Position numbers and translations under genes: made by a program. From a bacterium (GTDB taxonomy: Bacteria > Zixibacteria > MSB-5A5 > GN15 > FEB-12), in contig JBDRNJ010000014.1 of assembly GCA_043811375.1 (NCBI GenBank), positions 1-64,000 on the forward strand: DNA of 64,000 nt, written 5' to 3'. The first letter of the stretch is position 1, and the number at the start of each line of letters is the position of its first letter. Below the pieces are notes generated by a model. It saw nothing but the letters and a program-made list of their open reading frames with translations, made no database searches and was not told where the DNA came from. Shown piece by piece: positions 1-64,000 of the stretch.

Positions 1-205
1 TAACTGCTGGGACAACGCTTGCGTTGAATCGTTTTTTGCCACTCTCAAGACCGAATTGGTTGCTTTCGAGCGCTTTGAGAGTCGCGATCAGGCTCGCCAG
101 AAGCTCTTTGCCTGGATTGAAACGAAGTATAACCGAACCCGACGCCACTCGACACTCGGCCAGATAAGCCCTGTTGACTATGAACAAAAATTATTACATG
201 CTTAG
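1..205 (+). CDS. IS3-family transposase OrfB, C-terminal fragment (runs off window start)
   Basis: Frame starting at nt 2 reads NCWDNACVESFFATLKTE...WIETKYNRTRRHSTLGQISPVDYE, the typical IS3 integrase-core C-terminus; stop TAG at 203-205. Not in the ORF track. Confidence 0.9.
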   Translation, partial: NCWDNACVESFFATLKTELVAFERFESRDQARQKLFAWIETKYNRTRRHSTLGQISPVDYEQKLLHA

Positions 206-235
206 AAAACCGTCCACCAAAACGGGGGAAGATCA
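1..235 (+). mobile_element. IS3-family insertion sequence, right end
   Basis: Transposase end followed by CCGTCCACCAAAACGGGGGAAGATCA, an IS3-like right inverted repeat ending in CA at 235. Confidence 0.8.
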
Positions 236-300
236 TACCAGACCTTCCCTACGAAAACTGATTGGATCACTGATAACCGCCCACAGTGCCTGACGCGGTA

Positions 301-1242
301 TTAGAGTTGCGACGCCGTAGACAGCGAAGCCAGCCAGTCCAGCATGAGTTTTCGAGTTGCACTGGTACAATTGGTCATTCCAATCATTCGACCACGAAAG
401 ATACCGACCAGAATGCGACCGCTGTAGATATCATCCACGTAAAAGCCACGACCTTCGTCAAAGGGGAAATCGTCACCCGCTGATTCGATTGTAGATGTCT
501 CTACGGCATTTTGTGACCATTGCAGAAAGCATCCCTCAGGGTTATCAAGACAAAGAAAAAGAGTAGTCGTATCCGGTCCCGTAATAAAACGACGAGTGTA
601 TATCTGCGAGAGGAACTCATACCCCAGATACGATTGTGCAAAATACCGCTCGGATACCGGCACGGCCCCTTCCGAGGGGAATTCACCAAAAGTCTCCGGC
701 AGACTGGTTGTTCCCGGGAGCAGTTGGTCCAGTTGTTCGGCTGCCTGTGCCAGTGCATTATCGGTTGCTTCCGATCTGTCAAAACCGGTCAATTGAACCA
801 GGTAGTTGCCCCTGACAAAATGAATCGAAGCCGTCGAAACGAAACCTGCCACTCCCAGCGCCGCCGGTCGGCAGTTGTCCGGTCGCAGGCTGGTATATAG
901 CCCGAAAGCATTTACGGCATTGTCAAAACGATAGATGTCGGCCGTGAACTCAATATTGCCGGTGCGGTAGTCGGCCGTGGCCACCTCCACGAAGTTGAAC
1001 TGGTGGTAAAGTTCAGCGCCGCCGTTGATATACTCCCACAGAGAGTCACCGCAAAACACTCGAATATCCGACGAGCGCCCAGTCCCTGATTCACCCAGGG
1101 TTTCAGGCAGGAAGCGGTCGGTTGCATAAGAACCCGGGCTGTCTGAGTTTGACGAACATCCTAAGGCGGTAAAGGACAGCGACAGGATAGCTGCTATCGC
1201 CATCCGGGTGACCGCCGGGTTACGTTTTTGATGTGATACCAT
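301..1242 (-). CDS. Lipoprotein, DUF6599-like
   Basis: Lipobox ALGC; motif LWEYINGGAELY...ADIYRF..A.NAFGLY; last gene of the DUF362/4Fe-4S operon. Confidence 0.65.
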   Translation of the reverse strand: MVSHQKRNPAVTRMAIAAILSLSFTALGCSSNSDSPGSYATDRFLPETLGESGTGRSSDIRVFCGDSLWEYINGGAELYHQFNFVEVATADYRTGNIEFTADIYRFDNAVNAFGLYTSLRPDNCRPAALGVAGFVSTASIHFVRGNYLVQLTGFDRSEATDNALAQAAEQLDQLLPGTTSLPETFGEFPSEGAVPVSERYFAQSYLGYEFLSQIYTRRFITGPDTTTLFLCLDNPEGCFLQWSQNAVETSTIESAGDDFPFDEGRGFYVDDIYSGRILVGIFRGRMIGMTNCTSATRKLMLDWLASLSTASQL

Positions 1243-2911
1243 TGTCCGGGCTTTCTCTTTTTTTCAGCAAAATCTGGTTGTCCGGTGAGCGGGATTCACC
1301 CACCGAAGTGATGTATATTGCGGCCCGATCGGAAACGGGACAGGCGAATTCACAGGCACCGCAACCGGTGCAGAGCTCAGGATCAATATACGGTCGCTTG
1401 ACAATGATCGTTGTACCTTCCCGGTCATAAGTGGTTTCTTCCTTGAGGTAGATTGCTTTGGGTGATGTGGGACACCATTCTTCGCAGACAATACAGGGTG
1501 TAGCCATAGCCCAGGGAAGACACCGGCCACGATCCACGAAAGCCGTGCCAATACAGTTGGCCGGTGTGCGCTTGTCGCCGACTTTATCCTTCAACGTCAG
1601 TTCGGCAATGGCGCCGGTGGGGCAGACCTGGGTGCATAACGTGCAGGTTGGTTCACAGTAACCTATACGGGCAATCAGAATCGGTGTCCACATCCCTTCC
1701 AACCCTGATTCCAGCAGCGTCGGGTGCAGCGCGTTATTGGGACAGACCCGCATGCATTGACCGCACCTGATACAGCGGGCCAGAAATCCGTCTTCCGGAG
1801 TCGAACCGGGTGGTCGTATCAGCCGTGGGTTGGCATTGACCCCAAAGGCATCACCCGAACGAAACAGTGGCCGCAACGCCACACCGGCCGCCAGCGATGC
1901 TACTACCTGACGCCGGGACACGTCAATCCGGGGAGTGGCGGCAGGGTTAGTGGAGGACACTTCGTGTCCGGGATTGAACTTAAACCGCAGTGATCCGGTG
2001 GGACAGGCAGCCTGGCAGTTGAGACAGAGGTGGCATTCGGACTGGCGCCAGCGCGAGCCGATATCAGGGTTGTCCGCTCCCTGACAGGAAAGCAGGCACA
2101 GCTGGCACTTATCGCAGGTCGATTCCGTCTTCTGAAGTCCCAGCAGCGAGAAACGGGAGAAGATACCCAGCAGGGCGCCCAGCGGGCAAATGCCCCGACA
2201 CCAGAAGCGGGTGAAGACGCGGTTGAGGATCAGTATCAGCGCAAACAATAAGCCGATAGTCAGGATAGCGTGGTAATGGACGGTACGAAAGGGAAACAGC
2301 ACGGCAGCGACCAGATCATAAAGCCACTGAGCTAACGAGCCGACCGGTCCGATACCGAATGACTTCACCCAGCTCAACAAGCCGCCGGCGCCGCTGTGAA
2401 TCATCGGCAACACTACGGTACCGATCGATCGCGCCAGCAGCGGCAGCGGATCGAGAAGACCGGCCTGAAGCGAACCAACCGCCGCCGCTCCCAGAAAGAG
2501 AAAGAGGACGTAATACTTGATCCGCTGGTACTTGTGGTAACGATTGGAGGCGATCTTGTTGCGGCCCTTGCGCCCCAGTCGTTCCGACGGTATTTCGGCG
2601 ATCCAATGGTTCAGCGATCCTAAGGGACAGATCCAACCGCAGAAGAAACGCCCCAGGAAAATCGTCGGTGTCAAAATTACCAGCGACCACAACAAACCCT
2701 TATAGAGGGTGCCGTTAGCCAGCAACGTGGCCAGGGCGGTCAACGGATCAAACTGCAATGCGATTGAAACCGGGTAGGGCAGCCGTATCTCTGCCGACTC
2801 ACCGGGTGAGAAATCGACTTCGAAGTTTGTCTCCAGAATCAACCAGCAGAATATGACGAAAAAAACGATCTGTGACAGACGCCGCAGATTTCTTACGGTC
2901 CTGATCGTCAC
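1220..2911 (-). CDS. Membrane 4Fe-4S binding protein (NapH/MauN-like membrane part fused to NapG/MauM-like polyferredoxin)
   Basis: GRFFCGWICPLG and RFWCRGICPLG motifs, multiple CxxCxxCxxxCP motifs, IRPPG motif, TM helices. Confidence 0.9.
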   Translation of the reverse strand: MTIRTVRNLRRLSQIVFFVIFCWLILETNFEVDFSPGESAEIRLPYPVSIALQFDPLTALATLLANGTLYKGLLWSLVILTPTIFLGRFFCGWICPLGSLNHWIAEIPSERLGRKGRNKIASNRYHKYQRIKYYVLFLFLGAAAVGSLQAGLLDPLPLLARSIGTVVLPMIHSGAGGLLSWVKSFGIGPVGSLAQWLYDLVAAVLFPFRTVHYHAILTIGLLFALILILNRVFTRFWCRGICPLGALLGIFSRFSLLGLQKTESTCDKCQLCLLSCQGADNPDIGSRWRQSECHLCLNCQAACPTGSLRFKFNPGHEVSSTNPAATPRIDVSRRQVVASLAAGVALRPLFRSGDAFGVNANPRLIRPPGSTPEDGFLARCIRCGQCMRVCPNNALHPTLLESGLEGMWTPILIARIGYCEPTCTLCTQVCPTGAIAELTLKDKVGDKRTPANCIGTAFVDRGRCLPWAMATPCIVCEEWCPTSPKAIYLKEETTYDREGTTIIVKRPYIDPELCTGCGACEFACPVSDRAAIYITSVGESRSPDNQILLKKRESPDNGITSKT

Positions 2912-3864
2912 GAGATGATTTCCTTGTAACCGGCGGCATGATAGTCAATGTTCCCCAGACCGGCGGCAGCGGCCAGCGTGATATGACCGACATGGACACC
3001 GGTCAGACCCAGAAACTCCGCCGCCCGGGCATCAGCCGCCACTTGGTCGGTAGCGCACATGACCGAGTTCTCGATAGCGACATCATCCAGTGAACCACCC
3101 TGTGGTCCGGAGCGAAAGAGCACCCGGGTGGCATCGACCACCGTCAGGGTCGGTCGGGCATAGCGGGCCAGGTCGACAATCGACTGGTCGATCTGCTGAT
3201 GGAGTTGATTGCGGCGTCCACCCAAAATGCCAAACAGGTTCTTCATGCCCAGCGTGCACCTCGACAACGAGTGGTTCTTGACCAGGGGCATATTGATCAG
3301 GCGGTCGGTTTGTACGAAATACTTCAGCACCGGCCAGATGGAAAGTACCCTGCCCTTCAGATTAACCTGCACAAAATCCTCCGGCGTGGGCAGGATGACA
3401 CGCGCGCCGGCTTGCCGGGCGGCGTCCCTAATGCCGGAACGGATGAAACATCGTCGGGGATCATTGCAGGATACATCGGTGACAATAACTTCATCGGCGC
3501 CCGCTTTCAAACACTGCCGCACCATTTCGGCCACCAGGTCGGGATTGGTGTTGGCCGCCTGTGCCGGTGTGCGGTCCCAGCCGACGTTGGGCTTGATAGT
3601 GACCCGCTCTCCCGGATGAATAAAACGTCCGATACCACCGACCAGATCCAGAGCGCTTTTGAGTGCGTATGTCGGATCGTCATGCCGGACCAGTGCGATA
3701 CGGGGCAGGGAAACGTTGTCGGCCACGGTGAAGTCGGTCTTCAGGGTAGTAACACCGGCGTATGTTTCCAGTTGACGATTGTGAAACAGATAACCGACCC
3801 CGCCCGTCACTGCCGCCAGTGCGGCCGCCTGCCCGGTTTTTTTAAGAAACTCACGGCGCTCCAT
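2908..3864 (-). CDS. DUF362 domain protein with Tat signal
   Basis: MERREFLKK twin-arginine leader; IKPN, TNP, P.VKNH, TLGMKNLFG, D.VAAD motifs. Confidence 0.9.
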   Translation of the reverse strand: MERREFLKKTGQAAALAAVTGGVGYLFHNRQLETYAGVTTLKTDFTVADNVSLPRIALVRHDDPTYALKSALDLVGGIGRFIHPGERVTIKPNVGWDRTPAQAANTNPDLVAEMVRQCLKAGADEVIVTDVSCNDPRRCFIRSGIRDAARQAGARVILPTPEDFVQVNLKGRVLSIWPVLKYFVQTDRLINMPLVKNHSLSRCTLGMKNLFGILGGRRNQLHQQIDQSIVDLARYARPTLTVVDATRVLFRSGPQGGSLDDVAIENSVMCATDQVAADARAAEFLGLTGVHVGHITLAAAAGLGNIDYHAAGYKEIIS

Positions 3865-3976
3865 CGTTTACAACTCCCGCCGAGTAAAAAAACGGCCTCG
3901 GCGATTCAATATAGACGATAGTTGACAACGTTGCAAGCTGCACGCCGGAAGTGAACCGGCCGAGAGTAAGGCTACT

Positions 3977-4873
3977 TTAGTTGAGAATGTAACTGGCGGG
4001 GTTAACAGTCTTGCCGTTACGAATGACTTCGTAATGCAGATGCGGTCCGGTCGAGTATCCGGTGGATCCCATCAACCCGATAATATCGCCCCGTTTGACC
4101 CGTTGGCCGCGCTTGACCTTGATCTCCGAGAGGTGCGCATACCGGGTGCGGAAACCATAACCGTGATCTATCGCCACGATTTTTCCCAGTCCGCTGTTGC
4201 CCCCCACGCTGAACACCCGGCCATCAGCGGTGGCGATGATCGGCGTTCCCCGATGGTTGGCGATGTCCAGGCCTTGATGCATTTGTTTGTAGCCGGTGAA
4301 GGGGTCGTTCTTCATGCCGTAACCCCGCGACAACCATCCTCGGGAGGGCCAGATTGAGGGAGTGTGATTGAGTCGGTCCTGGAGACTGACCATTTTCGAC
4401 TCGATCTCAGCATATTTCTCAATTTCGAATTCCGACAGCCTCAGCAGCCGATCCACTTCGGTTTCGGTAGCCAGGGCTGTTTTCTCCGCTGGCGACATCA
4501 ATTCCACCATAGGTGACACCGGTCCACCGATACCCAGTTGCCGTTGCTGGGGTTCAATCTCTTCCAGGCCGAATATCGACCGCAGGTGGATCTCCTTTTT
4601 CACCAGGTCGGTGTAACGATCCTCAACTTCGGCCAGGTACCAGCGCAATTGCTCGTAACGTTCGGTCAGTTGCTCGTTTTCGGCTCGCAGAGCCTGCAGT
4701 TCCTGGTCGGAAACGCGATCGGAGAAAAACTCGGCTGAAAAGAAGAAGCTGCTAAACAGCAAAGAGATAACCACTCCGACGACCACATAAATTATGGCCA
4801 CCGGTATTCGCAATTGTTTGAGGATCCCCGTCGATCCGGGAATCAGCATCAATGTCAGTTTATTCTTCCACAT
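3977..4873 (-). CDS. M23 family peptidoglycan DD-metalloendopeptidase
   Basis: N-terminal TM helix, coiled coil, HQGLD, YAHL and STGPHLHYEV motifs. Confidence 0.95.
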   Translation of the reverse strand: MWKNKLTLMLIPGSTGILKQLRIPVAIIYVVVGVVISLLFSSFFFSAEFFSDRVSDQELQALRAENEQLTERYEQLRWYLAEVEDRYTDLVKKEIHLRSIFGLEEIEPQQRQLGIGGPVSPMVELMSPAEKTALATETEVDRLLRLSEFEIEKYAEIESKMVSLQDRLNHTPSIWPSRGWLSRGYGMKNDPFTGYKQMHQGLDIANHRGTPIIATADGRVFSVGGNSGLGKIVAIDHGYGFRTRYAHLSEIKVKRGQRVKRGDIIGLMGSTGYSTGPHLHYEVIRNGKTVNPASYILN

Positions 4874-4945
4874 CCATTATAGTCCGTAGCAATGTGTCCT
4901 GATCAGCAGGAGCACCCCCGGCGACGCCGCCGGATTTAAGGCGCG

Positions 4946-4974
4946 AAGTTACAGCCGGTTTCCCGAACTGTCAA
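4946..4974 (-). promoter_or_regulatory. Sigma70-type promoter for the M23 peptidase gene
   Basis: Minus strand reads TTGACA-N17-TAACTT about 70 nt upstream of the ATG. Confidence 0.6.
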
Positions 4975-4991
4975 GAAAAAATTGGCTGAGC

Positions 4992-5138
4992 CTACTTAAT
5001 CAGGATGAATTCCCGCTTAAGAACCTTGTTTACCACCGCCGCCAGCTTCTCGGTCTGCAGATTCTGCAAACTGTACAGATGCCAGTACGTCTTCCGCGGC
5101 AGGCCGATTCGGTGGCGTCTTTTCTTACTGTTTGCCAC
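4992..5138 (-). CDS. Small basic hypothetical protein (48 aa, MANSKKRRHRIGLPRKTYWHLYSLQNLQTEKLAAVVNKVLKREFILIK)
   Basis: GTG start at 5138 preceded by a GGAGGA Shine-Dalgarno; protein-like composition. Confidence 0.55.
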   Translation of the reverse strand: MANSKKRRHRIGLPRKTYWHLYSLQNLQTEKLAAVVNKVLKREFILIK

Positions 5139-5496
5139 TTGTCTGTCCTCCGGATGAACTCTCCAACCACCCGATAAGGACATGCCTCAGGCATAGCCGA
5201 TGTATCGGGCGAGACCCGGAAAGTGTTTAGCTGTTTTCTCCCATCCTCAGGGCTGCATACCGCGTGCCGACGACCATGGAGAGTGGCTGTTCTGATCGGG
5301 GCGACTAAGTGCCTGGTGCGCCAATTGTTAGTGCTGTTCAGTTTTTGCACAGGAGAAAGCGCTCCCCTGAAAGGGGCAACAGTATTGGCTCGAACCTATA
5401 CAGACTGTGCAGAAATCAATAATGTCGGTCTTACCGGCTCCGATTGACCCGGCTGACCGGATGGCTTAGATTGACATCCAAACATAGGAGAGCAAG

Positions 5497-6258
5497 ATGT
5501 CTGATCCGGACAATAAGATAGTGCTGATTACCGGGGCTTCATCGGGGATCGGCGAGGCCTGTGCCCGTCGTTTTGCCGCCGTCGGAGCCAATGTGATTTT
5601 GGCTGCCCGGCGGGGCGAACGGCTTGAGAAGCTGGCGGCGGCCCTGCCGGTTGACTGCCATGTCCTCGAACTTGATATACGCGACCGGGCAGCGGTCGAA
5701 AGAGCAATTGGTGGTTTACCGCCTCAGTGGGAAGAGATCAACTTGTTGATCAACAACGCCGGGTTGAGCCGGGGGCTGGACAAACTGCATACGGGAGAGA
5801 TTGACGGCTGGGAGGAGATGATCGACACCAACGTCAAGGGGCTATTGTATGTCAGTCGGGCGGTTATTCCCGGTATGGTTGCCCGTGGCCGGGGGCACAT
5901 TATCAATATCGGTTCCATTGCCGGTCACGAGGTCTATCCCGGCGGCAACGTCTACTGCGCCACCAAACATGCCGTCGACGCCATCACCAAAGGGATGCGG
6001 ATCGACCTGGTCGATACGCCGGTGCGGGTCTCTACCGTCGACCCCGGCCTGGTGCAGACGGAGTTCTCGCAGGTGCGCTTCTACGGCGACACAAATCGTG
6101 CCAAAGCCTTTTATCAGGGTTACACACCATTGACGGGTGACGACATTGCCGAGACGGTGGTCTGGATCGCTTCCCGCCCGGACCATGTGCAGATCGCCGA
6201 GGTAATCATCTTCCCCACCGCCCAGGCCTCAGCAATGGTGGTGCACAAGGAGGGGTAG
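5497..6258 (+). CDS. SDR family NADP-dependent oxidoreductase (YdfG-like)
   Basis: TGASSGIG, NNAG and YCATK motifs; GGAG RBS. Confidence 0.95.
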   Translation: MSDPDNKIVLITGASSGIGEACARRFAAVGANVILAARRGERLEKLAAALPVDCHVLELDIRDRAAVERAIGGLPPQWEEINLLINNAGLSRGLDKLHTGEIDGWEEMIDTNVKGLLYVSRAVIPGMVARGRGHIINIGSIAGHEVYPGGNVYCATKHAVDAITKGMRIDLVDTPVRVSTVDPGLVQTEFSQVRFYGDTNRAKAFYQGYTPLTGDDIAETVVWIASRPDHVQIAEVIIFPTAQASAMVVHKEG

Positions 6259-6488
6259 GAGGGAGCGTGTCAACGGCAAGCGGAGGGATAAACATGTGGA
6301 ACGTGGCAGTGAGAAAGTGCGAGCATCCGCCCAACAGTGGGACGGGAGAACTGAATTCAGAAGGGGAGGATTGAATTATGTCTAATGACCAAGTCGTGTT
6401 GAAGTCCATAGTTGTATACTGCCCCCCGTTAGTGACAGGTTATTGCTAAGCGAGTATCTTGTGGCCGATTTCACAAAGGAGGTTGGTC

Positions 6489-6761
6489 ATGAAACGACGG
6501 AATTGGGATGCGAAGACGAAGGCCAAAGTCGTTTTAGATGGCTTGTCTGGTCGGTCGGTATCGGAGATCTGCACGGAGTACGGAATCGGTCAGACACAGT
6601 ATTATCGTTGGCGGGATCAGTTTTTGAGCGGGGCACACCGGGCCTTTGATTCCGAGAAGGACGGCTCCGAGGTTCAGCGATTGAAGAAGAAGACGGCCAG
6701 ATATCAACAGATCATCGGTGCTTTGACGGTGGAGTTAAAAAAAACCGAGGACGAGTTATAA
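6489..6761 (+). CDS. IS3 transposase OrfA (HTH)
   Basis: MKRRNWDAKTKAKVVL...SVSEICTEYGI...YYRWRDQF HTH pattern; AAGGAGG RBS. Confidence 0.9.
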   Translation: MKRRNWDAKTKAKVVLDGLSGRSVSEICTEYGIGQTQYYRWRDQFLSGAHRAFDSEKDGSEVQRLKKKTARYQQIIGALTVELKKTEDEL

Positions 6762-7531
6762 TGCGGCGCCGATCAGAGTCGGTTATGTTTCGTAATGAAT
6801 CTCTGGTTGAGCGGATTCGTGAACTCAAGGCTGACCATCCGTTCTGGGGTTATCGTCGAGTGTGGGCATATCTTCGGTATGTTGAGGGCTTGGTGGTGAA
6901 CAAGAAGCGGGTGTACCGTCTGATGAAAGAGCATAACTTGACCGTCAGGCCGAATCAGCAGCTGAAAGCTAAGCGGTTGTCTTCCAGGCGGAAACCTCGG
7001 CCGGATCGTCCTAATCAGTGGTGGGGGATCGACATGACTAAGGTGATGACCGATTCAGGCTGGGTCTATATCGTGATAGTTCTGGACTGGTACTCGAAGA
7101 AAGTTGTCGGCCATTACTCAGGAGTTCAGGCCACATCTCGTCACTGGCTTGACGCGTTGGAGCGAGGCTTGAATCGTCAGTTCCCGGATGGTGTGCGAGG
7201 TCACAATCTGCATCTGATGTCGGACAATGGCTCGCAGCCTACTTCCCTGAGGTTCATGAAAGCCTGTTCGCATCTCCAGGTTAACCAGGCGTTCACCAGT
7301 TACAACAATCCGAAAGGGAACGCCGACACCGAGCGGATGATGCGAACCATGAAAGAGGAGCTTTTGTGGCTGCGGGAGTGGTTGGGTGCGACCGAGTTGA
7401 TCGGAGAACTTGATGGTTGGATCGAGAAATACAACCAAAGCTACCTGCATTCGGCTTTGGGCTATCGCCCGCCGAATCAGGCCGAAGAAACCTATAATCT
7501 GAGTCACAAGACTCTCTTAGAATCAGCTTGA
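6761..7531 (+). CDS. IS3 transposase OrfB (rve integrase core), probably fused to OrfA by -1 frameshift
   Basis: WGYRRV, W..D.T, SDNGSQ, N...ER and HSALGY..P motifs; A8 run at 6737-6744 with an open -1 frame leading into orfB. Confidence 0.92.
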   Translation: MRRRSESVMFRNESLVERIRELKADHPFWGYRRVWAYLRYVEGLVVNKKRVYRLMKEHNLTVRPNQQLKAKRLSSRRKPRPDRPNQWWGIDMTKVMTDSGWVYIVIVLDWYSKKVVGHYSGVQATSRHWLDALERGLNRQFPDGVRGHNLHLMSDNGSQPTSLRFMKACSHLQVNQAFTSYNNPKGNADTERMMRTMKEELLWLREWLGATELIGELDGWIEKYNQSYLHSALGYRPPNQAEETYNLSHKTLLESA

Positions 7532-7634
7532 CTAATGGGGAGCACTACACGACCACTCCCGCAACCACTCCCCCTTCATCGTTGCTGACGTCGGCTCCCG
7601 GTTTTACAGGTCTGTCGGTGTTGCTGTTGGCTTC

Positions 7635-8867
7635 TTAATCGAACTCCACCCGTTGGAAGTCCTCCCATTCGACCTCAACCTCATCGCCGTCTATCAGAGA
7701 TATGAAGATACCCCGGTTGTCTTCGTCGATGTCATTGGAACCGCTCAATCGGAATGAGCGCCCGTCGCGGAGTGTAACGATCGATGAACGGAAAGATTTC
7801 TTCTCGATAGATTTAATGAAACCGAACTCAATGTCAAAACTAATGTCACGGTAGTCGCCGTCGAGCAATTCCCAGGTGAACTCTTCGTCATTGTCCCAGG
7901 TGATGGCGCCCTCGAAGCTGTCGCCGTCTTCGTCATAGACGGTTCCTCTCAGGTGCCGGCCACCGTCAAAATCTTTATAGCGCACCGGCGGCTCGGGAGA
8001 GTCCGTAAAATCCAAACGGTCAAACTCATCCCATTTAACGATCACCTGCCCCAGGGCCGGATCCATGATGGCGATACCACGGTTGTCATCGTCAACGTCG
8101 TTAGTCCCGCGCAGCACCACTTCGTCTCCGTTCTTGAGCGTGACAGTAGCTCCGCTGGAACTGTAGCGCTCAATGGATGCTATTTTGCCGAACTTGATCT
8201 TGCGCGAGCGACGGTTGTCCTCACCGTCAAGAATGTCCACCGGGAACAGTTCATCGACATCCCAGCAAACCCAGCCGGTAAACTCATCACCTCGCCGGGT
8301 CATCAGAGTACCGTAGAGGCGTTCGCCAAAAATGGATTCCTCATCGGTGGGGGCATCCATAAATTCGATCATCTCCAGATCATCCCAGACCAGTTCGATT
8401 TCACCATCGTTTTCATCCTCGATAACTATTTCGCGGATGCCGTCACCGATATCGGTTGAGCCTTCCCGGAATTCGACTTCCTCACCCGACTTCAGTGTCA
8501 GCAGGGCGCCGTCATCGTCGATCACTTCCAGCATTTTTATATGACCGAAGCGGATGCCGGACTGGGCTGTCGACCACCAGTTGGTCGATGAACCACTGCT
8601 TCCGATTTTGAGACCGAATATCTCGATAGTCGTTTCCCGATCGCGGTACTTGCGACGAGATTTCTTCGCCTTCTCCTTTGGCATTTCCTTGGTGGCGTCC
8701 AGAATATCGACCCAGCTACCCTCGTTCTTGTCCCACCGGATGAAGCCCTGGAACTCATCTCCGTCCGTGGTGGTGATTTTGCCGTAGATACGGCCACTGT
8801 CATCGGCCCCGGCGGTCAGGGCAAAGACAGCAATTGCAGCCACAATGATTAGCACCATCCTGAGCAT
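7635..8867 (-). CDS. Secreted acidic protein with three tandem internal repeats
   Basis: Signal peptide; repeated G...T..GD.F.G...WD..E.....LD units. Confidence 0.8.
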   Translation of the reverse strand: MLRMVLIIVAAIAVFALTAGADDSGRIYGKITTTDGDEFQGFIRWDKNEGSWVDILDATKEMPKEKAKKSRRKYRDRETTIEIFGLKIGSSGSSTNWWSTAQSGIRFGHIKMLEVIDDDGALLTLKSGEEVEFREGSTDIGDGIREIVIEDENDGEIELVWDDLEMIEFMDAPTDEESIFGERLYGTLMTRRGDEFTGWVCWDVDELFPVDILDGEDNRRSRKIKFGKIASIERYSSSGATVTLKNGDEVVLRGTNDVDDDNRGIAIMDPALGQVIVKWDEFDRLDFTDSPEPPVRYKDFDGGRHLRGTVYDEDGDSFEGAITWDNDEEFTWELLDGDYRDISFDIEFGFIKSIEKKSFRSSIVTLRDGRSFRLSGSNDIDEDNRGIFISLIDGDEVEVEWEDFQRVEFD

Positions 8868-8917
8868 CTGTTATCCTCCATTTCCCGACATAATTGCTGA
8901 CAGTTACTAAGTCAATC

Positions 8918-8942
8918 TACGGAAGTGCAGGTCAAAAGGTTC
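8918..8942 (-). promoter_or_regulatory. Possible ECF-sigma promoter
   Basis: Minus strand reads GAAC-N17-CGTA upstream of the 8867 start. Confidence 0.4.
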
Positions 8943-9120
8943 TGTGGCAGTAATAGATTTTTCACCTGCGGTCCGGCGGCGCCAAAGATTAGTGAACCGC
9001 CATTGGGGTAAAGGGTTAGCCTGGAAAATTCATAAAGTTTATTGCCGTGTTATTTTGGAAAGCGGCAAGCAGGCCCGGAAGGGGGCGGCGATACGGCGAT
9101 TTGAAGGTTGGGAACCAATC

Positions 9121-10056
9121 CTACTTATTGATACCCACCGACAGCCGAAAGCCGCTCACCCGCAGAAGCTTTTCCTGACGCTCGCGGATCAACTGTTCGG
9201 TCATCGTGAAATCAGGTCCGATATTTTCGATCATAATCGATGAGGTGCAGGAAGCATAGCAGCCGGCCCGCCGCAGATCACCACCGGATTTGAGATACTC
9301 AAAGGTGAACCCGGCCATGTAAACGTCACCCGATCCGGTAGCATCCACCAGATCGACCTGGTAGGGTGGAATATCAATAAACTCCCGGCCGTCGTAGACC
9401 AGAGAGCCCAACTCGGCCAGTGTGACAATGACGACTTTCGGTCCCCACGATTTGATAATGCGTGCCGCCTCGTAGGGATCACGGCGGCAGTCGATACCGG
9501 TCAGGATTTCACCTTCCAGTTCGTTGGGTTTGACGATGTCGAACCGTCCGATCGCTTCTTCGATGCCGGCGACTTTTTCATGGAAAATCCGTCCCTGGTC
9601 GTCGGCACCGCGGATCAATCCCTGTGGGTCACAGAAAAACAGCCCATCGAAACTGCGCCGAATCTCGGCGATGGCGTCAAACGACACCTCGCCCAGGATA
9701 GGCCCGATCAATACCGCTTTCGCATCATCGTACCAGCGGCGATCGATAACGGCGATATCATCAGCGCGCCCCAGCAGGTCGAGTGTGCGACGGCCGTAGT
9801 CATCGTAATATATCAGCTTGAAACCGCCGGTTTCACGTGACGGCACGATCTCGTATTCAATCCCGAAGCGGGCCAGGTCGTTAACGAACTGCTCTTTGAA
9901 ATCGTCACCAACCGCACCCACCAGTCGCACCGGCTCACCCATTTTGACCAATGCTAACGCGGCGTTGGTGGAGCAGCCGGAGAGGATGCGTCCGGAGGGT
10001 TCGACTTTCTGAGTCTTGATATAGTCGTAGACGGGGTTGCCAAGTGCGGTAATCAA
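9121..10056 (-). CDS. PfkB/ribokinase family carbohydrate kinase
   Basis: G....NAALAL..MG....VGAVGDD, KPNELE and DATGSGD motifs. Confidence 0.92.
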   Translation of the reverse strand: MITALGNPVYDYIKTQKVEPSGRILSGCSTNAALALVKMGEPVRLVGAVGDDFKEQFVNDLARFGIEYEIVPSRETGGFKLIYYDDYGRRTLDLLGRADDIAVIDRRWYDDAKAVLIGPILGEVSFDAIAEIRRSFDGLFFCDPQGLIRGADDQGRIFHEKVAGIEEAIGRFDIVKPNELEGEILTGIDCRRDPYEAARIIKSWGPKVVIVTLAELGSLVYDGREFIDIPPYQVDLVDATGSGDVYMAGFTFEYLKSGGDLRRAGCYASCTSSIMIENIGPDFTMTEQLIRERQEKLLRVSGFRLSVGINK

Positions 10057-10163
10057 AGGCAGGCCTTTCTTATTACTAAATCACGTTTGATGTCGGTAGG
10101 CCGGGTTCGGAGCGGCAAGCCGCCTCTATCGCGAAATGCAATGAAAAAACCGACACAATCTTC

Positions 10164-10850
10164 TCACACCTCCCTCTTATCCCCCAGCACCTTGCGCGTA
10201 TACACCAGTCGCTGGACTGAGGTGATCAGGGAGGTGACGCCGACCACTATCAGAGCCAGCTCCAACCAGCCACCGCGAGGCCAGGTGCCGACCGGGAAAT
10301 ACCATTCGAGGATCGACCCGGCAATAATGATCAGGAATTTCTCCAGACGACCCATAATACCGACGGCGCAGTTTTCAATCTTGCCGATTGATTCCGCCGC
10401 AGCGCGGGTGTAGCTGGCGATAATCATGCCGAACAGCGCAAACAGCCCCCAACCGGGATGGACGGCGCCCGAAAGCGTGATTCCGGCCAGGATAAAAAAC
10501 TCACCGTAGCGGTCACTGACGTGGTCGAGAATGCCGCCGAAGACGGTGCCGATACCTCCGGCGCGGGCGGTGGCGCCGTCGAGCATATCGGTAAAGGCGG
10601 CTATCAGTATCCAGAAGACTCCCCACAGCATCTCTCCTTTCCAGAAGAAGATTCCGCAGACGATGGAACTGACAAACGATACTGCTGTCAGAAAGTTCGG
10701 CCGCAGACCCATGTTGAAGCAGACCCGGCCCAGCCACAGCGATGATCGCTCATAGAACTGCCGTTTGCGTTGGTTTATTCCCGGCAACTTTTTTACATCC
10801 TTGAATCTAAAGCCACATCCTGTGATTGGTGTACATCCCGGTACGTCCAC
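10164..10850 (-). CDS. CDP-alcohol phosphatidyltransferase (archaetidylinositol/PI-phosphate synthase-like); true start probably the TTG near 10788
   Basis: Signature DMLDGATARAGGIGTVFGGILDHVSDR; PN.LT, SYTRAAAE and G.MGRLE motifs typical of the AIPS/PIPS-like subgroup. Confidence 0.88.
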   Translation of the reverse strand: MDVPGCTPITGCGFRFKDVKKLPGINQRKRQFYERSSLWLGRVCFNMGLRPNFLTAVSFVSSIVCGIFFWKGEMLWGVFWILIAAFTDMLDGATARAGGIGTVFGGILDHVSDRYGEFFILAGITLSGAVHPGWGLFALFGMIIASYTRAAAESIGKIENCAVGIMGRLEKFLIIIAGSILEWYFPVGTWPRGGWLELALIVVGVTSLITSVQRLVYTRKVLGDKREV

Positions 10851-10938
10851 TTTTGCGGCGGACTGGGAGAAGCTGTCTCATAAGTCAGTTTCGACATCAG
10901 GTTTCACGCCGAACGAAACTGCAATTCGTCCACTCCGC

Positions 10939-11047
10939 GTAGCGGCGGGGTGACAAGTCACTACTACTCTATATCGCGTAGCGGCGGGCTTTATGTCCGC
11001 CGGTGGCGACGTCACCTCTATTGGTGGGAGACAAGCTCCCACCCTAC
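10939..11047. repeat. GTAG-type REP-like palindrome cluster
   Basis: GTAGCGGCGGG twice, GGCGGGCTTTATGTCCGCC hairpin, and GGGAGACAAGCTCCCACCCTAC. Confidence 0.55.
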
Positions 11048-11208
11048 GCGGGTCGGAATCGTTACCTTCCGGAACAACCTCGGAACATACACCGCACAAA
11101 TATCCTTTCACCTGAATGCAATATAGGGATATTTTTTGACACCGGTCAACGATCACCTTTGAGATTTCGGGGATTTGTCGAGAGTCCCACCGGCCGGGGA
11201 GTGAGTGA

Positions 11209-13320
<2,112 letters not shown>

Positions 13321-13324
<4 letters not shown>

Positions 13325-13590
13325 TCAAGAGGACGGTTGAGGTTATTAACCGATTGGGCCTTCACGCCCGCCCGGCGGCGCAGTTGGTAATGGTGGCGGC
13401 ACGCTTTCAATCGGAGGTGTTTTTCATCAAGAAGGACCTGCGTGTGAACGGCAAATCAATCATGGGGGTGATGATGCTGGCTGCGGAAAAAGGGACGGAA
13501 CTGACTGTTGAGATCGACGGCCCTGACGAAGAAGCCGCCATGCAGGAACTACTGCGGGTGGTCAAATCCGGGTTCGGTGAGGATATATGA
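13321..13590 (+). CDS. ptsH: Phosphocarrier protein HPr
   Basis: GLHARPAA (His15) and GKSIMGVM (Ser46). Confidence 0.95.
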
Positions 13591-13594
13591 GGTA

Positions 13595-13688
13595 CGGTCA
13601 GGAAAGGATTCCTGACCGCGCGTAAATATATGTGGCGATACTGGCGGTCAGGTCACAACTTGCTCAGAGGCAAGTCAAGACCTGACCG
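13595..13688. repeat. Pair of GGTCAGG...CCTGACC REP-like hairpins between convergent genes
   Basis: CGGTCAGGAAAGGATTCCTGACCG and CGGTCAGGTC...GACCTGACCG. Confidence 0.6.
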
Positions 13689-13715
13689 AACAGTGAAAGT
13701 GTGGTCGGTGCCGGT

Positions 13716-14246
13716 TCAGGTCGTGGGGGCGAAGGTATAAGTCTTCTTGCCTTGTTCCGTTAACCGGAAATAGTTCCCCTCGGAAACGCTGGAGACAATC
13801 TCTTTCTCTTTAAGATGATGATCACTGAAAGACAGCTTACCGGTCGGTTTGAGCACCCGGTGCAGTTCCGCCAGTATCCGCTCAGGCTGCTTCAGGTCGT
13901 GGAAGACGTCATAAAGTAATACAACGTCAAGATGGTTGTCAGGCAGGCCGGTATCACAGTCCGATTCGATGATAGTGATGTTCTTCAGTCCACGGCGCTT
14001 GACGATCCCCTTGACCATGGCCACAGCCGCCGGCTGTATATCCAGGGCATAAACCCGGCCGGAAGGGCCAACCAGATTCGCGACCGGAGTGATGTAACTG
14101 CCCGATCCACAGCCATAGTCGAGCAAACAAGACTCTGGCGTGATACCTGCCTCCCGAAGAATGTTCAGGCGTGGGATAAAAAGATCACGGATACTGAACG
14201 AAAGTGCCATCATTCTGATACTTAAGTTCGACTGTAGTCCGCTCAT
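13716..14246 (-). CDS. Class I SAM-dependent methyltransferase
   Basis: LDYGCGSG, VYALDI and LAELHRVLKPTG motifs. Confidence 0.9.
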   Translation of the reverse strand: MSGLQSNLSIRMMALSFSIRDLFIPRLNILREAGITPESCLLDYGCGSGSYITPVANLVGPSGRVYALDIQPAAVAMVKGIVKRRGLKNITIIESDCDTGLPDNHLDVVLLYDVFHDLKQPERILAELHRVLKPTGKLSFSDHHLKEKEIVSSVSEGNYFRLTEQGKKTYTFAPTT

Positions 14247-14275
14247 GGCACAGTTTCCGGTAGTATGATGACAGA

Positions 14276-15778
14276 TTACTCCCCGAACACCAGCGCTTGA
14301 AATTTCTGCACCAACGCATCCGGAGAGAGGTAGGCCTCTGGTGGCAGGCCGGCTTTGCGGCAGGTTTGCTGCAGGAACTCGGTACTGCTCCAGCCATACT
14401 CTGTGGCCACCTGCGGCAGCAATAAGCCGCGTTTTTGTCCCAGGGTGATAATCAGGCCGTCGCGTCCGACCTCGATTTCGTCCGGAGAGACAACTGTCTC
14501 AAGCGGCGTCAGCACGGATATTTCCAGATGCAATTTTTGTAGTTCTTCCGCCGATACCGGCTGAAATCGGCGATCAGCCACCGCTGCCTGCACGGCACAG
14601 ACCGACACCGTCTTGTACAACGGTTCGCGCGCCACGATGTGACCGATACACCCCCGTAGTTGCCCCTGTTTCTTTAACGTTACAAAGGCAGCACCCGGCT
14701 GTCGTAAATTATCACTTACGTCAAATTCCGGCAACTGCCCGGTAGCCAGATACTGCCGGATCGACTCGCGTGCCACCGCCAGCAGCTTTTCCCTGTCGTT
14801 ATCGGACAGGCCGAACCTCGGATGTGATTCCCCGACTCCGACCGGACCACCGGTGCCGGTACGAGTAGAATCGGCCTGGCCCTCGTTTGACTTGTAAATA
14901 ACCGCGGCAACGTAACTGACTACGGAACTTTTATCTCCGGAGATGTCACCGGAGTCGCCGTAGCGGAGTATTTTGACCCGGTTGGCCCCTTTGGCTATAG
15001 CTGCCTTCAGGACCGCAACCATCGGTCCCCCGCCGCAGGCCTCCACCTGACGGTTCTGCAGATATTGCTGCAAGCGGGCCGGGTCGAGCGTACGCAGACA
15101 TTCCAAACCGAGAGAATCCATCTTCCAACCGACCGACACCGGGTGGTAGTGTTGCCAGTCAGTGGAGGCTACCATTACGGTTTGCTCGTCGGTTTTAAGA
15201 GACTTCAGCGCGTCAGCCAGCAACTTTATGGTTTCGTCGGTCTGTTGTCCCATCACCACCGGCACGATGGTAAAGTCGGAAAGAACCGTCTGAAGGTACG
15301 GCAGTTGTACTTCGAGACAATGTTCGCGCTCGTGAGCCTGCTCCACCACCCGGATACGTTCGTTCTGCTCAAGAAGCCGGCGGCACAAATCGTCATCGCA
15401 GTCCACCAGACCCAGTGGTGTCCGCCAGCGGACATCAGGACCGTACACGGAAACACCCTCGAATGCGAAGCGGTGCGAGGGACCACACAGGATAACCCGC
15501 TTGACGTCTTGCATAGCCGGCAGCCGGTAGACGCAGGCGGCAATCTGGCCGGAGTAGACCAGGCCGGCGTGGGGAGTGATGACGGCGATGATGCGGCCGT
15601 CGATCTCAGGCAGATCGACCACGTTGTCCAGGTGAGTTGCCACCATCTGTGCCAGGGCGGTGCTGTCGCCCGGGTAAAACGTCCCGGCCACAACCGGTTC
15701 CCTGACGGTGGTGACGGCATTCTGTGAACAGGCGGCAATCAGTACGATGCCGATGGTGAGTATTCTCAATGCGGCCAT
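14276..15778 (-). CDS. amrB: AmmeMemoRadiSam system protein B (Memo) fused to protein A (AMMECR1), with lipoprotein signal
   Basis: VREPVVAGTFYP, PHAG..YSG, GPSH, EHCLEVQLPYLQ and STD..H (Memo); FVTL..G.LRGCIG, EISVL and GLLLPQVA.E (AMMECR1); lipobox IAAC. Confidence 0.93.
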   Translation of the reverse strand: MAALRILTIGIVLIAACSQNAVTTVREPVVAGTFYPGDSTALAQMVATHLDNVVDLPEIDGRIIAVITPHAGLVYSGQIAACVYRLPAMQDVKRVILCGPSHRFAFEGVSVYGPDVRWRTPLGLVDCDDDLCRRLLEQNERIRVVEQAHEREHCLEVQLPYLQTVLSDFTIVPVVMGQQTDETIKLLADALKSLKTDEQTVMVASTDWQHYHPVSVGWKMDSLGLECLRTLDPARLQQYLQNRQVEACGGGPMVAVLKAAIAKGANRVKILRYGDSGDISGDKSSVVSYVAAVIYKSNEGQADSTRTGTGGPVGVGESHPRFGLSDNDREKLLAVARESIRQYLATGQLPEFDVSDNLRQPGAAFVTLKKQGQLRGCIGHIVAREPLYKTVSVCAVQAAVADRRFQPVSAEELQKLHLEISVLTPLETVVSPDEIEVGRDGLIITLGQKRGLLLPQVATEYGWSSTEFLQQTCRKAGLPPEAYLSPDALVQKFQALVFGE

Positions 15779-15858
15779 GAAATCCTCCTTGATGCAGGAT
15801 ACCGTGACCCGGCGAATCGGTCAAGGGGAAAACAGTTGGTGGTTTTGCTGAAAGCGGG

Positions 15859-15873
15859 TATAATTAATGTATG
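15859..15873 (+). promoter_or_regulatory. -10 box immediately upstream of ATG (possible leaderless mRNA)
   Basis: TATAAT at 15859-15864, ATG at 15871, no SD in between. Confidence 0.45.
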
Positions 15874-16791
15874 AGCCAGGTGGTCGTTGTCAGATATGCC
15901 GACCCCGGCGGCTCCGAAGGGATCAGCCGGCAGACCTGCCGGACGTTGCTGGCAACAGGGCTGCAACGGCTGTCGGGGCAATCGAGTGTTCCGGCAGCGG
16001 TGCGAAAGTACCTTCCCTCGGGAGTCATCGGACTGAAAACCAACTGTCTGGCACGTCAGTTCAACTCCACGCCGGTAACTCTCACAGACGCGCTGGTTGA
16101 TCTCCTGGTGGAAGCCGGTTTTTCAGAAAACGATACAGTCGTGTGGGAACGAACCGGCCGGGAGTTGGCGGCTGCCGGATATACGCTCAATGCAGCCTCG
16201 CGCGGACGTCGTTGTCTGGGAACCGACACTCGCGGTGTCGGCTACAGCGCCGACCTCTACACTTCCGGCGAGGTCGGCTCGCTGGTCAGTCGTATTCTAA
16301 CCGATATGGTCGATTTCAATATCAACATCCCGGTGCTTAAAGATCACTCTATCGCCGGTCTTTCGGCCGGTCTGAAGAACATGTACGGAGCCGTTCACAA
16401 TCCCAACAAGTACCATGACAACAACTGTGATCCCTATTGCGCCCACGTCAACAATCTGGATCCGATTCGGCGCAAGACGCGACTGACGGTGCTGGCTGCC
16501 ATGCAGGTGCAGTACCAGGGCGGCCCCGGTTATGTGGGTGACTACATGGCGCCATATGGCGGACTTTTGTTTTCTGATGATCCGGTGGCGGTCGACAGGA
16601 TGGGGCTGGAGGTTCTGGAATATCTGCGAAAAAAACACGGCCGGCCCTCTCTGGCGAATGTGAAGCGGCCGGTGAAGTACCTGGACACGGCTCAGCAACT
16701 TGGCCTCGGCGTGGCGGAGCTTGACGACATCGAAATTCGGGTTGTCTCAGTTGACAGCCGGGGCCATCAATCGGAGGGGAAGTTGCTGTGA
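15871..16791 (+). CDS. DUF362 domain protein
   Basis: LKTN, INIPVLKDH, GLKNMYG and DPVAVD motifs. Confidence 0.85.
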   Translation: MSQVVVVRYADPGGSEGISRQTCRTLLATGLQRLSGQSSVPAAVRKYLPSGVIGLKTNCLARQFNSTPVTLTDALVDLLVEAGFSENDTVVWERTGRELAAAGYTLNAASRGRRCLGTDTRGVGYSADLYTSGEVGSLVSRILTDMVDFNINIPVLKDHSIAGLSAGLKNMYGAVHNPNKYHDNNCDPYCAHVNNLDPIRRKTRLTVLAAMQVQYQGGPGYVGDYMAPYGGLLFSDDPVAVDRMGLEVLEYLRKKHGRPSLANVKRPVKYLDTAQQLGLGVAELDDIEIRVVSVDSRGHQSEGKLL

Positions 16792-17927
16792 TCGATCGGC
16801 GGTTGTTCCTGCGTTGTCTGGGGTGTTCGGCGGCAGTTGCGGCGTCGCAGAGCGGCCTGCTGCCGGAAGTGATGGGGGGAGTGAAGAATGCCTGGGCTTT
16901 TGATCTGACCGACAAACTATCGTCGGTGGAAGCTCGCTACTACAAAAAGCTGGATGGGGGCGGCATCGAATGCGAACTCTGTCCGCGTCATTGCACGGTC
17001 ACCGACCTGGAGCGCGGTTACTGCGGAGTGCGGGAGAACAGGCAGGACGTCTATTATACGCTGGTTCATGGTTTACCCTGTGCCCTGAATATCGACCCGA
17101 TTGAGAAAAAACCCCTCTATCATTTCCACCCTGGCACCGGGGCTCTGTCGCTGGCCACAGCCGGCTGCAATGTCAACTGCAAGTGTTGCCAGAACTGGGA
17201 GATTTCACAATCCCGTCCGGAGCAGACGGATAATCTGGATATCCCTCCCCGGTCGTTGATCGATACCTGCCGTAATCGCGAGGTCCCGACGATCGCTTAC
17301 ACCTACTCCGAGCCGGTAGTGTTCTATGAATACATGTATGACACCGCCGAGCTTGGTCATCGGCACGGCATCAACTCGGTGATGATTACGGGCGGATACA
17401 TTGAGCAGCGACCGCTGGACGATCTGCTGCCGCACCTGGACGCCATCAAGGTTGACCTGAAGGGTATGCGACCGGATTTTTACCGGCAAATTGTCCGGGG
17501 TGAGTTGCAGCCGGTTCTGGATCGGCTGGTGCAGATCAAAAAGTCCGGAATATGGCTGGAAATTGTCTACCTGGTGATACCCACACTTAACGACAGCGAG
17601 GATGAGTTCCGGGAACTGGCGCGCTGGATCAAGACCTATATCGGCGTCGACACACCGCTGCATTTCTCCCGTTTTCACCCTCAGTACCTGTTGACGAATC
17701 TTCCCGCCACACCCAGGAAAACACTGGATGCAGCGTACGCAATCTGCCGGGCCGAGGGGCTTCAGTTCGTCTACCTGGGCAACGTGGTTAATCATCCGGC
17801 CGAATCGACCTACTGCCCGGATTGCGGCCTGGTTCTGATTGAACGCAGCGGCTATCGCATTCGCCAAAATAACCTCATTGAGAACCGTTGTAAGAAGTGT
17901 GGTTGTGTAATCCCGGGTCGGTTCTGA
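16788..17927 (+). CDS. amrS: AmmeMemoRadiSam system radical SAM enzyme with Tat-like leader
   Basis: CELCPRHC, G.CGVREN, DPIEKKPL.HF, CxxxCxxC (CNVNCKCC)QNWEISQ, YTYSEP and YLGNV motifs; N-terminal IDRRLFLR. Confidence 0.95.
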   Translation: MIDRRLFLRCLGCSAAVAASQSGLLPEVMGGVKNAWAFDLTDKLSSVEARYYKKLDGGGIECELCPRHCTVTDLERGYCGVRENRQDVYYTLVHGLPCALNIDPIEKKPLYHFHPGTGALSLATAGCNVNCKCCQNWEISQSRPEQTDNLDIPPRSLIDTCRNREVPTIAYTYSEPVVFYEYMYDTAELGHRHGINSVMITGGYIEQRPLDDLLPHLDAIKVDLKGMRPDFYRQIVRGELQPVLDRLVQIKKSGIWLEIVYLVIPTLNDSEDEFRELARWIKTYIGVDTPLHFSRFHPQYLLTNLPATPRKTLDAAYAICRAEGLQFVYLGNVVNHPAESTYCPDCGLVLIERSGYRIRQNNLIENRCKKCGCVIPGRF

Positions 17928-17931
17928 CGGT

Positions 17932-20079
17932 ATGAACAGCAGGGCGTTTCTACTCGGTTTTTTCTCCATCGGCGGACAAGTGCTGCTTCTGCGGGAGTTG
18001 ATCTCTTCTCTCAACGGCGATGAGTTGTTTATCGGGACGGCTTTCTGCGGATGGCTGGCGGCGGTGGCGGTGGGTGCCTTAATCGGCGGCCATCGGCGTT
18101 GGTGTCCCCCGGCATCGGTACTGTTTATTGTCGGTGCCGTGGTGCTTCCACTGATGGTAATAGCATCACGGTTGTCACCTCTCCTGGTAACCGAATTGGT
18201 GGGCGAGGCGGTACCGTTCGGCACGGCTGCGTTGTTGTCGTGGCTGGTCATGCTGCCGCCCGGATTGGTGAGTGGCTGGCTCTTTCCTGCCATAGCGCGT
18301 GAAGGCCGCTCGGCGGTCACAACGGTCGCGGCTGTGTATATGTACGAAGGAATTGGCGCCTTTGTCGGCGGAGTTCTGATTACTGTCGCGGCGGGAGGAA
18401 TCATCTCCACTATGGAGATGGCCTGTGTACTCTGCGGAGTCGTTGTTGCCGGTGGTTTTGTTGCCGGTCAGAGACGGAGATTGCCGGTGCTGTTAGCGGG
18501 AGGTGGCTGCCTGCTTTTGCTGTCACTCGTACTGCAGGGGTCAATCGCCCGTCTGGATCGCTACCTCGACCAGGTCAAGTACGGATCGCTGAAGGTGGTA
18601 GAATCGTTCGACACCCACTACGCTCACCAGGCGATTCTATTGCGTGAGGGCAGCCTGGTTCTGCTGACCGACAACACTGTGGAAGGAAACCTTCCCGACC
18701 GTGAAACTGCCGAGAATCTGCTGATTCCGCCCCTGTTGTACCAACCGGAGGCCCGGTCGATTCTGTATGTCGGTCGACCCGAGTTCGGAGTACTACAGCT
18801 GGCCGAAGTTTTTGGGGACCTGACAATCACCGTCGTTGATCCGCGTCGGGCGCTCACGGAGTGTCTGGCCGACCATATCGCCGGAGCTGCTGCCGGTCGA
18901 TGGATACATGACGACCCGGTCCGGTACTTCGCCCGTCGCGACAACCGGGAGAAGTATGACATAATAGTCATCGATATCGGGGAGCCGGGCAGTTACCGTA
19001 GCAGCCGGTTGTTGACGTCGGCTTTTTTCGATCTGGTCAGGTCCAGGCTGACACCGGCGGGCATTGTCCATATCCCTACTCGCTATGATACCGATCGCTA
19101 TGTGACCGATGAAGTGCGCGCTGGACTGACCGCCATCCATTCCGCTCTGGCCGGGTCTTTTGACAGGGTGACTATGTGGCCGGGACAGATGACCTTGCTT
19201 ATGGCTTCCCCGTCATCGACGATGGATTTACCCTACGATTCCCTGCTGTCACGGTTGAACCGGCTGAGCCGAGCGCCACACTTCATCAGTGACGATTACC
19301 TGTACGACCGTCTGGACGATTTCCGCGTGCAGCGACTGGTCGCGGCGGTCAGCCGGGGTAACGAGGTGAACTCTCTTGATCGACCGATGCTGCCGCATCT
19401 ACATGCTCTCTATCGTGCCCGGGCAAATACTTTCGATCGTACGATTGTCGCCGGTATTCTGAATCGTCCGGTACTGGCTGTCGGAGTCCCGGTAGTAATT
19501 GTATTGGCTATGGCGTTGGCCGGTTTGATCGGCAGACGAGGCAAAATGCCAGCCCTGTTTCTCTATTTCACTGCGGGGCTGGTATCGTTAGCGCTGGAAC
19601 TGGTGTCATTCTATGTTTATCAGTCGCTGGCCGGATCCCTCTATTCCGAGATAGCCGTTTTAATCGGTGCTTTTATGCTGGGACTGGCTGCCGGGACGTT
19701 TATTGCCGGGCGTTCTCGTATCCGGCGTCCCGAATATCCGGCGCTGTCCATCATGCTCGTATCAATACTGATCTTCTGGTTTACATACGACCGCATCGCA
19801 GTATCGGTGGCGCTGTGGTATCATGGCAGTTTCCTGCTGGTAGTTGCGGTTGCGACCGGCGGGTTGTTTGTGGCGGCAACCAACCGCTACTACGGCGCCG
19901 GTAAAGACGCCAACCAGGGGGCAGGTTATGCCTGCGAACTGGCCGGTTCGTCTTTAGCCGGGCTGGTAACCGCAACCATCCTGCTGCCGATTATCGGTCT
20001 GACAAACCTGCTGCCGGGTCTGGCTGCAATCGTGGCGCTGGCGCTGATCGGATCAGTGATAACCGCCCGCAGAACCTGA
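17932..20079 (+). CDS. Membrane protein with central spermidine-synthase-like domain (fused MFS/spermidine synthase type)
   Basis: Q..LLRE, TM blocks at both ends, central EN L...P.....LYVG, KYDIIVID and FF....L.P.G region. Confidence 0.75.
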   Translation: MNSRAFLLGFFSIGGQVLLLRELISSLNGDELFIGTAFCGWLAAVAVGALIGGHRRWCPPASVLFIVGAVVLPLMVIASRLSPLLVTELVGEAVPFGTAALLSWLVMLPPGLVSGWLFPAIAREGRSAVTTVAAVYMYEGIGAFVGGVLITVAAGGIISTMEMACVLCGVVVAGGFVAGQRRRLPVLLAGGGCLLLLSLVLQGSIARLDRYLDQVKYGSLKVVESFDTHYAHQAILLREGSLVLLTDNTVEGNLPDRETAENLLIPPLLYQPEARSILYVGRPEFGVLQLAEVFGDLTITVVDPRRALTECLADHIAGAAAGRWIHDDPVRYFARRDNREKYDIIVIDIGEPGSYRSSRLLTSAFFDLVRSRLTPAGIVHIPTRYDTDRYVTDEVRAGLTAIHSALAGSFDRVTMWPGQMTLLMASPSSTMDLPYDSLLSRLNRLSRAPHFISDDYLYDRLDDFRVQRLVAAVSRGNEVNSLDRPMLPHLHALYRARANTFDRTIVAGILNRPVLAVGVPVVIVLAMALAGLIGRRGKMPALFLYFTAGLVSLALELVSFYVYQSLAGSLYSEIAVLIGAFMLGLAAGTFIAGRSRIRRPEYPALSIMLVSILIFWFTYDRIAVSVALWYHGSFLLVVAVATGGLFVAATNRYYGAGKDANQGAGYACELAGSSLAGLVTATILLPIIGLTNLLPGLAAIVALALIGSVITARRT

Positions 20080-20142
20080 CACGGTATCAGCAGGGTGTTG
20101 AAAAACACTGAACGTACAAAATGGGTTTGTTTCGTAATTTCG

Positions 20143-20667
20143 TTATTTTTCGTCGATAGGTGGTTTCTCCGGAGGTTGGGAATTAGCAGGCTGACGGACG
20201 CCCTGAAGGTGTTCCAGCTGGGTGATGGCCCGGTGGAGTTGGCGCTCGATGGCTGTTTCGTAGCGCACGATCTTACTCGTGTCGTCGCGTGACGGCAGGG
20301 TGAGGGTTCCGGGGTGAAACGGCAGACTGTAGCGGCGGGAGTTGCGCACGTTGTCGGAGATTTCACCGACCTCGGTGCGGAGAGCGCGACGCAGACGCCA
20401 GTAAGCGACGGCGATCTTCTCGACCTGCATTTCCTCGAGCATACCGACGGGGTTCAGCTCGTCATGGAGCTGCGCCAACAGTGATTCGAATTGGTTGCGT
20501 TTTTCCAGGCCGTGCCGGTTGGGAACGACAACAGACTCAGCCAGGAGGCCGTGTTTGAGAGCGTTCCACTTGACGCGCTCTTTACCTTCGGGCGTTCGGG
20601 GGCCGGTGGAACGCCGGGCGTTACGGCGATTGGCCGCAAGTTGTTTTTCGCTTATCTCTGGTGCCAT
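20143..20667 (-). CDS. Conserved hypothetical protein (AANRRNA..STGPRT.EGK...NALKHGL family)
   Basis: Recognisable N-terminal motif and C-terminal RYE..IERQL.RA. Confidence 0.75.
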   Translation of the reverse strand: MAPEISEKQLAANRRNARRSTGPRTPEGKERVKWNALKHGLLAESVVVPNRHGLEKRNQFESLLAQLHDELNPVGMLEEMQVEKIAVAYWRLRRALRTEVGEISDNVRNSRRYSLPFHPGTLTLPSRDDTSKIVRYETAIERQLHRAITQLEHLQGVRQPANSQPPEKPPIDEK

Positions 20668-20784
20668 AGGGGCGGTCGCTTTTTCAGTATAAGGGGAGGT
20701 GTGGTGGTTTGGGGAGAGTTTGTAGGGGAAGTGTGGGGGGTGGGCAGGTTACAACGGATAATGGAACATTGGTCTACCTGTGAC

Positions 20785-20930
20785 TCATGGTGTTATACCA
20801 ATCAGGAGAGAGGAACTGCAGGCACCCCCCTTCCCTGACGAATGACGTTGTACAATTCTCCTTCATAGTATGACACTCCTGAACTCATTTCCTGTTGGAG
20901 TTCTTTCATTGGCAGTATTTCAACAGCCGT
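20785..20930 (-). pseudogene. 3' relic of a BstYI/BglII-family type II restriction endonuclease (frameshifted)
   Basis: Minus strand translates AVEILPMKELQQEMSSGVSYYEGELYNVIRQGRGVPAVPL, then continues LIGITP* after a 1-nt shift; matches the BstYI C-terminus as recalled. Confidence 0.7.
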
Positions 20931-22124
20931 TTATTCACCTGTCACCTTCGGACCGTCCATTGTTCTGATCTCAAGATGGCCAGCTGACTCACGATTCAGC
21001 CTATAGATGCGGAACTGCTGCTGGTCCGTTGAATCCTCAGTGACCAGACCGTCCAGTAGAATATACGACTCACTTCCTTTAGTTAACTTATCACAGTCGA
21101 TGACAAATGTCTCGAACTGCAGGAGGGGATGATCATTCAGGAAACTGAGAGCACAGACATTTCCATTGAAGAAGAACCCTCCGCACGTATAATGACGTTT
21201 CTCTACCGGAGTAACATAATTCTTCACCGCAGGCTGGTAACCTTCGTCGGTTTTCTTGAATAAATTTAATACGGCCCCGGTTACAACCGTCTCATAGGCA
21301 ATCACATACTCACCTCCCGGTGACAGCACAACATCCCAGTTAACATTCACCGGTCCGATAGGGTCAAGATTGATTTGCCGGGCTAACCCCGACTCAAAAT
21401 CACAGACAGTTACTTTCCCGTATTCGGAGTATGCAAAATAACTATGGCATGGACTTATAGAAGTGTGAAACACACTCGGTGGTCCAAAGGGGTTAATCTT
21501 GACTTCGGCCAGAACCACCATTTCAGGCACCGATAGTTTCATAACCCTGTCATCGTGCATGAAAATGATGGTTGAATCACTATCACAGATGAGTTCCCAT
21601 CGATGGGTGTGTATTGTAGGAGATGCCAGCAGACTCCCGGATCTGTCGTAGATTGCCGGTTTCTCGCGCCCACCCCCCATGAAGTTGTTCGATTTATAGA
21701 AGTAGTTACCAGACGGTGAGCAGCGAAGTTCGCAGTAGTTGGCCAGCAGATCCTCAAAAATCACTTCGCCGGAAACCGTATACGCGGAGTAGGAAATGTT
21801 GTCCTCGCCCCTTGCATGAGAAACCACTAACGGACCTTCGGGACAGTAAACTTTAATGGAGCCAAACCAAGTACCCTTCTCTGCTTCGCGTGAGAAGACC
21901 ACGCTCCCGTCACTCCGTCTCAGCTGAAATGAACTCTTGTCCTTTTCCACCACGCCCACATACTCGCCAGCGAAATCAATATTGTATACCCAGTCAACGA
22001 GCGGCAGGTCAGATATCTCCGCCACCCTGGTTGTTTTCACTTCCAAGCGATCGGCACCTGCAACATCCAACGGCACACAGAACAGCCAGACCGCCAGTAA
22101 CATAAATATAGCGTTTCGAGACAT
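20931..22124 (-). CDS. Secreted hypothetical protein, possible beta-propeller; lower GC
   Basis: Signal peptide; SPSGNYF, SPCHSYF and SPGGEYV blade-like motifs. Confidence 0.7.
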   Translation of the reverse strand: MSRNAIFMLLAVWLFCVPLDVAGADRLEVKTTRVAEISDLPLVDWVYNIDFAGEYVGVVEKDKSSFQLRRSDGSVVFSREAEKGTWFGSIKVYCPEGPLVVSHARGEDNISYSAYTVSGEVIFEDLLANYCELRCSPSGNYFYKSNNFMGGGREKPAIYDRSGSLLASPTIHTHRWELICDSDSTIIFMHDDRVMKLSVPEMVVLAEVKINPFGPPSVFHTSISPCHSYFAYSEYGKVTVCDFESGLARQINLDPIGPVNVNWDVVLSPGGEYVIAYETVVTGAVLNLFKKTDEGYQPAVKNYVTPVEKRHYTCGGFFFNGNVCALSFLNDHPLLQFETFVIDCDKLTKGSESYILLDGLVTEDSTDQQQFRIYRLNRESAGHLEIRTMDGPKVTGE

Positions 22125-22300
22125 ACCTCAGAGCTCCTGCAAATAGTTTTGTAACCGACTCATAGTTTAATGCTTTATGTCGCCATTGTCGAGGAATACC
22201 TGTAACCCAAGCAGTTATGAGATTCTTCGACCATTTGTGTGATTAGGGTTTTGATTTGATCCCGGCGGCTTCGCATTTTCCGTTGGGGAGTGGGTGTTGT

Positions 22301-22328
22301 CTGGATTCCTGCTTTCGCAGGAATGACA
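22301..22328 (-). repeat. REP-like palindrome TGTCATTCCTGCGAAAGCAGGAATCCAG
   Basis: Identical copy on the + strand at 51440-51467. Confidence 0.8.
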
Positions 22329-22362
22329 GAGGGGTGCAGGAATGACTTGTACCCCACCTATC

Positions 22363-22493
22363 GGGCTTGTTGAAAAAGTCCCATTCTCGTCATTGCGAGC
22401 GACAGCGTGGCAATCTCGGATATTGAATGTCAACGAGATAGCCACGTCGCTTCGCTCCTCGCTATGACGTTTGTTAGGTTTATCAACACGCCC
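22363..22493. mobile_element. 131-bp MITE with 15-bp terminal inverted repeats and TATC target duplication
   Basis: GGGCTTGTTGAAAAA ... TTTATCAACACGCCC (13/15 IR); TATC at 22359-22362 and 22494-22497. Confidence 0.7.
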
Positions 22494-22577
22494 TATCAGG
22501 TGGGTTTTGATTCGGTATGACCGTTTCCTTTTCGTGATTAACACACCCGTTGGGTGGGGTACATCCGTTCAAAGAAC

Positions 22578-22898
22578 GGGGCAGATGGGGACATCTGCCG
22601 CCCACAAAATAGCGTCAGGCAGGGTCACCTGACGCCACTCAGAAGATACCCCTCCTAACAAGTTTGAAGGGGCGACCCGGCCGAGAGGAATCATGGTTCG
22701 ACTCCGCTCACCATGACGGCACCGGGGCAGATGAGGACATCTGCCGCCCACAAAATAGCGTCAGGCAGGGTCACCTGACGCCACTCAGAAGATTCCCCTC
22801 CAAACGAGTTTGTAGGGGGCCACCCTGAGAAGAGGAATCATGGTTCGACTCCGCTCACCATGACGGCACCGGGGCAGATGAGGACATCTGCCGCCCAC
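22578..22898. repeat. Tandem mosaic REP array, ~146-147-bp unit, about 2.2 copies
   Basis: GGGGCAGATG.GGACATCTGCCGCCCAC starts at 22578, 22724 and 22871; each full unit has four different hairpins. Confidence 0.9.
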
Positions 22899-22979
22899 GT
22901 AATTGGCAGGTCTCAAGGAAATTTGCCCTGACTGGCGGGTTCGAAGACGGACCCGCCCTACAATGCTCGGTTTTCATTG

Positions 22980-23017
22980 TTGTCAAGCCCTCTCCCGTTC
23001 CCCTATACTGCCACATG
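22980..23017 (+). promoter_or_regulatory. Sigma70-type promoter abutting the xseA start (possible leaderless mRNA)
   Basis: TTGTCA-N18-TATACT, with ATG 5 nt after the -10 box and no SD. Confidence 0.5.
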
Positions 23018-24229
23018 CAGACGACGCCAAAGACATACTCCGTCAGTCAGATCACGCGGCTAATCAAAACCACCCTGGAGCAGTCGTATAAGGATATTCT
23101 GGTCGAAGGCGAGATATCCAACTACCACCACCACTCCTCCGGGCATCGCTATTTCAACCTGAAAGACGAACGGGCCGTTATCAAAGTGACGCTGTGGCGG
23201 TCGCTGGGGGCATACCTGCGGTTTGAGCCGGAAGACGGCCAGCAGGTACTGGTGCAGGGTGATATCTCAGTCTATGAAAAAGGCGGCAACTACCAACTCA
23301 ACTGCCGCCGCCTGACTCCGATAGGGATCGGTGAACTGGAGTTAGCTTTCCGGCAACTGCACGACAAACTGGCCGCCGAAGGATTGTTCGATGTTGAACG
23401 AAAAACAGCAATTCCCCCGTATGTGACACGGGTGGGGATCGTTACCTCACCGACCGGGGCGGCGGTACGCGATATTATCCAGATCGCCCGGCGACGCAAC
23501 AACACTGTCGAGTTAATCATCTACCCCGCCCAGGTTCAGGGCGACGGGGCCGAGAATACGATTGCAGCCGGAATCGAGTTCTTCAACAGTCGCGGCGACA
23601 TCGATGTAATAATCACCGGTCGTGGCGGCGGTTCGCTGGAAGACCTCTGGCCGTTCAACACCGAGATGGTGGTCAGGGCTATTGCCACCTCGAAGATACC
23701 TGTTGTGTCGGCGGTGGGGCACGAAATCGACGTCACCCTGTCCGACCTGACGGCCGACCTGCGGGCACCGACACCATCGGCGGCGGCTGAACTGGTTATC
23801 TGGTCGAAACAGGAGTATCTCGATACGGTCAGGTCCGTTGTCAGCCGTCAGACCGTCCTGCTGGATTCTATGGTATCGGCGGCGCGGCAGGAACTTGACG
23901 GTCTGCTGGACCGGCCGGTTTTTGCCCGGCCATTCGACCTGATTCGCCAGCGCCAGCAACATCTTGACAATCTGTCTCGTCATCTCGGCAGCGTCGGAAA
24001 AAACAGTTTTCAACAACACCAAAACCGGCTATCTTTGGCCCTGTCGCGGCTGGAAACGTTGTCGCCGCTGAAGATCCTGGCCCGTGGCTATTCGGTCAGC
24101 CGGAAGTTACCGGAACGGCAGTTGTTGAAATCAGTGACCGGGATTAACCGCGGCGAAAAACTGGAAACGGTCCTTATCGACGGACAGATTGTTTCCCTGG
24201 TTCAAGACGTTGTAAAAAAGCAAAAGTAG
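23015..24229 (+). CDS. xseA: Exodeoxyribonuclease VII large subunit
   Basis: GEISN...SGH.YF.LKD, TSPTGAA..D, RGGGSLEDLW.FN, SAVGHE.D and APTPSAAAE motifs. Confidence 0.97.
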   Translation: MQTTPKTYSVSQITRLIKTTLEQSYKDILVEGEISNYHHHSSGHRYFNLKDERAVIKVTLWRSLGAYLRFEPEDGQQVLVQGDISVYEKGGNYQLNCRRLTPIGIGELELAFRQLHDKLAAEGLFDVERKTAIPPYVTRVGIVTSPTGAAVRDIIQIARRRNNTVELIIYPAQVQGDGAENTIAAGIEFFNSRGDIDVIITGRGGGSLEDLWPFNTEMVVRAIATSKIPVVSAVGHEIDVTLSDLTADLRAPTPSAAAELVIWSKQEYLDTVRSVVSRQTVLLDSMVSAARQELDGLLDRPVFARPFDLIRQRQQHLDNLSRHLGSVGKNSFQQHQNRLSLALSRLETLSPLKILARGYSVSRKLPERQLLKSVTGINRGEKLETVLIDGQIVSLVQDVVKKQK

Positions 24230-24233
24230 ACCT

Positions 24234-24479
24234 ATGAGCGCTCAAAAAAAAACCCTGGACTATGAGTCGGCTATCGAACGGCTCGAAGAAATCACCGACT
24301 TGCTCGAAGCCGGTGAAATATCGCTTGATGAGTCGATCAAGCTCTACACCGAGGGGATTGAAATCGCCCGCTTCTGCGGTAAAAAACTGACCGAGGCCGA
24401 GGCCAAAATTAAGATCATACGTGAAAAGAACGGCCTGACCGGCGAAGAAGAATTCGACCTAGAAGAGACCAATAAATGA
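24234..24479 (+). CDS. xseB: Exodeoxyribonuclease VII small subunit
   Basis: YESAIERLEEI..LE.GE.SLDESIKLY.EG; follows xseA. Confidence 0.95.
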   Translation: MSAQKKTLDYESAIERLEEITDLLEAGEISLDESIKLYTEGIEIARFCGKKLTEAEAKIKIIREKNGLTGEEEFDLEETNK

Positions 24480-25363
24480 TGCCGACCGACCTTACGGATG
24501 TAAAGTCATACTTGAAGGAACGAGGCCAACTGGTTGACCGGCTACTGGAACAGTGCCTGCCTTCCGAGGAGAAGGAACCTTGTTACCTCCATACGGCGAT
24601 GCGCTATTCGGTCATGGCCGGCGGTAAACGAGTGCGCCCGATCCTGGCATTGACGGCCTTTGAATACTGCGGGGGAAATATCGAAGGAAAAAATCTGCCG
24701 ATTTACATAGCGGCGGCGGCCCTGGAAATGGTTCACACCTACTCGCTGATTCACGACGACCTGCCCTGTATGGATGATGATGATCTTCGCCGAGGCATAC
24801 CGACCTCCCACAAGAAATTCGGCGAGGCGACGGCGGTACTGGCCGGCGATGCTCTGCACGTTGAAGCGTTTGCCCTGATGGCACGGACCGGTTCCACACA
24901 GGCGGTGGCTGAACTGGCACAGGCAATCGGTACCGGTGGCATGATCGGCGGTCAGATAGCCGATGTCGAAGCTGAAGGCCGCGACGTTGACCGGGACGAG
25001 ATTATATCTATCCACACCCGAAAAACCGCTGCTCTCATCCGCTGCTCGGTCAGATTAGGTGCCATACTGGCGCAGGCCGACGATCGGTTGCTGGACAGAC
25101 TGACTGTCTATGGTGAGAAAATCGGGCTGGCTTTTCAGATTATCGATGATATCCTAGATATCGAGGGTGATCAGAAACTTCTGGGAAAAAAAGTCGGCTC
25201 CGACAGTAGAAAACAGAAAGCAACTTACCCCGGCGCGGTCGGCCTTAAACGGGCACGGCTGGACGCCTCACTGTTGGTGAAGGAAGCCGTAGACCTGTTT
25301 GATGACGACGATGACAACATGCTGAAAGCCCTGGCGCAATACATTGGCAAAAGACAATACTGA
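24476..25363 (+). CDS. ispA: Polyprenyl (farnesyl/geranylgeranyl) diphosphate synthase
   Basis: GGKRVRP, SLIHDDLPCMDDDDLRRG and FQIIDDILD motifs; xseB-ispA-dxs synteny. Confidence 0.93.
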   Translation: MMPTDLTDVKSYLKERGQLVDRLLEQCLPSEEKEPCYLHTAMRYSVMAGGKRVRPILALTAFEYCGGNIEGKNLPIYIAAAALEMVHTYSLIHDDLPCMDDDDLRRGIPTSHKKFGEATAVLAGDALHVEAFALMARTGSTQAVAELAQAIGTGGMIGGQIADVEAEGRDVDRDEIISIHTRKTAALIRCSVRLGAILAQADDRLLDRLTVYGEKIGLAFQIIDDILDIEGDQKLLGKKVGSDSRKQKATYPGAVGLKRARLDASLLVKEAVDLFDDDDDNMLKALAQYIGKRQY

Positions 25364-25388
25364 CCATATTGGCGAGACTGCTTAAATT

Positions 25389-27386
25389 ATGAAATACCTG
25401 CCCTCCATTAACTCCCCGGCCGATATGAAAAAACTCTCGATGGAAGAGTTGATCGATCTGGCGACTGAAATCCGGGAGGAGATAGTCACAGTAGTCTCAC
25501 GTACCGGCGGCCACCTGGCCACCAACCTCGGTTCGGTTGAGTTGAGCATTGCCCTGCACTATGTCTATGACCTTCCGTCCGACAAGGTTATCTGGGATGT
25601 CAGCAACCAGACCTACACGCACAAAATGCTCACCGGCCGCCGGGACCGTATGCCTACCCTGCGCCAGCATGATGGTGTGGCCGGATTTGCCAGGCGAGAC
25701 GAGTCCGAATTTGATCATTTCGGGGCCGGACATGCCTCCACTTCGATTTCGGCCGCTTTAGGTTTTGCCGCCGCCCGTGACCAGGCCGGACTGGATCACA
25801 AGGTCGTGGCTATTATCGGCGACGGTGCCCTGACGGGGGGGTTGGCTTACGAAGGCCTCAATAACGCCGGCTCGCTTAAAAAAGACATGCTGGTCATATT
25901 AAACGATAACCACTGGTCCATCTCCAGGAACGTCGGTGCTATGTCGCGCTACCTGACCGGTATCATGACCGATGAAAAGTTCAACAAACTTCGTGATGAA
26001 ATCTGGGAATTGACCGGCCGCTTCAAACGTCGTGACAAGATTCGCGATACTATCTCACATATCGAAAAATCCATCAAAGGGCTGCTGGTGCCGGGGATGC
26101 TTTTTGACAAGCTCGGTTTCAGATATTTCGGACCCATCGACGGCCATGATCTGGAACTGGTGATAAAAACGCTACAAAAGGTGAGGAATCTCAGTGGTCC
26201 GATTCTTTTACACATAGCCACTGTAAAAGGTAAAGGGTACGACCCGGCCGAAAACAACCCGTTCAAATTTCATGGGATAGGCAAGTTTGATAAAGTAACC
26301 GGCGAAACTACCGGCAACCCCTCGACCCGACCCGGCTATACACAGGTCTTCGGTGACGCCATGCTCGAACTGGGCGCGAAAAACGAGCGAGTGGTGGCGA
26401 TCACTGCCGCCATGGTGGCCGGCACCGGGCTGGTGAAGTTTGCCGAGAAATTCCCGGACCGGTTCTATGATGTCGGTATTGCCGAAGGCCACGCCGGCAC
26501 TTTCGCCGCCGGGATGGCTGCCGAGGGCGCTCTGCCGTATGTAGCCATTTACTCCACTTTCATGCAGCGGGCTTTTGATCAAGTGGTGCACGATATCGCT
26601 CTGCAGAATCTGCCGGTGGTACTGTGCATGGACCGGGGCGGGCTGGTCGGCGATGACGGCCCCACCCATCACGGGACGTTCGATCTCTCCTTTTTACCGC
26701 TCTGCCCCAACCTGACGTTTGCCGTACCCAAAGACGGTAACGAACTGCGCGCCATGCTGCACTACACGGTCGACCATAAGCTGACCGGACCGGTGGCGAT
26801 TCGCTACCCGAGGGCCGCCATCCCCACGGACATGTCCGATGAAATCAGTAAGATAGAATGGGGCACCTGGGAACGGCTGACTGACCCCGGTGAGATCGTG
26901 GTCCTGGCGGTCGGCACGATGGTGACCTCGGCGCGGCAGGTGGCCGACATCCTGGCGAAACGGGGAATCGAGCTGTCGATAGTCAACGCCCGTTTTGTCA
27001 AACCGATTGATTTGAAGATACTCGAGGAAATAATACAGACGGCGGCGGCAGTCGTGACACTCGAAGAGAACGCCGTGCGCAGCGGTTTCGGTCAAGCCGT
27101 AGCCGAGTACCTGTTGACCGAAGGCTTCACCGGCCGTTTCCGGGCGCTGGGAATCCCCGACAAGTTCATCCCCCACGGCAACCGCAACCTGCTGCTTCAA
27201 GAGATCGGGCTCGACCCCGACGGCATCGCCACTGCTATTGAGAAACTGGTCGAACCGGGCCAGAAGCAGGCCAACTTATTTCAGAAGCTCATCCTCCGCC
27301 GCAACGGCACCACCAAGCGCAACGGCCTGACCAAACGCAGGGAACACGCAAGCAAAGTAGGTGAGGTTGTCGAAGAGGGGGAGTGA
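25389..27386 (+). CDS. dxs: 1-deoxy-D-xylulose-5-phosphate synthase
   Basis: GGHLATNLG, GHASTSIS, IGDGALTGG...LNDN, DVGIAEGH and DGPTHHG motifs. Confidence 0.97.
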   Translation: MKYLPSINSPADMKKLSMEELIDLATEIREEIVTVVSRTGGHLATNLGSVELSIALHYVYDLPSDKVIWDVSNQTYTHKMLTGRRDRMPTLRQHDGVAGFARRDESEFDHFGAGHASTSISAALGFAAARDQAGLDHKVVAIIGDGALTGGLAYEGLNNAGSLKKDMLVILNDNHWSISRNVGAMSRYLTGIMTDEKFNKLRDEIWELTGRFKRRDKIRDTISHIEKSIKGLLVPGMLFDKLGFRYFGPIDGHDLELVIKTLQKVRNLSGPILLHIATVKGKGYDPAENNPFKFHGIGKFDKVTGETTGNPSTRPGYTQVFGDAMLELGAKNERVVAITAAMVAGTGLVKFAEKFPDRFYDVGIAEGHAGTFAAGMAAEGALPYVAIYSTFMQRAFDQVVHDIALQNLPVVLCMDRGGLVGDDGPTHHGTFDLSFLPLCPNLTFAVPKDGNELRAMLHYTVDHKLTGPVAIRYPRAAIPTDMSDEISKIEWGTWERLTDPGEIVVLAVGTMVTSARQVADILAKRGIELSIVNARFVKPIDLKILEEIIQTAAAVVTLEENAVRSGFGQAVAEYLLTEGFTGRFRALGIPDKFIPHGNRNLLLQEIGLDPDGIATAIEKLVEPGQKQANLFQKLILRRNGTTKRNGLTKRREHASKVGEVVEEGE

Positions 27387-27420
27387 CGGGGGGAATATCG
27401 CACCGCGGAGGGAATAAGGA

Positions 27421-27939
27421 ATGGGAAGATTACACCCCAGAGTGCGTCGGCCCAAGTGGAAGGCGAAACTCTACAAGCTTATCAAGTTGGTGTTGGCAGT
27501 TGCAGCGTTTGCGGTTGCGGTCTGGACTTGTTACTCCGGCGACAAAAGATGGGATGAGATTCAAGCAGCCGCGGAGGAAAATCCGGAGCTTGAAGATCCG
27601 GAGCTTGCACAGAGGTATCCGTTGGGATACGCCATCTTCGTGGTCGATGGCAAGAGGCATTCAGTCAACAAGCTGAAAGAGAGCAGTACGGGAGGGCCGT
27701 ATGTTATCGACTGGAGTACTGCTGAGTTGCTTAGTTATTCTGAGACTATGGTCACTCTGCGCGCACCTGATATGACGGCTCCCATCGCTATGAACGGAAA
27801 CACGCTGAATCTGGGCGTTCGCGGACGAGTTCGATTATCAGTCTTCAGAATCAACTCTGTTGAGGCGTGGATAGAGGTGGTCGAGCGGCGGCGTGACTAC
27901 CTTTTTGCAGTGCTCGGTTTCAGATCGGATGAGGGATAG
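27421..27939 (+). CDS. Hypothetical membrane-anchored protein
   Basis: 172-aa ORF with an N-terminal hydrophobic segment and an RBS-like sequence. Confidence 0.55.
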   Translation: MGRLHPRVRRPKWKAKLYKLIKLVLAVAAFAVAVWTCYSGDKRWDEIQAAAEENPELEDPELAQRYPLGYAIFVVDGKRHSVNKLKESSTGGPYVIDWSTAELLSYSETMVTLRAPDMTAPIAMNGNTLNLGVRGRVRLSVFRINSVEAWIEVVERRRDYLFAVLGFRSDEG

Positions 27940-28240
27940 TGAATCCCCTAACCCTCCTTATGCACCACCATCGCTGAGGCCTGGGCGGTGGGTAAGATGA
28001 TTACCAACCTCAGCCGGAGATACACTCGTAAACCCGCCCGTGACAAGGGGGATGGATGCTGATGGGAACACCTGAGGAGAAAACACTTGTCAATTTCCCG
28101 ATCTTGGTTATACTGTTGGAAGGTCCAATCATCTGGAGGCGCTCGAGGTTAAAACGTAACATTCGACACCCGAGAGCCGAAAGTAAACCCGCTCGATATG
28201 TGCCGACCTGCAAAGAGTACGATCTTGCCGGAAAGGAGTA

Positions 28241-29455
28241 GTGCGCAGAACTATGTGTTCAAAGTTTTTCGTTATTGTCGTCTGTCTGGTATTTTGCTGC
28301 CTGACCGAAACCGGTTCGGCGGTGGTTATCGTCAGCGGTGTCATTCCGGCTGACACCACCTGGACCAGCTCTGACACCATTTTGGTCACAGGTTCCGTGA
28401 CGGTTGCCGATTCGGTTCGTCTGACCATCCAGGCCGGAGCAGTCATCATGTTTGCCAACAACACCGGTCTGTTCGTTGAGGGCGAACTTATGGCTGACGG
28501 TGAGAAAACCAGTTGTATTCATTTCACTAACAGCGCCGATACATCCGGCGGCTCACCAGTGGCCGGATCGTGGTACGGACTGAACTTCCCACAAAACAGC
28601 ACCGGCATTTTGTATTACTGTAATCTGCGCTATGCCTCGGACGGCGTCACAGTGAGCAGATCGTCCGGTGAGTTCTACAACTGTGTAATCGAAAACTTCC
28701 AGAGTAAAGGTTTCCACATAGACGGCTACCAACTGAATCCGCCCATCACGACGGTCATCGAGGGCGGTGTGGTTCGCCAGGTAGAAAGCAGTCTGCTCGG
28801 GACCGGCTTCGGAATATACATCTACCAGTCAGTCGACGTATCCATCAGTAACTGCTCCATCAGCGGTTGTGATGTCGGCCTGGACTTCTTCGGACAGAAC
28901 ACCTACGCACCCCACTACCAGATATACGGATGCGATATTCGCGATCACGCCACACGAGGTATCTACTCCCACTCGGGCGGGTGAGGCGCCGTCCTATCAC
29001 CGACGGGTTCGGTGCACGGCTCCAACATCGCAGGCAACGGTCTCTATGCCTTCAGCGTCTCCTCCTGCAGTGATCCGACCACGGTGATCGACGCCACCAA
29101 CAACTGGTGGGGGGTGGCCGATTCGGCGGCTATCGAGGCGATCGTCTATCACCAGGTTGATGCTCCCGATTACCCGACTGTTGATTTTGTTCCCTTTGCC
29201 GACAGCGCCTTCGTATTTGGCGATACGATCCCCTGCTGCAACCATGACGGTTTGCGCGGCGACGTTGACTATGACATGTCTCTTAACGTTGGCGATCTGA
29301 CCTATCTGGTGGCTTACCTCTTCCAGGGCGGCCCGGCATCACCATGCAGCGAGGAAGCCAATGCCGACGGCGTAAGCGGCCTTAACGTCGGCGACCTGAC
29401 GTACCTGGTGGCATATCTGTTTCAGGGAGGTCCGGACCCGGCGGCCTGTCCGTAG
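28241..29455 (+). CDS. Secreted right-handed beta-helix protein with C-terminal dockerin-like domain; in-frame TGA at 28982-28984 (putative selenocysteine; alternatively a nonsense pseudogene)
   Basis: ORFs 28241-28984 and 29012-29455 are in the same frame, separated only by one TGA. The joined 404-aa product has signal peptide, DTTW/GSWYGL, beta-helix repeats, DATNNWWG and a duplicated GDLTYLVAYLFQGG. A hairpin follows the TGA. Confidence 0.75.
28985..29023 (+). promoter_or_regulatory. Candidate bacterial SECIS element
   Basis: Lower stem GCCGT(28988-92)/ACGGC(29016-20), upper stem CACCGA(28998-29003)/TCGGTG(29009-14), apical loop CGGGT starting 19 nt after the UGA. Confidence 0.6.
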
Positions 29456-29516
29456 GCGCCGCAAAGGACTCAAAGAGAATCGGCAACACTCGAGAGAAGT
29501 AACTGGAGGAATCATA

Positions 29517-30527
29517 ATGCGACTCAGTCATGCTCTGATAGTAATAACATGCATATTATTGGCTTTAGTATCCTGTGGTGATAAATCGACGTCCAATGAG
29601 GATACTAATCCACCAAGAGTACGTTACGTCTATCCGGCGGATAGCGCGGTGGACGTCAGGCGACCTGATTACCTATGGGTCGTTTTTTCTGAAAGTATCG
29701 ATACGAATACTCTGACAACATCTTCCTTCTACTTAGTACCAGCGGTTGACGGATGGATTTTGCCCTCACTTCCTGATCACTGGGATGCAACATTACAATT
29801 GAACGAAGATCTTGAGGAGGGAGCCACGTATCAGGCCATAATAAAGGGCTCAATCGCTGATATGGCCGGAAACAGAATGGGAGAAGACTATGTCTGGTCG
29901 TTTACCACTCTCCCTGACACAGTCAGGCCCAGAATATCATCGATAAGCCCCGACAGTAATACGGCAGCAACGCTGTTTATGGAGATCTCCATAACCTTCT
30001 CCGAGGATATTGATACTTCGCTGGTAACACCAGCCACTTTCTACCTTACTCCGCCTGCCAGCGGTTTCATTTCGTTCCCCTGGGGAAGGAGGACGGCCAA
30101 GTTCAGCTACTATTATCTGGATTGTAACACCGACTACATGGTGACTATCGATGACGCCATAACGGATCTGGCCGGGAACCATCTGGAATCGGATATCACC
30201 TGGTCGTATACCGCATATGTGGATACGGTCAAACCTGAAGTTGGCCTGGTCGTTCCTGAAGACAGTTCCAGCGGTGTACCTACAAGACCAGTGTTACATG
30301 TACGTTTTACGGATGCGATAGATAGCAACAGCGTATCGTTACAAACAGTCGACATTGATCCCTCGGTGGACGGCTTCTTCGACTATTTTTGGAACGGTTT
30401 CTACTTTGTACCGAGTGATACGCTCCTTTCCTATACAGAGTATACCGTTACGCTCAGCAGCACGATATCGGACATATGCGGCAATGAGCTGGGCGAAGAC
30501 TATATTTGGTCATTTACGACCAAGTAA
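29517..30527 (+). CDS. Lipoprotein with three Ig-like (Big_5/SbsA-type) domains
   Basis: Lipobox LVSC; repeats of P.V....P...FSE.ID...Y...I...I.D.AGN.L..DY.WSFTT. Confidence 0.88.
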   Translation: MRLSHALIVITCILLALVSCGDKSTSNEDTNPPRVRYVYPADSAVDVRRPDYLWVVFSESIDTNTLTTSSFYLVPAVDGWILPSLPDHWDATLQLNEDLEEGATYQAIIKGSIADMAGNRMGEDYVWSFTTLPDTVRPRISSISPDSNTAATLFMEISITFSEDIDTSLVTPATFYLTPPASGFISFPWGRRTAKFSYYYLDCNTDYMVTIDDAITDLAGNHLESDITWSYTAYVDTVKPEVGLVVPEDSSSGVPTRPVLHVRFTDAIDSNSVSLQTVDIDPSVDGFFDYFWNGFYFVPSDTLLSYTEYTVTLSSTISDICGNELGEDYIWSFTTK

Positions 30528-30586
30528 CAACTGCTCCTGCGCAGTCGGATCGTCTGAGCTTGCGGGCTCGATAATCCCGCGACTGC

Positions 30587-30853
30587 CTATATCTCTTTGA
30601 GGGATTTCACCCGACGCAGCTTGCGAAACAGTTGAATGTACTCCTTGACCATGATTTCCTCCGCTTGCGACAAACCCTCCATCATGGGTATACCGATGCG
30701 CAACACGGCGCGCACCATGTCGGACGTGGTACGGTCATATTTTTCGGCCAGTTGCTTCAGACGGTTTTTCAGTTCGTACGAGACAAAGATGTTCAGACAA
30801 TGTTCGCCGCGCACTTTGCGTGTTTCTTTGCCGGTTTCATTCTGACTGTTCAT
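30587..30853 (-). CDS. Ribbon-helix-helix (CopG-like) DNA-binding protein
   Basis: LNIFVSYELKNRLKQLAEKYDRTTSDMVRAVLR pattern; AAGGAGGAG RBS. Confidence 0.7.
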   Translation of the reverse strand: MNSQNETGKETRKVRGEHCLNIFVSYELKNRLKQLAEKYDRTTSDMVRAVLRIGIPMMEGLSQAEEIMVKEYIQLFRKLRRVKSLKEI

Positions 30854-31460
30854 GTCGCTCCTCCTTTGGTGTCGGGCAAGGCCCGTGGTATTTCTCGTGA
30901 CCGATCAACGTCTGTGGTGAACCGATCTTAAGGTCGTATTTTTCGCGCAGAGTTGTGATCAGAGGTTTCCAGGTGGTTGTTTTGTCGCGGTTGCTGATCA
31001 ACCGGTCGATTTCGGCGGCGTACGGCGAGTTGCAGATAGGGCAGTCGGAATGGGAAGCGGCGACAACCCCGAAACGTTGCTCTACAAAACCGGCCAGCTT
31101 TTTGCGCAGCTTTTTGACCGCCCGTTTGTGCAGAGCTTCAAGCTTGTGCACCGACCGCCCGGTCCTATCGGACAACTCCCGGTAGCTTTTACCCATCAGG
31201 TAGAAGTGCACGATAAGCTCGCGCTCTTCATCGTTGAGAGCCTCGAGCGCCCTGCTAACCTGCGACCTTATTTCGCGCTGCCCCGGCTCCTCCCGGTTGA
31301 TCCGGCGCACCTCCTCCCGGCTGATTTCGCTCGCTGCCGGATCATCCAGTGAAATCGCCTCCAGTAGCGGATCGCACTGGTATCGGCCTGTTTTCAGCAC
31401 TTCCGGATCGATCCCGATCTCTGCAATCCAGTTCTGATAAACAATTCGACTGCCTGACAT
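30837..31460 (-). CDS. Sigma70 region-4-like HTH protein with C-terminal CxxC...HxxxH putative Zn site
   Basis: ALEALNDEERELI...GKSYRELS...HKRAVKKLR; CPIC and GHEKYH; AAGGAGG RBS before ATG at 31460. Confidence 0.7.
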   Translation of the reverse strand: MSGSRIVYQNWIAEIGIDPEVLKTGRYQCDPLLEAISLDDPAASEISREEVRRINREEPGQREIRSQVSRALEALNDEERELIVHFYLMGKSYRELSDRTGRSVHKLEALHKRAVKKLRKKLAGFVEQRFGVVAASHSDCPICNSPYAAEIDRLISNRDKTTTWKPLITTLREKYDLKIGSPQTLIGHEKYHGPCPTPKEERHEQSE

Positions 31461-31757
31461 ATTGTCCTCCTTTTCCCGCTCAAGGTAGCTGCCGCCGGAG
31501 TTCATGGCTACCATATGCGGGTCTCAAGCTACACGGCATCCACAGTCGGACCAGTATCACACCATCACTTGTGTGTGCAGCAATGCCTTAGCAGTTGGCG
31601 GGGACAAACCGGTACGGTGAGAGTATCTGTCAAAGCTGGCTTTGGGTGAGCCATGTGACTATCTTAACACTGATTATGTTCAACGGATAAACCGGCTCCG
31701 GTCGGTGCCGAAATATGAATAGAGACATGGCTCACCGATTGAGACAGAAGAAACGAT

Positions 31758-32537
31758 TTGCAGGTATCGACTGTGGACGATTTTGAACGTATACCGGTCT
31801 ACCGGGTTGAGGGTGATATTCAACCGGAGTCATCATATAAGGAAGATTCCGGCAATGGTGAATTCCGCCGCTCTCGTCTGACCTGGTTGACCCTGTTTGT
31901 CCTGCTGATCCTCTACCCCGCCTTGTCAGTTCTGTCTGCCGAAGACCCGGCGACACTGTTTGGCAATATGAGCAATCAGATGCTGATGGTGATGCTGGTA
32001 TCGACGATTATCTTACAGTGGTGCCTGTTTCTGCTGATCTATCTGACCTGTCTCCGCGAGCAAACCGGTCTGATCGGCCTTGGCCTCAGGCGCTTTACAC
32101 CCAGGGATATAGCCTGGGGGGTCAGCTTGCTGCTGGTGGCCTTCTTGATTCTGGCCTTCCTGTCGTGGCTGCTGGGGCTCCTCGGTCTGCCGTTACCGGG
32201 TGAGATTTCGATGCTGATCCCCACCGACACGGTCGGCCGCGTCATCTGGGTGGCGGTCTCAATCAGCGCCGGTGTTTGTGAGGAAGTCGCGTTCAGAGGT
32301 TACCTGATGACCCGTCTGCGTCTGATCGGCAAATTCAAGTCCTGGACAGTGCCGGTTATTGTTTCATCGGTGGCTTTCGGCGCCTGCCACTACTCCTACC
32401 AGGGTCTGCCGGGGCTGATTCTTATCACGGTCTACGGCCTGCTTTTGGCGCTGCTGTTTGTGCGTACCGGTCGCCTCTGGCCGTGCATCGTCGCTCATTT
32501 CTTCCAGGACTTCCTGGCGCTGTTCGTGCCGCAATAG
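31758..32537 (+). CDS. CPBP family (CAAX/Abi) intramembrane glutamic endopeptidase; start uncertain
   Basis: EEVAFRGY, FGACH and AHFFQD motifs; multiple TM helices. Confidence 0.92.
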   Translation: MQVSTVDDFERIPVYRVEGDIQPESSYKEDSGNGEFRRSRLTWLTLFVLLILYPALSVLSAEDPATLFGNMSNQMLMVMLVSTIILQWCLFLLIYLTCLREQTGLIGLGLRRFTPRDIAWGVSLLLVAFLILAFLSWLLGLLGLPLPGEISMLIPTDTVGRVIWVAVSISAGVCEEVAFRGYLMTRLRLIGKFKSWTVPVIVSSVAFGACHYSYQGLPGLILITVYGLLLALLFVRTGRLWPCIVAHFFQDFLALFVPQ

Positions 32538-32618
32538 GCCGGCAGCAGACCGAGGCAACCCACTTTCCAGCTTGACAAATACACCGGTGCCGGTGCATAC
32601 TGTTTTGCCATAAGCAGT

Positions 32619-33491
32619 GTGACAACAATCGTTCGATTTGCAGCGGAATATCCGAGAGGGAGGTTTTCAGCGATGTTTGCTCGACACGTTCTCGGAACAT
32701 TGGGTATGGTTTTACTGCTCTATCCGGTGCCCGTATCTAATGCCGGAGCAGAAAGCAAACTCGAATCAGGTACAGGTGACATAACTACATTCTCTTCAGG
32801 ATACGCGGCGACTCTTCCGGAGTGGGCGGAAGATGTTGATTCCGGGGCAATGTCAAATTCACTGGCGGAGTACTATTTGCAGCGTCTGTCGACTAAGGAC
32901 AGGAACCGAAGGATCGTCTCAGGCATCATCAATGTAATTGTCGGCCAGGCCCTGGTATTTGTCGGTCTCGAAGCAACGAGATTGGGCGTGCAGGAACCCG
33001 GATGGGCGGCTGGGACGGTTGTAACTGGATCCGGATGTTTGCTGTCGGCATTGGGTGCAACTGCACTGGGATACACCAGCAAAGCAGAACGGGAGTATAA
33101 ACGCTTAGCTCGTCTTCCAACGTCTCAAGAGAGGAAACACCAAGCCACAGCCGCTCTCCGAGTGGTTTCCGATCGCGCTGCTGAGAAACGCATTGTGACC
33201 GGGCTCACATACTCGGCTCTGTCCGCCTTTTATGCGGCTGCTCTGCCATTTAAGAGATACGAATCCGTTCCCGGCTTCTATGCACCAAAAGAAAAGGGCA
33301 GCGAATGGAATTACGCTATTGCCGGTGTATTCGGGGCCGCTGCTCTGTACTGCTTTGTAATCTCCAGTCCGGACGAAAAGGCCTACCGGCAGTTTTCTAA
33401 CGAAGTTGAGCAACAGGCCGGGCCAAAACTAAGCCTCGCCATCAACTCTACCGGTAGAGATTTGATGCTGGCTGCCGTGGCCTCATTCTGA
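32619..33491 (+). CDS. Hypothetical exported/membrane protein
   Basis: Signal-like N-terminus, hydrophobic hairpins, C-terminal ...LAAVASF. Confidence 0.6.
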   Translation: MTTIVRFAAEYPRGRFSAMFARHVLGTLGMVLLLYPVPVSNAGAESKLESGTGDITTFSSGYAATLPEWAEDVDSGAMSNSLAEYYLQRLSTKDRNRRIVSGIINVIVGQALVFVGLEATRLGVQEPGWAAGTVVTGSGCLLSALGATALGYTSKAEREYKRLARLPTSQERKHQATAALRVVSDRAAEKRIVTGLTYSALSAFYAAALPFKRYESVPGFYAPKEKGSEWNYAIAGVFGAAALYCFVISSPDEKAYRQFSNEVEQQAGPKLSLAINSTGRDLMLAAVASF

Positions 33492-33637
33492 CCTTAGCAT
33501 CACCCGCCGCCACTACTCGGGGCTAATGCAACCTGCCCGCCCCAGTTAAACTTGACTCCAACCATGTCACGGTTCATATAAGAAACAGAAGAGAGGAGCT
33601 ATACCCGGTTCCTACTGGGACAACGGATGATAAATAG

Positions 33638-34450
33638 ATGACACCGCTACGAGCATCACGTCTGGATCAGCGACCCCAGCGGAAACGCCCCGGCTGGCTG
33701 GAGAAGAAACTGCCACCGGGAACCCCTCAGAGAAAGATAATCCTGTGGGGAGTGATACCGCTGCTGCTTTTGATCTTCGCCTACTGGCTGATCGATGATG
33801 TCATCATGATGACGGTTACTCGCCAGGGCACCGAGTTCACACTGCCCGATTTCACCGACCAGCGGCTGATCGAAGCTCAGATCGAACTGGACGATCTGAA
33901 TCTCAGGCACGAAGTCGCTTCTCACGAATACTCCCCCGGCAAGGAGAAAGGGATCATCTTAAATCAGTTCCCCTTTGCCGGGACCAAAGTCAAACCGGGG
34001 CGGACAATCAAGTTTGTCCTTTCGCTGGGACAGAAGCTGATACCTATCCCGGAGCTGAGCGGTAAATCGGTACGGCAGGCGATGCTTGATTTGGAGACGG
34101 CCGGGTTGTTTTTGGGCGAGATCGCCTGGGCATTCTCCGACACGCTGCCGGAGCGGGTGGTGGTTTTTTCTTACCCGGCGGCCGGCATGGAGATACCGCT
34201 GGGCACCCAGGTCAACCTGATGGTCAATCGCGGCCGGGCCTCCAATTTTACGTATATGCCAAAAGTGCTGGGCCTGACAATCGACGAGGCCCGCAAACGT
34301 ATCGAGGACAAATCGCTGAAAGTCGGTATCGTCACTTACCGCACCGATGAAAACTACCTGCCCGAAACGGTCCTGGAGCAGTCCGAACCGGAAGGAGCCG
34401 AGCTTGATGTCGCCACCGAAATCGACCTGGTAGTGAGTTCGACGGAGTAA
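33638..34450 (+). CDS. PASTA domain-containing protein (3 PASTA repeats)
   Basis: TM anchor, then LPDFT/IPELSG/MPKVLG repeats with Q.P..G. Confidence 0.92.
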   Translation: MTPLRASRLDQRPQRKRPGWLEKKLPPGTPQRKIILWGVIPLLLLIFAYWLIDDVIMMTVTRQGTEFTLPDFTDQRLIEAQIELDDLNLRHEVASHEYSPGKEKGIILNQFPFAGTKVKPGRTIKFVLSLGQKLIPIPELSGKSVRQAMLDLETAGLFLGEIAWAFSDTLPERVVVFSYPAAGMEIPLGTQVNLMVNRGRASNFTYMPKVLGLTIDEARKRIEDKSLKVGIVTYRTDENYLPETVLEQSEPEGAELDVATEIDLVVSSTE

Positions 34451-34606
34451 GAGGGGGAGGAATCCTCGCTTGACTTATCATCGGTGGGCTGGCATGTTGC
34501 TCCTGTGCTTATTTGCGATTGACAAGGGGTAGTATGTTTTTTGAGTTCGAGAAAATAAGACTCCTTTCCAGCCCCGGGTATCGTCACAGACAGTTGGAGC
34601 AGTAAA

Positions 34607-35818
34607 ATGAAGAACAAGGACAACAGCCCATTTACTCCAGGTAGTCCTGTACCAGCCGAAAACTTCATCGGTAGAACTGCACAAGTCGATGAGGCCATTC
34701 GGCATATGAAGCAGGCAACGCGGGGAAAACAACAGAACGTATTCCTCACTGGAGACAGAGGAATTGGGAAGAGTTCCTTTGCCTCATTTCTTCGTCACTG
34801 GGCTGCTGAAAAGGAGAATGTTTTGGGAATCCATGTCTTTCTCGGTCGAGTATCGACCTTGAACGAGATGGTGCGCCACATTTTTGATCAGGTTCTAAAG
34901 GTAACTCAAGAGCAAACGTGGTCACAGAAAATCAAACAATCCTTCGGTGATAGCATCCAACAAGTAGGGCTGTTTGGCATCTCTCTTAGCTTCAATCCGC
35001 GCAAAGATGAATTGGAGAATTTGGTCGCGAAATTCCCGGAGGCTCTTGACAATTTACTGAAGGGAATCAGAGGGGAACAAAAGGCGCTGTTTATGGCTCT
35101 TGATGACGTTAACGGATTGGCCGAAGAGCCGGAATTCGCTAATTGGTACAAGAGTTTTGTCGATGAAGTTGCAACGCACTACAAGGATTTCCCTGTTTTC
35201 ACCATGTTGGTTGGACTTCCCGAGAAACGTGACAAGCTGGCCAGTTTACAACCATCATTGATGAGGATATTCTCCATCATAGAAATTGAGAAACTCTCCG
35301 ATGACGACGTCAGAGAGTTTCTGTCCCAGTCCTTCCGTTCCGTCAACATACCTGTTTCGTCCGAAGCTATGAAGCTTATGGTCAGGTTCTCCAGCGGACT
35401 ACCTATCCTGATGCACGAGATCGGCGACGCAACATTCTGGGTTGATGATGACGAAAGCGTAAATATCAATGATGCCGTTGTCGGCATTACGCTGGCGGCC
35501 GAGCGAATCGGAAGGAAGTACCTTGACCCCAAGGTCTACAGAGCTATCCGCAGCAAACGTTACCGATCAATCTTGAGAAAACTGGCACAGGTACCTCTCT
35601 CTACCCATTTTTCGACAAAGGAGCTGGGATCCAAGCTAACTGAAGCGGAAAAGAAGGTGCTCCACAATTTCCTGAGAAAATTGAGGGAACTGGGAATCAT
35701 CGAGAGTGATTTGGAGCGAGGTCAGGGGGCATATCGGTTTGTCAATGAAATCTACCCGGTTTACATCTTAATGGAATCGCAACGATACAAGACACAAGCA
35801 TCGCATAAAAAAACGTAA
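34607..35818 (+). CDS. P-loop ATP-binding protein (archaeal-ATPase/AAA_16-like) with C-terminal wHTH
   Basis: PFTPG.P....FIGR, GDRGIGKS Walker A, MALDD Walker B, SSGLP, L..L.ELGII...G.YRF. Confidence 0.85.
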   Translation: MKNKDNSPFTPGSPVPAENFIGRTAQVDEAIRHMKQATRGKQQNVFLTGDRGIGKSSFASFLRHWAAEKENVLGIHVFLGRVSTLNEMVRHIFDQVLKVTQEQTWSQKIKQSFGDSIQQVGLFGISLSFNPRKDELENLVAKFPEALDNLLKGIRGEQKALFMALDDVNGLAEEPEFANWYKSFVDEVATHYKDFPVFTMLVGLPEKRDKLASLQPSLMRIFSIIEIEKLSDDDVREFLSQSFRSVNIPVSSEAMKLMVRFSSGLPILMHEIGDATFWVDDDESVNINDAVVGITLAAERIGRKYLDPKVYRAIRSKRYRSILRKLAQVPLSTHFSTKELGSKLTEAEKKVLHNFLRKLRELGIIESDLERGQGAYRFVNEIYPVYILMESQRYKTQASHKKT

Positions 35819-36058
35819 TAGCACAAGCTTCAAGCTCGGAAGGTTCGCGGCCCAGTTCCGACTCTTGCCAGAGTTACCCCCCCACATTTCCCCACACATT
35901 TCCCTTGCCATTTTTTTCTATTTTGCTATAATTGAAGGCTTTGTAATGGTGCCCCCGGGCTAAACCGGCAGGCCGGAACCCGGCCTTTTTGCCCGAGGGA
36001 ATAATGGAAGACGGCCGCCAAATGGTTGCCGAAAATTGACTGAGATGCATTAGTTAAG

Positions 36059-37384
36059 ATGTTTGCCAACTTAGGCGACAAACTGGAACTGGTCTTCAAG
36101 AAGCTTCGCGGCGCCGGGAAGCTCAGCGAGAAGAATATCAAGGACTCGATGCGCGAAGTCCGTCAGGCGCTGCTGGAAGCCGACGTCAACTACAAAGTGG
36201 CTCGCGATTTCGTTAAGACCGTTCAGGAACAGGCTGTCGGTGAAAAGATTCTGCAGTCAATCGAGCCGGGTCAACAGGTTATCAAGATAGTTCATAACGA
36301 GATGGTTAACCTGTTGGGCGGCAAGGCCGTGGCACTGGCGCCGGTAGATCGCTCACCAACTGTCTACATGGTCTGCGGCCTGCAGGGATCAGGCAAAACG
36401 ACATTGTGTGGTAAGCTGGCTCTGCAGACCAAACGCAGAAACCAGAAGCCGCTTTTAGTGGCGGCCGATATCTATCGTCCGGCGGCAGTCAAGCAGCTTA
36501 AAGTTCTGGCAGATTCGATTTCTGTCGAGCATTTCTCACTTGAGGGCAAGAAGCCGGTGGACATTTGCCGCCAGGCTGTCAGATACGCCGAGAAGAATTT
36601 TATCGACCTGGTCATTCTGGACACTGCCGGTCGGCTGCATATCGACAAGGAAATGATGGCCGAACTGGAAGCGATAAAATCCAGCCTGTCGCCCCACGAG
36701 ATACTGTTGGTGGCGGATAGTATGACCGGCCAGGATGCTGTTAACATTGCCGACCAGTTTCATAAACAACTGGGTCTTACCGGCGTGGTCCTGTCCAAAC
36801 TTGATGGCGACGCTCGCGGCGGGGCCGCTCTGTCGATCCGGTCGGTTACCGGCTGCCCTATCAAACTGGCCTCGACCGGCGAGAAGCCGGCTGACCTGGA
36901 GCCGTTTCATCCCGACCGGATGGCTTCCCGTATCCTTGGTATGGGCGATATCGTCTCCCTGGTAGAGAAAGCCCAGGAGACTATCGACACCGAAGAAGCT
37001 GAGAAAATGCAGGAGAAGCTGCTGAAAGCTCAGTTTGATTTCGAGGATTTCCTGCAACAGATGGACCAGCTCAAGAAAATGGGGCCGCTGGAGTCGATAA
37101 TAAAAATGATACCCGGAGTGGGCAAAGCCCTCAAGGGGATCAAGGTCGAAGAGAAGGATATGGAGCGGATGGTGGCCATCATCAAGTCGATGACTATCGA
37201 GGAACGACGTCACCCGGGTTTGATCGACGGTTCGCGCAAGCGTCGGATTGCCGTTGGCTCGGGCAACTCGGTGCAGTCGGTCAACCAACTGCTCAAACAG
37301 TTTTTTGCCATGCAGAAAATGTTTCATAGTATGAACAAAGGCAGACTCAAGAGCATCCCCAAAGGGATGCTTCCGTTTGCATAA
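36059..37384 (+). CDS. ffh: Signal recognition particle protein
   Basis: [34 protein letters not shown] and M-domain. Confidence 0.98.
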
Positions 37385-37409
37385 CCATAACCCGAGGAGG
37401 ATACCTTTA

Positions 37410-37853
37410 TTGCCGGTACATATTCGCCTTCGCCGTATGGGGGCCAAGAAACGCCCCTTCTACCGGATTGTTGCTGCTGATTCGCGCCGCGCTCGTGACG
37501 GGAATTTTCTGGAAATTCTCGGCACTTACAATCCCATCACTACGCCGGCCGAGGTCAAGTTGTTCGAGGATCGCGTGGCCGGTTGGCTTGATCAGGGCGC
37601 CATACCGAGTGACACAGTCGGCTCTCTGTTTACCCAGATCGGCTTCACCGAGAAGTACCTTCTGGCCAAGAAGGGTCAGGATACTTCTGAGATGATCCTG
37701 AAAACGACGATCAAAGAACGACCCAAAAAGACCAGAAAGATGAAAAAAGCAGCCATAACTCCCCCGGAGACTCCCACTGAGTCGGCCGAAGAGACTCCGG
37801 CCAAACCAACTGAGACCACCGGGGAGGCTGAATCCACTGACCAGTCTGAATGA
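37410..37853 (+). CDS. rpsP: 30S ribosomal protein S16 (with acidic C-terminal extension)
   Basis: [30 protein letters not shown] start after GAGGAGG. Confidence 0.96.
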
Positions 37854-37958
37854 CACCACTACCAACATGCACAGCATCGATGCCACTATCAGGTTTGACA
37901 GAACTGGACCAAAACACTGTATCTGAGATGAAACCGACAGACAGAAAGGATTACGAAT

Positions 37959-38189
37959 ATGAAGGACTTTATTGAGTCTATCGTAAGGGTATTGGTTGAC
38001 AATCCTGATCAGATTAATATTGTGGAGGTTGAGGGTACCCGTACTACCGTTTATGAACTGCGGGTCGCCCAGAGTGACCTGGGCAAAGTCATCGGGAAAA
38101 ACGGCCAGACGGCAAAATCGATGCGGACGTTACTGTCGGCGGCGGCCGCTCGCCAGGGCAAAAGAGCCGTCCTGGAAATCCTTGAATAG
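37959..38189 (+). CDS. khpA: KH domain RNA-binding protein
   Basis: LVDNPD...DLGKVIGKNG.TA; rpsP-khpA-rimM synteny. Confidence 0.92.
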   Translation: MKDFIESIVRVLVDNPDQINIVEVEGTRTTVYELRVAQSDLGKVIGKNGQTAKSMRTLLSAAAARQGKRAVLEILE

Positions 38190-38192
38190 CCG

Positions 38193-38744
38193 GTGCCGGC
38201 CGACACGTTTATAATAGTAGGTACACTGGGACGCACCCGGGGTGTCACCGGAGAGATGTATGTTACGCTGGAAACGGATTTCCCCGATCGGTTTGTCGAT
38301 CTCAGAGAAATTCATGTACACGACCGCAACGGCTGGGAAATAATGCGCCTGGCTTCTTCCCGGTTGGTATCGGGAAAACCGGTCATCCGGTTCGATAACG
38401 TCACTACCCGGGAGGAGGCCGCCCGGTTGACCGGTCGGCAATTGGGTGTCCCCAGAGATCAGGTAGTCCGGCTCCCGATAGACACCTATTACTTGTTCGA
38501 TCTTATCGGCTGCCGGGTGATTGAAAAGGATACCGGGAGTTCTATCGGCCGACTGGTCGATGTTGAGCAATATCCGGCCAACGACGTGTACGTTATAGAG
38601 GATGAATCAGGTAAGGTGATGCGCTGCCCGGCCGTGAGACAGTATGTAACCAGCGTTGATATTGCCGGGAAAAAGATAATGATATGCAGCGATGGGTTGA
38701 TTCAGGAGCATGAGAGCCCAACCGAGCCGGATGATGAAGTTTGA
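38193..38744 (+). CDS. rimM: Ribosome maturation factor RimM
   Basis: VG...GV.GE, YY..DLIGC.V and ANDVYVI motifs; synteny. Confidence 0.93.
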   Translation: MPADTFIIVGTLGRTRGVTGEMYVTLETDFPDRFVDLREIHVHDRNGWEIMRLASSRLVSGKPVIRFDNVTTREEAARLTGRQLGVPRDQVVRLPIDTYYLFDLIGCRVIEKDTGSSIGRLVDVEQYPANDVYVIEDESGKVMRCPAVRQYVTSVDIAGKKIMICSDGLIQEHESPTEPDDEV

Positions 38745-39495
38745 AATTATTACGCTCTTTCCCGATTACTTTGACCAGTCGCTGAGACAGTCACTGCCGG
38801 GAAGGGCGCTGGAAAAAAAGCTCTTTGAAATCGAAATCATAAATCTTCGGGATTTTGCCCGGGATCGACACCAGACGGTCGATGATACCCCGTTTGGTGG
38901 TGGCGGCGGCATGGTGCTCATGTTGGAGCCGCTGGACCGCTGCCTGCAGGCGCTGGGTTACCGACACCGCGGTCAGACACCACCATCGCCGCAGGACCGG
39001 CTGGTGCTTACTTCGGCGGCGGGAGTGCCGTTTGACCAGGAGCGGGCTATCACCTGCTCGCTGCTGCAGCGGATGACCATCGTCTGCGGTCATTACCTGG
39101 GAGTGGACGAGAGAATCCTGAGTCTGTACGAGATGGATGAGGTCTCGATCGGTGACTTTGTTCTCACCGGTGGCGAACCGGCGGCCGCGGTAATGGTTGA
39201 TGCCATTGTCCGTCTGATTCCCGGGGTGCTGGGCAATTTCCAATCGGCCCTGGGGGACTCCTGCATGGATCGGATGCTCGGCACACCCTGTTACACCAGG
39301 CCGGCTACTTATGACGGACTGCCGGTACCGCCGGCGCTGTTGTCGGGCAATCACGAGGAGATTGAAAAATTCCGCAGAGCGGAGGCCATCAGAAAATGCC
39401 TGGCCAACCGCCCGGACCTGCTTAAACAGGCCGAACTGACCGGAGATGAGATAGACCAGATAAAGAAAAACGACCCCAGTTTCGACATTAGTTGA
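38731..39495 (+). CDS. trmD: tRNA (guanine-N1)-methyltransferase
   Basis: ITLFP, VDDTPFGGGGGMV, CGHY.GVDER, SIGDFVLTGGE and LLSGNH motifs. Confidence 0.97.
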   Translation: MMKFEIITLFPDYFDQSLRQSLPGRALEKKLFEIEIINLRDFARDRHQTVDDTPFGGGGGMVLMLEPLDRCLQALGYRHRGQTPPSPQDRLVLTSAAGVPFDQERAITCSLLQRMTIVCGHYLGVDERILSLYEMDEVSIGDFVLTGGEPAAAVMVDAIVRLIPGVLGNFQSALGDSCMDRMLGTPCYTRPATYDGLPVPPALLSGNHEEIEKFRRAEAIRKCLANRPDLLKQAELTGDEIDQIKKNDPSFDIS

Positions 39496-39509
39496 ATTAG
39501 AAAGGATAG

Positions 39510-39941
39510 ATGATGAAACGCATAGCCCAGATCGAAAAAAGTCATATGCGTGACGACCACCCTGATTTCAAATCAGGCGACACCGTTCGAGTGCACGTTA
39601 AGATCAAGGAAGGCGAAAAAGAGCGCATCCAGGTCTTTCAAGGCGCTGTGATAGGTCGTCGAGGAAGCGGCACCGGCGCCAGCTTCGCCGTCCGCAAGAT
39701 TTCCAGTGGTATCGGTGTGGAGCGCATATTCCCCCTGCACTCGCCCAACATCGATAAGATCGAGATAATTCGCTCCGGCTCGGTGCGGCGTAACAAGCTC
39801 TATTACCTGAGGGGCTTGACCGGCAAATCAGCCCGAATCAAAGAGGAATTCACCGAAAAGGGCAAGAAAAAGGCGCCTGTAGCTCAAAAGGAAATCCCTG
39901 AGGAACCTTCTCCCGAGCAGCAGACAGACACGCCGGAATAG
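39510..39941 (+). CDS. rplS: 50S ribosomal protein L19
   Basis: [32 protein letters not shown] and [10 protein letters not shown] motifs. Confidence 0.98.
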
Positions 39942-40013
39942 TACTACCCCACGTTGCGACACGGAAGGTTCAACCTCCTCATGAGAGGAAAGGTCAGATT
40001 CGCACGGCTGAGT

Positions 40014-40892
40014 ATGTCGGCAACTCCCGGCAGGTGCATTACTCCGGTCCGCAGACTCGGTCGGGTACTGTTGCCGGCAGTGATTTGCCTGCTGTTGATT
40101 ATCAGCGGTTGCCGTAAAGACCGACCCTTAGATCACTCCATCCTGATCCTTTATGCGTTTGACGCCGAAGGGGTTGTTATCAACGATAAGATTTCCAACC
40201 GGCGTACGGAGACACATCTGGGCCGCCCGGTAGTGCTGGGCGAATTGTCCGGGAAAGGCGTCATCCTGGCCGAATCCGGAATCGGCATGACCAACGCCGC
40301 TATGACCGCCCAGAGGATGATAGATGCTTACAACCCCCGGACGGTTGTTTTCACCGGCATCGCCGGATCGGTGGACAGCATCGTGAAGATTGGCGATATC
40401 GTAGTCTGCAGCGAATGGATAACACACGATTTTGGTTATATCGGTCGTGACGGCTTCAGACATCGCGGTATACTGGCTTACCAGCCAAACGTTGATTCGG
40501 TGGTGCGCACGGTAGTCTTCCCGGTGGACAGCAATCTGATCACACTGGCTGCCGCACTGGCCGACAGCACACCGGACCTGAGAAAAATCGGCACCCGTCA
40601 ACCGCGTCTGAGAGTCGGTGGTGTGGGTGTCAGCGGTAATACTTTCATTGACAGCGAAACCAAACGCCAATGGCTCTCACACGAATTCGACGCCCTGGTT
40701 ACCGACATGGAATCGGCAGCCGTAGCACAGGTATGTACCGTCAACAAAATTCCCTTTATCATTTTTCGTTCCTCCTCGGACCTGGCGGGAGGTTCCGGTT
40801 CGGCCACCGCCAGGGATGAACTGGAACGCTTTTTCGAAGTAGCCGCCGACAATTCCGCAAGAGTTGTCCTGCAATTCGTGGCCGGGCTGTAG
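40014..40892 (+). CDS. 5'-methylthioadenosine/S-adenosylhomocysteine nucleosidase with lipoprotein signal; start uncertain
   Basis: SGIGMTNAA, FTGIAG, IGDIV, TDMESAAVAQV and R.SSDLA motifs; hydrophobic leader ending ISGC. Confidence 0.88.
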   Translation: MSATPGRCITPVRRLGRVLLPAVICLLLIISGCRKDRPLDHSILILYAFDAEGVVINDKISNRRTETHLGRPVVLGELSGKGVILAESGIGMTNAAMTAQRMIDAYNPRTVVFTGIAGSVDSIVKIGDIVVCSEWITHDFGYIGRDGFRHRGILAYQPNVDSVVRTVVFPVDSNLITLAAALADSTPDLRKIGTRQPRLRVGGVGVSGNTFIDSETKRQWLSHEFDALVTDMESAAVAQVCTVNKIPFIIFRSSSDLAGGSGSATARDELERFFEVAADNSARVVLQFVAGL

Positions 40893-41000
40893 GTGTAGTC
40901 AACTCATCATCCAGACTTGTTGTAAAACACGAGCAATTGGACCACCCAGTCGTTATAGCAGTTGTCATAATTGCGTTCCGATTGAGAGCGGGACTCAGAA

Positions 41001-41028
41001 GGCGGATTCGAAGACGGATCCGCCCTAC
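41001..41028. repeat. REP-like palindrome GGCGGATTCGAAGACGGATCCGCCCTAC
   Basis: Near-identical to 22934-22961 (GGCGGGTTCGAAGACGGACCCGCCCTAC) with compensatory stem changes. Confidence 0.7.
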
Positions 41029-41085
41029 CTGGCTGTTTTTCTGATCATGCCACTTGCGCTCATAATGTCCCTCCTTTCGTAAGAC

Positions 41086-42141
41086 TCACAACGCTTTCTG
41101 ACAGGTGAACCCACTGGGCTCTTTCGGATCACCGATACGCCGGTGTCTAATTACCTGCAAGGTCTCTACATCCACCAGAACGAGCATGGCAATGTCTCTG
41201 TCGATTCCCACAAGAAAGCGTCCGTCCGGTGTAATTTCAATATGACTCAGGTAAAGGAGACTCGGCTGGGTGCCATATAAACTGTCAACGATGATATTAA
41301 CGTGCTCGACGGCTCTTGACCCCGTATTTAGAACGCTAAGGCTGGTACTGGGGGGCCAACAGTAGGATATGGTCATATCAGGATAAGTGAAGAAAAGTCG
41401 CTGTCCGTCAGGTGTTAGCTCAAGTTGCCCGTTGCCTGGCTCAAAGTGATAGCTAAACACAACCGAGTCTGCGCCAACATCGAACAGTTGCACAGCCATA
41501 TGGCACAAACCCCATCCGGCATAGATATACCAGTAGTGCTCGTTAGGAGATGGCCGTACCCATGTAAAAACAAAATCGGTAAACTGTCTGCGTACGGGTG
41601 GTTTGCTCCCCTTAACTTCGACCCGGTAAACGTAATCGCGATACCTGCTGCCATAGAATGTCCGGCTGTCATAAGAGAAGGTGCCCCAGTATGTCTGGTC
41701 GGTGTCATGAAAAACGACGGAATAGTCCGATGTGCTCAGAACGTACAGATCATTACCCTGTATAGCGACCAAGCGGTTGTCAGGTGAGACGGCTATGCCG
41801 CCCCCGGCATCGTATGGCAGTTTGGTCAGGTTCTGCGGATTGCCTATTTCCAGCATAAAGCATGAATCCTGTAACGCCAGGTAAAGCTTCTTCCCATCGG
41901 CCGAAACCGTTAACCCTCGCAGAGAACCGACCGCCACCTGAAACGAGTCAAGTAAATCACTGCCGACATGATAGGCATAAATCCATCCCGGATTCCCGGA
42001 ATCGTCGAAATAGACCACATAGTCCTTCGGCTGCGGCGGCCCCGTCGGTTTGTCACCGTTGCAGGCCGATAAGTATAAAACCAAACCTGCCAGTACTGCC
42101 GCAAGGAACGCCGGCGCTCGCTTCACCTTCCAACTTGCCAT
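41086..42141 (-). CDS. Beta-propeller (YncE-like) lipoprotein
   Basis: Lipobox LSAC; repeated SADGKKLY, SPDNRLV, TPDGQRLF and TPDGRFL. Confidence 0.8.
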   Translation of the reverse strand: MASWKVKRAPAFLAAVLAGLVLYLSACNGDKPTGPPQPKDYVVYFDDSGNPGWIYAYHVGSDLLDSFQVAVGSLRGLTVSADGKKLYLALQDSCFMLEIGNPQNLTKLPYDAGGGIAVSPDNRLVAIQGNDLYVLSTSDYSVVFHDTDQTYWGTFSYDSRTFYGSRYRDYVYRVEVKGSKPPVRRQFTDFVFTWVRPSPNEHYWYIYAGWGLCHMAVQLFDVGADSVVFSYHFEPGNGQLELTPDGQRLFFTYPDMTISYCWPPSTSLSVLNTGSRAVEHVNIIVDSLYGTQPSLLYLSHIEITPDGRFLVGIDRDIAMLVLVDVETLQVIRHRRIGDPKEPSGFTCQKAL

Positions 42142-42441
42142 AGCAATCCCGCCTTATTATTTGATTGGTTTTGGTAATATAGTTCATACCCCTGTCAATT
42201 CCTGTCGGTATAAAAGCAACCTTTTGAAAAAACTATTCTCTCGAAATTGTCTGATTGGCTTCATAATACTGCTCATACCCCGGTTATATAAGGGATTCTA
42301 CCCTGCGTTTGCAGTTTCAACCCCAAACAAGTTTGGGGTTGCCACCCGAGGTCGACGCGCGTTGGGTGGGGGATTGTCACCCACTAATAAATGTGGAGAT
42401 GCCACTGACTGGTCACTGGTGATGCCGGCGGGCTCTCACCC

Positions 42442-43035
42442 CTATCCGGTCAGATCACTAATTCTCAGTATGGTAAACGTCGTATTGCCGTACTTACGGT
42501 GTTGCTCAATCTCGAATCCGGCGAAGTCGATTTTTGCAGTTTCCGAGGTGTCGTGCTGGCAGATAATCAGTCCCCCGGTGCTGACGATGTTGGTATCCTT
42601 CAGGAGAACCAGCGTGCGATCGATCAACCCCTGATATTGTGGCGGCGCCACCATCACGATGTCATACTTTCGCGTGCCGGCAGCAAGCCTTCTCACAGCT
42701 TCAAAGACGTCTTCAGCCAGGCAGGTCAACTGATCCGAAACTTCGAGTCTCCCGGCGTTACGATTGATCGTTTCAGCCAGTTTCGGGTCGACTTCCACAC
42801 CGAGCGCCACACCTGCTCCCCGCGATACCGCCTCAAACAAGTACGAACCGGTCCCGCTGAACAGGTCCAGGTAGCAGGCTGAGGAAAGGTAAGGCGCCAG
42901 AAAATCAAAGATAGCCCGGCGCAGGCGTGTCAGCGGAGGGCGCGTAATCCCGGTATTCGGGGCGGTTATGACTTTGCCCTTCAGCCGCCCGGCGACAACT
43001 TTGAACTTGAAATCCGATTGTTTTTTGATGCTCAT
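42442..43035 (-). CDS. rsmD: 16S rRNA (guanine966-N2)-methyltransferase RsmD-like
   Basis: VVAG..KG, TRP....R.AIF, LDLFSGTG...EA.SRGA, APPQY and RKYGNT motifs. Confidence 0.85.
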   Translation of the reverse strand: MSIKKQSDFKFKVVAGRLKGKVITAPNTGITRPPLTRLRRAIFDFLAPYLSSACYLDLFSGTGSYLFEAVSRGAGVALGVEVDPKLAETINRNAGRLEVSDQLTCLAEDVFEAVRRLAAGTRKYDIVMVAPPQYQGLIDRTLVLLKDTNIVSTGGLIICQHDTSETAKIDFAGFEIEQHRKYGNTTFTILRISDLTG

Positions 43036-43180
43036 CAGCCGTAATGGTTGCCTGTTTTGCTTTGATTCCGGCGCAATATAGACGCCTCTTTTTGCTAATA
43101 AAAGCGCTTTCAACAGTCGACAACAAGGATAAGTGGAGAATTTTGTTGATTGGGACATCATTTCGACACCAACTTGAAGT

Positions 43181-43843
43181 ATGCGGAGAAAGATGAAACT
43201 GAAAATTGAAGAGACCGTCCCCGACTTCGATCATATCGAGCAGATGCTGGCGGAGAAAGGTTACCGGGCTGTTTGTGGTGTGGATGAGGTCGGTCGCGGC
43301 CCGCTGGCGGGACCGGTGGTAGCGGCCGCTGTAATCATCCCTCCCGACGTAGACCTTGAAGGTATCGACGATTCCAAAAAACTCTCAGCAGCACGCCGGG
43401 AGCAGTGGTTCGAGAGGATTGTCGAACTGGGTCTTCCCTGCGCAGTAGGCATCATCGACAACGAGGGCATCGACAAAATGAACATCCTCAAAGCTTCCCT
43501 GATGGCTATGCGCAAAGCCGTTATGGATCTGAAGCAATCGCCCGATTTTGTACTGGTCGATGGAGACTACCCCGTACCCAGGATAGACCAGCCGCAATAT
43601 GCCATCATCGGCGGTGATCGTCGCTGCCGCTGTATCGGGGCGGCTTCGGTGATGGCCAAAGTGACCCGTGATCGCATCATGGACCGCTACGAGGCATTGT
43701 ATCCTTCGTTTTCCTTTTCCCGGCACAAAGGCTATCCTACCCCCGCTCACCTGCAAGAGTTGCGAGAGCACGGACCCTGCGAAATCCACCGCCGGTCATT
43801 CAAGCCGGTAGCAGAACTGCTTGAGGAATATGCGCTCCTGTAA
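43181..43843 (+). CDS. rnhB: Ribonuclease HII
   Basis: GVDEVGRGPLAGPVV, DDSKKL, AASVMAKVTRD and HKGYPT motifs. Confidence 0.97.
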   Translation: MRRKMKLKIEETVPDFDHIEQMLAEKGYRAVCGVDEVGRGPLAGPVVAAAVIIPPDVDLEGIDDSKKLSAARREQWFERIVELGLPCAVGIIDNEGIDKMNILKASLMAMRKAVMDLKQSPDFVLVDGDYPVPRIDQPQYAIIGGDRRCRCIGAASVMAKVTRDRIMDRYEALYPSFSFSRHKGYPTPAHLQELREHGPCEIHRRSFKPVAELLEEYALL

Positions 43844-44213
43844 TGACAATCCGGAGAAACAGGATCACCGGGTACAAACCGGAAAAACCTTCGAACATCT
43901 GGCCGGCCGATTTTTCGTGCAAAACGGTTTTGAGATACTGGAGCGCAACTGGCGCACCGGCCATCGAGAGATTGACCTGATCGTCAAGAAGGACAATCTG
44001 ATAGTATTCGTCGAAGTCAAATCAGCCTCATCGCAGAAATTCGGCCATCCGGCCAACCGGGTTGACAACAAGAAAGTCGCCAATCTTACCCGCGCCGCAC
44101 AACAGTACCTGATTGATCACAGTATCGAGAATCACGATCTGCGCTTCGACGTGGTAACGTACGTGCAGGGGAAACTGGAACACTTCCCCAACGCTTTCCC
44201 GGCCGGCGAATGA
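43821..44213 (+). CDS. YraN family (UPF0102) protein
   Basis: G...E..A...G..ILERNWR...EIDLI....VFVEVK and RFDVV motifs. Confidence 0.93.
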   Translation: MRNMRSCNDNPEKQDHRVQTGKTFEHLAGRFFVQNGFEILERNWRTGHREIDLIVKKDNLIVFVEVKSASSQKFGHPANRVDNKKVANLTRAAQQYLIDHSIENHDLRFDVVTYVQGKLEHFPNAFPAGE

Positions 44214-44236
44214 AACGGCGGAACCTTCCGTCCGGG

Positions 44237-44632
44237 TCAAAGCGAATCGTTTCGGCCGGCGGAGTCCGGGTGAACGAAATCAGTCACAGTTGACGACTGC
44301 CGGTCATTACCGGACAGGGAGTCAACGAACCGCTGGATCAGCCGAGTGAACCTTTCGTATTTCTCGGGGCGATCCCGGTACTGATCAAGATATTCGTGGA
44401 ACTGATCGACCGACAGCGAGTCGACAGCCAGCAGAGAATCCCGAAAAGCTGCATAACCGTCCGGATCGTCTCTCAATCGCGCCGAAGCCAACCAGGCATG
44501 CGCCACCACCAGGGCATAGAGGGAGCTCTCCTCGCGCTGGTGTTTATCGCTTATCCGATTATAGGTGACGTACCCCGCAATAATCGCGGGGATGATAAGA
44601 ATCGCCACCAGCCGTTTTATCCACAGTCCCAT
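44237..44632 (-). CDS. Hypothetical membrane-anchored protein
   Basis: N-terminal TM helix, 131 aa, divergent from ispG. Confidence 0.6.
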   Translation of the reverse strand: MGLWIKRLVAILIIPAIIAGYVTYNRISDKHQREESSLYALVVAHAWLASARLRDDPDGYAAFRDSLLAVDSLSVDQFHEYLDQYRDRPEKYERFTRLIQRFVDSLSGNDRQSSTVTDFVHPDSAGRNDSL

Positions 44633-44711
44633 TTAATCAACTTTCCATTGCCAGTTGCCGCCGGACTTCGTAAACTATCGATCCGAGCCAAACAGGTCAA
44701 GAGATTACAGA

Positions 44712-45800
44712 ATGGAACTGCACTACCCCACTACGCGACGACACAGCCGAACGGTCAAGATCGGCCAGGTTCTTATCGGTGGCGGCTTTCCCATCGCCGT
44801 GCAATCAATGACCAACACCGACACCACCGACTGCCAGGCCACGGTTGCTCAGGCCGGGGCGCTTTTTGACGCCGGTTGCGATATCGTCAGGATGGCTGTC
44901 CCCAACGATGACGCCGCTGATCAACTGAGTGAAATTCGGCGCCAGGTCTCGCAGCCGCTGGTGGCCGACATCCACTTCCAGCATAAGCTGGCACTCAAAG
45001 CGATTGCCGCCGGGTTCGACAAAATTCGTATCAACCCCGGCAATATCGGGGCCGACTGGAAAGTTCGCGAAGTGGCCCGGGCCGCTCACGAGGCCGAGGT
45101 GCCGATCCGTATCGGCGTCAACTCCGGTTCGCTGCCGAAAGACTTGCTGGAAAAGTACGGCCATGACGATCCCGAAGCGCTGGTGCAGGCGGCTTTGCGC
45201 GAAGCTGCGATTCTGGAAGATATCGACTTCGGCAACATTGTCATTTCAGTCAAATCATCCAACACGGTTACGGCTTTCTGGGCCTATCATATACTGGCTG
45301 AAAGATGCGAATATCCACTTCACCTCGGCATTACCGAGGCTGGCGTTCTGGAGCCGGGTACTGTCAAGTCATCGGTCGGTATCGGCGCTTTGTTGCTGAC
45401 CGGTGTCGGTGACACCATTCGGGTCTCGTTGACCGCTGACCCAGTTCACGAAGTACGCGTGGCCCGTCAAATACTGGCCTCGTGTGAGATGAAAAAGGAT
45501 GGCGTCGATGTCATCTCCTGCCCCACCTGCGGCCGCTGTCAGATCGACCTGATACCGTTGGCGGAGTCTGTCACCGAAAAGACACGGCATATCAAGACAC
45601 GACTGAAAGTAGCTGTCATGGGTTGTGTCGTCAACGGTCCGGGAGAGGCCGCTGCGGCCGATATCGGCATTACCGGCGGCGATGGACGCGGCGCTATTAT
45701 CAAGCAGGGTGAGATCGTCAGACGGGTGGACGAGTCCGACCTGGAACAGGCGCTTCTTGATGAGATTGAATCAATGACCGGGGAGAGTATTCCGCGGTAG
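44712..45800 (+). CDS. ispG: 4-hydroxy-3-methylbut-2-en-1-yl diphosphate synthase
   Basis: VQSMTNT, ADIHF, RINPGNIG, HLGITEAG, SCPTCGR and MGCVVNGPGEA motifs. Confidence 0.97.
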   Translation: MELHYPTTRRHSRTVKIGQVLIGGGFPIAVQSMTNTDTTDCQATVAQAGALFDAGCDIVRMAVPNDDAADQLSEIRRQVSQPLVADIHFQHKLALKAIAAGFDKIRINPGNIGADWKVREVARAAHEAEVPIRIGVNSGSLPKDLLEKYGHDDPEALVQAALREAAILEDIDFGNIVISVKSSNTVTAFWAYHILAERCEYPLHLGITEAGVLEPGTVKSSVGIGALLLTGVGDTIRVSLTADPVHEVRVARQILASCEMKKDGVDVISCPTCGRCQIDLIPLAESVTEKTRHIKTRLKVAVMGCVVNGPGEAAAADIGITGGDGRGAIIKQGEIVRRVDESDLEQALLDEIESMTGESIPR

Positions 45801-45822
45801 GCTTCATCAGCAGAGACTCTGG

Positions 45823-45910
45823 CGGGTGGCTCACCGCTTGCGGTGAGTTTCTATTCCATCTTATACATTGATTGTAAGAAGAACTGTAAACGCACCCCAA
45901 GGGGTGCGCC
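45823..45910 (+). repeat. 88-bp dispersed repeat, copy 1 (two hairpins)
   Basis: CGGGTGGCTCACCGCTTGCGGTGAGTTTC...GAACTGTAAACGCACCCCAAGGGGTGCGCC; copy 2 at 51310-51397. Confidence 0.85.
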
Positions 45911-46110
45911 ACCAGCCGAAGATAGTAATTACAAATATATGTACGATCACATTTTTAACACAAGCGGTTTTCTACACAAGAAAAGCAGCTTAAAAGCAAG
46001 TTCAAGCCCCCCCGCATGTGCGTCTGTCACCTTCCCAGCAGAAAAAGTGGGTCGGGTTCCGCCGTGGCTGTTTTGTTGACTACCGGATAGTTGTCTCCGA
46101 TACTTACATT

Positions 46111-47436
46111 ATGCGGTTTGGATCAAAAAAGTTGCTTATCGCCGTAAGCCTGGTGCTGCTTTTGATCGTGCTGATCAACCTGTCCTGGTGGGTGTTTTAC
46201 CAGCGTACACTGCAGATACTGGACAGCCAACTGACCCGACGTCTGCTGGTCACGGCCAGGGCGGCAGCCGCAGCGTTACCGACCGGCAGCCTGGAGACGC
46301 TCACCTTAGGAGATTTGGATGCCTGGGTAGAGGTCAGCGATCTCCTGGAAAGAATCCGCGCTTCCGATTCACTGGCGGAACTGTTTGTCATCGATGACAA
46401 CTACTCGGTGCTGGTCAGCACTTCACTGGAACCCGACTCAACCTACTTTCTGGCTGAACTCAACGGCGTCTACATCGACTCGATCCTGTTCGGACACACC
46501 GACAAAGCTCTGGCCACGCCGGCCTACCGCACCGGCGACGTTTACCTGCGCTCGGCCTTTGCCCCTCTTTATGACAATGACGGCTACCTGCTGGCGGTGC
46601 TGGGCGTGGAAGCCGACGTCGATTACTTCGACGATCTGACTCAACTGCGCCGGAATCTATATTATTCGGGCGGGTTGTCGATCGCTGCCGGTGTCGTTTT
46701 TGGTCTGCTGTTTCTGTTCTACCAGCGCCGGATCAGCCGCGCAGAACAACATCTGTACCTGAGTGAGACGCACTCCTTCCTGGGACGGATGGTTGCCGTA
46801 GTGGCCCACGAGATAAAGAATCCCCTGATGATAATCCGCGCCTCGGCCGAGCGCCTGGGCAAAAGACACCGTGACGAGGAAAGCTCGTTTATCGTAGAAG
46901 AATCCGACCGGTTGGATGAAATAGTCACCGGCTATCTCGATTTCGCCGGCGGCGGCTCGGTCCTGTCGACCGACCGCCGGGAACAGGTCAACCTGGCGCA
47001 TCTCGTTGCCGGGGTCAGAAAAGTGTTGACGGAAAGATACACGGAGCAAACGATTGAATGGATCGAAGACACCTTACCCGATGAACTGGTCTTTGAAACC
47101 TATCATCGTTCATTGCGGCAGGTATTGGTGAATCTACTGAACAACGGTGTACAAGCCTGCCTGACGGCATCCCGTCCGGCGGCTGTCGGTATAACTTTCG
47201 AGATGAAGGATAATCAGGTTCTTATCCGCGTAATCGATCACGGACCGGGTATTGATAAGAAGGAACTGAAACGCATCTTCACACCGTTTTACACCACCCG
47301 GCAACATGGCTGGGGCCTGGGACTGTACCTTAGCAGGAAAATCATTGTTGAAATGGGCGGCGACCTGGCGGTTACAAGTCACAGCGGTCGCAAGACCGAA
47401 ATAACGATACGCCTGCCCAGAGAACAGAAGGAATAG
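46111..47436 (+). CDS. Sensor histidine kinase
   Basis: Two TM helices, AHEIKNPL H-box, QVLVNLLNN, DHGPGI, FTPFYTT and GWGLGL. Confidence 0.95.
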   Translation: MRFGSKKLLIAVSLVLLLIVLINLSWWVFYQRTLQILDSQLTRRLLVTARAAAAALPTGSLETLTLGDLDAWVEVSDLLERIRASDSLAELFVIDDNYSVLVSTSLEPDSTYFLAELNGVYIDSILFGHTDKALATPAYRTGDVYLRSAFAPLYDNDGYLLAVLGVEADVDYFDDLTQLRRNLYYSGGLSIAAGVVFGLLFLFYQRRISRAEQHLYLSETHSFLGRMVAVVAHEIKNPLMIIRASAERLGKRHRDEESSFIVEESDRLDEIVTGYLDFAGGGSVLSTDRREQVNLAHLVAGVRKVLTERYTEQTIEWIEDTLPDELVFETYHRSLRQVLVNLLNNGVQACLTASRPAAVGITFEMKDNQVLIRVIDHGPGIDKKELKRIFTPFYTTRQHGWGLGLYLSRKIIVEMGGDLAVTSHSGRKTEITIRLPREQKE

Positions 47437-47439
47437 AGG

Positions 47440-48783
47440 ATGGCTCGAATTCTCGTTGTCGATGACGAACCGAAAATGACTTCGCTCATCTGCGGTACAC
47501 TGGAAGATGCCGGTCACAGTGTGACTACGACCGTTAAACCGACCGAGGCGCTTCAGTTGCTAAAGAAACATTCTTATGACATCGTGATCACCGACCTGTC
47601 GATGCCGGAGATTTCGGGTATGACGATTCTGGAAAACGCTCTCGAACAGGAAGGCACCGAAGTCATTATGATGACCGCCTACGGCACGGCCGAGACGGCC
47701 GTGGCAGCTATGAAAAAAGGCGCCGCCGACTATCTGCTGAAACCGTTCCCGCTCGATGAACTTCAACTGCTGGTGTCGAGGCTGGTCGAGAAACAACGGT
47801 TGCAGAACCTGTCGGGACATTACCAGCAAGTGATCCGCGAAGGTGTCTACGACACGTTCATTGGATCATCAAAAGCGGCGCAGTCTTTGCAAAACCTGCT
47901 GACCAAAGTGGCTCCATCTGACACCACGGTATTATTGACCGGTCGCTCGGGCACCGGCAAGGAACTGGCCGCAAGGATGATCCATGAGTTGTCCCGACGA
48001 ACCGACAACGCTTTTATCGCCGTCAACTGCGCCGCCCTGACGGAGACGCTTCTCGAATCCGAGATGTTCGGTCATGAGATGGGTGCTTTCACGGGAGCCG
48101 TCAAACGGAAACGGGGGCGCTTTGAACTGGCCGACCGGGGAACGATCTTTCTGGACGAAATCGGTGAAATGTCGGCCGGGTTGCAATCCAAATTGCTGCG
48201 GGTGCTGGAAGAACGTCGGCTGGTGCGCGTGGGAGGTGTTGATGAGGTAGATGTCGACGTGCGGGTGGTAGCGGCCACCAATCGCAATCTCAGAGAGGAT
48301 ATCGACGAGAGGCGATTCCGCGAAGACCTGTATTACCGATTGAATGTTTTTCCCGTAAGGATGCCCGATCTCGTCGAGCGCAGCGAAGATGTAATCGAAC
48401 TGGCGCAATACTTCCTGAAACGAACCAACTACCCGCACACCCGGTTATCCGCAGAGGTACAGCGACTCCTGCTGGAGTACGCCTGGCCGGGCAACATTCG
48501 TGAATTGCGAAACGCCATCGAACGGGCGACAATCCTGGCCGGCGATCAGCCTCTCGGAGTCGATGATTTTGCGCTGGAAAGTGGTGGTAGCGAACCCCTG
48601 GTGAAGGGTCAGCCAATGGGAGTAACTGCCCCGGTCGGTGGTCTGGAAAACACTGAGAAACAGATGATTTTAGACGCCCTTAAACAGAGCGGGGGTAATA
48701 AGACTGAAGCTGCCCGGTTGCTGAAAATAACCCGGCGGCGGCTGTACAGCCGAATGAAGGCTCACAATATACAGCCGCAATGA
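47440..48783 (+). CDS. Sigma54-dependent (NtrC/ZraR-type) response regulator
   Basis: REC domain, GRSGTGKE, GAFTGA, FLDEIGE, WPGNIREL and Fis-type HTH. Confidence 0.97.
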   Translation: MARILVVDDEPKMTSLICGTLEDAGHSVTTTVKPTEALQLLKKHSYDIVITDLSMPEISGMTILENALEQEGTEVIMMTAYGTAETAVAAMKKGAADYLLKPFPLDELQLLVSRLVEKQRLQNLSGHYQQVIREGVYDTFIGSSKAAQSLQNLLTKVAPSDTTVLLTGRSGTGKELAARMIHELSRRTDNAFIAVNCAALTETLLESEMFGHEMGAFTGAVKRKRGRFELADRGTIFLDEIGEMSAGLQSKLLRVLEERRLVRVGGVDEVDVDVRVVAATNRNLREDIDERRFREDLYYRLNVFPVRMPDLVERSEDVIELAQYFLKRTNYPHTRLSAEVQRLLLEYAWPGNIRELRNAIERATILAGDQPLGVDDFALESGGSEPLVKGQPMGVTAPVGGLENTEKQMILDALKQSGGNKTEAARLLKITRRRLYSRMKAHNIQPQ

Positions 48784-48802
48784 GCGGCTGGGGCCACCCG
48801 GT

Positions 48803-48908
48803 TGTACCCCCTGGTACAGGAGGATGACACCAGACTTGAGGCACTATACGTAAGTTGTTATCTTGCTATAACTAACAATCACCAAGGTCGGTCGGCACGG
48901 AGTTTGTT
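48803..48908 (+). promoter_or_regulatory. Putative sigma54 promoter with upstream activator site
   Basis: TGTACC-N4-GGTACA palindrome (48803-48818) and CGGCAC-N5-TTGTT (48893-48908; -12 element deviates from TTGC). Confidence 0.5.
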
Positions 48909-48945
48909 GCGTATGTTGTCAGAACCTTTGATGGAGAATATGGAA

Positions 48946-49977
48946 ATGACAAAAAAGATATTGTTGAGCGTTGTTCTGGCAGGTCTGGTGATCGTAGTGG
49001 CCGCCCCGACACAGTCCCAGGCGCAAATGCAGATGGAGGGAGTCCAGCGGCAACTTGATAAAACCGACCAGATAATTGAGCAGGCAAAAGAGGCCGTCCG
49101 AACGGTCGATGCCCCGATGGCAGTTTATTCCGTGGAAAAGGCAGAGAACCTTCAACTGCAGGCATGGGACCATTTCCGCAAGCGACGAGGACTGATGGCG
49201 TATGAATTCTCTACCAAAGCAGAGGAACTGGCCAGAAAAGCCCTGGCGATCTGTCGCCTGACCGAGCAGGGAGAGACAGTTGTCCTGCGCCGGTTGGAAC
49301 GGGCGACGGAAGTGATGGAAAGAGCCCGTGACGCCATGCCGCCGGGACCCGATGGCAGACTGCGGACAATCTATGACTCAGCCCGGGATAATCTGCTTAA
49401 GGCTAAAGAATTCTATCGTGCCGGCAGCTACCGCCCCGCCCTCAAGCTGGCCCGACAGGTTGAAAAGGCCGCACGAGAAATCCTCGAAGTGGCCAACCGC
49501 AAGAAGCATCGAGAGGCCGAATTCGAGCGCCGCTATGAAGCCACGGGAGCCGTCATGGAACGGGCTCGTGAAACACTCGGTGACTGCAATTCGGCTGCGG
49601 CCGTTAACCTGATTGAGCAGGCGGAACAGACTTACCGGCAGTCGCACCAACATGCTCTCAAGGGCAGAACCGAGGTTGCCCTGCGAAACCTTCAGCAGGC
49701 TCGAACGATGGCCGTGGAAGCTGCCAGGAAATGCCAGAGATCCGGCACGATGGAACAGCAGCACGAGCGACTCACCCTGGAAGCTGATCATCTGGCAGAG
49801 CAGATCACCTCGGATAATGATGCCGCCCGGCGGTTGTTAAACAATGTTCATGAGCAGTTGCAACTGGCCGAAAACGCCATCGGCCAACAACAAACAGAAG
49901 CGACCACAGCTGCCCTGCGAGCCGCTCGGCTTATGCTCAATCAACTGAAATCCATGCTCACCGGCGACGGTCGCTGA
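48946..49977 (+). CDS. Secreted all-alpha helical repeat protein
   Basis: Signal peptide ending AQA; Ala/Glu/Arg-rich helical repeats. Confidence 0.75.
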   Translation: MTKKILLSVVLAGLVIVVAAPTQSQAQMQMEGVQRQLDKTDQIIEQAKEAVRTVDAPMAVYSVEKAENLQLQAWDHFRKRRGLMAYEFSTKAEELARKALAICRLTEQGETVVLRRLERATEVMERARDAMPPGPDGRLRTIYDSARDNLLKAKEFYRAGSYRPALKLARQVEKAAREILEVANRKKHREAEFERRYEATGAVMERARETLGDCNSAAAVNLIEQAEQTYRQSHQHALKGRTEVALRNLQQARTMAVEAARKCQRSGTMEQQHERLTLEADHLAEQITSDNDAARRLLNNVHEQLQLAENAIGQQQTEATTAALRAARLMLNQLKSMLTGDGR

Positions 49978-49995
49978 CAAACTGATTGAGGCAGA

Positions 49996-51258
49996 TTGCG
50001 ATTGCGGGCACTTGGTATCGTTGCATTAACACTGGCGCTGGTGATCAGCCGATCCGATAAGTTGTGTGCGGATGACTTTGACATTCGAGCCGGGGTCGGG
50101 TACGATCTTATTTCTCAACGCTTCTTTCTCGATTCATTGGAAGGTACCGATTCCCTTCTGAGCAGTTGGGCATCGTCTGCCGATTATCTCGACGATCTCA
50201 AGGGACAATTTGCCGTGACCTGGTGGCCGGGAAGCGACCGGCGAACGGAACTGGCGGCCGGCTACGAACAGACGGCGGAGTTTATCAGGCTGCGTCTTTC
50301 CAACCGTAGTCGACTGACTCTCGGTCACACCCGGCTCGATCTCGACGGCGAGATGGAGCAGCGTCAACGCCACCGCGGAACGGCCGACTTCGGCGACACT
50401 TACCTCTCCGGCGCCCTGCGTGCAAAATTGACAACGCCGGTCAGTAAAACCACCTCGCTGGGTTTCCAGGTCCGGGGAGACGGCGTGAGTTTCCGCCGGC
50501 CGGCCGATTATAGTTACAACTACAGCCGCGTGGGTGGCAGGGTCTCGATGACAAAGTCACTGGCCGGCTTCTCTTTTGTCGATACCCGACTCTTTGTCAC
50601 CACCCGCCAGGTCCCGGACTCACTGCCGTTGAACTACGTGAACGCCGGTGTGGAAAGCTCACTGTTTGGATTCTTCGGTGACGTCGAGCTTGACCTGTTC
50701 GTCCGCCTGGAGAAAAAAGATTACAATAAACCGTCCGGCAAAGACGATTACACCCGCTTTGAAACCAATGCGCGCAGCAAGATCGATCTGGGCGCCGACT
50801 GGTTTGGCCGCCCTGAGACCGAGATAGAGTTGACCCGCTATAGTTCAACCGATCCAATCAACGCCGACTACAACCGGGTCGGCCTGGCGCTGATGTTTGG
50901 TCGTGAGTTCGATGGACTGACGATTGCCGCCGGGCCTGATCTGGAGTTTCACGAGGAACAGATGACCGATCTGCTCAACCCCGGAGATTTCACCGAGAAG
51001 GGGGTGCGAGTTGATTTTGACTACATGAGTTTCGATCGCCTGTTCTGTTCCATCGAATCGGTCACCGGTTTCCGTGATCTGACATACGATGACGATTGGC
51101 AGTCCGATTTCACTTTCCAGCGCCTAAATCTCATTACCGATACAAAGATGCTGTCGTCTGTCAGCCTGAGCGTACTGTTTTCCGCCGAATGGGAATGGCA
51201 CCCGCAGGAACGGTCGCAGGTTTATCTGCTTTCCTCCAGCCTCAACTATTCTTTCTAA
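49996..51258 (+). CDS. Probable outer-membrane beta-barrel protein
   Basis: Signal peptide, alternating beta-strand pattern, C-terminal LNYSF. Confidence 0.7.
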   Translation: MRLRALGIVALTLALVISRSDKLCADDFDIRAGVGYDLISQRFFLDSLEGTDSLLSSWASSADYLDDLKGQFAVTWWPGSDRRTELAAGYEQTAEFIRLRLSNRSRLTLGHTRLDLDGEMEQRQRHRGTADFGDTYLSGALRAKLTTPVSKTTSLGFQVRGDGVSFRRPADYSYNYSRVGGRVSMTKSLAGFSFVDTRLFVTTRQVPDSLPLNYVNAGVESSLFGFFGDVELDLFVRLEKKDYNKPSGKDDYTRFETNARSKIDLGADWFGRPETEIELTRYSSTDPINADYNRVGLALMFGREFDGLTIAAGPDLEFHEEQMTDLLNPGDFTEKGVRVDFDYMSFDRLFCSIESVTGFRDLTYDDDWQSDFTFQRLNLITDTKMLSSVSLSVLFSAEWEWHPQERSQVYLLSSSLNYSF

Positions 51259-51309
51259 GCCACGAACAGTGTGTTGAAAAAGTGTGTATCACGCTCAATT
51301 GCCGACAGA

Positions 51310-51397
51310 CGGGTGGCTCACCGCTCGCGGTGAGTTTCTGTTCCATTCTATACTCAGGTTATAGTAGGAACTGTAAACGCATCTCAAGAGGTGCGCC
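51310..51397 (+). repeat. 88-bp dispersed repeat, copy 2
   Basis: Aligns to 45823-45910; hairpins conserved, spacer diverged. Confidence 0.85.
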
Positions 51398-51439
51398 ATC
51401 CCTGCCAAAAAAAGTGGCTTGCCACTGGCTTGCTTTTTC

Positions 51440-51467
51440 TGTCATTCCTGCGAAAGCAGGAATCCAG
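51440..51467 (+). repeat. REP-like palindrome TGTCATTCCTGCGAAAGCAGGAATCCAG
   Basis: Identical to the reverse complement of 22301-22328. Confidence 0.8.
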
Positions 51468-51630
51468 TTCTTGAGTGGTTGGTTCCTGAGGGATGTGCCA
51501 TGCCTCTGTCGGAACCACAAGGGGTTCCGACCTACCAGACTTTTTTTTCGACGGCCTATGGACATCTGCCGGTCACAGATACACAAGGATTGTGATTGTG
51601 GAGCCACGTGGTGGCTTCTATATTTCACTA

Positions 51631-52968
51631 ATGGATATCTTTGACAACGGCCGGGCGGAATCATCACAGCCGACACGGGCCGAAATCGCTCCTCTGGCTG
51701 ACCGTATGCGACCGCAGAACTTTGACGAGTTCGTGGGGCAGGATAAGATCGTCGGAGCGGGCACTCCCCTGCGCAAAGCGATTGAAAGCGACAATGTAAC
51801 CTCCATGATCTTCTGGGGACCACCGGGGACCGGCAAAACTACCCTGGCCGAGTTGATCGCGCACTCCACCCGAGGACAATTCATTCCGTTTTCCGCCGTC
51901 TCTGCGGGTATCAAGGAAGTCAAACAGATAATATCCAAGGCCGGCAACTACTACCAACTTTCCGGACGGCGCACCTACATCTTTATAGACGAAATCCACC
52001 GCTTCAACAAAGCCCAGCAGGATGCTTTTCTGCCGTACGTGGAAAAGGGCGATATTATCCTGATCGGCGCCACTACCGAGAACCCGTCGTTTGAAGTCAT
52101 CTCGGCTCTGATGTCACGGATGCGGGTGTACGTGCTTGAACGACTGTCGGAGAGTGCTATCGGCGCTATAGTACAACGAACATTGTCGGATAACGAACGC
52201 GGATTGGGGCGGATGAAGCTGACGCTGGGCGAGGGTGCTCTTGATTTCATCGGCACGGCCGCCGATGGCGACGCCCGCCGGGGACTGACACTGCTGGAGG
52301 CGACCGCCTCTTTTCTGGGAGAAGGGGCCGCCATCACGGTTGCGGACCTCAGACAGGTGCATCAGAAAGGGTTAGGCGTTTACGACAAAGACGGCGAAGA
52401 ACACTACAACATCATCTCCGCCCTGCACAAGAGCCTGCGCGGCGGTGATCCCGATGCTTCACTTTACTGGCTGGCGCGGATGCTCGACGGCGGCGAGGAC
52501 CCGCTTTATATCGTGCGACGGTTGGTGCGGTTTGCCTCCGAGGATGTCGGTCTGGCCGACCCGTATGCGCTGACGCTGGCCATAAGCACTCGCGACGCTT
52601 ACCACTTCCTTGGTTCACCCGAAGGTGAGCTGGCAATTGCGCAACTGGTCATCTACCTGGCCTGCGCTCCCAAGTCAAACGCGGCCTACGTCGCATTTGA
52701 CCGGGCTATGAAAGACGTTACTACCAAAGGCTCCCTGCCGGTGCCGCTGCATATCCGCAACGCCCCGACTTCACTGATGAAAGCTCTCGACTACGGCAAG
52801 GGGTACAAGTACGCTCACGAATACGAAGACGCCCTGACCGACCAGGAGCACTTCCCGGACGAACTGGCCGGCACGGAGTACTATCACCCCAAAGAAGCCG
52901 GACGTGAGGCGAAGCTGGCGGAGTATTTGAAGAAGTATCGGGAGTATAGGAAGAGGTCAGCGAAGTAG
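51631..52968 (+). CDS. rarA: Replication-associated recombination protein A
   Basis: PLADRMRP, WGPPGTGKTT, DEIHRFNKAQQD, GATTENPSF and ASEDVGLADP motifs. Confidence 0.97.
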   Translation: MDIFDNGRAESSQPTRAEIAPLADRMRPQNFDEFVGQDKIVGAGTPLRKAIESDNVTSMIFWGPPGTGKTTLAELIAHSTRGQFIPFSAVSAGIKEVKQIISKAGNYYQLSGRRTYIFIDEIHRFNKAQQDAFLPYVEKGDIILIGATTENPSFEVISALMSRMRVYVLERLSESAIGAIVQRTLSDNERGLGRMKLTLGEGALDFIGTAADGDARRGLTLLEATASFLGEGAAITVADLRQVHQKGLGVYDKDGEEHYNIISALHKSLRGGDPDASLYWLARMLDGGEDPLYIVRRLVRFASEDVGLADPYALTLAISTRDAYHFLGSPEGELAIAQLVIYLACAPKSNAAYVAFDRAMKDVTTKGSLPVPLHIRNAPTSLMKALDYGKGYKYAHEYEDALTDQEHFPDELAGTEYYHPKEAGREAKLAEYLKKYREYRKRSAK

Positions 52969-53042
52969 GGCAGAACCCCTGTGGTTCTGCTTATTGAAAC
53001 CGGCAAAACCGCTAAAGGGTTATGCCCTGTAATTGTTAAGGA
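52965..53042 (+). repeat. ~77-bp direct repeat (GTAG-type REP doublet), left copy
   Basis: GTAGGGCAGAACCC..G.GGTTCTGC.TATT..CCGGCAAAAC.GC.AAAGGGTT.TGCCCT; right copy at 53856-53931. Confidence 0.85.
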
Positions 53043-53148
53043 AGTAAGTCATGTGCATAGGATAGATGTGGATATCCGCCTTCTATGAAAAAAGTATTCA
53101 AGTGTTAAACGTTGATAAATCCAATGCGTCTTTTAGATATGTAAACAG

Positions 53149-53811
53149 ATGTGGCAGGAGGGATTTGTGATATATTCAAAGATATTGCTAATCACTATAA
53201 TGATGAATTTGCCATCGCTAGTTTTAGCTCAGATGAAAACTCAGATAGGAGTGAATGGCAATCAAATGTGGTCCAGTCATGGAAAATTAGTTAGCCCTAT
53301 TGGGTACGGCTTTTTTCTCTCACAGGATGTTTCTTCAAAAATCAGACTGAGAATTGAATATGCCTACCATTCAGAATCCCAAGGGTACGTGGGAACAGCC
53401 TACCTTTTTCTTCCACCAACCGAAGATGCCGAAGTAAGAGATTTTTTTGACAGTCATGCCTGGGTGCAGACATTTGAGCTAGCCCTATTGCATAGCTTTG
53501 TTAGATGTGAACAAATGCGGTTGAGCATTGGTGGCGGGTTGATATATCGACGTTTTCGCGCTGATATAATTGGTCGTACCAGTGGATTTAAGTTCCCCGG
53601 TACAAAGGCGGACAAGATTGGGATAAGTATAAATATTGATCTCGATATTGGGCAAATCCTGCGATTACCGATTACTGCCCACCTCGGCTTTCGGCAATCA
53701 TTTACATCTCCTGAACAGGCACTATGTACAGACTGTTATGCCATTTTTTCCGACGGTATACGAAGTTCTGAGGTGCTGCTTGGTTTGTCGTACACTATCT
53801 CAGCACATTGA
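53149..53811 (+). CDS. AT-rich outer-membrane beta-barrel-like protein
   Basis: Signal peptide, beta-strand periodicity, terminal LGLSY; visibly lower GC than neighbours. Confidence 0.65.
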   Translation: MWQEGFVIYSKILLITIMMNLPSLVLAQMKTQIGVNGNQMWSSHGKLVSPIGYGFFLSQDVSSKIRLRIEYAYHSESQGYVGTAYLFLPPTEDAEVRDFFDSHAWVQTFELALLHSFVRCEQMRLSIGGGLIYRRFRADIIGRTSGFKFPGTKADKIGISINIDLDIGQILRLPITAHLGFRQSFTSPEQALCTDCYAIFSDGIRSSEVLLGLSYTISAH

Positions 53812-53855
53812 ATGATATAATGGTATCACTTTTACAACACACCAACGTTAGAAAA

Positions 53856-53931
53856 GTAGGGCAGAACCCAAAGCGGTTCTGCCTATTAATGCCGGCAAAA
53901 CAGCAAAGGGTTTTGCCCTACAATTCAAGGA
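53856..53931 (+). repeat. ~77-bp direct repeat, right copy
   Basis: Runs GTAGGGCAGAACCC...GGGTTTTGCCCTAC. Confidence 0.85.
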
Positions 53932-53944
53932 GACAATTGTCAGC

Positions 53945-54544
53945 ATGTTCCACAACATCCCCTCCCCCATAGCTGATCGGATGCGGCGGTTGGAAGAACT
54001 GGATATCGCCGACCGTATCGACGGTTCCTCACGAAAACTGCGGCTGCGACAGGTTCCACCGGAAACCGGGCAGTTTCTGGCCCTGCTGGCGGCGAGTGCA
54101 CCGGCGGGTAACTGGATCGAAATCGGCACCAGCGCCGGGTACTCCACCCTCTGGCTTTCTCTGGCGGCACGCGCGGTAGGTCGCCGGATAATCACGTTTG
54201 AGATTGATCCAAGCAAAGCTGAGATGGCAACCGAGACCTTTCGTGTCGCCGGTGTCGATGACATAGTGGAAATGGTTTTTGGAGATGCTCGTGAACATCT
54301 GGATAAAAGCCACGATGTGGCTGACGTGGCCTTCTGCTTTCTCGATGCTGAAAAGGAAATATATCAGCAGTGCTATGACATAGTTGTTCCCCGACTGGTC
54401 AACGGCGGCTTGCTGGTCGCCGATAACGCCATCAGCCACCGCCGAGTATTGCAACCTATGCTTGACAGAGCACTCGACGATGACCGGGTCGACGCCCTGA
54501 TCGTCCCGATCGGCAGAGGAGAACTGGTCTGCCGCAAACTTTGA
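53945..54544 (+). CDS. O-methyltransferase (Methyltransf_3 family)
   Basis: [18 protein letters not shown] and GGLLVADN motifs. Confidence 0.92.
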
Positions 54545-54568
54545 GCGATATCGCCATACTTTTGCACT

Positions 54569-55069
54569 ATGAGCTATCTTGAATCACAACGACTAGCTAA
54601 GCTTTCTACTGCTGTCAGAGAATCGAGTCTGAAGCGGCTGCGGGCGGTTCCTGAGGGCCGGGAAAACTGGCGTCCCACTACCGATGCGATGAGTTTCGCT
54701 GACCTGGCGCAACACCTGGTCGACGCTGACAACTGGCTGCTGAAAATGCTCGAACTCAAGAACCTCAAACCGATAATCGGCCGAGCGGGATTGATCGAAA
54801 TCAAAAACCGTGAAGAATACCTGAATCTTCTGGAAGAACTGGCACAAAGCGGCGTTCGTCGAGATCAGACGATCCGCGCTATGACCGATAAAGAACTGGC
54901 CGAGATGATCTATGACGCACGTTTCGGACGGGAAGTCAGCGCCTGGTGGATTGTTGTCCGTGGTAATCTTGATCACGAAACCCACCACCGGGGACAGATA
55001 GCAACATATCTAAAACTACCGGGCGGGGCGGGTACAACAGGTGGAGGAACAGATGAAAGACAAGCATGA
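54569..55069 (+). CDS. DinB family protein
   Basis: WRP...MSF..L..HL and [11 protein letters not shown] motifs. Confidence 0.9.
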
Positions 55070-55781
55070 CGCCTTCGGCCATGGGCTTTACGATTATCTG
55101 AATGGTATACGCGGTGCCGAGATTATCGAAAGAGATGATGGCATGGTGGAACCCGATGGCGGCCCTAAAGTCTATTTTGCTGAGTACCGCGACTGGTCAC
55201 CGGTCGAGAAAAAGGCGATTCGCTACGCGCAAGGAAGAGTACTCGATATTGGCTGTGGCGCAGGCAGATGCCTGCTCTATCTGAAAAACAAGGGCTTTGA
55301 CGTTACGGGTATCGACACTTCCCCGTTAGCGCTGAAAGTCTGCCGGAAACGCGGCGTAAAGAAAGTCAAGCTCCTGTCGGTGACACAGGTAACCCCGAAA
55401 CTTGGCATCTTTGACACCCTGCTTATGTATGGCAACAATTTCGGCCTGATGGCTAATCCGCATCGGGCACGATGGCTGTTCAGAAGGTTTGTAAAGATTA
55501 CATCCGCCAGGGGAAGAATCATTGCCGCTGCCCTCAGTCCCTACCCAACAACTACCCCGGAACACCTGGAGTACCAGAAACGCAACCGGAAAAGAGGACG
55601 CCCGGCAGGACAAATCAGACTCCGGGTCAGGTACAAAAGATATGTCACACCCTGGTTGGACTGGCTGCTTGTCTCTCAGAAGGAGATGACCGATATCCTG
55701 CGGGGAACCGGCTGGCAACCGGTGAAATTCATCGATGGGCCGCAGGGAAGGTACGCTGCTATTATCGAGAAGACCGGGTAG
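55053..55781 (+). CDS. Class I SAM-dependent methyltransferase
   Basis: [21 protein letters not shown] and [12 protein letters not shown] motifs. Confidence 0.9.
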
Positions 55782-55820
55782 ATTTTCGGTCGGAGTCGAA
55801 ACTCAGTCATTAATGTTAAC

Positions 55821-55858
55821 AGACCAGCCCTCCCACAATCCGGGGAGGGCTGGTCTTT
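55821..55858. terminator. Stem-loop between convergent genes, probable intrinsic terminator
   Basis: AGACCAGCCCTCCC / GGGAGGGCTGGTCT perfect 14-bp stem. Confidence 0.7.
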
Positions 55859-55877
55859 GTCGGTAAGAACTGTTCGT

Positions 55878-56048
55878 CTAACCGTAGATCTCTTTCCGGT
55901 TTTCATCGGTCACCGCCAGGTTGACGGTGCGAAATTTCCAGGCACCGTTTTCGCCCTTGTACGCCTTAACCCATTTGATGTACTGGGGCGACCCTTCCTT
56001 ACTGGCGGCCTTCTTGATCTTGTCAGCGAAGCTCGTCTTCTTGGCCAT
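55878..56048 (-). CDS. Small basic protein, DUF4295-like (56 aa; absent from ORF track)
   Basis: MAKKTSFADKIKKAASKEGSPQYIKWVKAYKGENGAWKFRTVNLAVTDENRKEIYG; strong GAGGAGGT SD; followed by the terminator. Confidence 0.75.
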   Translation of the reverse strand: MAKKTSFADKIKKAASKEGSPQYIKWVKAYKGENGAWKFRTVNLAVTDENRKEIYG

Positions 56049-56271
56049 ACGGGATTACCTCCTCAACTTCTATCTTATCTTCCACATCCAACTGAGCCCG
56101 TTGCTGTCTCACCACCAACAACAAGTCGGTGGTTTCCTTCAGCAGGCTGAATTCACGATCAGTCGCGAACTGCCGAGCAGCTCCGTGGAAGTGATCAGAG
56201 GCCGCTGCATAATCTTTATCTTTCAGCGACAGCAAAGCCCGGCAGTATTCTTTTTCTGCCTGATTAAGCAT
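56023..56271 (-). CDS. Small hypothetical (TPR-like helical) protein
   Basis: Overlaps neighbours in the operon; Y..AL..L...DY..A...F..A pattern. Confidence 0.6.
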   Translation of the reverse strand: MLNQAEKEYCRALLSLKDKDYAAASDHFHGAARQFATDREFSLLKETTDLLLVVRQQRAQLDVEDKIEVEEVIPYGQEDELR

Positions 56272-56920
56272 GCTGATCTCTCCCGTCAATCAGAGCCTCG
56301 GCCTGATTCAGCCGTTTGACATACGGGCCGACTTTATAGTCATCCAGCTTCAGTGAATATATGATAAAAGCTGATAAAAGCAAGGCATCCTTGTTTTTCT
56401 GTATGGTGGCCGTTTTCAGGGAATCATCAAGAACCGAGAGAATATGTTTATGAGAACCTGCCAGATCCCGGTACATTCCCGCCAGATTCTCCAACAACCG
56501 GCCGAATGCTGCCATTGATCCGGCGCTATCGGTGGCCGATTCCGGTCCTCGGCGGAGGTGCAGTTTGACGGTCCCGGTCGTCCGCTCACTCCACCGCTTT
56601 ACCTCCGACTGAATTTTGCGAGCTGCCGGAGAATTATCCTGCTGCTTCGCCAGAATGGTGTCGATCCGTTTGAGCATATCGCCAATCCGATTGCGGTCAC
56701 CATCTCGGAGACCACCGCTTTCCAGCCATGTCGAATGATCGGCTAACCACTCGCCAACGTTTTCGACCACTTCGCTGCCGTCCTCAGGAGTTCGGGCGAT
56801 ATCATCCAGGCGGTTGATACCGCCCAGAACCTGAAGGCGCTGCCCTTTGGCAGCCACCGCCCGTTCGAGAAACGATTCGAGCAGTTTCTCAAGTGCTGCC
56901 AGATCGTCTGATTGGTTCAA
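56264..56920 (-). CDS. Hypothetical protein
   Basis: 218-aa ORF translationally coupled to the DUF4388 gene. Confidence 0.7.
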   Translation of the reverse strand: MNQSDDLAALEKLLESFLERAVAAKGQRLQVLGGINRLDDIARTPEDGSEVVENVGEWLADHSTWLESGGLRDGDRNRIGDMLKRIDTILAKQQDNSPAARKIQSEVKRWSERTTGTVKLHLRRGPESATDSAGSMAAFGRLLENLAGMYRDLAGSHKHILSVLDDSLKTATIQKNKDALLLSAFIIYSLKLDDYKVGPYVKRLNQAEALIDGRDQHA

Positions 56921-57774
56921 TCGACACTCTCCAGATAAGCCCTGGTCACATCACGGTCGGTAACTTTGGGGGCAGTTTTCTCCGTCAGGTAGTCCTCGAA
57001 CAAACCGGCCAGGCGATTAGTCATCTCCTGCAACTGCGGCACCGAAGAAGCTTTCTTCTCCGTCTTTGTTATCAATCCGGCCAGCTTCAACTGCGCCAGT
57101 TTGGTGAGCGACTGGTTTCGGTCCAGGGGACTGAGCCGGCAGATTTCGTCGAGCGTACGACGCCCGTCTACCAGGGCCATGATGTTCCACTCGGCAGCTT
57201 TCATTGTCACGGCCCGTTCCCGGTCTCCCTGGGATGCTGAGATGGTGTAGACCGACTCCGGGTCGGGCAACGTTTCCCTGACCATGTTCATCTCATCGGT
57301 GCGGCGCAACCCTTCCAGGATTACGTTCTCAACCGACAGGTTGACGGTGATTTCCTCATCGGTAGGGAACTGATCTTCGTAGAACTTAAACGATCCGGCC
57401 TGCCAGCCCAACAGCGAATACAGCAACTCCTCGATCTGCTTGTTGACCACGTCTCTCAGGTCGCTGCGGTCAATGAACCGCTTGCCGATCATGATCTCAC
57501 CCAGCCGTCGGGAATTGTCCGTTTTGGCCTGGATGCTGATCGCCTCCTCAAGTTGCTCGGTGGTGATCACACCTCTTTCCTTCAGGAGTTGGCCCAGATG
57601 AAACGTCTGCCGGGGACCATAGCCATAGACGACGTTGCCTTCCCTGAAATATATCATCACTATGGAATCATCTTTCTGAATCCCCAGCGTTCCCGATTTA
57701 CGGCCTGATGCGATTAGCTGAAATACTTCCGGCAATGTGAATCTTTCGATATTCCCCTGCAAATCAAGTTCCAT
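56917..57774 (-). CDS. DUF4388 (PatA N-terminal-like) domain protein
   Basis: LQGNIERFTLPEVFQLI..GRKSGTL, LGQLL..G.IT.EQL, W..GSFKF and LEGLRR.DE motifs. Confidence 0.9.
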   Translation of the reverse strand: MELDLQGNIERFTLPEVFQLIASGRKSGTLGIQKDDSIVMIYFREGNVVYGYGPRQTFHLGQLLKERGVITTEQLEEAISIQAKTDNSRRLGEIMIGKRFIDRSDLRDVVNKQIEELLYSLLGWQAGSFKFYEDQFPTDEEITVNLSVENVILEGLRRTDEMNMVRETLPDPESVYTISASQGDRERAVTMKAAEWNIMALVDGRRTLDEICRLSPLDRNQSLTKLAQLKLAGLITKTEKKASSVPQLQEMTNRLAGLFEDYLTEKTAPKVTDRDVTRAYLESVD

Positions 57775-58086
57775 ATATACTCCCTGCCGACGATAGAAAG
57801 TCAGCAATTCCCTGGTGCTCTATTCTTATCCAATACTCCCGTTACCTGTTGCGAGGTAACGCAATAAAGTAATCAAATCCTTAACTATTCCCCAACCTGC
57901 CATATACTACGAAGTTACAAGTTCTTCTCTCAACAATTAACAATAACAGTTGTTTTGGCTGATGTCAACGTCAAAAAAAGGATCACCCGGCAGTTTTTGC
58001 TTCTTTCCGGCCAGCCTGTCCGCTTAACTAAATATGTGGTTCGGCGATAATTTACCGGGCCGTGTTTTTAATCCTGGCGGTAGACA

Positions 58087-58740
58087 GTGAAAACGAAAAT
58101 TACGGCAATAACACCGGCGAGGTCCCCTGACGCTAAATCGGTCAGTATCAGCGGCATTGAGAAACCATTGACGGTGCCGGCACACCTGGTTGAACAATTC
58201 GGCCTGATGACCGGCGTGGTGCTCACGGCAGCACAGCTTGAGAGGCTGATAGCTGAATCTGACCTGTGGAGTTGTGACAGGACAGCCGCACGACTGCTGG
58301 CCGCTCGCGAGCATTCGATCGGTGAAATCCGGGTCAAACTTAGAACCCGACATTTCCCGGACAACATCGTCAAAGAAACAATTCGGAAGTACTGCCGGCT
58401 GGGGGTGCTTGACGATGCCGTCTTTGCCTATCATCAGGCAGAGAAACTTGTCAATCGGCGGCCGTGCGGGAAGTCGTTCCTGACGGCTTTTCTGCAACGT
58501 AAGCGGATCGACCGTCAACTGGCGCAACAGACGGTCGAGCAGGTGCTTGAAGGTAAAGACGAACTACAACTGGCGACAGCGGCGCTGTTGCAAAGATGGA
58601 GAGAATACCGCCAGTTTGAACTTGAAGTGGCCCAACGCAAGGCATATAATTACCTGGCTCGCCGCGGGTTCGGTTACGAGGCGGCCAAGGCGGCATTTGA
58701 GCAGATTCAACGGCGACAAGAAGAGGAAACCGAAGATTAA
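58087..58740 (+). CDS. recX: Regulatory protein RecX
   Basis: A.RLLA.REHS..E.R.KL, G.LDD..FA and YL.RRGF motifs; precedes alaS. Confidence 0.9.
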   Translation: MKTKITAITPARSPDAKSVSISGIEKPLTVPAHLVEQFGLMTGVVLTAAQLERLIAESDLWSCDRTAARLLAAREHSIGEIRVKLRTRHFPDNIVKETIRKYCRLGVLDDAVFAYHQAEKLVNRRPCGKSFLTAFLQRKRIDRQLAQQTVEQVLEGKDELQLATAALLQRWREYRQFELEVAQRKAYNYLARRGFGYEAAKAAFEQIQRRQEEETED

Positions 58741-61375
58741 AACTACTGATATCAGACAATCCTTTTTGAGTTACTTCAAGGCTCACGACCATCGTATCGT
58801 TCCCTCCTCGCCGGTGATTCCCTTCGATGACCCGACGCTGCTGTTTATCAATGCCGGCATGAACCAGTTCAAGGATGTGTTCACCGGCCGACGCCGCCTT
58901 GAATATCGGCGAGCCGCCAGCGTCCAGAAGTGTATCAGAGCCGGCGGCAAGCACAATGATCTTGACAACGTCGGCTTCACGGCGCGGCATCATACTTTCT
59001 TTGAGATGTTAGGCAACTTCTCCTTCGGTGATTACTTCAAGGAACAGGCTATCGCCTACGCCTGGGAGTGGCTGACAAAGGAACTGGCGCTTCCGATTGA
59101 CAGGCTCTATGTCACCGTTTATGAAACTGATGATGAGGCGTATGATCTGTGGAAGAGAATAGCGCCTCAATTAAATGAGGCTCGCCTCCTGCGGTTCGGC
59201 AAAAAAGATAATTACTGGGCGATGGGTGATACCGGTCCGTGTGGTCCCTGCTCGGAGATTCATTTTGACCGGGGTGAGAAGTTCGGCACCGGTCCGGACG
59301 ATGTCGTCAACGGTGAGACCGAACGCTTTGTCGAAATCTGGAACCTGGTCTTCATGCAGTACGAGCGGCAGCCGGACGGTAACCGGATTCCGCTGCCGAA
59401 ACCTTCGGTCGACACCGGCGCCGGGCTGGAACGGTTAACGGCTGTCATGCAGGGAGTCGATTCCAACTATGAAATAGATATTTTCAAAAGCATCATTAAG
59501 GCCGTTTCCGACATCACCAAATCAAAATATAAAGACCACGTCGCTTCTCACCACGTGGTGGCCGATCATCTGAGAGCGCTGGTGTTTGCCATTGCCGACG
59601 GAGCCGGCGTCTCCAACGAAGGTCGCGGTTACGTGCTGCGCCGTATCCTGCGCCGAGCCGCGCGACACGGACGCATTCTTGATATGCACGAGCCGTTTAT
59701 CTACCGCCTGGTGCCGGTACTGGTGACCCTGATGGGCGACGCCTACCCGGAGATTAAAGAAAAGCAGAAACATATTGAGAGCGTTATTCAATCCGAAGAG
59801 GAGTCTTTCTGCTGCACGCTGGAGACCGGATGCCAGTTGTTTGACGGGATAGCCAAAAAAGTAACGAGCGTCGGCAGTACAATTGTTGACGGCAGTGACG
59901 TCTTTCGGTTGTATGATACTTATGGCTTCCCCTACGATCTGACCGAGATCATGGCCGGTGAGCGCGGTTTGACATTGGACCGGGACGGTTTCGATAAAGC
60001 GATGACGCAGCAGAAGGAGCAGTCGCGGGCGGATGCCAGGTTTGCGCTTGAGGGTACTAAGGAATTCATTGACAAGCTTGAACAAAATGGGTTGCTGGAC
60101 GAGAAGGTTACCGAGTTCTTGCGTCTCGAGAATCCCGAGCAGGAAGTTAGTACCGGATCACTTCTCGCCATAGGCCATGCTACTGGGGCGGCCGTTGTTC
60201 TTGATAGAACACCTTTCTATGTCGAGTCCGGTGGTCAGGTCAGTGACACTGGTTGGATTCGTGGTCAAGGATTCTCTCTCGAAGTAACAGCCATGTACAA
60301 CCATCGTGACTACTACATCCATGTTGGCCGGCTTACCAGGGGACACGTGCGCGATATACAGGGAGAAGTTGTCACTGTCAAAATCAACGCCGAACGCCGC
60401 TGGGACATTATGCGCAATCACACTGCCACCCACCTAGCCCACGCCGCCCTGCGACAGGTGCTGGGACAGCATATCCGGCAGTCCGGCTCGTATGTCGGTC
60501 CGGACAGGTTGCGTTTTGATTTCTCGCACCACCAGCCGATGACACCGGCAGAGATCACACAGGTGGAGAAAATCGTCAACGGTCTGATTCTGAAAGGCAC
60601 GCCGGTGACAACACAGGAAATGGATGTCGATTCGGCCCGCAAGAGTGGTGCGGTGGCACTATTCGGCGAAAAGTACGGTGACACCGTGCGGGTGGTGTCA
60701 GTCGAAGACTTCTCACGCGAATTGTGCGGTGGCACTCATGTCGACAATGTCAGCCAGATCGGGCCGTTTTTCATCACGTTGGAAACCGGTGTCGCCTCCG
60801 GAGTGCGGCGGTTGGAGGCTATCACCGGTAGTGAGGCACAGAAATTCATGCTTCAGTCCAAGCAATTCCGGCAAAACGTAGCATCGTTGGTGGGACGTCC
60901 CGAAACAGACGCCCTGGCCGGAGTGCAGCAGTTGCGCGACAACAACCTGACTCTGCAGAAAGAAATAAAGAAGATTCGCTCCGAGATGTTTGCCGGCGGC
61001 GTCAAGGCAATAGGAGAAGAATTCCAAGCGGGGCCGGTGTCGGGCATCATGCATAACTTCAAAAAAACCGACCGGGACACTATGGCCAGTTGGATCGATG
61101 CGCAGAAAGCCAGCCATGAGACTATAGTGGCGCTCGGTCTGGGAGAAGTAAACGGCAAGTTGACATTCATGTCTTCAGCTAGTCCAACGGCGATTGCTGA
61201 TTACGATGTGCATATGGGCAAGCTGACGCAATCGGTGTTGGCACAATACGGAGGACGTGGCGGAGGCAAGGAAGCTTTCGCCCAGGGAACGGTAGCGCCA
61301 GGGACAATAGCAGAGGATCTGTTTGAAACGGCGCGTTTAATTATCAGCAAGGAGGCAACCCAAAAGGATGGCTGA
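58736..61375 (+). CDS. alaS: Alanine--tRNA ligase (likely ATT start)
   Basis: IRQSFLSYF..HDH, DPTLLF.NAGMNQFK, HHTFFEMLGNFSFGDYFK, NHTATH, ELCGGTH and GGRGGG motifs. Confidence 0.97.
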   Translation: MKTTDIRQSFLSYFKAHDHRIVPSSPVIPFDDPTLLFINAGMNQFKDVFTGRRRLEYRRAASVQKCIRAGGKHNDLDNVGFTARHHTFFEMLGNFSFGDYFKEQAIAYAWEWLTKELALPIDRLYVTVYETDDEAYDLWKRIAPQLNEARLLRFGKKDNYWAMGDTGPCGPCSEIHFDRGEKFGTGPDDVVNGETERFVEIWNLVFMQYERQPDGNRIPLPKPSVDTGAGLERLTAVMQGVDSNYEIDIFKSIIKAVSDITKSKYKDHVASHHVVADHLRALVFAIADGAGVSNEGRGYVLRRILRRAARHGRILDMHEPFIYRLVPVLVTLMGDAYPEIKEKQKHIESVIQSEEESFCCTLETGCQLFDGIAKKVTSVGSTIVDGSDVFRLYDTYGFPYDLTEIMAGERGLTLDRDGFDKAMTQQKEQSRADARFALEGTKEFIDKLEQNGLLDEKVTEFLRLENPEQEVSTGSLLAIGHATGAAVVLDRTPFYVESGGQVSDTGWIRGQGFSLEVTAMYNHRDYYIHVGRLTRGHVRDIQGEVVTVKINAERRWDIMRNHTATHLAHAALRQVLGQHIRQSGSYVGPDRLRFDFSHHQPMTPAEITQVEKIVNGLILKGTPVTTQEMDVDSARKSGAVALFGEKYGDTVRVVSVEDFSRELCGGTHVDNVSQIGPFFITLETGVASGVRRLEAITGSEAQKFMLQSKQFRQNVASLVGRPETDALAGVQQLRDNNLTLQKEIKKIRSEMFAGGVKAIGEEFQAGPVSGIMHNFKKTDRDTMASWIDAQKASHETIVALGLGEVNGKLTFMSSASPTAIADYDVHMGKLTQSVLAQYGGRGGGKEAFAQGTVAPGTIAEDLFETARLIISKEATQKDG

Positions 61376-62135
61376 TGGTCAGGTGTATTCACGGTTAATG
61401 GCAACATACAGGCGGCGCGGCGGCGGTTTTTTACTTTTGCTCGATCCCGACCGAGCGGGTGAGAATCCGTGTATAGCGCTGGCGGAGGCAGCCGAAGAAT
61501 GCGGTGTCGATGCCCTTCTGGTCGGCTCATCGTTTACGCTCAATACCAACTTCGCTTCGGCTGTGAAACAAATAAAAGCGGTCACACCTCTGCCGGTGAT
61601 CATATTTCCCGGATCGTTCGCCCAGGTAACCCCTGACGCCGACGCTATCCTGTTTACTTCGTTGATATCCGGGCGCAACCCCAACTACCTGATCGACGAG
61701 CAAGTCCGGGGAGCGCCGCTTGTCAAAAGGTTCGGTCTGGAAGTGATTCCGACCGGCTACATGCTGATAGAATCGGGGCGTCAGACATCGGTGCAGTATA
61801 TTTCCGGCACCCAGCCGATTCCCAGCGCCAAGCATGATATCGCCTGCGCTCACGCTCTGGCAGCCCAGTACCTGGGTATGAAACTTGTCTATTTAGAGGC
61901 CGGTTCCGGCGCTGACAGTCCGGTGCCGATCCGGATGGTTCACGCCGTAGCCGATTATGTCGACATTCCCCTGTTGATCGGAGGCGGTCTGACTTCGCCG
62001 GAGGAATGCGCCGCTCGAATTGATGCCGGGGCTTCGTTTGTCGTTGTCGGCAACATTCTGGAAGACGACCCCCGGTTTACCTACCTTACTGAGTTGACCG
62101 CCGCAACCCACCCATTGGAGACAGTTGCAGTATGA
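61368..62135 (+). CDS. Geranylgeranylglyceryl-phosphate synthase (group II GGGPS/PcrB family)
   Basis: LLDPD, IFPG, SLISGRNP.YLI.EQV, PTGYMLI.SG, YLEAGSGA and IGGG motifs. Confidence 0.9.
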   Translation: MADGQVYSRLMATYRRRGGGFLLLLDPDRAGENPCIALAEAAEECGVDALLVGSSFTLNTNFASAVKQIKAVTPLPVIIFPGSFAQVTPDADAILFTSLISGRNPNYLIDEQVRGAPLVKRFGLEVIPTGYMLIESGRQTSVQYISGTQPIPSAKHDIACAHALAAQYLGMKLVYLEAGSGADSPVPIRMVHAVADYVDIPLLIGGGLTSPEECAARIDAGASFVVVGNILEDDPRFTYLTELTAATHPLETVAV

Positions 62136-62719
62136 AACAGGAAGAGAAGCTCGACTACCTGAGAAAGCTGGCCGAGGAAGCGGCTATTCTGCGCAAGTCA
62201 CTTGTGGAGGAGTCAGGAATAGAAATCCTCGACCTGGCGGCTGTAATCTCAGGCGTTATAGGTTCCGGTGGAAAGCTGCTGATTGCCGGTAACGGCGGAT
62301 CGGCTGCCGACGCTTCTCATTTCGCCGGTGAGATGGTAGTCAGGCTTTCTGCCGAGAAACACCGGCAGGCTTTGCCGACTGTTGCTCTGTGTACGGACCC
62401 GGCCGTAATGACCGCGGCCGCCAACGACTTCGGCTTTGAAAACATCTTTGCCCGCCAGGTGGAAGCTATCGGTCAGAAGGGTGACATGCTGTTCGTCATT
62501 TCGACATCCGGTAATTCGGTCAATTTAATCAAAGCAGTGCACGTTGCGCGTGAACGGGGGCTGCTGACAGCCGGTCTGCTGGGCGGCAAGGGCGGCAAAC
62601 TGGTGTCCAAAGTCGACCGGGCACTGATTGTACCACACTTGTCAACGCAACGGATACAAGAAGAGCATATCTTCGTTATCCACCTGCTGGTGGAACTGGT
62701 CGAAAGCGACCTTCTTTAA
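62132..62719 (+). CDS. gmhA: D-sedoheptulose 7-phosphate isomerase
   Basis: GNGGSAADASHFAGE, ND.GF..IFARQVEA, ISTSGNS and RIQEEH motifs. Confidence 0.95.
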   Translation: MKQEEKLDYLRKLAEEAAILRKSLVEESGIEILDLAAVISGVIGSGGKLLIAGNGGSAADASHFAGEMVVRLSAEKHRQALPTVALCTDPAVMTAAANDFGFENIFARQVEAIGQKGDMLFVISTSGNSVNLIKAVHVARERGLLTAGLLGGKGGKLVSKVDRALIVPHLSTQRIQEEHIFVIHLLVELVESDLL

Positions 62720-63987
62720 TGTCCGACCGCAGCCGCCGACATTTCCAATACGTCATCGTCATTTGTTTTGCCCTGTTTGTTTTCGGCTCTGCATTCTCCA
62801 TTGCGCTGGCCCAGGTTTCGTTGGGAGTGTCTTTAATCCTGTTAGTTATTCTGTCCATTCTGACCCGCATGAATCCAGTAACGACGATCCCCCGCTGGTT
62901 TTACATCTGGGCCGCTCTGTACGTGGCGTGGATGATGCTGTCGGCCGTGGCCGGTCCGACATCGCTGCAATCGATCCGTATTCTCAAGGAGGAATGGTTG
63001 TTTTTGGCCATACCGGCCGGGATCTTCCTGTTTCGAGAAGACCAATACCGCCGGTACCTGCTGACGGCTCTGGCTCTGGGAGTGGGGCTGGTTTCTCTTT
63101 ACGCTATTGTCCAGCATTTCTCGGGTGTGCACTGGTTCAGAACCCAACCGCTACTGGCGGCGTCCGACTACGGTTTCATTGTGACGGGGAACTTCTCGCA
63201 CTCGCTGACTTTCGGTAATTACTACGGCACCGCGACCCTGTTCCTGGCCGGGTATGCCATGGCCGGCAGGGCGGAATTGAGCCGGTGGCTGCGACAGTTG
63301 CTGATTCTGGTGTCACTGCTGGCTATGATCGCTACCATCCTGAGCTACAGTCGCGCCACCGTGGCCGGAATGGCTCTGGGGTTGATTTTGCTCGGTCTGA
63401 TAATGGGACGCAAGTACCTGGTCTATTGCACAGGTATTGTGGCCGTGATGGCGACCGCTATATTGATCACCATGCCCGGTCTGAGTTACCGCTTCAGTGA
63501 TAAAACGGTCCGGGACATGGGCGGCGTCTACGAGGGCGGGCGGGTCTTTATCTGGAAAAACTCACTCAAGGTGATAACCGACCATCCGATCCTGGGAGTC
63601 GGCCAGGGCAATTTCCAGGCCGCCTACGCCTCTCACCTGCGTGCCGACATCCCTGAGAAACGCAAACTAACTCATGCCCACAACGACCTGCTGAATATAG
63701 CCGCCATATCCGGCGTGCCGGGCGCGGTATTTTTCGCCGGTATGTGGCTGTCGGCCCTGGTCTGTTTTATTGAAGGAATCCGGCGCGGGCGCCGATCTGG
63801 TATCATTTCCGCCCCATCGGTGGCAGCATTGGTCGGTTCGGTGGTGTTTTTATCTACTTCTCTGTTTGAAGCCACCTTTGCCGACGAGGAAGTTCGGCAG
63901 TTATTGATGTTCATCTGGGCGGTGGGATTGTCAGCAACGTATAAAACAACAAATATGACCAACCGCCCGGCGATCAAAAACTCTTGA
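62719..63987 (+). CDS. O-antigen ligase (Wzy_C) family protein
   Basis: Multiple TM helices; SYSR, R..IW, HPILGVG.GNF and HAHN..L motifs. Confidence 0.9.
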   Translation: MSDRSRRHFQYVIVICFALFVFGSAFSIALAQVSLGVSLILLVILSILTRMNPVTTIPRWFYIWAALYVAWMMLSAVAGPTSLQSIRILKEEWLFLAIPAGIFLFREDQYRRYLLTALALGVGLVSLYAIVQHFSGVHWFRTQPLLAASDYGFIVTGNFSHSLTFGNYYGTATLFLAGYAMAGRAELSRWLRQLLILVSLLAMIATILSYSRATVAGMALGLILLGLIMGRKYLVYCTGIVAVMATAILITMPGLSYRFSDKTVRDMGGVYEGGRVFIWKNSLKVITDHPILGVGQGNFQAAYASHLRADIPEKRKLTHAHNDLLNIAAISGVPGAVFFAGMWLSALVCFIEGIRRGRRSGIISAPSVAALVGSVVFLSTSLFEATFADEEVRQLLMFIWAVGLSATYKTTNMTNRPAIKNS

Positions 63988-64000
63988 CAAGTCAGATCAC

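Follow-up and report, generated by a model that had tools for sequence, protein, structure and literature searches.

The question raised by this locus is whether a TGA codon, lying in frame between two open reading frames of a Zixibacteria genome, stops translation or is read as selenocysteine (Sec, U) within one longer protein. The window, i.e., the whole stretch of DNA analyzed, comprises 64,000 nucleotides (positions 1 to 64,000 of contig JBDRNJ010000014.1, assembly GCA_043811375.1). Positions 28241-28981 and 28985-29455 share one frame with a single TGA (28982-28984) between them, and the original prediction of a 404-aa read-through product with U at codon 248 was borne out. An ATG at 28253 is an alternative start, giving 400 aa. 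The features are as follows.

28241..29455, + strand: read-through gene, 404 aa from GTG 28241 (full-length homologues with one TGA)
28241..28321, + strand: likely Sec-pathway signal peptide, inferred from the hydrophobic N-terminus (sequence; modelled N-terminal helix, then a low-confidence linker)
28322..29215, + strand: right-handed parallel beta-helix domain, including a C-terminal NNWWG cap past the UGA (PF13229; AlphaFold2; fold matches Z 21-25)
28982..28984, + strand: in-frame TGA, putative codon for selenocysteine U248 in a loop that follows a beta-strand (TGA column 22/22)
28998..29014, + strand: conserved SECIS-like upper stem-loop, 6 bp, loop CGGGU (MFE fold, conservation)
29066..29068, + strand: Cys276, one rung further on in the corresponding loop; putative Se-S partner by strand register (Cys shared by 8/22 homologues)
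29228..29452, + strand: dockerin-like C-terminal tag (profile matches; 112 tblastn matches across the genome, each ≥45 aa)

The gene is flanked by dxs and an unknown ORF on one side, and by a lipoprotein with three Big_5 Ig domains on the other (29517-30527, likewise + strand, 61 bp beyond the gene); this lipoprotein was not a conserved neighbor of the gene in relatives. Promoter and terminator scans performed at chance level, with one 10/12 sigma-70-like site at 28087-28114. No paralogues of the beta-helix domain were found in this genome, in which the tag alone is repeated.

Conservation of the in-frame TGA

Profile searches covered 285 genomes of the phylum, and matches scoring above 190 bits were taken as close homologues. 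The close family comprised 22 genes from 21/285 genomes and 6 families, the next match falling to 105 bits; the profile placed 21 loci, and a motif match the remaining one (L058). TGA occupied the same column in 22/22 homologues, among which median pairwise identity was 37%. The possibility, raised with the original prediction, that homologues carry Trp, Gly or Arg at this site was not realized (0/22), and neither TAA nor TAG occurred there (0/22).

Were the TGA a true stop, there would be two conserved genes here, and the hairpin would couple re-initiation at a GTG at 29012; this would agree with the GTG found at this codon in 17/22 genes and with annotation pipelines, which call two proteins. 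We consider it very improbable, as the 29012 codon is GCG, GTC or GTA in the remaining 5/22 genes, TGA is never exchanged for TAA or TAG across homologues this divergent, and the split would strip the last rung and the cap from what is modelled as one continuous beta-helix. The downstream half, moreover, has no signal peptide, as originally noted, and carries an export or anchoring tag instead.

A sequencing error, or a recent nonsense mutation in a pseudogene, is scarcely credible. Although the best sequencing run shared 13% of the sequence words, the TGA common to 22/22 homologues refutes this explanation by conservation, and contigs from two other runs span the TGA unaltered (X1, 28851-29114, 4 differences; X9, 28937-29128, 5 differences), with no sense codon in its place. 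As sequencing runs shared at most 13% of the sequence words, no claim on habitat or expression was drawn from them; X9 is an RNA library, but contigs do not demonstrate transcription.

Seven close database records carried labels (4 Zixiibacteriota, 3 uncultured Ignavibacteriales), and two database proteins were annotated as beta-helix repeat proteins. An exact-pattern scan of metagenome contigs gave 0 homologues among the 118 loci listed and carries no weight. One member, L041 (G268:C41), carries a lipoprotein domain added at its N-terminus and lacks a C-terminal tag, and its genome has two copies of the family. The selA gene was present in 20/21 carrier genomes and not found in the remaining one, an 89%-complete draft; since selA was found in 262/285 genomes of the phylum, this co-occurrence is not discriminating.

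The hairpin downstream of the TGA

The full local hairpin (28985-29023) was the MFE fold (-18.1 kcal/mol), with a lower stem at 28988-28992/29016-29020, an upper stem at 28998-29003/29009-29014 and the CGGGU loop at 29004-29008, 19 nt after the UGA. This is the structure described in the original prediction, but in relatives the upper stem alone was kept, and the lower GCCGU/ACGGC stem was not conserved. The folding z-score was -2.5 over 46 nt, and with longer windows it lay between -0.7 and +0.2; the hairpin alone is modestly above chance, and its significance comes from conservation. The bSECIS criteria in the available text of PMC13188914 are a loop of 3-9 nt, a stem of 4-16 bp, a G in the first two loop positions, a distance of 16-37 nt from the UGA and an MFE of at most -7.5, and the window hairpin lies within these ranges (5-nt loop, 6 bp, 19 nt, -18.1).

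Across the family, hairpin spacing was 16 or 19 nt in 22/22 genes and MFE at most -7.5 in 21/22; in some homologues the MFE fold differs from the core hairpin. The pattern CCG-x-GG(T/C)-TCG was found in 22/22 genes, 12 or 15 nt after the UGA. Synonymous codon choice was frozen at CCG (22/22), TCG (22/22), GGT (20/22) and GTG (17/20), i.e., 1.0, 1.0, 0.91 and 0.85, and these four hairpin codons were the top 4 of 35 conserved degenerate columns, the others ranging from 0.29-0.71. This control allows for kinship, because the same genes were used throughout. The 6-bp stem was paired in 97% of cells, compared with 21-51% in slid controls. Three of its pairs were invariant, one changed from A-U to G-U, and two showed two-sided change. 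Of the covarying hairpin that the original prediction looked for in homologues, the core is conserved and its synonymous sites are frozen, with some compensatory change, but covariation was slight and did not exceed shuffles (61/500 reached the score).

Selenocysteine decoding in the genome

The genome (95% complete) was searched for the Sec machinery, selA to selD, on which the original prediction depended, and all four components were recovered. Matches to selA, selB and selD were all above profile cut-off, selA adjoins selB, and selD has its own in-frame TGA. The tRNA-Sec scored 68.5 bits against an Rfam gathering score of 47. As prfB is present and TGA terminates 446/1,064 open frames of >400 codons, TGA is not generally reassigned. 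The prfB match (G000:C9:90439-91479) contains one TAG, which probably reflects the usual RF2 programmed frameshift.

The UGA might alternatively be recoded to a residue other than Sec, i.e., Cys via a special UCA tRNA or Trp/Gly via a changed code, or be passed by leaky read-through. The lack of Cys orthologues in the searches leaves room for such recoding; yet the sole UCA-anticodon tRNA among 51 tRNA genes scores as tRNA-Sec, release factor and TGA usage are those of a standard stop codon, and the hairpin conforms to the SECIS model, making this explanation very unlikely.

Genome-wide, 25,881 TGA codons were screened for coding signal on both sides together with a SECIS-like hairpin; 23 passed, among which the TGA of the beta-helix gene ranked 4th. 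Five further UGA genes, belonging to established selenoprotein types, were found in the genome, three by the screen and two by tblastn. By their motifs we assume these to be SelD, a thioredoxin-like UxxC protein, a HesB-like protein and two DUF1573 UGC proteins; the screen is incomplete, because it missed the two DUF1573 UGC genes. The latter (DUF1573/OS_HP2-type, G000:C44:53043 and G000:C51:3534, both - strand) have the in-frame TGA in a UGC motif with a hairpin behind it, and the C44 gene encodes a signal peptide and has a Cys paralogue (GCAC) just upstream. SECIS-like hairpins also accompany the exported thioredoxin-like UxxC gene (G000:C57:13826, -), the HesB-like UGGP gene (G000:C72:221768, +) and the SelD gene (G000:C27:74163, +), with sequences unlike that of the beta-helix gene hairpin.

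From the conserved codon, hairpin and machinery, the UGA is very probably read as Sec in one exported beta-helix protein, and SelB-dependent insertion is judged just as probable.

Fold of the protein and surroundings of the selenocysteine

The read-through product matched PF13229 (E 4.5e-10), and AlphaFold2 (8-sequence alignment) returned a single right-handed beta-helix that runs uninterrupted through the UGA position (pLDDT 87.6, pTM 0.86). Together with the profile matches of the dockerin-like tag, this agrees with the single coherent architecture originally proposed. DSSP assigned a strand at residues 235-242 (numbered from ATG 28253) followed by a loop; in the model, U lies in this loop, two residues past the strand end, and C276 occupies the corresponding loop one rung on. 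Sec is predicted to sit on an exposed loop.

The G-G-U-G context without CxxU was correctly described in the original prediction, but a Cys (C276) is provided by the next beta-helix rung. Neither CxxU/UxxC nor a thioredoxin fold, the marks of thiol-oxidoreductases, was found in this protein. In the family, a Cys near U occurred in 13/22 genes (next rung 8, CxU 2, UxC 3) and none in 9/22; in the three members with the shortest loops, the nearby Cys and U are in exact register. The next-rung Cys may reflect a single evolutionary event, because it is confined to one weakly supported clade (0.48).

Right-handed parallel beta-helix proteins (AlgG/AlgE alginate epimerases, pectate lyases, tailspikes, NosD) have the fold in common with the window protein, e.g., AlgG 4nk8 (Z 24.9, rmsd 2.7, 249 aligned) and NosD 7o0y (Z 22.9, rmsd 2.4, 245 aligned). 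However, they differ from it in sequence (7-16% identity) and the Z ranking is flat, so no specific beta-helix relative can be named. Invariant residues of the family alignment were mostly structural Gly, Pro, Asn, Trp and Phe, plus U. No invariant charged residue was found on the groove strands, where polysaccharide lyases and epimerases would have an acid/base residue, as judged by the alignment alone. The NosD model TIGR04247 matched weakly (7/22 genes, best E 6e-5), which does not place the family in NosD, and no nos genes were among the conserved neighbors. NCBIfam had no model for the beta-helix protein.

Homologues without selenocysteine

Nearly all selenoproteins have Cys-containing orthologues, according to the available text of PMC13188914. 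Among close homologues, no Cys-containing orthologue aligned to U, which is unusual. Database matches at E <1e-25 (n = 14) comprised 12 proteins ending just before U, 1 downstream half and 1 distant full-length protein. In longer proteins (10 matches among 8,000 candidates scored) and in distant repeats, the site held Ser, Asn, His, Tyr or Thr. Cys fell in the U column in 6/94 and 9/214 distant repeats, in which the loops are loosely aligned. The nearest relatives without TGA (L046, L050) had no aligned Cys, save one strand-end Cys in L050. Searching 50%-identity representatives returned mostly giant repeat proteins, and the 6 single-domain top matches all end before U. Public annotation holds the family as truncated halves, e.g., MEE9554971.1 and MFZ5979639.1. 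One database protein (P0010) terminates with C-G-T immediately ahead of where U is expected and would be a CxxU variant. The family seems to correspond to one repeat of a common surface-protein unit, with Sec acquired in a loop.

C-terminal tags

The tag profile matched solved dockerins (best E 2.8e-6), and a dockerin Pfam match was obtained for 8/14 related tags, while the window's own tag misses Pfam. The tag has the duplicated Ca-binding repeat, matching solved dockerins, by which type I dockerins are recognized; a duplicated EF-hand-like tag is shared with type I dockerin (PF00404), whereas extra Cys residues set the window tag apart. Among the 22 genes, the C-terminus was T9SS/FlgD-like in 14, dockerin-like in 6 (including the window gene), absent in 1 and cut off in 1. 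The 112 genome-wide matches to the dockerin-like tag imply a large family of surface-displayed proteins. On these features, the window protein is probably exported and displayed through its dockerin-like tag.

Neighboring genes in relatives

In relatives, a cluster beside the gene encodes a DUF1573/OS_HP2-like protein (GCSC), an Ig-fold lipoprotein with a Cys-Cys motif (mostly NCC) and an outer-membrane barrel of PF13557 type with an N-terminal NCC. Loci of the cluster (L059:1568-3876, L063:1573-3732, L248-L264) were seen in about 20 genomes of the phylum, and literature searches found no description of this three-gene cluster. The neighboring Cys version of DUF1573 (GCSC) matched PF07610 (E 4e-19) and scored below cut-off with NF041425; proteins of this kind (PF07610, NF041425) adjoin the gene in relatives but are not the gene itself, and the two UGC versions of the window genome lie elsewhere.

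A close barrel was found in 20/285 genomes and in 14/21 carriers versus 1.5 expected, a comparison in which kin are not independent. Of these 14 carriers, 9 had it directly adjacent to the gene, 3 had an arrangement that a contig break could explain and 2 had it at another site; the DUF1573 gene was seen in 8/9 adjacent carriers. With the queries used, the close barrel was absent from 7 carriers, including this genome, which was without both barrel and lipoprotein. Six genomes had the close barrel and no match to the beta-helix profile. A TGA of the neighboring lipoprotein (G187) was considered as Sec and rejected, as it lies past the gene end. An association between lack of the cluster and possession of an own partner Cys (7/7 vs 5/14, Fisher p 0.007) was set aside, as the seven fall in two lineages.

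Predicted function and relation to known selenoproteins

Overall, we hold it to be highly probable that the UGA is decoded as Sec via the conserved hairpin, giving an exported beta-helix with a predicted surface selenol that likely engages in reversible Se-S bonding. SelB would read the hairpin behind the UGA and Sec would be inserted; the product would be exported and shown at the surface through the dockerin-like tag, where its single selenol, on a surface loop, could form reversible Se-S bonds. At the cell surface, the selenolate may take up a soft metal ion or a species of sulfur or selenium and, in the window protein, may pair with C276; in relatives, the cargo might be handed to the Cys-Cys lipoprotein, the barrel and the GCSC DUF1573 protein. 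Capture of soft metals or sulfur/selenium species by a surface selenol via Se-S bonds is put forward tentatively as the function. Points against it are the 9/22 genes without a nearby Cys, the missing barrel and lipoprotein in this genome and the 6 barrel genomes without the beta-helix.

The main rival to a capture function is a structural one, in which Sec merely staples the loop (through a Se-S or Se-Se bond, or as a shield against oxidation) of an adhesin or glycan-binding beta-helix, with no capture or hand-off. Polysaccharide enzymes, tailspikes and adhesins are the closest folds, giant surface proteins contain the related repeat and have no Cys at the site, and the absence of barrel and lipoprotein here would suit such a role. 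We nevertheless find it rather unlikely, as Cys could serve the same end yet no Cys version was found, a partner near U is missing in those same 9/22 genes, and the three neighbor genes bear conserved Cys motifs. Returning to capture, a more speculative and unlikely elaboration is that the family constitutes an obligate-Sec surface module without a Cys counterpart; its extracellular selenolate would be the outermost step of a selenol-to-dithiol relay (Cys-Cys lipoprotein, Cys-Cys barrel, and GCSC or UGC DUF1573 protein) that would capture and import the soft metal or S/Se species in Zixibacteria, and T9SS-type and dockerin anchors would swap.

With SelB/SECIS selenoproteins (prototype E. coli fdhF; available text of PMC13188914), the locus shares the in-frame UGA, the stem-loop, the G-G near the loop start and selA-selD; it differs in the beta-helix scaffold, in having no CxxU/UxxC here and in having no Cys orthologue. 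The claim that this is an unrecognized class agrees with the 119-family table (Table 1) of the 2026 catalogue PMC13188914, from which the family is absent; 'helix', 'dockerin' and 'secreted' have 0 occurrences there. In the open main texts of the literature, no description was found of a Zixibacteria selenoprotein, a Sec beta-helix, or a dockerin or type IX secretion selenoprotein. Decoding would follow the known SelB/SECIS route, and the selenoprotein family and its scaffold are most likely new.

In Geobacter, the accessible portions of PMC5877670 and PMC13510729 describe extHIJKL, with the porin ExtI, the rhodanese-like lipoprotein ExtH and the multiheme selenoprotein MccSep/ExtKL, as acting on selenite or polysulfide. 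An exported selenoprotein beside an outer-membrane barrel and a lipoprotein makes this a loose analogy to the relatives' cluster; no homology was shown, and on the account given in those portions the present cluster differs in lacking haems, in a barrel of PF13557 type rather than a phosphate porin, and in an Ig-fold rather than rhodanese lipoprotein.

The usual Sec/Cys-pair filters, a limit stated by deep-Sep in the accessible part of PMC12013277, would miss this family, because it seems to have no Cys orthologue. The finding would add a selenoprotein family on an extracellular beta-helix, a scaffold without catalogued Sec, and the conserved Cys-Cys barrel and lipoprotein neighbors provide a testable lead on the role of selenium at the bacterial surface.
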